Shown one piece after another: positions 1 to 64,000 of a stretch of 64,000 bases of DNA (its first letter is position 1; every line of letters starts with the position of its first letter). Source of the DNA: Phaeosaccion multiseriatum (taxonomy: Eukaryota; Protista; Ochrophyta, other classes); NCBI GenBank assembly GCA_965112735.1, contig OZ218958.1, positions 558,001-622,000 on the forward strand. Reading direction: 5' to 3'. The translations under genes were made by a program, and so were the position numbers. The notes under the pieces were generated by a model, which did no database searches, was not told the origin of the DNA, and saw only the letters and a list, made by a program, of their open reading frames with translations.

Positions 1-7274
<7,274 letters not shown>

Positions 7275-7527
7275 GCGTTATCCCTGCCCCGCCTCCTCTC
7301 TTGGTGTGAGAGGAGGTGTAAGGTTAGTCTGGTTGTGAAAAAACGTAAGGATGAAACAAAGGCCAAACATGGGACAGGGAGGGAGCACATGGCAGCAAAA
7401 GGGCAAGTATGTGTAGATATCTTGTTGTGCTTAGTAGTATAATTCCATACAAATGAACACATAACGCATTACAATATACAAGTGTTGAATAACGCGGTAA
7501 CGAAGAAAGCACCCGCACCCCCCAGGA

Positions 7528-10500
7528 TCAGGGGACAACAGTCTCGTCCGTCCAGCGCTTCAGCCTATTGTCCATGTGAGACACCCACTGTTTCTTCCAC
7601 GCTCCCCGTGTCGGCTCATCCCCGTCCTCCTCCTTCTCCACCACCACTACCGCCGGCGCCACGCCATCTTTCACTCCCTCTCCGCCCCCCCCCCCCCGTC
7701 CTCGTCCCTCTCCTCGTCCTCGTCCCTTTCCTCCTCCTGCTTCTCCCTCTCTTTCTGCTCGTCGTCCCCCAGCTCCTCCTGCTTCACTCTTGTTTTGCTT
7801 CAGAATCACCTCCAAGGACTTGATAGAAACCTCCTTCTGTATCACCAACTGCCGCTGCTGATTCAACGATACCTCCAGGCTCTTCACACGCTCGTCCAGC
7901 TCCGCGCAGCGGCTCCTGCACCAGTGACAGAGCATAGCGGAGGAGAGCACAGCACACCATAGCACAGTAGTGGTTAAGGGTGGAGCAGAAAGAGCAACTC
8001 TCTCAGTTGTCGCTCTTCACTGTTTCACTCTCTCTTTCCTCCCTCTTTGACCCCTGACGTGCTTCCTGCTACCGGCGGTATCCAGCGGCCAGTAGCAGTC
8101 CTGTAAAGCAATCGTCAGGGGTCGACCCTCTCTCCCCATCCATACGACAAGCTGTGGCTTCCTCACAAAGTCACCAAGTGGGGGTCTTACGTAAGTCACC
8201 AAGTCATTGAGGGCCTCACATCACTCACTTTGACAGCGCCAGGTCTCTCTCCGCCCTCTGAAGGTCCTTCTCGAGGTCTCTGCTGCTGCTCTGCTGCTGC
8301 AGCCGCTCCTACGCACACAGTAAGTCAAGGGGACAACAAAGCAGGTGGAAGCAGCAGGTGAAGGGTCAGGTCAGGAGGCAGGCGCGTGTTCCTTCTTCCC
8401 CACCGCAAGCTCCTGAGCTGCTTCTTCCCCTCCACACAGCCTACGCACCTGAGCCATCTGCAATTGCATCTGCAGCCTTTGGAGTAGAGGCATATGGGGA
8501 GGGGAGGACAAAAGTAAAAGTCGTTACAAGGTAATCATCGGCGGACTCCTCCAACACGCGCTCTCTCTCCGTCAGGCGGAGAGAGCCCTCTTGCTGGCAA
8601 ACGCCTCGACGCTCTCTCTCTCTCTCTCTTGTCTCTTCGTACCATGCTCCCGGGCACGAAAAGACGACCTTTTTAATTCTTATTAAGGCGATCCCTACCG
8701 TACGACAAGATCTCTATTATGACAAAGAGGCAACTCATGACCATTGCCATACTTTCGGTCCTCTTTGGACCCCAGGCTTGCTTGTGCCCTGCCCCCCCGC
8801 CTCATGCACGCAAGCAGGCACGCGCACGCACTCACTCACTTACGCCCGCACACGCGCACTCATCCACGCACACACCCACTCACACACACACGCACGCACG
8901 CACGCACGCACTCACTTGGCGAAGTGCCTCTCTTTGGCCTCCAGCTCGAGCTCCTTCTGCCGCACGCGCTGCTCCGAGGCCCGCAGCTTTGTCCGAAGGC
9001 GGCCCACCTCTTCGTCCTCAGCGGGCGTAGCACCAACTGCTCCTGCTGCTGCTCCTTCGGCTTCGGTTTTTGCTTTTGCCTTTGCCTGTGGTCGTTACCA
9101 GTGGGTCAAGAGGTTGAGAGGTAGGTAAGACAGTACACTGTCGATCGAGGGAGGGGGGGGGAGTGGTGACCAGGCCGTTGGCACTTCCACCACACGATTT
9201 GTGTGTCCACATCCGAGAAAGTCAGATGCTCCGCGAAGTTGCATTCCTCCTCCCCACCCCCCCACCGAGTCGTGCCACCTCTGCCCCCCACCGCTCCCAC
9301 CGCTCCCACCCCACAGGCCCTCCCATCTCAATGTCCAATTTCACCTTGGCGGCGAGCCGATGCCGTAGGCGCTCCTCCTGCCCCGCTTGTGCCTGGGCCA
9401 GCAGGACGTTGTACTGGCGTTCCATGCCCTCCAGCTGGCGGTGCAGGGACTCCTATAGTGGGGTGGGGTGGGGTTGGGTTGGTTGGTTGGTTGGTGGGTT
9501 GGCTTGGATCATGACTTTACTCACACATGGAGTAGTATAGTTACGAGCGAACGAGGCTTCTCGCGACGCCCTCTGTTCGATTTGGAGGGCAGTGACACGC
9601 GGCGAGTCGTCCACTGATTGACTTGCTCACTACTTGGGGCCATCTGTGACACACACCCGCCGAGCCTCCAACAGCCAAACATGTCCATACATGTTCCATG
9701 CATCCTTGTGCTCTCACCTTCTCTTCACGTTGCCTGCTCTCCTGCTCCTTGAGGCGTTGGGCTGCGCTCCGCACACTGCGGAGCCTCTCTGCGGCAGCAG
9801 AACGCACTTGCATCTGGAGTAGCTGGCACTCTCGATCCTTGCCATCTGTTGGGCGCGAAAAGGTGGACCGCAGGGGGGCAGGGGCAGGGGAAGGGTCAAG
9901 TGTTGTTTGTCGTCTTTTGGAGCAGGTCGCAGTCACACGGCACCATCCATTGTACGTGAAGTGGACCAAGAGGAAAAGGCAAAAGGGGGGAGGGGTCTCC
10001 TGCTGTCTTTGGGGCAATGCAACCAATGACGGGAGAGCACGCTGCCTCCCTGCCTCTTGGGCTGTTTGTGGTACATGTCATCACGCACCGAACTTCCTCC
10101 GCCACTCTTCCCTCACTTCCTCCAACGTCGCCTGCTGCTGCTCTTTCGCAGCCTTGAGCTTCTGAGCGGCGATTTCAGACGTCTTCTGACGGTCGCGCGC
10201 GGCCGAGCGTGCCTGAGAGGTGAGGAGGGGAGGAACATGACAATGGACAAGCCGGAAACGAGGCCCAGGGCGAGGGGAGAACCCGGTTCAGGCCAGCCGA
10301 GACAGAGATGAGACTGACAGAGCGGGGGAGAGGGTGTGTGTGTGGGAGAGAGCAGAAAAAGAGGGGGCATCATAAAAAGAACGCAATCCCTTACTTGCAT
10401 CAGCAGCGTCTCGTACTGCCTCTCCTTGGCGTCAAGCCGCAGCTGCATCTCGCCAAGCTTCTCCTGCCACCGATGCCCCCCCCCCTCCATCTCTTTCGAA

Positions 10501-10649
10501 GCATCAAGCTGCTGCTCCCTTCCTCTTCGTTCCGCCTCTGGCATTTCCGCGAAAGGGCTGTGTGGTTTTTGTTGAAGTGGCAAGTCCCGCTTCGACCCGC
10601 CATCTGTGAATTTGCTTTTCCATCCGATCCCATCCGCCCATTTACCCAT
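7528..10649 (-). CDS. Hypothetical coiled-coil protein, multi-exon
   Basis: Minus-strand exons 10649-10395, 10212-10089, 9845-9718, 9452-9345, 9085-8916, 8476-8449, 8308-8229 and 7915-7528 have GT/AG ends and splice in frame. The product is E/Q/R/K/L-rich and heptad-like (LGEMQLRLDAKERQYETLLMQ, RCAELDERVKSLEVSLNQQ). The start codon and the structure around 9100-9345 are uncertain. Confidence 0.7.
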
Positions 10650-10727
10650 GCAACGCGCAAAGCCCCTGTAGCAGCAGCAGCAGCAGCAGCAGAAGCAGCA
10701 GCAGAAGCAGAAGCAGCAGCAGCGGCC

Positions 10728-13700
10728 ATGGCCTTTATATCGTCAGTCGGGCGCCACGCCGCTCCTCCGCTCTCTCACCCGTTCCCTCATGCAGTGGCCT
10801 TCCACGCCGCTCCTCCCCTCTTTCGCCCTTTCCCTCATGCAGCAGAAGCGGTGGCACCAGCAGCGAAGTGTTATCTGGCGACGATGGCCACTCCCTTGTA
10901 CAAGGTGCGAAGCCTTCACCGCATGGCAGCTCTGGCTGCTGAAGTCGCGGGTGGGGAGGCTCTAGAGGAGACGACTGCTACCACAGTGATCGAAAGCCCC
11001 GCAGAGGAGATGAGGGGTGGGCGTGGCCGAGCAAAGAGGATGCAGGTATTGTCAATGGGCGGAGAGAAGGAGGCTGCGGTGGCCTTGTTAGAGGAGATGA
11101 AGAAGGAGAACGAGGGGCAGCCGATGGACCAACAGATCTATGGGTTCGCCATCCAGGCGTGCGTGCCCAGCAAGGACCTGGAGATGGCAGAGAAGCTGTA
11201 CCAGGAGGTATTGGACGCTGACATTGATCAGCGCGGGTCCAGCGATAAAGCCATGGGGAATGTGTACGGCGCGTGCGGGGAGACTGCCAAGGCTCGCGCT
11301 CTGACAGAGCGAATGAGGCGGGAGGGCATACGCATCGACTTGTTGGAATTCTGTAACGCTCTGGGGGTGGACACGGGGAAAGGGGAGGCGGACTTAGAGG
11401 CCATCGCGGAGTCCCTCGTGAAAGTGTTGGAGGACGCCAAGAAGGAGGGAGAGGGGGAGGGGGCCGACGTCATTGCTTACGACGGGGCCATTTGCGGCCT
11501 TTTGCAGGCGGGTAACAAGGCAGAGGAGTGTATGACGCTGCTCAATGAGATGGAGGAGAAGGGTATGGAGAGCAAGTGGTACGGAGGAGTCATTGCTGCG
11601 TACGGTAAGCAGGGCCTCAAGGACCAGGCGCTGGAGCTGCTGGCAAGGGTGGATGGCAAGCAGATACCCGAGGGCCAGGGCTACGCGATGCTGGTGCGTG
11701 CATTGGCGTCTTCGAACCACACGGCCGCGGCGCTGGAGGTCAAGGGGGAGGCGGAGGAGAGGGGTCTGACAATGGATAGAAACAACTACAACGGGCTTAT
11801 TAGGGCCACTTGCAGAGCAGGTGAGCATGGAGGGGACGGAGATAATAAGGGCCGAATGGAGGCACACAGAGCTACTCCTTTTGTGTTGTGTAACGGTAAC
11901 GGAGCTTTCTGTGACGGAGCTTTCTGTACTCACCTCTTGTTTACCGCGCTTTGCTTTGTCCTCCCTCTCTCCCTCCCTTCCTCCTCTCTCCCTCCTTCCC
12001 TCCTCTCTCCCTCTCTCCCTCTCTCCCTCCCTCCCTCCCTCCCTCCCTCCCTCCCTCCCTCTCACTTGTGTACTTCCCTTCCTGTTGTGCTCGTACCCAC
12101 GGCCTGCCCATATGCCTGTCTCCCAAGGTATGTTTTCCGAGGCCATGGAGCTATACGACGAAGCGCGTGCTCTGTATATCGCAGGAGACTTCGATGGAGA
12201 CGTCCCCAGACGGCCCTTACTGCAAGCGACGACAGCCAATCAATTGAAGAAGGCCCTCAGCGACGCGGGAGATCAGGATGCATTAGCGAGGCTTCTGGAG
12301 CGCCAAGACGAGGAGGGGCTCTCCAAGAACAAGAGAAGTGAGAAGAACAGGAAGGAGAAGATGAAGCAGAAGAGGAAGAAGAAGAAGGCGTTGAAGAAGA
12401 AGGTTCCAAAGGTACCAAAGATGGTGGTAGTGGACTCAAAGGAGCAGGTGGAGGAGGCCCCGTCGGAGGTCAACATGGAGAAGACAGAGGAGGAGGGGGC
12501 GGCTCTCCAGGCGGAGAGGATGAGGGCCTTGTCTGTCGGCGGAGAGAAGGAGGCTGCAGTGGCCTTGCTGGAGGAGATGAAGCAGGAGAGCGAGGGGAAG
12601 CCGCTAGACCATCGGCTCTACGGTTTCGCCATTCGAGCGTGCCTGCCCAGCAAGGATGTGGAGATGGCGGAGAAGCTCTACCAGGAGGTGTTGGACAATG
12701 GCATTGAGCCGCGTGGGTCGAGCTATAAAGCCATGGGCGACTTGTACGGCGCGTGCGGGGAGACTGCCAAGGCTCGCGCTCTGACAGAGCAAGCGTGGAA
12801 GGAGGACAGATTCATTGACGTTTTCGACTTCTGTAACGCTCTGGGGGTGGACAAGGGGGAGGGGCAGGCGGACTTTGATGCCATCGCGGAGTCCCTCGTG
12901 AAAGTGTTGGAGGACGCCAAGAAGGAGGGAGAGGGGGAGGGGGCCGACGTCATTGCTTACGACGGGGCCATCCGCGGCCTTTTACTGGCGGGCAACAAGG
13001 CTGAGGAGTGCATGGCGCTGCTCAATGAGATGGAGGAGAAGGGTATGGAGAGCAAGGCGTACGGAGGAGTCATTTCTGCGTACGGTAAGCAGGGCCTCAA
13101 GGACCAGGCGCTGGAGCTGCTGGCAAGGGTGGATGGCAAGCAGATACCCGAGGGCCAGGGCTACGCGATGCTGGTGCATGCATTGGCATATGGGCATCAC
13201 ACGACCGCGGCGCTGGAGGTCAAGGCAGAGGCGGAGGAAAGGGGTCTGACAATGGATAGAGGCAACTACAACGGGCTCATTAAGACTACTTCCAGAGCAG
13301 GTGAGCATGGAGGGGACGGAGATGAGAGGCATATGCAGATGGGCTACTAGGAGGCTTACGGATGGAGAGTGAGGGAGGACGGATTTGGGGGGGGGGGGGG
13401 GGCAGGGTAGGGGCACTACTTCTCCTGTGTTGTGAAAGGGAGCCCTCTCGCACATTGCTTCCTCCCTCCCTCCTCCCCTCCCTCCCTCCCTCCACTCTCT
13501 CTCACCTGGTGTCCTTCCTTTCCTTTGGGCGCGTAATCACCGCATGCCCATATGCCTGCCTATATGCCTGCCCGTATGCCTGCCCCCAAGGCATGGTTTC
13601 CAAGGCCATTGAGCTGTATGACGAGGTACATGCCCTTCACAAGGAAGGAAAGCTCCATGGAGATGCCCCCGGACGGCCCTTGCTGCAAGAACCGACAGCC

Positions 13701-13829
13701 AAGCAATTGAAGAAGGCCCTCAGCGACGCGGGAGAGGAGGATGCATTAGCGAAGCTCCTGGAGCGCCAAAAGGAGGAGGGGCCCTCCAAGAACAACAAAA
13801 AGAAGAAGAAGAAGAAGAAGAGGCGATAA
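10728..13829 (+). CDS. Pentatricopeptide-repeat (PPR) protein with an internally duplicated PPR module; probable organelle transit peptide
   Basis: Exons 10728-11820, 12128-13300, 13591-13829. PPR-like motifs include DVIAYDGAICGLLQAGNKAEECMTLLNEMEEKGM, YGGVIAAYGKQGLKDQALELL and NYNGLIRATCRAG|MFSEAMELY. The N-terminus (MAFISSVGRHAAPP...) is Ala/Arg/Ser-rich and acid-poor. Confidence 0.8.
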
Positions 13830-13831
13830 AG

Positions 13832-14959
13832 ATGGAGAACGAGGGGCAGCCGGTGGACCAGAAGCTCTACGGGTTTGCTACAGTGCGTGCCCAGCAAGGA
13901 TGTGGAGATGGCGGAGACGCTGTACGAGGAGGTGCTGGACGCTTGCATAGAGCCGCGGGTATCGAGCGACAAAGCCATGTACTTCGTAGTACAGCGCATG
14001 TGTGGAGACTGCCCAGCCTCACCCTCTCACAGAGCGAAGGTGGAAGGAGGACATAGGCATCCTGTTCGACTTCTGTAACGCTCTGGGGGTGGACAAGCGG
14101 GAGGGGGAGGCGAACTTTGATGCCATCGCGGAGTCCCTCGTGAAAGTGTTGGAGGACGCCAAGAAGGAGGGAGAGGGTGAGGGGGCCGACGTCTTTGCTT
14201 ACGATAGGGCCGTATGCGGCTTGATGAAACCATGACGCTGCTCAATGAGATGGAGGACAAGTGTATGGAGAGCAAGTGGTACGGAGGAGGAATTGCTGCG
14301 TAGGGTAAACAGGGCCTCAAGGACCAGGCGCTGGAGCTGCTGGCAAGGGTGGATGGCAAGAAGATACCCGAGGGCCTGGGAACGTTGATGGTGGGGCGTG
14401 CGTTGTCGTGTGGGGATCACACGACCGCGGCGCTGGAGACCAAGGGGGAGGCAGATGAGCGGGGTCTGACAATGGATAGAGGCAACTACACTGGGTTTAG
14501 TAGGGCCACTTGCAGAGCAGGTGAGCATGGAGTGGACGGAAATGGTAAGGGCTGGTTGGAGGCATATGTAGAATGTTGTGGAACTGAGCTTTCGTACTCA
14601 CCTCTTGCTTACCGCGCTTTCCTTCGTCCTCCCTCGCTCCCTCGCTCCCTCCCTCCCTCACTCCCTCCCTCCTTCTCCCCCTCTCACACACTGTCCCCTT
14701 CCTTCCCTTCGTGCACGTGACCACCGCCTGCCTGTCCATATGCCTTCCTATATGCTTGCCTCCCAGGTATATGGCCCCCCAGCCCATCGCGCTGCTGTAC
14801 GACGAAGCACGTGCTTTTGCCAAAGCAGGAGCGCTGAGCAGAGGCATCTTCGGGCACGAACGGGGCATATTCGAGCAGCCTTTACTGAACAAACGGACAG
14901 TCGTGGCGTTAAATGGCCCTCCGGCGAAATCCAAGCCGCACCTGAGATCCTCAATTTGA
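13832..14959 (+). pseudogene. Decayed third copy of the PPR module
   Basis: Homologous to 11100-12300 and 12590-13790 but broken into several frames (ORFs at 13832, 13875, 14002, 14349). In-frame TAG at 14301 where the paralogues have TAC/TTC. Confidence 0.8.
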
Positions 14960-15750
14960 AGACTCCTTTTATTAGTAGCAACCATTCCTTCATTTACATG
15001 GTATTTGGGCACGTGCCAAAGCCCCAAAGTCAAAGCGGAGAAGCTAGTTTTGAGAATCGATGCAGCAGTTGGTGATACAGGGTCGGAATCAGCAGAAAAG
15101 AGAAAACACGGGAGTAAACTTTGACCTTGGTTGGCCACCACAAACACCTGCAACTGCATGGCCTTCGTATCATCCGTGGGTGCGCTGGGGCAGCACGAAC
15201 CATCCCCCGAGATCGACAGTAGTGAAAAATGCCTTTAACATTTACACGAGTACAAGGTGTTGCTTCGGGCTGCGCCCTCGGCAGGGAGAAGGGGGAAGGA
15301 GAAGAGGGTTGGGGTGGGCAAGAAGTGAAATGGAGGAGGGAAAGGGGAGTGGGAGAAGGTGTGTATGTATGAGAAGGGAAGGAGGAGGAGAAATTGGAAG
15401 CATATGGCACGAAATGACGAGAACGACAAAACGACGGAGATAATAAAAGACGTGGTGATGGCGAGCTTACCTTTTTAATTGCTGCACACTTTGCTGTGTA
15501 AGCTGGGGGGCTTACTTGAACTATACACGAAAAGACGGTGTGGAGGCGGTCCGGAGGAAAAATTGTACAGTGTAGAGGTCGATAGAGGCACAAAAGTAGA
15601 GGCATATGGTTAGAGCGCTGAGCGTGCAGCATTTTCATATTTAGAGGCATATGGGATAACGAAGAAATCTTATATAGGTCTATCGTATGAGGCAGAGGCA
15701 TATGGTTTATGGTTTGGCTGGAAAAACATGATCATCACCTTTGTGCAAAC

Positions 15751-18054
15751 ATGGCCTTCATATCATCCGTCGGGCGCCACGCCGCTCCTCCACTCTTTCG
15801 GCCTTTCCCTCATGCAGCAGAGACGATGGCATCAGCAACGGGAGCACCAGCAGCGAGGTGCAAGGTGGCAACGATGGCCACTCCCTTGTACAAGGTGCGG
15901 GCTCTTCGCCGCATGTCAGCTCTGGCTGCTGAAGCCGCGGGTGGGGACGCAAAGATGGAGGCACCGAAAGAAGCAGTAGCCAAAGCAGCGGCAGTGATGG
16001 AAAACCCCGTTAAGAAGGAGGGGGGGGGGGAGAAGACGAAGAAGAAGAGGTCCGGGAAGAAGGTGGCACCAATAAAGAAGAAGGCGGCACCAAAGAAGAA
16101 AAAGAAGGCGGCACCAGCGGCCGACTCGAGGGAAACTCTGATTGCGAAAACGATGGCTCGCCTCAGCGTGTCCAGCGAATCGGTGGCTGCGCTGCTGGCC
16201 GACCTGAAGGAGAAAGACCCGGCCCTTCTGGTGCAGACGGTCACCAACATCCGCCAGCTGTTGCAGAAAGCGAAGGAGGAGGGCCTGGATATGGACATGG
16301 ATTTGCTGGTGGCCGCTTTTGAAGCCATCCGGAGGGACAAGTGGCAGGATCGGGCCTTTGTGCTGAGTCTCATGGAGGAGTCAAAGTTCAGCAAGGGCAG
16401 CCCCCCGCCCTGGAGCGTGTACTCCTCAACTCTGAGTGGGCTTTGTCCGCGCAGAGGACAGACCGTTAGGGCACTCGAGCTCCTGCAGCGCGCTGAGGTG
16501 ACATATCCCACTGAGATGGCCGAGACGAAGGTGGGTTTTATGTCGGAGATGATGAGAGCGCTGGGCTACGCTGGAGAGAAGGCGGCTGCGGTGGCCTTGC
16601 TGGCGGACATGATTAAGGAGAACGAGGGGCAGCCGGTGGACCAGAGGCTCTACGGGTTTGCTATACGGGCGTGCGTGCCCAGCAAGGACCTGGAGATGGG
16701 GGAGACGCTGTACGAGGAGGTGTTGAAGGCTGGCATTGAGCCGCATGTGGCGAGCGACAAAGCCATGGGCGACTTGTACGGAGCGTGCGGGGAGACTGCC
16801 AAAGCTCGCGCTATGACCGAAAAGAGGAGGAAGGAGGACCAATTCATTGACGTATTCGAGTTCTGCGATGCTCTGGGGGTGGACAAGGGGGAGGGGGAGG
16901 CGGACTTTGATGCCATCGCGGAGTCCCTCGTGAAAGTGTTGGAGGACGCCAAGAAGGAGGGAGAGGGGGAGGGGGCCGACGTCATTGCTTACGACGGGGC
17001 CATTTGCGGCCTTTTGCAGGCGGGCAACAAGGCTGAGGAGTGTATGACGCTGCTCAATGAGATGGAGGAGAAGGGTATGGAGAGCAAGTTGTACGGAGGA
17101 GTCATTGCTGCGTTCGGTAAGCAGGGCCTCAAGGACCAGGCGCTGGAGCTGCTGACAAGGGGAGAGAGCAAAAACGTCCCCACGGGCTCAGGCTTCCAAG
17201 GGGTGATCCAGGCACTGGCCTTTGGAGATCACACGACCGCGGCGCTGGAGGCCAAGGGAGAGGCAAAGGAGCGGGGCGTGGCACTGGATAGAGACTCGTA
17301 CAATGGGCTCATTAAGACCACGTGTAGAGTAGGTAAGCGAGAGAGGACTGGAGAGCGAGCGAGGAAGCGAGGGAGGGAGGGAGGGAGGGAGGGAGGGAAG
17401 CAGGGAGGCAGGGAGGCAGGAGGGAGATGGAGGCAGGCAGGGAGGATGGATTTGCCAGGGCAGGGGTAGGGACACTCGAGGAGCAGTGCAAGGGGGTGCT
17501 CTGCCCATTCAAACTCAAACTCCCTCCCTCCCTCTCACGTGCATACTTTCTTCCCTTTGTGCGCGCAACCACCGCCTGCCCATATGCCTGCCTCACAAGG
17601 TATGATTTCCGAGGCCATTGAAATATACAACGAGGCATACCGTCTCTACAAGGCTGGAAACCTCGACGGAGATGCCCCCGGCCGACCCTTCCTCCAGAGG
17701 AAGACATCCGTGCAGCTGGAGGAGGCCCTCAGCGCTGCAGGAGAGCACGCCGCCCTGGCCATGGTCCTAGACCATCAAGAGGAGGAGGGGCTCACCAAGC
17801 CAAACGTCGTGCAGTACTCGAAGTTGCTCGAGACTTTGGGTAAGGCCGGCGAGCACGAACGGGCGAGGGCGACGCTCAAGCGAATGGTGGAGCTGAAGTT
17901 GGCGACGAACGTGACTCGAAGTGTGGGACTCAAGGCGGCGGCGGTGGTGAAGTGGTGCTGCCCTCCGGGTAAGGAGGGGGATGAGAAGAAGGGGCTGAGC
18001 AAGTGCGATAGAGAGGTGAGGGGTATGCTTCAGGGTATCATGCCGTCGGAATGA
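15751..18054 (+). CDS. PPR protein, paralogue of the 10728 gene
   Basis: Same N-terminus (MAFISSVGRHAAPPLFRPFPHA). Exons 15751-17332 and 17600-18054. Clear PPR motif KPNVVQYSKLLETLGKAGEHERARATLKRMVELKL. Confidence 0.85.
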
Positions 18055-19018
18055 GCGTCCCAGGGGGGGAGTGAGGTGAGTGGATGTAGAGAGAGAGCCA
18101 CAGAAAGGGGGAGAAGGGGCTGCGGGTGTGGCTTCGAGAATAAGCAAAGCAGTTGGTGATACGGCGGCAGCATCGGCCCGCGTTATCTTCATCACGGGGC
18201 CGACAGCAAGCGAAAGGAGGAGGGGTGTATTGAAGGAGACGACCGTTTTGAGGAAGGTGGAGGCGGGGGTTTGTGTGTGTTGTTGTGTGTGTGTGTGTAC
18301 TTGCTTGCTTTCTTCAGTGTTGATGAGAGAGAGAGTAGTTTCACAGCTTGACAGTTTCACGCACAGCGATTGGAAGTTGGCAAGTTGGAGGTAGAGGGTG
18401 CGGGGAGAAGAGCGGAGTTGAGAGGCGAGAGAGAAAGGATTGGTGGTTTACTATTTTTGTGACTCTCCGGTATATATATAAAAGAGGTGGAGGGAGGGAG
18501 GGAAGGGAAGATGGCCTTGGGAGTGTTGAGTAAGAGGAGGGAGGGGGGTGGAGGATCAAAACAAAAAAATAAAAGTAGTACCATAGCTGATAAAAATAGA
18601 AGATGAAAGTAGACAAAAGAAGGAGAAGATGAAAGTAGACAATAGAAGTAGAAAGCCGCACAGCAAACACAGCACTACACACAGAAAGCTAAGCGCTGAG
18701 TAGCGAGCTACCTGCCCATATGCCTCTGCCTGGCAAGCCACAGCCACGCGTCCCCTTTTTGATTTCGCCAACCAACTCATCCAAAAAAAAGTATAAAAAA
18801 AAAATGTTATTGCCTTGGAAGTATGAAGTATGGGTCTCCTCTTGAGCCGCTCACCCCCACCGAACTCATGTACGACGGTTACGTTTAGAGTTTGGCCCTC
18901 CTCTCAACCGTGTCGACTTTCTCTCAGAGACTGCCCATCGACCTTCTCTACATTGCCGTCCATAGTGTATCGACATCGTGATGATTCGCTTTCCGCTGCG
19001 CTCGTTTACACCACCACT

Positions 19019-20086
19019 CTACACTTTAGCAGCCGCCGCTGTAGCAGCAGGGGCAGGGGTAGTGGGAGTAGTAGTAATTGTAGTAAGAGGATGAGGTTGA
19101 GGATGAGGAGGATGATGAGAGGAGAGCAGGGAGAGAGGCTGCATCTCTCCCCAGCGCTTGCCACTCTTGACGTTGACGAAGAGAGGCACCTGAGAAGGGC
19201 AGCGAGAGGGAGAGGGAGAGGGAGGGGGAGAGGGAGAGGGAAAGGGAGAGGGAGAGGGGGGGAGAGAGAGGGAGAAGGAGAGGGAAAAGGAATGGGAGAG
19301 GGAGAAGGAGAGGAAGATGGAGGGAGAGAGGGAGAGGGAGGGAGAGAGGGAGAGGGAGAGGGAGACAGAGAGAGGGAGAGAGCTATTTGAGACTACACTG
19401 CTCCCGCCGGCACGTTGTCCTAACGGATCGACTGTACCGTCTCCGTGACTGCCCATATGCCTGCCCTGCCCGCATGAGCCGTATCCTGCCCTAAACACCT
19501 GCCCATATGCCTGCCTGCTCATACGCCTCACCTCCAGCTTGACAGCCCCCTCCATGCACTCCCTCACCACCCCCGCCACGGCTCTGAGGAGCTCCTCCCT
19601 GACCTCATACACAAGCTCGTCGTGCACCTGACACCAGGCAGTAGAGCACCAATTGGGTGGGGGGGGGGGGGTAAGCAGGCGCAGTTTGAGGTTGAGTTTC
19701 GCAGGCCCAGTTGCAGTTTCAGGCATCCGCGCGCACGGCGATTTGATAGGCACGAGAGACGCAGGCACAGCGGTTGGTGATACGAGAGACACAGGCACAG
19801 CGGGCATGAGGTTGCCGCGTTTTGTGGAATGAATGACTGAACGGAATGCACCCCATTCACTGCCATCCACTTGGGCCCCACCTGCAGCACCAGGCGGACA
19901 GGGGGTGGCGCAGGATGCTCCAGCGCTTCCACTCGGCTATACGTAGGGCTGTCGACAAGCTGATGCTCGTGCTGCTGGTGTTGGTGCTGCTGCTGCTGCT
20001 GCTGCTGGTGCAGCCTCTCCCGGACGTTCACCATGGCAAGTTTTATCAGGTCGGCGCCAGAGCCCTGCTCGTCAGCACCGACAACG

Positions 20087-20124
<38 letters not shown>

Positions 20125-22888
20125 CAGTGGCAGCCGACGGTGATACACCAGCAGCAACAGCAGTTGGTAATACAGCCGCGTAGAGCAAGAGGAGCATGCC
20201 AAGAGGAGCCCAAAGAAGACCCGAAGCAGCAGCAGAGGCGTTAGTGAAGGGGAGGGAAGTGTATCGTGTCTACGGGTGGTCACCCTCGTACAGTTTCAGT
20301 TTCTGTCCTCCTTGGATTGGCCGCCTCTTCGGCTCCCATCAGCGGTATGCGAGCCACCCTCCTCTCCCTTCCTCCCTTCCTCCCTCCCTCCCCCCCTCCC
20401 TCCCCGCACCCCCCCTCACCCCCTCCCTCTCCTCGCCTACCTGACACAGCGTGTTGATGGCCTGCCTCTCCGCTGCTGCTCTCTTTGAGGGGTCAGCGCT
20501 GTTAATTTCTGCCAAGGTCCGACGGCGGCCCAGGAGGGTGGACACGAAGCCGTTACGCTGGCACGAGGCGGTGATTTCCGAAATGAGGCGTTTGATACCC
20601 GGGTAGGCCTGTATGCAGAGAGAGAGAGAGCACAGGGGAGGGAGGGAACCCGAGAGGGAGAGCAGGATAAGGGGAGAGGCACGCGGCAGCAGAGGGGAGG
20701 AGAGGGGGAAGGGAGGTGGGGAGGGGGAGAGAAGGGGAGAGAGCGGGAGAGAGAGGGAGAGAGATATCGTATGTATCGTATCCATATGTATGTATATATG
20801 CTTCCAGATGGCCCGCCCCGTTGGATCCCTCCCGGACCGGTCCGTTTCTCGCCCCTCCCTCCATCTCTCCCCTACACGCCTCCACCCACCTTGAGCAAGC
20901 TTGTCTGCAGGCCCCTCGCCTCCCTCTGTGACACGTTCAGCTCTGCGGCTAGGGATGTCGCCCCTTGACCGTACATCGTCGCGTAGGCTGCCTTCTTGGC
21001 TTGGTTGCGCATGGCGGGCGTCACTGGCGGGGGCAAGGTGGCGGCGGCTCCTGCTGTATCACCAACGGCTGCTGCTTTTCCTCCGCGACAGCTGTCAATG
21101 GCTTGACCACCTCCGCAGTCGTCGCCATGCATGTCAGCATCTTCTCCCTCTCCTTCTTCTTCCTCTTCCTCCCCGTGCATGAGAGCAGCAGCATCAGAAC
21201 TAGCACCAGCAGTTGGTGATCCAGCAGCACTGGCCCGGGCGATGTCTCGTGCCATGTTGGCAAATACGTCTCCGTCCCGCTGAGACAGGAGCGCACAGAG
21301 AGCGACGTCCTGGAGACACAACACGCGAGGCACAGCCAGGGGGAAGGGAGAGTAAGGCCATTTAACCATTTGAGAGAGAGAGACGTTCACTCACTCACTC
21401 ACTCACTCACTCCCTCACACACTCATTCATTCACGTACCTCACTCCCTCCCTACCTCTCCCGGCCCTCCCTCCCCCACCCGCTCACTCACCCACGCACCC
21501 ACTGACTCACTCGCTGACTCACTCTCTCTCACTCACTCTCTCACTCACTCACGCACGCACTTACTCACTCACTCACTCACTCACTCACTCACTCACTCAC
21601 TCACTCACTCACTCACTCACTCACCCACCCACCCATTCACTCCAGTACGTCAACCATACCTTGGAAAAGTGTGCCATAAGTCGCATCTCCACTTGAGAAT
21701 AGTCCGCCGATAGCAGCACGCAGCCCTTGGCAGCCTCGAAGGCATTGCGAAGGTTGATGCGAGAGGGCTCGAACCAGGGGCATGTGGCGTAACCCACCGC
21801 TGCCGTAGAGGCTGTATCACCAACTGCTGATGCTGAGGGCATTGGAATTGGTGGCACTGCCGATGCTATCGCTTCTGCTGTACCGCCTGCTGCTCTGCGT
21901 ACCCCCTGAGAAATTCCAAGCTCTCGTCCAGTTCCCGTTTGTGCTCCTGCTCCTGCTCCTACTCCTGCTCCTGCTCTTTCTCCAGTCGTCCCCTTGGTGC
22001 CGATACCAGTTTCAGTTTCAGTGCGGGGTACTCCTCTGGCCCTCCTCGGCCTGGGCAGCACGATGGCCGCCTCAAGCCTGAGCACCTTGTCCGCGGGGTA
22101 GCTGTAGAGCCTTCCCCAGTCCACGCCCACGTCCTCCTCCTCCTCCTCCTCCTCCTCCTCCTCCTCCTCCTCCTCCTCCTCCTCCTCCTCCTCCTCCACT
22201 TCCTCTCCGTGCTTCCGGTGCCCTTGGCCCATGCAGTACTGCTCGAGTTGTCGAGCGCTCACCCTCCTTCCTCCGAACTGCACCACAACCTGATTGACTT
22301 CCCTCGCCATCTGGGGGGAGTACGGGAGGCCCTTGGCGCCCCAAAAGTCACCCATGGACTGCCATCCTTCCTCCGATGGCGACGACGACGAAGGCGGAGG
22401 TGCTGTATCTGGTGGGCGCCCTGTGATGATACCCACGTGCGCTGTGACGCCACTCCTGCCTCTTTCACTCCTGCTCCCTTCTCGGGGTCTTGCCTTATCT
22501 CCCACTCTGCTGATTTCTGTTTGCTTCTCCGACGATGCTGGCGCTGTATCCCCAGTTGTTGTATCACCACCTGCTGCATCACCCTTTGCTGTTCCTCCTC
22601 GTGCTTGTCGTCCGTCATTGCCGGACCAACTCTCATCCGCACGTGTCCGTTTCCGCCCCTGTTCATCCATCACACTGCCTCCACCACCAGCAGCAGCAGC
22701 AGTTGGTGATACAGCGGCGCGGGGTCGCCACACGGCATCACAGACAAAGAGGTTGTCCAGCACTGCGACGAGGCGGCCCATCCTCATACTCGAGTGGTCA
22801 TCCGATGACACCACCATCACCTCCTGCCCCTCCTCGTCCTCCTCCTCCTCCTCCTCCTCCTCCTCCGCCCCCTCCTCTTCCTCCTCGC

Positions 22889-22921
<33 letters not shown>

Positions 22922-23014
22922 CACCATCAGTCTCAGCCCACCTTCTCCTCCTTCTGTAACGGCCACGCGTTCGTCGACCGCAGGATGCCGCTCCTCTACC
23001 CCTATCGCCACGAC

Positions 23015-23047
<33 letters not shown>

Positions 23048-25502
23048 GTCGTCGTCGCCATCTTGCCCCCTCTGAAGCAGCGATCCTGATCCTCGGAACC
23101 GCCGCCAATGAGTCCCAGGTCCTACTCTCCGACGACCCTCCTTCCCCTTCTTCTTCTTCATCTTGTTCGTCCCCTTGTTCGGTGGGGAAACGTTCCGCCC
23201 CACCTCCACCGCAGGCCTCCGACCCTGGCCCTGGCGCGGTGGTGGTTCCTTCCCCTTGCCCCCCTGGGCCTCCGTCTCTGCTTCCCCTCCTCCTTTTCCT
23301 CCTCTTCCTCCTCTCCTCAGCCATGTCGAACGCCCTAAGCTCTTCGTGCACTGACATTCGCCTCGAGCGATGCAGCTCCACCTCCCTGGGGAAGGTCTAC
23401 ATGCGGTGTAGATTTCACAGTTGGCATTTGATGGGGTATCAGATGAAAGCATAAGAGAGACGGAGAGAGGGTGACATAAAGAGAACAAGAAAGAGAGGGG
23501 GCGGGGGGTGGGAGAGAGAGGGAGAGCGAGAAAAAACCTAAAATTGAGCCCCACCTCTCACCTGAATGGCCGGCGCCACAAGGATGACTCTACCGGTGCT
23601 GGTGGCCGTCTCGGCGCTCGGGTGGATGCGGAAACTCGAAACTGTATCACCAACTGCTGCGGCTGCTGCCGTCCGCTGGTGGACCCCTCGCCAAGCGGCT
23701 GGCTGGCAGAGGACACTACTACTGCTGCTGCTGGTGGTGGTGGTGGATGACCAACTGCTGCAGGTCCTCCTGGCGCTCGACACCACCTCTCCCATCCTCG
23801 ACACCACGGCCACGAGCGAGCGATGCTCCTGAACCACACGCACGTACCGCTGCACAGCCTGTGGGGAGGGTGTGGGAGGGTGGTGAGTGCACATCACAAA
23901 CCCGTAAGCACACGTAAGCACACGCAAGTACACGTACTGGATTGTCGCTCTGCAGCAGGCCCAGGCTGGCGCTGTCCGACGGCCCTGTGAAGGTCCCTGC
24001 AGCAGTTGGTGCTCCACCCTTCCACCCAAGAGCTCTAGCAGCCCCCCCACCACCCGCAGCAGCAGTCGGAGTGGCGAAAGAGGAGGTGGAGGTAGACGTG
24101 TTGGTTGTACATCCTCCATTTGCGATTGTGACCCCTCCGAAGCCGCCTCGGTCCGTGGGCGCATAGAGGAGGTGCTGAATGAGCTTAGGACGAGTGAGGC
24201 TTTCCCCGCCTCTGGGGGCGAGGGAGTCTGCCTCTCTGCGAAGGTCGTCCAGTCGGAGCTGCGCCTGTCCGGGATGGGGTATGTATGTGTGTTTCGTGTA
24301 TATATATGCATGTATATATATAGATGAAGAGGGAGGAGAGAGAGAGAGAAGAGTGGGTGAGAGAGCAGTGACAGGGAAATAGAGTTTATCCGGGGTAGGT
24401 CAGTCGCTCAGGCACGCACGCGCACACTCTCTCTTCCTCTCCCTCTCTGTCTCTCTGCACACCTGCTGCTTATGGCCGAGCAGCCAACCGATGCGTAACC
24501 CCAAACCGGAAACACACATCTCAGCGACAGAGGCGAGCACGGGCATCTCCGTGAGGTGGAAAGGAGCGGTGAGGCCCTGGCGGTTCAGCTGGGATGGCAG
24601 TGGATGGCAGTGGATAGCAGGGAGGGAGGGAGGGAGGGAGGGAGGGAGGTGAGGAGGGAAGAAGGGAGTGAGTGAGTGAGGGAGGAAGGCAGGCAGGCAG
24701 GCAGGCAGGGAGTGCAAAACACGTCCTCTCTTCACTCACCTGCCTCTCGCGACTGGCCATTGCGTGCAGGGCAGAGGCGGCCTGCATAGCGCCGAGGTGC
24801 AGAGGGCTCGAGGGCACCTCCGGGATGACGGGCACCTTATCATATCATCACAGAATCAGAGCACGGAACACGGAACATTGCATGGAGGAACATTTGAACG
24901 GAACAATTGCGAGCATTGGGGAACGGAACAAAACTGATTTGAGCAATACGAAGAAGAGGAGCAAGACCCAGCGCTACTGTATAGGGTTGGAAGTGGGTCG
25001 GGTCTCTCCGGGTGTTGTTTGGTTGGGTAAGGATAGAGCTCCAATCACTCCACACTACAAGATGCCTACTCTCACCTGCTGCTGCTGTTGCAGATGCTGT
25101 GGCTGCTGCGACTTGTCCGATGGCGGGCACAGAAGCCAGTCCGCCACAAAGGGGTCTTCAAATGTTCCCTACAGTAAGTCACGGAGAGGGCAAGGGAGGA
25201 CCGTGAGGGGAAGGAGAGATAGAGTGAGCACCGGGGAGGGGGGAGGAGGAGGGCACGAAAGACGGGAGAGAGACAGACAGACATACTGTGTGTGTGAGAG
25301 AGAGGGAAAGAGAGAGAGATGTAAGTGCCATCCAGAAGTCCTCTCAGCCGCATAGGGCAAGTACACTGAAACTGAAAGCCAGCCCGCCGATCAAACGACC
25401 CTTATATACGGCCCTTCTTCTCCCCCCAGCGACGACGCAAAACCCTGAAGGCCGCAACGCCTCTCCTACTGTGACACGCTCTGCTGTGACACGCTCTCTC
25501 TC

Positions 25503-25571
<69 letters not shown>

Positions 25572-28500
25572 GTGTGTGTACATCTCCTCCTCGCCCCTTA
25601 CCCGCGGGTGCATGCCAAGCTGGCCCAAGCAGACCAGCGCCTCCTTCATGCCGAAAGTCACCAGCGCCACGGTTCTGGCCCTTCCCCTTCCTCCTCCTCC
25701 TCCTCCTCCTCCTCCTCCTCCTCCTCCTCCTCCTCCCCCTCCTCCTCCTCCTCCTCCTCCTCCTCCTCCTCCTCCTCCTCCTCCTCCTCCCTCCCCTGCT
25801 CCCTCTGTTTCTGTGGCTGCCCCCATGGCCCTACGCATAAGCTGCCATCGCCTGTCTCGCGCAAAGTCAAAGCTCAGCTGCTCCACCGCCAGCGCGTTCC
25901 ATCGCCTGCACAGCGACAGACATTCATGGTGGGATCCTCTTTGCATCGGAAACCCTCCTGGTCTTCGTCTCTTTCCTCCTCCTCCTCCTCCTCCTCCTCC
26001 TCCTCCTCCTCCTCCTCCTTCTCCTCCTTCTCCTCCTCCTCCTCCTCCTCCTCCTCCTCCTCCTCCTCCTCCTCCTCCTCCTCTTCCTTCTCCTTCCCGT
26101 CCACTGCCATCCTCCTGCGGCTGTCCTTCTTGAGTAGGCTGCATAAAGGGGTGGCAGGAGGATGGCAGCGGATGGCGGGGTGGAGGCGGCTGCATGGGTT
26201 GCATGGTACTGCTGGCGCTAGTACTGGTGTGGGCACCCCCCTCCAACCATTGAAAGACAGGGGGCCACAGGGCGTCGCCAACCGTGATCCCCCTTTCCTT
26301 GTCTGTATTTCGCCCTCCTCCTCCTCCTCCTCCTCCTCCTCCTCCTCCTCCTCCTCCTCCTCCTCCTCCTCCTCCTCCTCCTCCTTTCCTCCCTGGCGGC
26401 AGGAGCCAGCCAAAGCCCACAAAGCACGTTACGAGACGCACTGCCACTGGAGGGAGCTTGTCCTGCCACCCCACGCCCCCCACACCAGCAGCTGCAGCAG
26501 TTGGTGATACAGCAGCAGCCATGGCTGATGAGCCGGCTGGACAGCGCGCCTCCCCCCTCCCCCCCCTTCCACCCGCCTCGGAAGCTCGGCCCCATCCACT
26601 GCCATCCTCGAGCCAGCCGCGAGGTCTGGGAGGAAGGCACCTTGGCAGCGACAACACCGCGGCGCTCCATCCATCGATACTGACGGCCACCCCACACAAG
26701 CAGCTCAGCTTCATCTTTTGCTGCCAGCGGAGGTTCTCCTTCTGCTTCTTCGTCATACTCTTTTGCGAAGGAGGAAGAGGAGGAGGTCGGACAAAGGCTG
26801 CTCCCTCTCCTTTTCCTCCTTCTCCTCCTCCTCCGTCCAGCCAAGACCAGCCCACACCATCACCATCAACTGCCATCCCACCACCCCCACATGATCCGTC
26901 CGCATCGCTTACGTTCCATCGGGGCCTCTTTCTCCCTCGCAGCATCCCCGCGGCGGGGGCGCCCATCCCGCCCATCCTGCTGGCGGCCCCTCCTGACGAC
27001 GGCGCTGCTGTATCACCAACTGTTGCATGCGCCCCGCCAGAGCGAACGGTGGCCCCAATGACGGGAATGTTGCAGCACAGCGGCCGCCACTGATCCAAGT
27101 ACTCACGGTAGCGCTTCGCACGTACTGCTGCAGTAGTTGGTGATACAGAGGAAGAAGAAGAAGAAGAAGAAGAAGGAGAGCCTTTTCTTCCGGACCTTCT
27201 CCTCGAAGTGTCCGGGGGTAGACCGCTCGTCTCCCAAGGCGGCAGGGGAATATCTTTGCCGAGCAAGACGAAGGAGAAGCAGGGGGCGTGCAGCCATTCC
27301 TCCACAAAGCCCCTCCTCCCTCCCCTCTCGCTGTGCTGCTCCTGCGCCTGCTGCTGTACCACCAACTGCTGCTGCTGCTGTTGTCGCGCCTGCCGGCCCC
27401 GCTCGCACGCCACCCCTGCGGCAGTGGTGGTGGCCTCTGCCAAGAGGGCCGTGTCCTCCCCCTGTGAGAGGCATAAGAATGTGTTGGTGTTGCCCGTGCT
27501 GGCCGGGGGGACAGCGCTCGGGCTCAGAGCAGGAGTTGTGTTTGCAGCATGACAAGTTGAGGTGTTGGTTATACGAGCCGAGGAGCGCGTGGTGTGGGGA
27601 TCCTTCCCTTTGGACCGATGAGAAGCACGAGAGGTGTGGTACTTTGTCTTGTCCCGCCGGGCCTTGGTGCCTCTGGTGAGAGTCAGTCCTCCAGGGCTTG
27701 CCTGGAGCTTCAGCTGCTGTTTCTGCTTCTGCTGCTGCTGTACCACCAACTGCTGAAGCTGGTAAGGGTTGCTCGGCCTCTCTCGCTTCGGGACAGCCTC
27801 ATTTGCACTGCTGCTGCCACTACTGCCGCTGCTGCTACTGCTGCTGCTACCTTTGCTGCCAATGCCCCTCCTCTCGGAGTCCGGCAGCAGGGAAGCCTTG
27901 CCAATGTTGCGAGCCTTGCTACTGTCGGCTGCTGATGGTCGGGCTTGCCCTGCGCGGACTGCGCTTCGATAGCTCCTGCTCACACTTCTTCCTTCCTCCA
28001 CCCCTCCCTCCTCGCCGCTCCTGGTTATACCCCTTCCTGCCTCCACCCCTCCCTCTTCCCCGGCGCCGCTCCAGATGGCAGCCCTGGCTCCCTCGCTGCT
28101 CCTGGCGACGACGCTCGTCTCAAGGGGTTGCTGACTTTGACTCAAGGCATCACCCTTTGTGTCGACGTTCGCTGCCGCCGCCCACCGGGGGCACTCCTCC
28201 TCCCCACCGCCGCCTCTCTCAGACACCCGCGCTAAAGCTCCTTCTCCCCCTCCTCCTCCTCCTCCTCCTCCTCCTCCTCCTCCTCCTGCGCTTCCTCTCT
28301 CCTCCCCCCCATTCTCCTCCTCCTCCTCCTCGCCAGTACATGTGCCGTCGTCCTCCCCGGCAACCCCCTCCCCGTCTCTGCGAGAGATCATTGCCTTCAA
28401 AAGCCGATCCATCCGCGTCAATTCGTCGCCACTCTCGCTCTCATCGCCGCTCGTGTTGCTTCCGTCGCTCCCACTACTACTAGCACTGCTACTGCCACTG

Positions 28501-31500
28501 CAACTACTACTACTCCTCCTACTCCGACTCCGCCTCCCATTCCTACTACCCTCGCTGTCGTAGTCATCATCGCTCCCCACACCCACACCCCGACTGCTGT
28601 CTAATCGACACCCACCGCCATCGCCACTTCGCACAGTCGCCCTCCCATCGACTACCATCTGCCTCCCGTGGACTACCATCTGTCTCTGCCTCTCCACCAA
28701 GCCTCCTGTGTCCCTGCTGCCCGCATGGCCGCCCCTCCTCCCCCCCTCCCTCCTGCGACGGCGGTGCGCCCCCCCCCCCCTCCTCCTCCTCCTCCTCCTC
28801 CTCCTCCTCCACCTCCTCCTGCTGCTGGTGCTCCTCTTGCTCCTCCTCCTCCTGGAGAGGGTCTGGAGCCTGAGTAGGGCAGCAGAAGCAGAGCTTCCCT
28901 CTGACTCTGACTCTGACTCTGGCTCGCCGTTTGTGAATGGCGTAGCTTCATCTTTTGTAGCCCGGCCAACAAATTCGCACGCAGTGATGCATCCTTTCGA
29001 GTATTTTGCCGAATCTGACCATGCAATGAGGACGAGGGGGCGGGGAGGGAGATTCGTTCATTCCGAGAGAGAGACAGGAAGGAGAGAAGGAGAGAGAGCG
29101 AGAGAGAATGTGTGTACGAGAGAGAGAGGAAGAACAAGCATCCCTGCACACACACACACGCACAATCCCACACACGCACACACTCACGCACCCACCCACG
29201 CACGCACGCATACACCCACCCAACCACGCACACGCACGCACACACCCATTGACATAGCACGCACCAGCAGCTTGGCCTCTTGTGAGAGAAGACGTGCCCT
29301 CCTTGCCGCCTGCAAGTAAAGCGCGTCTTGCTGCCCCACCTGGCTACCTCTGAAGGGTCGCTGTTGACTTAGGAGGGAGGCGAGGCGGGCGAGAGGAAGC
29401 AGAGCCAGGCACGACACCGTACCTACCCCCTCACCCCTGTCCATTTGAGTTGTGATACAATGGGACGCACACAGCGGCAAGAGCAGAGCAGCGAGGCGTA
29501 TATTAGAGTGAGGGTGAGGGTGAGGGCGAGGGCGAGGGTGAGGGTGAGGGTGAGGGTGCGGGTGAGGGTGCGGGTGCGGGTGAGGGTGAGGGTGAGGGTG
29601 AGGGTATGGGTGAAGGTGAGGGTGAGGGTGAGGGCGAGTAGGGGTGAAGGTGAGGGTTAGGGTCAGGGTGAGGGTGAAGGTCCGGAGTCCCAGTCAGGGC
29701 CAGAGTCAGAGTGAAGGTGAGCGAGCGGGTTAGGGTGACCGCTCTTTGCTCGGTCCTGCCTCAAGGTCTACTGAACTGAAACTCAAAGTGATCGCTCACT
29801 TACCACAGGGCTCGAGCCTCCTCCAGGGTGAGGGAGGGCAGCTGCAGCAGGGGGAGCAGTTGGTGATCCAGCTGCTTCACCCGGGCCAGCGCTGGAGCCT
29901 GTGCCATGAGGAAGGTACGCAGGTGACTGCAGCGAGCCAGGGTGAGGGGTGAGGGTGGGGGTCAGGGTCAGGGTGAGGATGAGGGTGAGGGTAAGGATGA
30001 GGGCGAGGGTGAGGTTGAGAGAGTGAGGGTGAGGGTGGGGGTGAGGGTAAGGATGAGGGTAAGGGTGAGAGCGTGAGGGTGAGGGTGGGGGTGAGGTTGA
30101 GGGTATGGGTGAGTGTGAGTGTGAGGGTGAGGGTGAGGGTGAGGGTGAGGATGAGGGTGAGGGTGAGGATGGGGGTGAGAGTGAGGGTGGGGGTGAGGGT
30201 GGGGGTGGGGGTGAGGGTGAGGATGAGGGTGATGTTAAGGGTGGGGGTGAGAGAGTGAGGGCGAGGGTGAGGGTGGGAGTGAGTGTGAGGGTGAGAGAGT
30301 GAGGGTGAGGGTGGGGGTGAGAGTGAGGGTGACGGTGAGTGAGGGTGATGTTAGGGTGAGGGTGAGGGTGAGGGTGAGGATTAGGGTGAGGGCGAACAGA
30401 CGGGAAGAAATCCATGGAAGAAATGGACGTTGCAGCAGAGAGAGAGAGCGAGGGGAGGGGACAGACACTACGAGAGAGAGAGACGTGTAAATAAGAGAGA
30501 GCACACAGAGGGAGAGAGGGTGGGCAGAGAGCAGGACCAAGGCCCTGACAACGAGCAGCTTGAAGCTTCAAGTTCCCTCTACTTGCCTCCAGCCGACCTC
30601 CTTGAGAAAGGAAGAGACAACACCTCCAAACGACGCCGCACTTTGAATCAACGTCTGCACCTGTCCCAGATGGTGGTGTGTGTGTGCGTGTGTGTGTGCG
30701 TGCATGAGGGGGAGTATATAATAATGCGGAGCGCATACGGACGGGCCCGGTGTGAGTGAGGAGTGAGTGAGGCCGTGGGTGAGTGAGTGAGTGGGCGGGT
30801 GGGTGAGGGAGTGAATGAGTGAGTGGGTGGAATGAATAATTTAGTTGAGTAAGTACGGTACCTGCTGTTTGCGCACGCCGTACTCTTGCGCAGCCTTGGC
30901 GACGTCCTCGTGTTGGAGACACACCTTATACAGCAGCAGCGCCTGCCACAGCCGCTGCGCCCGCCACACCTTCAAAGCCGCGGTAAAGGGCGCACCCTGC
31001 TGGGGCGAAGGTCTTCTCCTATTGGCACCTGCTGCTGCCGCTGTACCACCAACTGCTGCAGATGCTGTATCAACAACTGCTGCAGTTGATGCGGATGCCG
31101 CAGCTGCTGCACATGCCTCTGCCTGCCGGGCACTGAGGGCCGGGAGAGAGGCGGTGGTGACGAAGGGTGGGGGCCGGGATGCCCATGCACGAACGTTGTC
31201 CATCTTCATCTCGAGGCGACTCAGGAGGGACTGTGTTGCCACCGGTGACTCCATCTTCAGCTTGAGGCACACGTACACCCATACACACAGAGAGAGAGAG
31301 GGAGGGAGAGAGAGGGAGGAGTGAGTAAGGCAAGGAGAGAGAAAAAAGGGAGGGGGAGTGAGTAAGTGAGAGAGAGGAACAAAGATGAGGAAAAAAGGGA
31401 GTGAAAGGACCACCCCTCTCTGACTTACTACCAACTTGCACATCAATGAGATCTATTCCTCACCTGCTCGAGCATCCTCAGTAGCGTCGGCCACTTGGGC

Positions 31501-33916
31501 TGTGCGAGGGGCCTCTCCTGCTGTACGGGAGTGAGCAGGTACACCGCGTGCAGGGGATGCTTGGAGCAGAAGCCCTGAGGGAGGGAGGGAGGGAAGGAGG
31601 GAGGGAAGGAGGGAGTCAGTAAGCCAATTAAAAAAAGGTTCCTTGCTCGAGCTGTGGTGATAGCCCTCCCTCTCTCGCTCTGTATCACCAACTCCCTCAC
31701 CTTATTGGCTTGGTGCAGGTCGTGATACACAACGAGGGCATGCTCCGGCCTCAGAGAGGAGCGCAGGAGGGCGGTTCCCAGCTTTGTGGGCCGCAGCAGA
31801 CGAAGACGGACGACCCAATCTTGATGCCCAAGACCCGATGCAGTTGGTGATATAGAGGTGGAGGCGTTGTCGCGGCGCAGCTCGGCCCGTACCCTCTGAA
31901 CATCGATCTCGATATGTTCTTCAATGTCGACGTGCACGATTTCCTCCCTCAGCAGCGTCTCCACAGCTCCTTGCGTGGCCGCTGCGAGGAGTCTTAACCC
32001 TTCTGCAGTAGAAGTGCCCTGAACATGAACCAGACCCTGGCCCGAAACCTGCTCCTGACCCTGGCCTTGAGCCTGGCCCTGACGCTGACCCCTGTCTTCT
32101 TGCCGCTGCTGCTGCTGCTCGTGCTGTACGACCAACTGTTGTCGATTCATCTGCTGCTGTATGACCAACTGCTGCCGATTCATCTGCACGTACCACAGAG
32201 AGCATCGAACAAAGTCGAGGGCCTCCTCCCAGCTCGACACAAGGCCGGTGGCCACCCCCTCCAGCACCAGCTGTAGAACAGCAGATGCCACCACTGCAGT
32301 TGGCGACGACGACGACGACGACGACGACGATGATGATGATGAGGAGGAAGGTTTCCGAGTGGAGGAGGAGAAAGACGGCACCCCCCTCCCCCTCCCGCCC
32401 CCTCTCTCCAGCATGGTACTCATGCACGGCAACAGCTCCCCCTTCATGAGGCTGAGGGCGCGTGTGAGCTCGGCGGGGCTGGAGGCGAGGAGAATTGACT
32501 CTCCCACTCCACTGCTGCAGCTGCCCGCACGCCCTGCCCGACCGGCCATTTGACGATAAGCTCCGGGGCCGAGGTAGTGCGGGCCCATCTTCATGCTTCG
32601 GAAGACTACGCGTGTCGCAGGGAGGTTCACACCTTTTTTTCGGGGTGTGAGTTGTTGGGTGGGTGGGCGGGAGGGTGGGGTAGGTAAGTGAGTGAGTGAT
32701 GAAGGTGGGTGCGTGATACCTTCCTTCCTCCCTTACCCCCCTTTATGCCCCTTCCCCCTCCCACCCCCATATGCCTCTTGCTGACCTGCCTCTCCTCAAG
32801 CAATTGTCAAACATTGTCAAGCCTTGCTTACACACACACTTTCAGTTCCGTGATTCCTACCAAGTCCATGAATATCCTCGCCTTACTTACTGTACCTGCA
32901 CTGAGCGTGGACGTGGCGACGAGGACGAGCAGGACCTTGTCTCTGTAGGCCTGTTCGATGGCATCCCTGAGAGAGGCATATGGGCAAGGAAGAGTAGAGG
33001 CATATGGGAGGCGAGAATAGAGAGTGAGGCATTGCGTATTGTGTCCACGCAACGTGCCCCCTCCGACTAAGCTGAAACTGCAACTGACCTCTCCACTTGT
33101 CCCAGCCCCGCATGGTGCACTCCCACGCCGCCTAAGATGAGCTTCTTCAGCAAAGGGTCAATCAAGCTCACTCGATCATCAGGGATGGCAGACCCCGACC
33201 CTGCGGGCCCCGACCCTGCCCGTGCCCCACCTGCTGCTGCTGCTGCGGCTGCTGCTGCTGCCTCTGTCGCTGCTGTGGCGGCTCTTTCCTTGGAGCGCTG
33301 AAAGTCGTCGCTGCCCATCTTGAGGCTTTGGTGCAGTCGCTCGAGCACCCCTTCGCGGCGGGCCATGATGGCCTTGGACGTGGACAGGGATGGGTTGATA
33401 AACGACTCCGACCCACCTCCTCCTCCTCCTCCTCCTCCCGACGACACAGCTCCAGCACCCGCCCCCTTTCTAGTCCTGACACCAGCAGCGGCACCAGTAG
33501 TGGCGGCCGTGGCTGCTGCTGCTTTGCTGAGCTGGGCAGCAAGCAGAAGTCCGCAGTTATCGCATTGGTCTTTGGAGGGGCAGAACACTATGACCTGTGG
33601 ATGGGTGGGTTCATTGGTTGGTTCGTTGGTTGGTTGGTTGGTTGGTTGGTTTGTTGGTTGGCTGGCTGGTTGGTTGGTTGGCTGGCTGGTTGGTTGGTTG
33701 GTCACCCACATTCACCCACCCATCCACCCACACCTAAACACACCCTCACCCACCCACGCACCCACCCATTGACATAACAGACCTGCTCATTGGCCCTGCA
33801 TGTCTCCAACACGAGGGTGACAAGATGGTCGGGATTGGAGGCGGAGTCGGGCTTGCCAGCCTTCAGGCGCCGCGAAACGTTCCCGTCCTTCCTGTAGATG
33901 AGGTGTTCTGAGGGAG

Positions 33917-33985
<69 letters not shown>

Positions 33986-35302
33986 CATGTGTGTGTGCGT
34001 GTGTGTGAGTTGGGGGAAGGAGAGAGAGGGGAGGGAGGCACTGAGCAGCAAGAAAAAAAAGTCATGGGACAGGTGGTGTGTGTAGGGATTGAAGAGGGAA
34101 AGAGACCCTATGCCCTCATGCCCTCCCTCCCTCCCTCTGTATCACCAACTCCCTCACCGTGCTTGACGAACTCCTGCAGCATGACGGGACGGAAATCAGT
34201 GACGAAGAGATGTGCGTTGAGCCACAGCGCCAAGTCCTCTCCATTTCGAAGCGTAGCGCTCATGCAGATGAGCTGAGTGCTTCTCCCTACAGCAGTTGGT
34301 GATACAACAGTCGGTGCTTCTTTGTTGTCGTTGTTGTTGGTGGTGCTGGAGGTCCCCAGTGGTCCTGATCCACTCACGTTGGGTGCAGAAAGCCCCGCCT
34401 CGCCGGGAAGCGCCCCCGTGGGACCGCGAACACCGCGGTTGCTGCTGCCCTTGACGCATGCAATGTTGCGTTGAACCCCGCTCTCTTGGAGTACCAACTG
34501 CTGCAGCTGGCGCACCTGCCCCCCCCACTCCTGGCCACCTCTCCCTGTAGTCATGTACGATCTTCGCTCCTCTGCCCCGAGTTGAGTGGCCCTGGCAGGG
34601 GGGCCCAGATTGGGGGCCTTGGCGATACCCAAAGACGTGAAGAGCCCCCGCTTCGTCCTGAGTTTTTCGTTGTAAGGATTCTCCACCCGCCTCCGCTCTT
34701 TCGACTGGCCCTCGCCCTCGTCCTTTTGCTCCTGCTCAAGCTTTACCCCGCCTACTATTGGTGCCGCTGTGGCACCAACGGCTGTAGCTACTGCTCTATC
34801 ACCACCTGCCATAGCTGCCGGTGCTGCCGCCCGGCCCTCCCCACCCCCCCCTCCTCCTACTTCCCCTTCCTTTGCCTCAATTGGCAACATGCGCTTTGAA
34901 TCATCCTTCTCAACACCCACGCACCCCATCCCTGAAGAACTTGCTGCAGCAGATTCGGCATCGCCGTCTTTCCCAATTCTCCGAGGCGCATCTCCATCTG
35001 CATCCCCTCCTTCCTTCCCCTCCCCGTGTTGGTGATACGCCGAGGCCCCATGTGGAGGCAAAAGCGGCTGCTGCTGTGCCACCAACTGCCGCTGCTGCCG
35101 CTGTATCACCAACTGCTGCATCTGCTCCAGGTAGCGCAGCTTGGTGAGGAACACCTCCAGCACGAGACCTCTGCCCGCCTCCCCAACCATGTGCAGCTCG
35201 TCCACCACCACCGCCGCCAGCAGAGGGGGAGGAGAAGCAGGAGGATGGCAGTGGATGGGAGGAGGAGGAGGAGGAGGACGAGGGCTTGCATCAAGGTGAT
35301 GA

Positions 35303-35379
<77 letters not shown>

Positions 35380-35849
35380 TCCACTTGCACCACCCGCGGG
35401 GCCGGCAGCCTTTGCATGGGCCCTCTGCTGCCATCCTCCGCCGTGCCTCTCCTTCGCCTCCAGGGGATGGCAACTGACGTGTGCCAGGAAGGCCGTGGTG
35501 GCCATCGCGCTGGCGGTCTGCGGCACGGGTGAATGAATACATTAATGGCGCGGTAAATAGTAATGGCGTGGACGGGATCAAGGGGTGAATGCACTAACGT
35601 CGTGTGAATGGGTTCGGGGCAGAGCAGCAGATGAGATCTAAACAAAGCGGACATGATTTCGTGTCGATATTCCTTCAGTGACTTACGAGGTGGGGGGCGG
35701 TGGTGAGGAGCGTGTTGAGAATGGCGTTGGCCTTTTCAATAGTGCACACGCCTACGTGCACATTCCGGAGGCCTCCGCGGCCTTTGGAGCCCTGAAGGGC
35801 GCGCACCTGAGATCAGAGAGCGGAGGGGGAGGGAGAAAGAGGGGGGAGA

Positions 35850-35919
<70 letters not shown>

Positions 35920-37347
35920 GGAGAGAGGGTCGGTGGGAATGAGAAAGAGAGGGAGAGAGGACAGTGCTTTCGCAGAAATAGAGAGGGAGGGCGAGAGAGG
36001 GGGTGCGGGGGGAGAGAGAGGACAGCGATCGTCTTTTGCTTCTTGCCTTGATGCGCTGTCGTTTGGGCCGCCCCCGATTGTACAAGGAGAAAACACTCTT
36101 GTAGTGCCTTGTCTGCTCATACACCAGGCTCACAAATGGCAGCACCACGAGCACCTGGCGGTTTATTCGCTCATCCCGCATGCCGATATCGCCCCTCTCC
36201 CTCTGATCACCCCTGCTTCCTCCTCCTCCTCCTCCTCCTCCTCCTCCTCCTCCTCCTCCTCCTCCTTCCCCTCCTTCCCCTGCCGCTGCTGCGGCTGGTG
36301 GTGGTGAAACCGCTGCAACTTCTGTAACGCCAAACAGCCTCATCCACATGAGCACTTCCGCCACCATGGTCTTTCCCCCAGACGTAGGAGCCGAGTAAAC
36401 GATGCTGCTGCGCCCCTCCAGCACGCTGCGATTGCCACTGAGGCACTCCACCTTCAGGGAGGAGGAACAAGAGAAGGAAGGAGGGAAGGGAGGGAGGGAA
36501 ATAGGGAGGAGGGAGGGAGGGAGGGAGGGAGAGGCGGTGAGTGCCTTGCATTGATGCACACACGCACACACGCACGCACCTGCCAGGGATAGAAATGGCT
36601 CACCCCCCTGCTCTCGTAAAAGTCCACGAGGCTGGAGGGCAGCCCCCACAAGCGGAACAACAGCCGCACGCTCGTCTCTGTCTCGGGGGCGGTCTGCGCT
36701 TCTCCCCGTGCCTTTGCCTGGTCCAACGGAGGCGCCCGGTGTCCATCTCTGACAGTATGTTTGCCGTAGGGGTTTGCGAGGGGCGCCCTCTCAGAGGCTG
36801 GTACTGCTGCTGTATCAATGACTGCTGCTCCTGCTGCTGCTCCTGCTGCCACAGTAGCTGCTGCCGCTGCCGTGGGCGGAGATGACAATGATGGCGGCAG
36901 AGCAATGGATGAGGAGCTCGGGGGCGCTCCAAGAGGTGCTGCGCTAGCCCGAGGCGGGGGCTGGTAGCCCTCTTTTACTGCCTCCGGTGCTAGTGCAGGG
37001 GCTGCTGCTACTGCTGCTGCTACTTCTGCTGCTGCTGATGCCGAACAGGACGATGGAGGCGGAGACGTAGGAGGCCGATGGAGAGGGGGGCTGGGAGCTG
37101 GATAATGACCCTGGCGTTGTCTACGACCTGCTCCTTCCTTCTCATCACCATGCCCACACCCCATAAGGTTTCTCGGATGGTGGTCAGTGTATCCCCGCCC
37201 CTCAGCCTGCTGTCGGCGCTTCTGCCCATCCTGATCCTCCACCCTCTGCCTCTTGCGGTTCCTCGTCTGGCGCGCCTCCTCCTCCATCCGCTGGATCTCC
37301 ACCAGGGAGGAAGGGCTCAACGGCACCTCATCCCAGTCGACGTCCAT
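19019..37347 (-). CDS. POLQ: DNA polymerase theta (N-terminal Ski2-like SF2 helicase + C-terminal family A polymerase), ~25 exons
   Basis: Helicase motifs: FYPWQ|[69 protein letters not shown]|[17 protein letters not shown]. Polymerase motifs: [21 protein letters not shown]...IQ|[16 protein letters not shown] (A), [14 protein letters not shown] (B), [22 protein letters not shown]|[10 protein letters not shown]|VHDEL (C). The exon chain needs two GC-AG introns and one frame correction near the C12 run at 28769-28780. Confidence 0.93.
29505..30392. repeat. Two (TGAGGG)n telomere-like arrays (~29505-29690 and ~29940-30392) in POLQ introns
   Basis: Tandem AGGGTG hexamers with interspersed TTAGGG and TCAGGG variants, seen directly. 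Confidence 0.85.
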
Positions 37348-37849
37348 CCTCTCGCTCCCACACCTCACATTGCTGGCGCCTTTTCGGTGCTTCCTCTCCT
37401 CCTCTCCCAACGCTCTCCTCTTCCCTTCCTCTCTCCTCTCCTCTCTTCGCCTAACCTTCCCCAAGAGTAGAGAGGTTCCCCAGGAAATGTCCCCGATCAC
37501 GGGAAGCACCAGACCAAGCACCAGCTGGCAAGCACAAGGCCTAACAAAGACTTTCTCTTTGCAAAAAAAAAAAAAAAAAGCGCCAACGAAGTGAGAAAGG
37601 TGGTTGTTTGAGTAACAGTTGGCGCAAAAGAACCCTTTTTTTTGGACTGAAGACAAAACACAGAGCAGTAAATAATACACAGAAGCAGCAGCCGTGGGGT
37701 AGGAGCTGGGGACCGCCAGTGCTGAAGTCGGAAAGGAGGAAGCGCACGGAGGTGCCGCCCCAGGGATCTCAAAGGGGCTTTGGTGGTGGAAGGCTCTAGA
37801 GGCGAGGGCACAAGCAGGCTGAGGGCTGTGACAGGCGGTGGCCGAAGCC

Positions 37850-40800
37850 ATGGTCGAGAGCGTCGAGGGGGAGGCTCCTCAAGGGAACCAAGAGCATGAT
37901 GGTGCGGTGGGTGATTACTATACGACAAGGAGCGACGGTGGTCAGCACACACAAGGCGCGGGTTTGACTCCGCAACAGCAGCAACAGCAACGCAACAAGG
38001 CCGTCAGTCGCCACATGCGGCAGCGACTTCTCCTCCTCCTTCACGCCGGGCAGTGCACCGCAGGTGAGTTGATCGCCCCCTCGAACGGGTTTGTTGCGGT
38101 GTATTTTTGACCAGTCTTGGGACTCAGGGAATGGGGCGGACGCAATTTTTCCTATAATCTTTGCTCTGACGCTGATGCCCCTCCTCCTCCTCTACCCCGC
38201 TCCTTTCCCCCGCTTTTCAACCTCGGCATCCTCGCTCCTTCTGCCCTCTCTTTCTGTTGCCCTCCCTCACCCATTCGCTGTACTCACTCCTTCTTCCGCG
38301 GTTCTTCCACCCCACTCTGCCCGTTCTCAATCTCCGTCGCTCTACTGCCAACCAATCGAATGTCGCTGCTGTTTGCTTCCGTCGCACTCCTGAGAAGGTT
38401 CTGAAGAGTGTTCGGTGATGCCCAACTGCGCCGCCGCTCGAAAACTCCTCCAGCACATTGCTCTGTGCCCCGCTCTTTTGCCGAGGAGGAGAAGCCCAAC
38501 GGCTGCAGGCAATAGTACTGGCAGTGACAAGAAGGAGGAGCCTCCTAGCGCAACGACCGTCACCGCTGCTCAAGGAGGAGGGGGCTCACCGGAGCGCTCT
38601 GAAGACGGCCCCTATCCACACTTCGAGGTGATTCCTCCGGCGTGCTCGGTGCCGCACTGCCCGAGCTCTGCGCTGCTCCTCGCCCATTATGGGAGCTGTC
38701 AGAGCCGCTGGTGCGCCACCTGTGCTCCCGTTAGAGAGGCGCTTGGTCGTCTGCCGGCACCAGGACCGCGGCCAGCAGCAGTAGCGAAGCGGCGAGCAGA
38801 AGTGGAGCCAGCAGCGGCAGTACTTGGTGATACAGTAGTGGGGGGGGAAGCGCAAGGGACCGGGCAGGGGAGTCAAGCTCTGCTGATGAGTGGTGCGACA
38901 GCAGAAATCCGAACGACGCCGGCTGTTGTACCACCGTCTGCTACTGCTGTACCACCAACTGGTGGGTACTCTCGCTCCACTGGGGGTGGGGGAGAGGCCT
39001 CTAGCTGGAGCGAGCCCCTCCCGGAGGAGCAGGGCAGAGTCCACGACGGCAATGAAGGATCAGGGCTGGCAGTAATGCCGATACTGAAGTCGTTAGCTTT
39101 GGATCAGGATCCGTGGCATCCGGCGGCGGTGGCCCCTGCTTCTGCCTCTGCATCAACTGGGAGTAGTTTCGCTGCCGTCCGAGTGCCCCCCACTCCTCAG
39201 TCCGGCCATGGCACCGCTACTCGCACTGGTACCAGCGGTGACATGATGGACAAAGGAGGAGGTGGAGGAGGGGGAGGAGGTGGAGGAGGCGGAGGAGGGG
39301 GAGTAGGAGGAGGAGGCCATCCGACGCCGGCGCGAAGGGCCCCCACGCCCAAGGGGACGCGAATGGCCACAAAGGGGACGCGAATGAAGTTCTCAAGGGT
39401 GCGCAGGAATCGGTCGCCGAATGCAGCGACTTCAGCAGCAGCAGCAGCCGCAGCAACAGCAGTTGGTGACACAGCAGCAGCATCACCTCCACCTCATCTG
39501 GTGCCGTCTATTGAGGCGGGTTCGAAGCGTAGATCGCAGTCAGCAAACCTTGAACCTTCTCCTCCTCTTTCTCCTCCTTCTCTTCCTCCTCCTTCACCTA
39601 CTTCTTCTGCTACCCCCCCCCCGGCAAGTGGCGGTGAGCCACCGATGCATCAGGCCTCGCTGCCTCTCAAGAAGAGTCTGCAAGTACGCCTGATGGCGGA
39701 GCAAGAGAAGGTGGAGGCAAAGCAGGGGAGAGTGGCAGTGGATGGTGAGGAGAAGGAGAAGGAGGAGGAGGTTCATCAGAGGAGGATGGCAGTGGATGGG
39801 GAAGAGGCCAAGCAAGCGGAGGCACAGCAGAGGAGTAGTCACATAGAGGCAGAGCAGCGACAGCCTGATCGGCGACGAAGCAGGAAGAGGATGCGAGCCG
39901 AGGAGGATCCGACCGAGCAAACTGACGCCCGAGCCCCCTTCGCTGATGCCCCGTCGACGCGAACGCGTGAGCTGACCCCACGCGTAGAGCCACCACACGA
40001 AGCACAGGTAGCGCATGAGCCTTTGTTGACTGACCTTTCCCGAGTTGGAGCCGTCCACCACAACGGCGACTCGGAGTCCTGCCGCACCGATCAAGACAAC
40101 TCGCAGCAGCCCTGTCACCAGCCAAAAGGGACTCAGAGAGAGGAGCTTGGCTCCGAGTCGGGGCATCCTGATACGAATCGGGCATCCGACAGTAGAGAGG
40201 GCCCGGAGAACGGAGCGGTACTTGTCGACGCCTCTTCGTCGAGACAGGGGAAGGAAGGGAAGGGTTTCCGACTCGAGGCACAGGAGCAGGTGGTCCATGG
40301 TTGGCAGCACGGAGAGAGTGCGAGTACTGAGAGTGAGAGTCAGTGCAATTGGGGCCCGACGGAGCTGAGGAGGAGGGTTTCCGAGCGGAGGATAATAAGG
40401 AGCCGACGGAGCCTGAGTCGGAGCCGGAGTCCCAGTCCCAGTCACGACCGTCCCGATCGTACGGTCACTGGGAGTGACCGCTGGAAACCGCCGCTGCCGC
40501 CATCGGAGCGAGGAGAAGGGCCTCCTATCGGATTTGAGAGAGGACACGACGACCCTGACCATTGCCACGACGAGGCTGTGCGGCAGCTCCGGCAGCAGCA
40601 GGAGCAGGAGGAAGAGCTCATCTTTCGTCAGAAGGAGGCCGCGCGGTTCTATGCTACTCCTTCCGCGGTTCCTGTCGAGCAGCCGCAGCCGCAGATACTG
40701 ACGCAGCCGCAGCAGTTGGTGATCCAGCAGGGGGAAGACCACGGGAAAGTCCAGCCACATGCTCAGTCAAAGACGGGGAAGCACAAGATGCTGAAGAAGG

Positions 40801-42263
40801 AGGAAGCCGAGGAGGGCGTACGAGTCGAGAATGAGAAGGAGGAGGACGACGAGGAGGAGGAGGAGGAGGAGGAGGAGGAGAAGGAGAAGGAGGAAGAGGA
40901 GGAGGAGGAGGAGAAGGAGGAAGAGGAGGAGAACGAGGAGAACGAGGAGGAGAGCGAGAAGGAGGACGACAAGGAGGACGACGAGGATGGCGAGGGGGCG
41001 GGGGATGCGAAGGAGAATGACTGCCAGGAGCAGGCAAAGGAGGGGGATGGGAAGCAGGGGCGTGGGAAGAAGGGGGATGGGAAAGAGGGAGAGGAGGATG
41101 GGAAGGAGGGAGGGGGTGAGAAGGACGGAAAGGAGGATGAGAGCAAGGAGGAGAAGGAGAACATGGACACGGAGGAGGAGGAGAAGGAGAACGAATCGAC
41201 AGAGAAGGATGAGGAGGGTTTCCGAGTCCGGGACGAGCGACGTATTCTCATGCAGCACGCTGCCTCCTGCCAGCAGCTCTTCTGCCGATTCTCTCCCCTC
41301 TGCGCTCGGGGCAAGGCTCTTCTGAAGCACCAACGCAAGTGCGACATCGCCCCCGGGGGCTGCAAGGTGTGCGTGGCCCTTGCTCACGTGCGGCCGCCCT
41401 CTCCTCCTCCGCTGCCGCCTTATGCAGGCTCTCAGACAGTTGCTGCCATGGGCATAAGCTTCAGCAGCAGCAGCAACAGCAACAGCAGCAGGAGGAGCAG
41501 CAGCAGCAAGGAGAGTCGGAGCTCTAGTGGTAGCAGGAGCAGGAGCAGCAGCAGCAGCAGCAGCAGCAGGCGTAGAAGCGGCGGCGGTCGCTCCTCGTGC
41601 TCTTCGTCACCCGATGCGAGCCCCGCCCGGCGGTATCGCGACGACGCTGCTGTATCACCAACCGCGTCACATCATCATCCGTCCGACTCAGCCTTAGCCT
41701 TGCTGAAACGGGGGTTGTTCACAGACCCACCTCCTCGCCCCCCCTCGCGGAGCCACAAGAAGCGCAACAAGACGAAGAAGAAGACCCACCACCACCGTCA
41801 TCACCAACATCGTCATGTGCCCCACGATGGCCGTGAGCAGCAGCATGGAAGGAGTGGTAGCAGCAGCAGCAGCAGCAGCAGCAGTCGTGGCAGTGGTAGT
41901 GGCAGCAGAGGTGGTATTGCCGTTGGTGGTGCGAGTCAGCAACAGCGTCGCCAAGCGGGGGACTCGGACGAGGTGAGGATGCCTCCCCCTCGCACGCGGC
42001 CCCGCCACAGGCACCGTGGCCGGAGTCAGAGGTGTCAGGACGATGACCGGAGTCAGAGGTGTCAAGAGGAGAATGCACGGCCCACAATTACTGCCGCTGC
42101 AGTATCACCAACTGCTGCGGCTACTGTTGCGGCGGCTACTCCCCTTTCTACGAAGGTTGCGGGGATCGATTCCGGCGAGAGGCTCGCGCGGGAAGGAGGG
42201 TTTACAGCAGCAGCCCCTGTCTCCAGCGCCAGCGGGCTAAGCGGGGGCAGCACCATCGCCTGA
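37850..42263 (+). CDS. Large low-complexity protein with two TAZ-type zinc fingers
   Basis: Exon 37850-38063 is spliced to ~38407-42263. TAZ 1: RQRLLLLLHAGQCTA|ECSVMPNCAAARKLLQHIALC...CSVPHCPSSALLLAHYGSCQSRWCATC. Shorter TAZ-like 2: ILMQHAASCQQLFCRFSPLCARGKALLKHQRKCDIAPGGCKVC. Confidence 0.8.
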
Positions 42264-43384
42264 CACTTGTTACTAAACCCGGGGGGGGGGGGGGGCAGCA
42301 GCATTGGTCAGCATCAAAGCCACGCCTTCGTCCTCGACCTCATCACCCCCCTGGGGGATGGCAGTGGATGAGTCGTCGGTATGCACCGACGACTGGGGTG
42401 AGAGGTGAGAGGCGAAGAGCGTCTGTAGGCGAAGGCCTCTGTAGGCGAAGGCCTCTGTAGGCGAAGGCCTGGCTGTCCGATGAATGGTGGGGCCAGGGAA
42501 AGGGTTCAAAGGAAGGGGCGGGGAAAGGGGGCGCCCATTGTACATACAGTGGAGGACGGAGGGGAGGAGGGATGTGAGGTGGTAGTTAGGGGAAGAAGGG
42601 GAAGAAGGGGGGGGTGGGGGGTTAGAGACTTTTCCATCGGACATGTGAGACTTGCCCCCTGTGTGGTCGGGAGCCATAGCTGGGAAACTTTCAACCTTTG
42701 ATCTAGAATAAATAAAATCTTTAAGAGCTCCTTCCGACTCTTCCCCCTGTCTTGTTGCTGCTGCGGTGGTGCTTTGTCCTGCCTTCCGTTACTTCCTCGA
42801 CACTACAACTGTAGAATAACATTACTTCACTTTGCCCCTGCTTCACTGGCTCCCTCGCCTAGTTGAAGCCTGACTGCCGGTTTGACCTTTCTGTCGTCTA
42901 CGTGCACACTGGACCCACGCACCCACCCACGCACCGTGGTACTGCGAGAGCCCCGTGGCAACGCGATACGATACCCGCACCACCCCCCCCTCTCCATCAC
43001 CCTCCCCTACGGCACCCCCCCCCCCGGGTCCGAGGGCCTTGCTGCGCATAGCTGCTTAGGAAATTCGCCACCGCAGAAGCTTTCGCCACTGCCGAAGCTC
43101 CCTCGCCTAGCTAGAAGCCTGAGTGTGCCGCTGTGATCTTTCTGCCGTCCACGTACACACTGGACCCTTCGACCCACGCACCGATGAGACTGTGTGAGAG
43201 CCCGACCGCTCATCACGACACTGTTGCCGCTCATCGAGTCACTGGCGTTGCCACTCATGCGGAGGCTGGTGCCTGAGCTACCGCTGCTGCTGCTCATCAT
43301 CACGCTTGACCCACCTTCACTGGAGCTGGACATCCAGGAGGAAGAGGAAGAGGAGTGCGATCGCCTCGGAGCGCCGGAGAAGAC

Positions 43385-44398
43385 TCAGGAGGAGCGAGTG
43401 CGTCTCCTCAAGGCACCACCACTCATGACCATACCATCAGGGCCCGTCGACAGGCTTGAGCCGGGACCAGTCATCGCCATGCCGCCACGGTCCATAGAAA
43501 GGCTGGAACCACCCAAGCCACTGTGTATCTCCTCTCCGCTCCGGCCCATCGAGACGCTGGAGCTGAATCCATCGAATTCACTGGAGCTAGACGTGCTGCC
43601 TGCACCATTGCCGCTGGAGCTCTGAGAGTCCCAGTGTGAGTGTCTGGGAGCAGCGACACAGGCGGCAGTGGTGGAGGTGGTGGTGCCGCTCGAGACGGCG
43701 GCAGTACTGGTGCCTCTCGAAGGGGCGAGAGTGGGGCTAGTGGCGGCCATGAGTGCGGGCTTGCTGTTGGGCCCCTCGTAGGTTCCACGCACGGTGACCT
43801 TGGTGCCATTGCCATGCGCCACGATAGCGTAGACGTTCTTCCTCACCGCGATGTTGGTATCCGACCCATGTGTCTCAATATCGGAGGCGTTCCCGCGAAC
43901 GTTGATGGTGACTCCCGAGACGTGGCATGTGATGGAGACAGCGTCCCCCGCCAAGTTGATGGTCGTCCCGGCCGGATACGACGACGCGGAGGAGGTAGAA
44001 TGAGCCCCTCTGGTGTTGCGAGTCGACGTTTCAGAAGGAACGACTGGGGCTTTGGGCAGCGCGTGGGAAGCCCCATTGGCTTCCATGGTGCACCCGGATC
44101 CATGCGCCACGACCGAGTAGGAGCCCTTCCCTACCACGATGTTTGTATTTTCTCCATGGGTGTTGATGAAGGAGGCTTCCTCTCCGATCCGGATGTGGTT
44201 GCGGGTCCCACGGCATGTGATCGATGAGACGCTGCCACTCACATTGACGGTGGTGCCCGCTGCGAAGCACTCCACTGACAGAGTGCCATCGCTCTCGTTG
44301 GTAGACACGGTGGTGGTTCCGCTCTTCCCGTGGGTTGTTCCCTTCTCGGCGGAGGCACCCCGCTTGATGACCTTGTTCTTGACCGCAGTATGCACCAT
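43385..44398 (-). CDS. Intronless hypothetical protein with a duplicated ~65-aa beta-strand-rich domain and a Ser/Gly/Met tail; may be a pseudogene
   Basis: ATG at 44398 (MVHTAVKNK). Internal repeat: FAAGTTVNVSGSVSSITCRG...VVAHGSGCTMEANG versus YPAGTTINLAGDAVSITCHV...IVAHGNGTKVTVRG. The same frame continues past the TGA to 43007. Confidence 0.55.
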   Translation of the reverse strand: MVHTAVKNKVIKRGASAEKGTTHGKSGTTTVSTNESDGTLSVECFAAGTTVNVSGSVSSITCRGTRNHIRIGEEASFINTHGENTNIVVGKGSYSVVAHGSGCTMEANGASHALPKAPVVPSETSTRNTRGAHSTSSASSYPAGTTINLAGDAVSITCHVSGVTINVRGNASDIETHGSDTNIAVRKNVYAIVAHGNGTKVTVRGTYEGPNSKPALMAATSPTLAPSRGTSTAAVSSGTTTSTTAACVAAPRHSHWDSQSSSGNGAGSTSSSSEFDGFSSSVSMGRSGEEIHSGLGGSSLSMDRGGMAMTGPGSSLSTGPDGMVMSGGALRRRTRSS

Positions 44399-45300
44399 CT
44401 CTTCTGTCAAGGTGAAAGAGGACAGGGGGAGTGAGGCAAAGGAAAAGATAAGGAAGACGCGTGAGGGTGCCACGAGCAGATGCGAAAGGTCCGGGGGGAG
44501 GCGGCGTTCCGCTCGATAGAGAAGGCAGCTCCGCTTGGGACTAGTCGAGATTCGAGCGACTTGAAATCTTGTGGAGAGAGATAGAGAGCAGAGGCATAGG
44601 GCCGCGCGATGGAGAGAGGGATGGGCGAAGGGAGGATGCTCAAGTCGGAGATACAGACGGAGAGAGAAACAGTATGAGGCGGAAAGGCCAGAGCCTCCCT
44701 TCACTAGAGCCACCTCCCGCGGTCTGGACCAGTCGAGATTCGAGCGACTGGAGGCCTAGCTACTTCGGTTGGGGGATGCTGGGGGAAGAGGGCGATATGA
44801 CAGGGACAAAGTCAGGGCGAGAGAGTCGGTACATCGTCCGTGATTGGCGGAAGGGAGGGGCGGGGCGTGAAGGGGAACATCGAAGCGGGCTGTACACCCC
44901 CTCAAATACTTGCTAGTCTACCCTTTCGCGGCGGCGGCTTACCTTTACCTTTCCTTTGCGTGCGATGGACGTGCTTTTAGACTCACAAGTGAACAGAGGG
45001 GAAAAGCGGTGTTGAAGATGCGAACCTTTTTTTCGGACATTCTATTTCAGACTTTTAGAACTACGGTTGCTGTGGAAGGAGCTGGATGTACAAGAAGGAG
45101 GCGGAGACGGCACAGATCCTAGCGGCTTCCTGCCGAAGTACGTGGTCAATACGGAAGGGAGGGAGGTGTAGATTGTGGGGTGTTTTTGGATTCGTGTGCC
45201 TCTCTCCGTCCATGCCGCTCCTCTCTATCCATGTATCTCTCGCCCTCTCTCCCTCCCTCTCCTTATGTCATCATGCTACATGTCCATTGTCCATGTCACA

Positions 45301-47287
<1,987 letters not shown>

Positions 47288-47836
47288 GTATGTTCATGTT
47301 GTCTCATGCCATCTTACATCACCTTATCTTGCTGTGGAGCGGCGGTGTGGCATCCCTTGTAGTGGGTGGGGAGCGGGTGGGAGGCGCGGGTGGAAAGAGT
47401 GGTGACAGGCGGGCCGGCCCCGCATCCATTGGGTCTGTCGCTTCTCTTTTTCTTCTTCTTCTTTGTAGGATGAGAGATGCTGACCTATCGCTCTCCCCTC
47501 CTCTCCACCTCGACTCCTCTCCACCTCCACCCCCTCCCTCACCCCCACTCCACGGGGTGTCAAGACAGAGGGGTGAGGGGTGTCAGGACAGACGGGTGAG
47601 GGGTGTCAGGACAGAGGGCCGCTGCCAAAGGCGGTTACATTCTGCTAATACGTGGATGCCATGTAGGAATTCACCTCAAATGTGTTGTTCGATCTCTCAT
47701 GGTCTCTCGTCTCTCCCTTTCTCTGTCTCTCTCTTCCTCTCTCGCGTTCGCGCTCTCTCTCTCCATCCTCTCTTCGTCGTGCGCTCTCTCTCTCGCTCTC
47801 CCACCGTCTATTTGACCGAATCACCAACTGCTGCAG

Positions 47837-48136
47837 GTCTTCGCTGGCCCTCCCTTCAAACTTGACCACAGCAACAACGCCGAGCACAGCAACTTTGTCA
47901 ACTGCCTCCGGTACAGGTGCGCGAGACGAGGGGACGGGAGAGAAGAGGGGGAGAGAGAGAGGGGGGGTGGAGAGAGAAGAGAAGAGAGAGAGGCTGAAGT
48001 CTCCTTGAACATTCTGCGCCTTTTGACCTCTGAGAAGTTGAGTTTCAGGTGTTTGTCTTCACCAACTGCGGTCGATCTTCACACGCCAGTCCCTCCAGTC
48101 GTGCGTCTCCTGACGGTGTGATTGCTGCTGTATCAC

Positions 48137-48168
<32 letters not shown>

Positions 48169-51100
48169 TCTGCTACTGCTACTGCTGCGGTGTCACCACC
48201 TGCTGCTGTATCACCAACTGCTGCTGCTGCAGCCCGAATGGCGAGATGGCGGCGACTTGCGGCAGCGATTACAAGGTAAGAAAAGAAGAGACCAGGACAG
48301 AGAGAAGAAAGACGAGAGGAATAAGACCACAGAAAAGAGTCATCATACCTTCCCCCTAGAGAAAAGAGTCATCATACCTCCCCCCCCCCCCTGATCCCTC
48401 TGAGACAGATCTGGCTGTATGACGGAAAGACAGGGAACCCAACCAAGCAGCTGTCACCCTCTTCCTCTGGCGACGACCATACCGGTAGTGTGTACTCCCT
48501 TGCCTGGACCGCTGACTCCTGCCGCCTCGCTACGGCCTCTGCTGACAAGACAGTCAAGCTCTGGGATGTGGTGGGGGGGGGAGTGCGTCTTCACGTGGAC
48601 CTTCGGCACCCAGGTGAGTTGAGTGAGTGGTTGGGTGGTTGGGTGGTGGGTGAGTGAGTGAGTGAGTGAGTGAGTGGGTGAGAGTGAGTGAGTGAGTGAG
48701 AAAGAGTGCGTGAGTGAGAGTGAGTGAGTGAGTGAGAGTGAGTGAGTGAGTGAGAAAGAGTTGCGTGAGTGGTTGAGCGACAAATACTTTTTCCTGCCCT
48801 GCCCTTGACCCACGCAATATTCCCTCACAGGTTGGCGACATGCAGGTGTCTGTGGCCTCTCTCAACGGCCTCGGAGGGTACGGCTTCGCCTCCGTGTCTC
48901 TGTCGGCCAACATCGATCTCCTCAAAGAAGGGGAGCCCAGCACACCCCCCTCCGCCACCGTGCAGGCACATCAAGTAAGTACGAGTACATGTAAGAGCTG
49001 GTGATACACAGAGGGAGAGAGAAAGAGGGAGGGAGAAGTGGGACACACAGACAGACGGAGGCAGGAGATTTGCATATCATTGACCTCCCCCTCCTCCTCC
49101 CCCTCTTAAGGTTTCCATCACCGCGCTTTGCCCGACGGTGGACCCTACGACGGGCTATTTCTTGTCGGGCTCCTTCGACGGGGTTGTGATTGCGTGGGAT
49201 CCTGCCTCCTTGAGAGGTTCGAGGCTCACCGCGCAGGTGCGAAGGGAGAGGAGGAAGAGGAGGAGGAGGTGGAGGAGGTGGAGGAGGTGGAGGAGGAGGT
49301 GGAAGAGGTGGAGGAGGAGGAGAGAGCAGAGAGGAGGGGGGAAGAGGAGGAGGAGGAGGAGGAGGAGGAGGAGGAGGAGGAGGAGGAGGAGGAGGAGGAG
49401 GAGGAGGAGGAGGAGGAAAAAGAAGAGCCACTTGCTATGGACTGTCCCGAGGGGTGTATTTCAACCCTCCACCCCCCCCCCCTCCCTCTCTCCCCAACCA
49501 GAGCGGCGGCTGGAGCAGCAGCAGGGCGGCGGTGTGCGGAGCAGCCCACACCAATAAAGTGTCAGGCATTGCCCTGTCCGCCGCCGGAGTGGTGTCTGTC
49601 GGGTGGGATGACATGGTCCGGGTCGGGTCTGTCTCCACGGGAGAGGGGGGCGCGTATGTGAGCTGTGCGGCCACGAACGGACAGCCTTGTGGCGTGTCGG
49701 CTAGCCCTGCCTCCAGTTTGGCGGCGGTGGTGAGTGGACGAAGGGAGTGGGAGGGAGAAAGGGAGGGAGGGAGGGAGGGAGGGAGGGAGGGAGGGAGGCA
49801 GGGAGGGAGGGAGGGAGGGAGGCAGGCAGGCAGGGAGGGAGGGAGGGAGGGAGGGAGGGGGGGAGGGGGGGAGGGAGAGAATGGATGAGGGAGTGAGTAG
49901 GTGATTTGGTTGAGAGAGGACGTGATTAAGTAACGTGAGGGAGTGAGTGAGAGAGTGAGTGATTGAGTGAGTGAGTGGATGAGTGGGTGAGTGGGTGAGT
50001 GAGTGAGTGAGTGAGTGATTGAGTGAGTGAGTGAGTGAGTGAGTGAGTGAGTGAGTGAGCGGGTGAGTGAGTGAGTGAGTGAGTGAGAGAGTGAGTGAGT
50101 GAGTGGATGAGTGAATGAGTGAGTGAGTGAGTGAGTGAGTGAGTGAGTGAAGGCGTGCGAAAGGTCAGGCCCTCATTTTTGTCTCTGTCTCTCCCCTCCT
50201 CGCTTCGACCTTGCCCCCCCCCACCGCCCTGTACAAGGGCATCATGCTGTTCCGCGACTCCTCCGTGTTGTTGGGCATGGAGGTAAGCTACACCCCAACC
50301 TGCATTGCTCTCCTTGGAGAGGAGGAGGTGGCGGTGGGTAGCAGTGACAACAAGATTCACATATACTCTCTCCAGAGCGATGGTCATGACCTCACGGAGA
50401 CGAAGGTGGTGGAGGGACATCGCGGAGCTATCAAGGTTTGTTGGGAGGGAGGGAGGGAGGGAGGGAGGGAGGAAGGGAGGGAGGGAGGGAGGGAGGGAGG
50501 GAGGGAGGGAGAGAGGCAGGGAGAGAGGGGAGGTAGGGAGGAGGGAGGGAGGAAGGAGGGAGGCAGGGGAGGGAGGGAGGAGGGAGGGAGGGAGAGAGGG
50601 AGGGAGGGAGGGAGAGAGGGAGGGAGGGAGGGAGGGAGAGAGGGAGGGAGGGAGGGAGGGAGGGAGGTAGGGGGTGAGGGAGGGAGGGAGGGAGGTAGGT
50701 AAGGGGTGAGAGAGGGAGGTGGGTAGTGCTTGTCATGGTTGGGGAGCGAGCCATCCATCCATCCATCCGCTGCCGTCCATCCATCCATCCTGCGTGTTTG
50801 GATGTATCTACCCCATTTTCCCTTCCAATCTCTCTCTTCTTCCCTCTCGCTCTCCCTGCCTCCCACCCTACAGCCCTGCCTGCCTGCCTGCGTGCCTATC
50901 TGCCCTCTGCTCGACCTCTGACCTCCCTCCTCCTCCTCCTCCTCCTCCCTCCTCCTCCTCCTCCTCCTCCTCCTCCTCCTCCTCCTCCTCCTCCTCCTCC
51001 TCCTCCTCCTCCTCCTCCTCCTCCTCCTCCTCCTCCTCCTCCTCCTCCTCCTCCTCCTCCTCCTCCTCCTCCTCCTCCTCCTCCTCCTCCTCCTCCTCCT

Positions 51101-51421
51101 CCTCCTCCTCCTCCTCCTCCTCCTCCTCCTCCTCCTCCTCCTCCTCCTCCTCCTCCTCCTCCTCCTCCTCCTCCTCCTCCTCCTCCTCCTCCTCCTCCTC
51201 CTCCTCCTCCTCCTCCTCCTCCTCCTCCTCCTCCTCCTCCTCCTCCTCCTCCTCCTCCTCCTCCTCCTCCTCCTCCTCCTCCTCCTCCTCCTCCTCCTCC
51301 TCCTCCTCCTCCTCCTCCTCCTCCTCCTCCTCCTCCTCCTCCTCCTCCTCCTCCTCCTCCTCCTCCTCCTCCTCCTCCTCCTCCTCCTCCCCTTCCTCCT
51401 CCTCCTCCTCCTCCTCCTCCT

Positions 51422-51452
<31 letters not shown>

Positions 51453-51987
51453 CTCCCTTCTCTTCCTCCTCCCCTCAGGCGCTGGCCTACTCCCCCGACG
51501 GCTCGCACTTGGCCGCAGGAGACGCCGCCAGGGAGTGTGTCGTGTGGGCGCGTGGAGGCTGGGAAGCGGTGGTGCAAGGACTTTGGCAGTTTCATACGAG
51601 CACCATCCTCACCGTCGCTTGGTCTCCGAGCGGGTATGTGTGTGCGTGCATGTGTACGTGTTGTTTGGCTTTTATTTTTACATGGGACTGACTGGGGCAG
51701 AAACCTCTTTCTTTCTCTCTCTCTCTCGCTCTCTCGCTGTTTCTTTCTCTCTCGCTCTTTCTTTCTTTCTTTCTTTCGTTGTTTCTTTCTTTCGTTCTTT
51801 CTTTATTCTTTGTTTGCCTCTTTCAAATCTTTCATGTCCCATGTACGCTGCTCCCTTGGCGGTTTGCCTTACCTCCGCTGCTGCTACTGCAAGCAGCTCT
51901 TCTTGCACGGCTACTACTACCTTTCCTTGGTACTGATGCCCCTTCTTTCTCCCCCCCTCCCCTCACACACACGCACATTCACTCACA

Positions 51988-52044
<57 letters not shown>

Positions 52045-52252
52045 CCGCGAAGTGGCCACTGGCGGCCTCGACGAGAACGTGTTTGTGTGGTCCTTGGACC
52101 AGCCCCGCCGCCGCATCTACTACCCCTTCGCGAACAAGGACGGGGTGTCAGGACTACTGTGGCTCAGTGATGATGACCTCGTGTCGGCGGGAGGAGACCA
52201 CTGTCTCGCTCGATGGAACGTGGGGCAAGACAGACACAAGCTCACCCAATAG
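47837..52252 (+). CDS. WDR1: AIP1/WDR1-like WD40 protein (actin-interacting protein 1); N-terminal part missing, so probably a truncated copy
   Basis: Exons 47837-47916, 48233-48275, ~48409-48613, 48831-48974, 49111-49236, 49502-49729, ~50238-50435, 51479-51633, 52045-52252. They give the AIP1 signature FAGPPFKL...HSNFVNCLRYS|PNG...GSDYK|IWLYDGKTG, plus TASADKTVKLWD, VGDMQV, GHRGAIK|ALAYSPDG and ATGGLDENVFVW. One extra G lies in a G-run at ~48573-48581. No upstream AIP1 exons are recognisable. Confidence 0.8.
50925..51421. repeat. (CCT)n intronic microsatellite, ~0.5 kb
   Basis: Near-perfect trinucleotide tract, seen directly. Confidence 0.95.
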
Positions 52253-52837
52253 ATGGCAATAGATGGAGTGGAGTGGAGCGGAGAGGAGGAGTGGGGAGGG
52301 AAGTGTGTGGGAGGGGAGGGGAGGGGAGAGGAGAGGAGGGAAGGGGGGGGAGGGGAGGGAAGGGGAGAGGAGGGGAGGGGAGGGGAGGGGAGTGTGTGGG
52401 GGAGTGTAGAGTTGAGGAGCAATGCAGTCAGTGGAGCGGAGTGTTGGCTTGTAGGGGAGTGCACTGGCGAAGAGCGAAAGTGGCGAATGTTTTTGGGCTC
52501 CGTACACGTGTTGTGCGGGTGGAGTGTGTTTCGTGCAGAGTAACGTATGCAAAGCAAGACGATGACTTGGGCTCTCTGTCCCTGTCCGTCCAGACCCTTC
52601 TCGTTCTTTGCTCCTCCTCCAAGCGGCCAAAGCGGTACGAGGGTGAGGATGAGGAACCTCATCAGTGCTGCCTCTCCCCGATACCTCCCGCCCCCTCTCT
52701 CCCACGTCTCCGCCTCGGTCCGCGCCTCACTCCCGTCAGTCGTCGTCCCCTGACCCTGCCCCTGACCCTGCCCCTGACAGTGGCCTTGTTTCGTGCGTTG
52801 CATTCTCATAGAGCTGCACCTCCTCCGGGCACGTCTC

Positions 52838-55291
52838 CTAGACATCGACATCGCCATCTTCATCCTCCTCCTCCTCCTCCTCCTCCTCCTCCTCCTCCTC
52901 CTCCTCCTCCTCCTCCTCCTCCTCATCATCATCATCATCATCATCATCATCGTCATCAGCATCGTCGTCGTCGTCGTTGTCGTCCTCCTCATCATCATAA
53001 ATAGTAGGGCCATGGTACTTGACCTGAAGTCCCTCGGGACGATCTGCAGGCAGAGTACATCCCCGCCCAACCGTAAGCTTCCTCAGGCCAGCAGGCAGAT
53101 TCGCCAAATGGCAAGTGTATTTCCTTCCCAACTGTAGACTCCAGAGCGAAGCAGGCAGGGCCAGAGGGAGGTTAAAGTCCCGCCCCATCTCCACCTCCTC
53201 CACACCGCAAGGAAGGACCACGTGCTGATTGAAGTGCGAGTACCGGGCAAATGTGATCTTCTTCAGCGAAGCGGGGAGATCCAGAGGGAGATTAAAGTCC
53301 CGCCCCATCACCACCTCCTCCACACAGCAAGGAAGGACCACGTGCTGATTGAACCTTGCGCCAAATGTGATCTTCTTCAACGAAGCAGGCAGGGCCAAAG
53401 GGAGGTTAAAGTCCCACCCCATTTCCACCTCCTCCACACCGCAAGGAAGGACCACGTGTTGATCGAAGCAATTGCCAAATGTGATCTTCTTCAGCGAGGC
53501 AGGTAGGGCCAGAGGGAGGTTAAAGTCACGCCCCATGTGCACCTCCTCCACACCGCAAGGAAGGACCACGTGCTGATTGAAGCATTCGCCAAATGTGATC
53601 TTCTTCAGCGAAGCGGGCAGCTCCAGAGGGAGGTTAAAGTCCCTACCCATCTCCACATCCTCCACACCGCAAGGAAGGACCACGTGCTGATTGAAGAATA
53701 CGCCAAATGTGATCTTCTTCAGCGAAGCGGGCAGCTCCAGAGGGAGGTTAAAGAAATATCCCATCACCACCTCCTCCACACCGCAAGGAAGGACCACGTG
53801 TTGATTGAACCATTCGCCAAATGTGATCTTCTTCAGCGAGGTAGGCAGGTCCAGAGGGAGGTTAAAGCCCCCCCCCATCACCACCTCCTCCACACCGCAA
53901 GGAAGGACCAAGTGCTGATTGAATTCCGAGCTCCCGCTAAATCTGATCTTCTTCAGCGAGGCAGGCAGGTCCAGAGGGAGGTTAAAGTCACACCCCATCT
54001 CCACCTCCTCCACACCGCAAGGAAGGACCACGTGTTGATTAAACCTTTCGCCAAATGTGATCTTCTTCAGCGAGGTAGGCAGCTCCAGAGGGAGGTTAAA
54101 GCCCCCCCCCATCTCCACCTCCTCCACACCGCAAGGAAGGACCACGTGTTGATTGAACCTTGCGCCAAATGTGATCTTCTTCAGCGAGGTAGGCAGCTCC
54201 AGAGGGAGGTTAAAGTCCCACCCCATCTCCACCTCCTCCACACCGCAAGGAAGGACCAAGTGCTGATTGAATTCCGAGCTCCCGCTAAATCTGATCTTCT
54301 TCAGCGAGGCAGGCAGCTCCAGAGGGAGGTTAAAGTCCCACCCCATCTCCACCTCCTCCACACCGCAAGGAAGGACCACGTGTTGATTGAACCTTGAGCC
54401 AAATGTGATCTTCTTCAGCGAGGTAGGCAGGTCCAGAGGGAGGTTAAAGCCCCCCCCCATCTCCACCTCCTCCACACCACAAGGAAGGACAAAGTGCTGA
54501 TTGAACCTCCAGCCAAATGTGATCTTCTTCAGCGAGGCAGGCAGCTCCAAAGGGAGGTTGAAGTCCCACCCCATCTGCACCTCCTCCACACCGCAAGGAA
54601 GGACCACGTGCTGATTGAACCTTTCGCCAAATGTGATCTTCTTCAGCGAAGCTGGGAGATCCAAAGGGAGATTGAAGTCCCGCCCCATCTGCACCTCCTC
54701 CACGGTTCTTGGTAACGTGATGTTACCTTGGTTGAAACGGTCCGAGAAACACACACGCTTGACCGATGCCGGCAAAACCGCCAACGCCTTCGTGACCAGA
54801 GCATCGCCAGCAGAGGTCAGATCCAGAGCATGAAAGTAGCTCCTGCTGGGGCACAGGCGCACAGCGGCAATGCCGAACGTGCGTCTCGGTTTGCCTCCCC
54901 CCAGGCCTCCCACTCCCTCTCCGCTGCCAACGGCCCCCACCTCTGCCGCTAGAGATTGTGATAAACGAGTGTGTTTCTCCTCTTCCCGCTGCTGCCACCG
55001 GAGGAGACCGAGCATATGCTGTTGGACAGGGGCGGGCACAGCGGAATTTAGCACGAGAGTGCGTGATGTCACCTCGTCGAGGGCCCGGCTGACACCCCAA
55101 AGTTCCTTGCTCCGCAGTACGGTATCGAGAACACCCCAGGCCGCTACAGTCTGGCTCCTGCTGTCCCCAGCTTGGGCTCTGCACGCAGTAGAGGGACCAG
55201 CGGCGCTCTGCTGATGGGGACTGTGAGATATCATCCTCCCCGCCTCTCCCGCCTCTCCCTGCTGCCGGCACTCCTGAGCGCGGCGTTTCAT
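52838..55291 (-). CDS. Intronless FNIP-type (LRR-like) repeat protein, copy 1, 817 aa; 14 x 38-aa double repeats and an acidic tail
   Basis: Uninterrupted ORF with repeats FNQHVVLPCGVEEVxMGxx / FNLPLxLPASLKKITFGxx, matching the FNxxxxLPxxLxxLxFG pattern of FNIP repeats (here a 19-aa variant). Confidence 0.88.
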   Translation of the reverse strand: MKRRAQECRQQGEAGEAGRMISHSPHQQSAAGPSTACRAQAGDSRSQTVAAWGVLDTVLRSKELWGVSRALDEVTSRTLVLNSAVPAPVQQHMLGLLRWQQREEEKHTRLSQSLAAEVGAVGSGEGVGGLGGGKPRRTFGIAAVRLCPSRSYFHALDLTSAGDALVTKALAVLPASVKRVCFSDRFNQGNITLPRTVEEVQMGRDFNLPLDLPASLKKITFGERFNQHVVLPCGVEEVQMGWDFNLPLELPASLKKITFGWRFNQHFVLPCGVEEVEMGGGFNLPLDLPTSLKKITFGSRFNQHVVLPCGVEEVEMGWDFNLPLELPASLKKIRFSGSSEFNQHLVLPCGVEEVEMGWDFNLPLELPTSLKKITFGARFNQHVVLPCGVEEVEMGGGFNLPLELPTSLKKITFGERFNQHVVLPCGVEEVEMGCDFNLPLDLPASLKKIRFSGSSEFNQHLVLPCGVEEVVMGGGFNLPLDLPTSLKKITFGEWFNQHVVLPCGVEEVVMGYFFNLPLELPASLKKITFGVFFNQHVVLPCGVEDVEMGRDFNLPLELPASLKKITFGECFNQHVVLPCGVEEVHMGRDFNLPLALPASLKKITFGNCFDQHVVLPCGVEEVEMGWDFNLPLALPASLKKITFGARFNQHVVLPCCVEEVVMGRDFNLPLDLPASLKKITFARYSHFNQHVVLPCGVEEVEMGRDFNLPLALPASLWSLQLGRKYTCHLANLPAGLRKLTVGRGCTLPADRPEGLQVKYHGPTIYDDEEDDNDDDDDADDDDDDDDDDDEEEEEEEEEEEEEEEEEEEEDEDGDVDV

Positions 55292-55606
55292 TGCTCTTCC
55301 CTTTCGGGGGAAAGAAAAAAAGGCGGGGGCCCGGTACTGAGAGCGATGATAGCTGACAGCAGTCAGCGGCTGTAGAGGAGAAGTTGAGGTGCGGGAAGAT
55401 GGTTTAAGTCCTGCGTTTTCTCGTTCAAAGCTCCCTCACTGGATCCGTATTATCGCGAGCTTCACGAAGTAATTTTGTGATTATATTTGACACCCTTAAA
55501 GTGCCATCTATGGTTGTAAAAGTAACGCCTCAGCACCCCGTGATGATCCCGTGATCGAGGAGGGACGGCTGCAGCAGAAGCAGTAGCTGCTGAAAGGAGA
55601 GAGGAG

Positions 55607-55724
55607 GACGTGGAGCTAACATGTTTTAGAGCAAAAGAAGGAGCGTACAGACTTTGCCGAAGAAAGACGTGGAGCTAACATGTTTTAGAGGAAAAGAAGG
55701 AGAGTACAGACTTTGCCGAAGAAA
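55607..55724. repeat. 59-bp direct tandem repeat, 2 copies
   Basis: GACGTGGAGCTAACATGTTTTAGAG(C/G)AAAAGAAGGAG(C/A)GTACAGACTTTGCCGAAGAAA at 55607-55665 and 55666-55724. Confidence 0.9.
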
Positions 55725-56039
55725 GAGACAGGAACCTCGATGTCAACGCACTCACTCACTACGGCCAATCATGGCTTTGGCGGCGACTCCTCCTTTCAGG
55801 ATTTCAAGAAGTGGAAGGAGCTGGGGATGAACAAGAAGGAGGCGGAGACGGCACAGATCCTGTGCCCTCCCGCCGAAGTACGTGGTCAATGCGGAAGGGA
55901 GGGAGGTGCAGATTGTGGGTTTTTTGGGATTCGTGTGCCTCTCTCCGTCCATGCCGCTCCTCTCTATCTATGTATCTCTCCCTCCCTCTCCCTCCCTCTC
56001 CTTATGTCATCATGTTACATGTCCATTGTCCATGTCACA

Positions 56040-59717
<3,678 letters not shown>

Positions 59718-60698
59718 GGGACAAGAGACAGATGCGAGAGAGCAAGGCTGCTTGCTTACTGCACTCCAACGAGCAAGGAGGAGACAAGTAAAAGGGAGAG
59801 GGAGAGGGAGAGAGAGAGAGGGAGCAAGGCTAGTTGCTCACGGCACGGGCACTGGTGACACTGGGCAGCTGATGTGAGGTTCTGTCTGGAGTGGACGAGT
59901 TGGTGGTATGGTGGAGTGGATGGAGGAGCCTGTGATTTGCAGAGTGGGAGAGAGAAGAATGGAGGGAGGGATTGATGTGTAGTTTCTTTGACGACCTTCC
60001 TTCTATGTGTGTAGAGGGGGAGGGAGGGGTGTAAGGAGGCACTGCATGCCGCTTATTGCAGGAGTGGGGGCAAGGAAGGCCGCGCCACAGCTTGCTGGCG
60101 ATGAGGCTGGAGCGGGGAGGGAATGAGGAGAGGGGAAGGGAATGAGGTAAAACGAGAAGCAACAGAACTAACATCACATATTTATATATCAAAGGAAGCT
60201 CACTTGCGAAGCGTGGAAAGGAAAGTCGCCGCACTCTTGTGCCCAGTGGCGCGACTGCCCTTCTGCTCAGAGTCATCACAAGGCCCCATCATCGTATCGG
60301 GCGGTGCCATGCAGCTGCCGACACACACACACACTCTCTCTCTCTCGGGACAAGAATGGAGCATGATCCCCAGGCTGCCTTCAAAGAGAGATGACGTGTG
60401 ATGAGCGGCGAGAATGTTCCTTCCATCGCGCAGCGAGAGTGCGAGAGTGCGAGAGCCTGGAGGTGTAGGTACGCTCTCAGAGGCCCGGCAGCACCCCTCT
60501 CTCACTGCGATAGCGATGTCTGCAGTGGCCGTCCCACGGCAAGGCCCTTCGTCAAGTAGTGAATGGAGCGGGCATAGCTTCCGATGACTCGCCTCCAGCC
60601 ACGATGTCCACTGTGTGCTGCATGCCTCCCCCCCTCCTCTTTCCTCGGAGGAGCGCTGCGCTGTCCTAGCTACAAAGGCCACGTCTGTCTCTTAGAGC

Positions 60699-63233
60699 TC
60701 AATAATCGCCGGGTTCATCCTCGACCGCGTACTCGTGTATCAAAAGCCCCTCAGGTAGATGAACAGGCAGAGGATAGTTCTCACCAACGGTTAGCTCCAT
60801 GACGCCACTAGGCAGCGTCTCCATGGGGCAGGTGTTGTTCCGTCCAAGCTTGAGAATCTGGACCGAAGCAGGCAGGGCCAGGGGGAGGTTAAAGTCCCGC
60901 CCCATGTCCACCTCCTCCACACCGCAAGGAATGACCACGTGCTGATTGAACCGTGTGCTAAATGTGATCTTCTTCAGCGAAGCAGGTAGGGCCAAAGGAA
61001 GGTTAAAGTCATGCCCCATCTCCACCTCCTCCACACCGCAAGGAAGGACCACGTGCTGATTGAACCTTTCGCTAAATCTGATCTTCTTCAGCGAGGCAGG
61101 CAGCTCCAAAGGGAGGTTAAAGTCCCTACCCATCTGCACCTCCTCCACACCGCAAGGAATGACCACGTGCTGATTGAAACTTCCGCGAAATGTGATCTTC
61201 TTCAGCGAGGCAGGTAGGGCCAGAGGGAGGTTAAAGTCCCGCCCCATCTCCACCTCCTCCACACCGCAAGGAAGGACCACGTGCTGATTGAAGCTTTCGC
61301 CAAATCTGATCTTCCTCAGCGAGGCAGGCAGCTCCAAAGGGAGGTTAAAGTCCCTACCCATCACCAACTCCTCCACACCGCAAGGAATGACCACGTGCTG
61401 ATTGAAACTTCCGCGAAACGTCATCTTCTTCAGCGAGGCAGGTAGGACCAGAGGGAGGTTAAAGTCCCGCCCCATCTGCACCTCCTCCACACCGCAAGGA
61501 AGGACCACGTGCCGATTGAAGCTTTCGCCAAATGTGATCCTCTTCAGCGAAGCAGGGAGATCCAGAGGGAGGTTAAAGTCCCGCCCCATCTGCACCCCCT
61601 CCACACCGCAAGGAAGGACCACGTGCTGATTGAACTTCGAGAAGTCATCAAACTTGATCTTCTTCAGCGAAGCGGGGAGATCCAGAGGGAGGTTAAAGTC
61701 CCGCCCCATCTGCACCTCCTCCACACCGCAAGGAAGGACCACGTGCTGATTGAACCTTTCGCCAAATGTGATCTTCTTCAGCGAGGCAGGTACTAGGGCC
61801 AAAGGGAGGTTAAAGTTCCGCCCCATCCACACCTCCTCCACACCATCAGGAAGGACCACGTGCTGATTGAACCTTTCGCCAAATGTGACCTTCCTCAGCG
61901 AAGCGGGGAGATCCAGAGGGAGGTTAAAGTTCCGCCCCATCTGCACCTCCTCCACGCCGCAAGGAAGGACCACGTGCTGATTGAACCACGAGCCAAATGT
62001 GATCTTCTTCAGCGAGGCAGGCAGCTCCAAAGGGAGGTTAAAGTCCTGCCCCATCTGCACCTCCTCCACACCGCAAGGAAGGACCACGTGCTGATTGAAG
62101 TGCGAGTGCCCGACAAATGTGATCTTCTTCAGCGAGGCAGGCAGCTCCAAAGGGAGGTTAAAGTGATCCCCCATCACCACCTCCTCCACACCGCAAGGAA
62201 GGACCACGTGCTGATTGAACCTCCAGCCAAATGTGATCTTCTTCAGCGAGGCAGGCAGCTCCAAAGGGAGTCTAAAAGCCCAACCCATCTTCACCTCCTC
62301 CACACCGCAAGGAAGGACCACGTTCCGATTGAACCATTCGCCAAATGTGATCTTCTTCAGCGAAGCGGGGAGATCCAGAGGGAGGTCAAAGTTTTTCCCC
62401 ATCTCCACTTCCTCCACACCGCAAGGAAGGACCACGGGCTGATAGAACATTTCGCCAAATGTGATCTTCTTCAGCGAAGCGGGGAGACGCAAAGGGAAGT
62501 CGAAATCCCGCCCCATCTGCACCTCCTCCACACCGCAAGGAAGGACCACGCGCTGATTGAAGCTTTCGCCAAATGTGATCTTCTTCAGCGAGGCAGGCAG
62601 CTCCAGAGGGAGGTTGAAGACCCGCCCCATGTCCACCTCCTCCACGGTTCTTGGTAACGTGATGTTACCTTGGTTGAAATTGTCCGAGAAACACACACGC
62701 TTGACCGATGCCGGTAACAGCGCCAACGCCTTCGTGACCAGAGCTTCGTCAGCGGAGGCCAGATCGAGACCATGAAAGTAGCTCCTGCTGGGGCCCAGGC
62801 GCACAGCTGCAATGCCGAACGTGCGTCTCGGTTTGCCTACCCCCAGGCCTCCCTCTACCTCTCCGCTGCCAACAGCCCCCACCTCTGCCGCTAGAGATGG
62901 TGATGCACGAGTGTGTTTCTCCTCTTCCCGCTGCTGCCACCGGAGGAGACCAAGCATATGCTGTTGGACAGGGGCGGGCACAGCAGAATTTAGCACGAGA
63001 GTGCGTGATGTCACCTCGTCGAGGGCCCGGCTGACACCCCAAAGTTCCTTGCTCCGCAGGATGGTATCGAGAACACCCCAGGCCGCTACAGTCTGGTTCC
63101 TGCTGTCCCCAGCTTGGACGGTGCACGCAGTAGAGGGACCAGCGGCGCCCTGCTGCTGGGGACTGTGAGATATCATCCTCCCCGCCTCTCCCGCCTCTCC
63201 CTGTTGCCGGCACTCCTGAGCGCGGCGTTTCAT
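60699..63233 (-). CDS. Intronless FNIP-type repeat protein, copy 2, 844 aa; 16 double repeats
   Basis: Uninterrupted ORF. The N-terminal ~185 aa and ~190 bp of upstream DNA are nearly identical to copy 1, while the repeat order and C-terminal cap differ. Confidence 0.88.
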   Translation of the reverse strand: MKRRAQECRQQGEAGEAGRMISHSPQQQGAAGPSTACTVQAGDSRNQTVAAWGVLDTILRSKELWGVSRALDEVTSRTLVLNSAVPAPVQQHMLGLLRWQQREEEKHTRASPSLAAEVGAVGSGEVEGGLGVGKPRRTFGIAAVRLGPSRSYFHGLDLASADEALVTKALALLPASVKRVCFSDNFNQGNITLPRTVEEVDMGRVFNLPLELPASLKKITFGESFNQRVVLPCGVEEVQMGRDFDFPLRLPASLKKITFGEMFYQPVVLPCGVEEVEMGKNFDLPLDLPASLKKITFGEWFNRNVVLPCGVEEVKMGWAFRLPLELPASLKKITFGWRFNQHVVLPCGVEEVVMGDHFNLPLELPASLKKITFVGHSHFNQHVVLPCGVEEVQMGQDFNLPLELPASLKKITFGSWFNQHVVLPCGVEEVQMGRNFNLPLDLPASLRKVTFGERFNQHVVLPDGVEEVWMGRNFNLPLALVPASLKKITFGERFNQHVVLPCGVEEVQMGRDFNLPLDLPASLKKIKFDDFSKFNQHVVLPCGVEGVQMGRDFNLPLDLPASLKRITFGESFNRHVVLPCGVEEVQMGRDFNLPLVLPASLKKMTFRGSFNQHVVIPCGVEELVMGRDFNLPLELPASLRKIRFGESFNQHVVLPCGVEEVEMGRDFNLPLALPASLKKITFRGSFNQHVVIPCGVEEVQMGRDFNLPLELPASLKKIRFSERFNQHVVLPCGVEEVEMGHDFNLPLALPASLKKITFSTRFNQHVVIPCGVEEVDMGRDFNLPLALPASVQILKLGRNNTCPMETLPSGVMELTVGENYPLPVHLPEGLLIHEYAVEDEPGDY

Positions 63234-63420
63234 TGCTGTTCGCTTTCGGGGGAAAGAAAAAAAGGCGGGGGCCCGGTACTGAGAGCGATGATAGCTGACA
63301 GCACTCAGCGGCTGTAGAGGAGAAGTTGAGGTGCGGGAAGATGGCTCAAGTCCTGCGTATTCGCGTTCAAAGCTCCCTCACTGGATCCGTATTAACGCGA
63401 GCTTCCGAAGTAATTTTGTG

Positions 63421-64000
63421 TGGTAGATTGTCCTGCCTGAGGGTTTCCGGTCACACATTCTGGGGTATAATAAGAATGTCGGTTTCCTAGGCACGCCCCG
63501 AGGGGGATCAACGGCTCTGGCGTTTCACCCTCCTCTTTGTGGGCACAAGCTTTGCATCAGCAAGTAGTAGAGATATATTATCAATACGGACACTGACGCC
63601 CCACCATAGGCGCAGCATATACTTAGTCCAAACCCCTTAACGTTTCTACTATCTTAGCTTAGCACAGAACTAGTTCTCGCTTTAGAAAAGCTTTGGAGAA
63701 GGATTTTCTCGGACCGATTGGAGGAGCGGCATCATGGCGGTTCAAGGCATCATCATGAGGGACCCAACCCATTATCCGGAGATACGGACGCCTCTATCTG
63801 CGGAAGTCGTCAGCGAGTTCTTACTGCAGTACGATCAGTCCGCGCTCAGGGATAGGGACAAGCCGCTGGATATCCCCAGCATGGTGCAGCTCATCGACCC
63901 AGCCCATCGTTTTGGAATAGCCATCGCCAATCAAGTGTCGGAGGCTCAGCTCACGTCCAAGATGGTACGGGATTACTTGGAGAGGTGGTTGAAGAAGAAT
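63421..64000 (+). mobile_element. Probable 5' end of an LTR retrotransposon (putative LTR ~63421-63606; gag-like ORF from 63734 running off the window)
   Basis: Homology to the upstream region of FNIP copy 1 stops abruptly after AATTTTGTG. The new sequence begins TGGT and has a matching ACCA at ~63603-63606. An intronless, microsatellite-free ORF follows (MAVQGIIMRDPTHYPEIRTPLSAEVVSEFLLQYDQ...). No pol sequence or clear primer-binding site is visible. Confidence 0.45.

Follow-up and report, generated by a model that had tools for sequence, protein, structure and literature searches.

The two FNIP repeat genes of the window (the whole 64-kb stretch of DNA that was analysed) are probably germline genes from a large, lineage-specific family whose products are soluble intracellular LRR proteins of the FGxxFN type, a family in which the variable face has been driven apart and the repeat arrays have been shuffled. 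The concave face of these proteins would bind a partner, the family would represent a repertoire of binders with differing specificities, and the conserved N-terminal motif would couple its members to a common partner. The features of the gene pair were as follows.

52838..55291, minus strand: gene 1, an 817-aa FNIP/FGxxFN LRR protein; ORF intact and intronless (translation and Pfam FNIP)
54707..55291, minus strand: gene 1 N-terminal module, residues 1-195, comprising a conserved orphan motif (about 55 aa), then a linker and N-cap repeats
53207..54706, minus strand: gene 1 array, 13 full 38-aa units (three of them of 40 aa), i.e. 26 half repeats of 19 aa
52838..53206, minus strand: gene 1 degenerate cap unit, C-cap and acidic tail of about 60 aa, almost all D/E
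60699..63233, minus strand: gene 2, an 844-aa paralogue of gene 1; ORF intact and intronless (translation and Pfam FNIP)
62649..63233, minus strand: gene 2 N-terminal module, its protein 91% identical to the gene 1 module
60924..62648, minus strand: gene 2 array with 15 full units, of which one has 39 aa and two have 40 aa
60699..60923, minus strand: gene 2 degenerate cap unit and C-cap, without the long acidic tail
55292..55479 (gene 1) and 63234-63420 (gene 2), minus strand: 5′ flank common to both genes (blastn of the loci)

Both ORFs had the same coordinates in the ORF list as in the original prediction, and TRF arrays and Pfam FNIP matches agreed on the 114-bp (38-aa) FNIP units placed there. 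The array of gene 1 was delimited by TRF at 53145-54703 (13.5 copies, 87% matches) and that of gene 2 at 60864-62645 (15.5 copies, 85% matches). The 14 and 16 units counted earlier were recovered as 13 and 15 full units when the degenerate C-terminal cap unit of each gene was set apart, and the near identity claimed for the N-termini corresponds to the 91% given above. Each 38-aa unit consists of two 19-aa FGxxFN-type LRR half repeats, which had been overlooked; MG replaces FG in half of the repeats, and the MG and FG types alternate to give the 38-aa super-unit. A TCC/TCA microsatellite at 52863-52963 (TRF) is the coding sequence of the acidic tail of gene 1. The loci 53145-55479 and 61090-63420 were 89% identical in blastn, no further flank homology was found with blastn beyond these limits, and the duplication took in about 190 bp 5′ of the ATG.

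Membership in the FNIP family was clear from Pfam PF05725, with E about 2e-82 (271.5 bits) for gene 1 and E 1e-88 (291.5 bits) for gene 2 at a cut-off of 21. The repeat consensus h-x-x-h-x-F-G-x-x-F-N ... L/I-P-x-x was present, with a length of 19 instead of 22 residues, and a phmmer alignment placed both half repeats in register with the 22-aa repeat of CroV588 with a deletion of three residues. The AF2 model of gene 1 reached a pLDDT of 85-95 across the repeats and had its strands spaced 19 residues apart (unit columns 4-6 and 23-25). The top Foldseek match of this model was CroV588 (6nyr; E 1e-29, TM 0.71, 33% identity), and 7zal was also matched. As modelled, the 38-aa units build a curved CroV588-like LRR solenoid. 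No signal peptide or membrane segment was indicated by hydropathy, the N-terminus being hydrophilic with a 19-aa Kyte-Doolittle maximum of 1.33, and Pfam found no known signalling, death or nucleotide-binding domain in either gene. The proposal that the genes encode receptors thus gained no support, since no signal peptide, membrane segment or known signalling domain was found.

Giant viruses are rich in FNIP repeats, and the nearest structures that have been solved come from CroV, which would fit an origin of the genes as a giant-virus insertion and not as host genes. However, G+C was even along the whole window, the neighbouring genes, as seen when the larger ORFs of the window were scanned, were PPR, WD40 and TAZ-finger genes, the best matches outside the own genome were at most 37% identical, and the family occurred on at least 12 contigs, its N-terminal module being absent elsewhere. 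A viral origin is accordingly highly improbable.

The variants listed in the original prediction were all found, i.e. those after EEV, the pair after MG, those after KITF and the loops longer by 2 aa. Two further variable residues had been overlooked, namely the residue after LPL (D/E/A) and the T of KITF (T/R/K). The two genes together have 28 units, in which entropy was 1.6-2.65 bits at alignment columns 6, 9, 10, 16, 27, 30 and 31 and at most 0.8 elsewhere. In the set of 114 units from 11 close paralogues, eight columns showed 1.4-3.1 bits and the other 30 columns at most 0.76 bits. In terms of the half repeat, both halves varied at positions 5, 8 and 9, with weaker variation at A15 and B7; positions 8/9 of both halves had 1.85-3.1 bits in the larger set.

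In crystal structures, position 5 belongs to the concave surface and positions 8-9 form its edge (PMC9525666). By alignment with CroV588 and the DSSP register of the AF2 model, the variable sites are predicted to fall on the concave side and along its rim, and the earlier idea that variable residues line one face of a constant LRR scaffold was upheld to the extent that they face or border the modelled concave surface. Position 5 is the concave-face strand residue, and positions 8-9 are the two rim residues between FG/MG and FN. The idea of a variable binding face on FGxxFN repeats is already in print: positions 8-9 were described by Huyton et al. (2022) as the variable binding edge of the FGxxFN family, and the comparison with VLRs was drawn there (PMC9525666).

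Changes were counted by parsimony on a tree of the 109 distinct units among the 114. Columns 6, 9, 28 and 29 (38-column numbering) changed at 3.3-4.5 times the neutral expectation taken from the scaffold silent rate (p<1e-11), for sites that were picked after inspection of the data and with counts that are inflated by recombination among units, which breaks the assumption of a single tree. In the same counts, columns 10 and 25 reached about twice the neutral expectation, and columns 16 and 27 were not above neutral. By the Nei-Gojobori method, dN was 0.60 at the variable codons versus a scaffold dS of 0.195, with a scaffold omega of 0.22; across the 114 units scaffold omega was 0.28. In 57 disjoint nearest pairs, pN(variable)/pS(scaffold) was 2.2 (95% CI 1.8-2.8). 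There were also 22 unit pairs with identical 90-nt scaffolds, and their variable codons differed at up to 13 of 24 bases. The pattern is real and looks selected, with replacement at the variable sites above the neutral rate, and the scaffold is under purifying selection and homogenised among units. The dN/dS comparison across units and paralogues that had been proposed thus came out with variable-site replacement above the scaffold silent rate.

The same variability could be explained without adaptive diversification, by unconstrained loop sites in a protein otherwise subject to concerted evolution and by CpG decay of Arg codons that inflates the rate. When measured against the silent rate of the variable codons themselves, omega was only 1.2-1.3, two of the columns (16 and 27) were not above neutral, and the codons of column 9 mostly form a CGG/TGG/CGT/TGT/CAT network that CpG mutation could feed. 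Neutral sites are, however, expected to change at the scaffold silent rate, because conversion copies whole units, and four sites exceeded that rate severalfold, while the ratio in disjoint nearest pairs stayed above 1.8. Columns 6, 28 and 29 were not CpG-driven and included two- and three-base codon changes, and identical scaffolds carried the divergent variable codons mentioned above. Such a non-adaptive explanation is distinctly unlikely.

The arrays themselves change through duplication and exchange of units. In gene 1, TRF revealed a higher-order period of 348 bp, corresponding to a 3-unit repeat, and scaffolds were identical in units 3/5/8 and 4/7; in gene 2, a duplication of two units had left units 11/13 and 12/14 at 95-96% identity. 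Mean identity between units was 83% for amino acids and 88% for nucleotides in gene 1, and 78% and 86%, respectively, in gene 2, so that nucleotide identity exceeded amino-acid identity in both genes. Sub-blocks of units were up to 95-98% identical, the high-conservation criterion used for fungal NLRs being ≥85% over ≥100 aa. Positional orthology was retained only for unit 1 and the last units, and all four combinations of A-half and B-half variants were found. Gain, loss and exchange of units have resulted in paralogues with 5 to 16 units (cap unit counted) and in about 100 different signatures at the variable sites per 114 units. Eleven signatures recurred among the 114 units, in line with the reported recurrence of variants within and between genes. 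Unequal crossover or conversion had been suggested as the source of diversity, and the higher-order repeats, the signatures and the identical scaffolds showed that units had indeed been duplicated and exchanged.

Identical-scaffold units with very different variable codons might also be produced by a programmed somatic or templated process, VLR- or DGR-like, with paralogues or pseudogenes as donors, and the broken paralogues could serve as such. Against this, both genes are complete in the assembly, the next paralogues are more than 175 kb away from the pair, silent change at the variable codons was only mildly raised, and the larger ORFs scanned beside the pair included no apparent gene for a reverse transcriptase or deaminase. 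VLR-like donor cassettes were rejected after tblastn, since no repeat, N-terminal or cap fragment occurred elsewhere in the 64-kb window; orphan repeat cassettes were thus lacking there. Programmed diversification is extremely improbable, and the gene pair reveals no new mechanism of generating diversity.

The preferred reading as germline members of a large family is consistent with the genomic distribution of the N-terminal module. At least 185 matches to it were found in the 67-Mb genome, with about 11 close paralogues, and the family was large, clustered and spread across at least 12 contigs; three of the 11 close paralogues carried a stop or frameshift. The LWG..D..TSR core of the motif was invariant in these copies, of which there were at least 185. 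Between gene 1 and gene 2 the module had a dS of 0.074 and a dN of 0.048, and its omega was 0.23-0.65. No relatives of the module were found in Pfam, PDB-profile or word searches, and a full HMMER profile run against 1.84 billion representative proteins yielded one match, an unrelated repetitive protein, and no relatives outside the genome. The module was poorly predicted within the gene 1 model (pLDDT below 50 to 73) and had a mean pLDDT of 54 when folded alone with 40 paralogues.

The proteins might alternatively be substrate adaptors of a ubiquitin ligase; the N-terminal motif would then be a degenerate module of F-box-like type, and proteins would be picked for degradation by the variable LRR face. 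Giant-virus F-box+FNIP proteins have been proposed to act in this way, and the architecture recurs: P0008 has an F-box-like and FNIP domains, a protein of Durusdinium bears the name 'F-box and FNIP repeat-containing protein L60', and the combination is reported for Megavirus baoshan (PMC9525666). Judged by eye, the spacing around the LWGV..D..TSR core is also F-box-like. However, 24 members gave no Pfam F-box match even at E 10, a profile search of PDB sequences was negative, hhalign against the F-box-carrying P0008 gave a probability of 0.2%, and AF2 predicted, at low confidence, no three-helix bundle. The F-box reading of the module was rejected on the Pfam, PDB-profile and hhalign results, and a role as substrate adaptors is very unlikely.

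With a defensive role, the family would act inside the cell as a repertoire of immune sensors or decoys, directed at viruses or oomycete-like parasites and kept diverse by an arms race. Diversifying selection on a putative binding face and a large, clustered family with birth-and-death turnover would be in agreement with this role, as would the similar evolution of fungal NLR repeats and of Ectocarpus LRR/TPR exons, which are proposed immune genes, and a genome that has only five NB-ARC genes and lacks any NACHT match at E≤1e-5. On the other hand, neither gene has a signalling, death or nucleotide-binding domain, the NB-ARC genes here carry TPR repeats and not FNIP, and ubiquitin adaptors, gamete recognition and selfish elements also yield fast-evolving binders. 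We consider the anti-pathogen role unlikely. A fusion of the FNIP array to NB-ARC or NACHT was rejected, as the NB-ARC genes of this genome are NB-ARC-TPR genes and NACHT gave no match at the above threshold. It is likewise quite unlikely, though conceivable, that the motif of about 55 aa is a new adaptor or signalling module coupling some 150-185 diversified FNIP-LRR sensors to one pathway; if this were true, it would mean that an alga with only five NB-ARC genes has an intracellular recognition system not based on NLRs.

Among known systems, CroV588/CroV539 (PDB 6nyr, 7zal; PMC9525666) share with the gene pair the Pfam family, the FG-x-x-FN core, the LP ending, near-identical repeats and the greatest variability at positions 8-9 plus 5, and the predicted fold of gene 1 matches CroV588. 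Their repeats are, however, of 22 residues, whereas those described here have 19 due to a three-residue deletion after FNQxI; the CroV proteins are viral, whereas these are cellular, with MG and FG alternating in a 38-aa super-unit, and have an N-terminal orphan module, to which some members add a long acidic tail. As the paralogues have between 5 and 16 units, a closed ring cannot be general. The WD40/ANK/TPR repeats of fungal NLRs (Podospora NWD/HET; Dyrka et al. 2014, PMC4986451) are likewise near-identical through concerted evolution, are shuffled within and between paralogues in variable number, and have few positively selected positions per repeat, mapping to the binding surface. They differ in repeat fold, and the genes studied here lack NACHT/NB-ARC and an N-terminal death or effector domain.

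The Ectocarpus ROCO-LRR and NB-ARC-TPR candidate receptors (Zambounis et al. 2012, PMC3341825) are also algal repeat proteins with positively selected concave-face residues, clustering and birth-and-death turnover, and NB-ARC-TPR genes occur in the present genome too. The latter genes and a Pylaiella match agree, if weakly, with a stramenopile alga as the source. In Ectocarpus, however, each shuffled exon encodes one repeat and a GTPase or NB-ARC domain is attached, whereas the arrays here are single intronless ORFs with no such domain. A constant scaffold with few specificity-setting residues per repeat is also found in the VLRs of jawless fish and in TALE repeats. VLRs arise by somatic assembly of flanking cassettes and are either secreted or anchored in the membrane, and TALEs bind DNA and have a different fold. 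In contrast to VLRs, the gene pair has two complete ORFs without a signal peptide and without assembly cassettes in the window. If its members do form a binder repertoire, the family would offer a natural library built on a very short LRR scaffold (19 residues) in which the specificity positions are defined, and it would be a candidate means for an alga with few NLR-type genes to recognise many targets. The gene pair adds a well-quantified cellular example to the pattern known in viral and Dictyostelium FGxxFN proteins and in fungal NLR repeats.

The assembly is eukaryotic (67 Mb in 22 contigs) and the window sits on contig 9, with a G+C content of 55-65% across the window and numerous microsatellites in TRF output. 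Two paralogous FNIP genes were found, each carrying a 114-bp repeat array:

52838-55291, (-) strand: gene 1, uninterrupted ORF of 817 aa, Pfam FNIP (PF05725), E 2e-82
53145-54703: 114-bp array of gene 1, TRF, 87% matches
60699-63233, (-) strand: gene 2, uninterrupted ORF of 844 aa, Pfam FNIP (PF05725), E 1e-88
60864-62645: 114-bp array of gene 2, TRF, 85% matches

When the proteins were cut at the recurrent GVEEV motif, gene 1 yielded 13 full units and gene 2 yielded 15, each with one degenerate cap unit, which accounts for the 14 and 16 units of the original prediction. TRF also detected a higher-order period of 348 bp in the gene 1 array. The gene-pair duplication comprised the gene and about 190 bp upstream, with no further flank included. 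A 59-bp direct repeat (55607-55726; two copies, 96% identical), about 320 bp upstream of the gene 1 start codon, lies just outside this common flank. Very long pure microsatellites were observed in intergenic DNA near the genes, i.e. (CCT)183 at 50926-51476, (CTA)97 at 56964-57250, (TGTC)145 at 58842-59422 and (GGGA)70 at 50443-50719; several long 'ORFs' over them are repeat artefacts. Two PPR-repeat ORFs on one strand, 3.4 kb apart (10308-12341, 677 aa; 15709-17469, 586 aa), may be a second local duplicate pair.

The 38-aa unit consists of two 19-aa leucine-rich repeats, an A half with the consensus V-E-E-V-x-M-G-x-x-F-N-L-P-L-x-L-P-A-S and a B half with the consensus L-K-K-I-T-F-G-x-x-F-N-Q-H-V-V-L-P-C-G. 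The two 19-residue types, MG-x-x-FN and FG-x-x-FN, alternate through the arrays (53207-54706 and 60924-62648), in which methionine would take half of the places in one phenylalanine spine. Repeats are 22 residues long in CroV and 21 in Megavirus baoshan, in contrast to 19 here (PMC9525666). In a phmmer alignment each half ran in register with the 22-aa repeat found in the viral protein CroV588 (L-x-x-L-x-F-G-x-x-F-N-Q-x-I-x-E-N-V-L-P-x-x), apart from three residues deleted after FNQxI; by this register the variable columns correspond to repeat positions 5, 8 and 9 of each half, plus A15 and B7.

Entropy was calculated for the 28 units of genes 1 and 2, where seven columns reached 1.6-2.65 bits and the rest stayed at or below 0.8 bits. 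Nine additional close paralogues (N-termini 86-93% identical) brought the set to 114 clean units, with eight columns at 1.4-3.1 bits and the remaining thirty at or below 0.76 bits. Both sets upheld the near-constant scaffold with variation at few sites that had been proposed from the sequence; all of the variants listed then were found in the units of genes 1 and 2, and A15 (D/E/A after LPL) and B5 (T/R/K in KITF) are variable sites absent from those lists. With variable sites chosen post hoc from the same data, as in all rate tests, the Nei-Gojobori method gave a variable-codon dN of 0.60 against a scaffold-codon dS of 0.195, and a scaffold omega of 0.22. In a SLAC-like parsimony count on a tree of 109 distinct units (38-column numbering), whose single-tree assumption is violated by unit exchange, non-synonymous changes at columns 6, 9, 28 and 29 were 3.3-4.5 times the neutral expectation (p<1e-11), at columns 10 and 25 about twice (p about 1e-3) and at columns 16 and 27 1.3-1.4 times, which was not significant; scaffold omega was 0.28. 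For 57 disjoint nearest-neighbour unit pairs, pN(variable)/pS(scaffold) was 2.2 (95% CI 1.8-2.8), rising to 2.65 at the four strongest sites, a conservative design since pairs were picked by a distance that the variable sites dominate. In 22 unit pairs the 90-nt scaffolds were identical, silent sites included, with variable-codon bases differing at up to 13 of 24 positions. Identity between units was higher for nucleotides (88%) than for amino acids (83%). By several independent measures, amino acids appear to change faster at the variable columns. When silent change in the variable codons themselves was taken as the reference, omega was just 1.2-1.3. Column 9 codons were mostly CGG, TGG, CGT, TGT and CAT, a set that CpG mutation could feed.

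An AF2 model of gene 1, with 26 paralogues as alignment input, had a pLDDT of 85-95 across the repeats and showed short strands recurring at 19-residue intervals (unit columns 4-6 and 23-25), which puts position 5 of either half in a strand. The top PDB match of this model in Foldseek was CroV588 (6nyr; E 1e-29, TM 0.71, 33% identity over 644 columns), and CroV539 (7zal) was also among the matches. The crystal-structure paper reports no variable residue on the concave surface other than position 5 (PMC9525666). So the selected sites are predicted to occupy one face and its rim, as placed by register and by homology to the crystal structure; strand register and CroV588 homology agree in this respect with the proposed single variable face.

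Among paralogues the N-terminal 195 codons showed a dS of 0.03-0.12 and an omega of 0.23-0.65, whereas scaffold dS between units inside one gene was about 0.2, indicating that the unit types predate the gene copies. Positional orthology was restricted to the first and the last units: gene 1 and the copy at C9:1.03 Mb, for instance, were 96-99% identical in their units 11-13, whereas the best matches of inner units in other copies reached just 88-95%. Recent block duplications comprised three units in gene 1 (identical scaffolds in units 3/5/8 and 4/7) and two units in gene 2, and one broken paralogue carried a triplicated 3-unit block. All four combinations of A-half and B-half variants were seen, and the 114 units carried 100 distinct eight-residue signatures. 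Paralogues contained 5 to 16 units, degenerate cap unit included, and the N-terminal region was interrupted by a stop or frameshift in 3 of 11 close paralogues. The arrays change by unequal crossing-over and conversion, with birth-and-death turnover; the block duplications, variant exchange and differing unit numbers match the recombination originally suggested. No orphan repeat cassettes were found elsewhere in the window, genes 1 and 2 both being complete, and the locus showed no sign of a dedicated diversifying machine. The same ORF fragment, likened by eye to a pyridine-nucleotide disulfide oxidoreductase dimerisation region, was observed beside two paralogues, L027 (C9:1054000-1058500) and L029 (C9:330000-333800), indicating that some gene copies moved within larger segmental duplications.

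Hydrophobic segments are absent from both proteins, whose N-termini are hydrophilic; a soluble, intracellular protein is therefore predicted in each case. Gene 1 encodes a C-terminal tail of about 60 aa, nearly all D/E (52841-53020) and encoded by TCC/TCA microsatellites, which gene 2 does not have; the tail may grow by slippage. It was also observed in the paralogues at C9:0.93 Mb and C9:1.03 Mb, and not in others. The N-terminal module preceding the array occurs at no fewer than 185 places in the genome and has a strongly conserved core of about 55 aa. It had no relative by Pfam, PDB-profile or word search, and a full HMMER profile search gave no real match among 1.84 billion representatives. 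By eye the module resembles an F-box, and F-box plus FNIP is an architecture known in other organisms; F-box identity was not adopted, hhalign against an F-box+FNIP protein being negative and the AF2 fold poor. The distant members L049 (C9:3061700-3065400), L043, L044, L046 and L052 begin with M-G-G-T-T-S-K or M-K-G-T-T-S-K. The former start matches the N-myristoylation pattern M-G-x-x-x-S/T, and some distant members may be membrane-tethered; genes 1 and 2 start differently.

Unit duplication and exchange have shaped a homogenised scaffold that carries a diversifying putative binding face. This part of the proposed reading stood; the receptor and anti-pathogen roles are candidate functions, and genes 1 and 2 contain no signalling domain. 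The genome holds five NB-ARC genes, with TPR repeats instead of FNIP, and no NACHT match at E<=1e-5. The NB-ARC loci L093, L094 and L095 (C12:1.99-2.18 Mb; C9:1.89 Mb) are NB-ARC-TPR with 10-15 TPR_10/TPR_12 repeats, and this architecture is the one described for Ectocarpus candidate receptors.

Outside this genome, the best-matching relatives of the repeat region came from Durusdinium, Pylaiella, Dictyostelium and metagenomes and reached no more than 37% identity. Both the pattern of repeat variability and its evolutionary mode are already published for FGxxFN and fungal NLR repeats. Huyton et al. (2022) described that FGxxFN repeats inside one protein can be nearly identical, that positions 8-9, bordering the concave binding face, are the most variable, and that large families evolved in species that exploited such variability; the authors likened these families to VLRs (PMC9525666). 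Near-identical repeats, shuffled within and between paralogues, with a few positively selected binding-face positions are known from the WD, ANK and TPR repeats that fungal NLRs carry (PMC4986451), and the candidate receptors of Ectocarpus have been described as showing the same mode in their LRR and TPR exons (PMC3341825). What sets the present family apart is its alternating 19+19 MG/FG unit, its orphan N-terminal module, its size and its occurrence in a cellular host.
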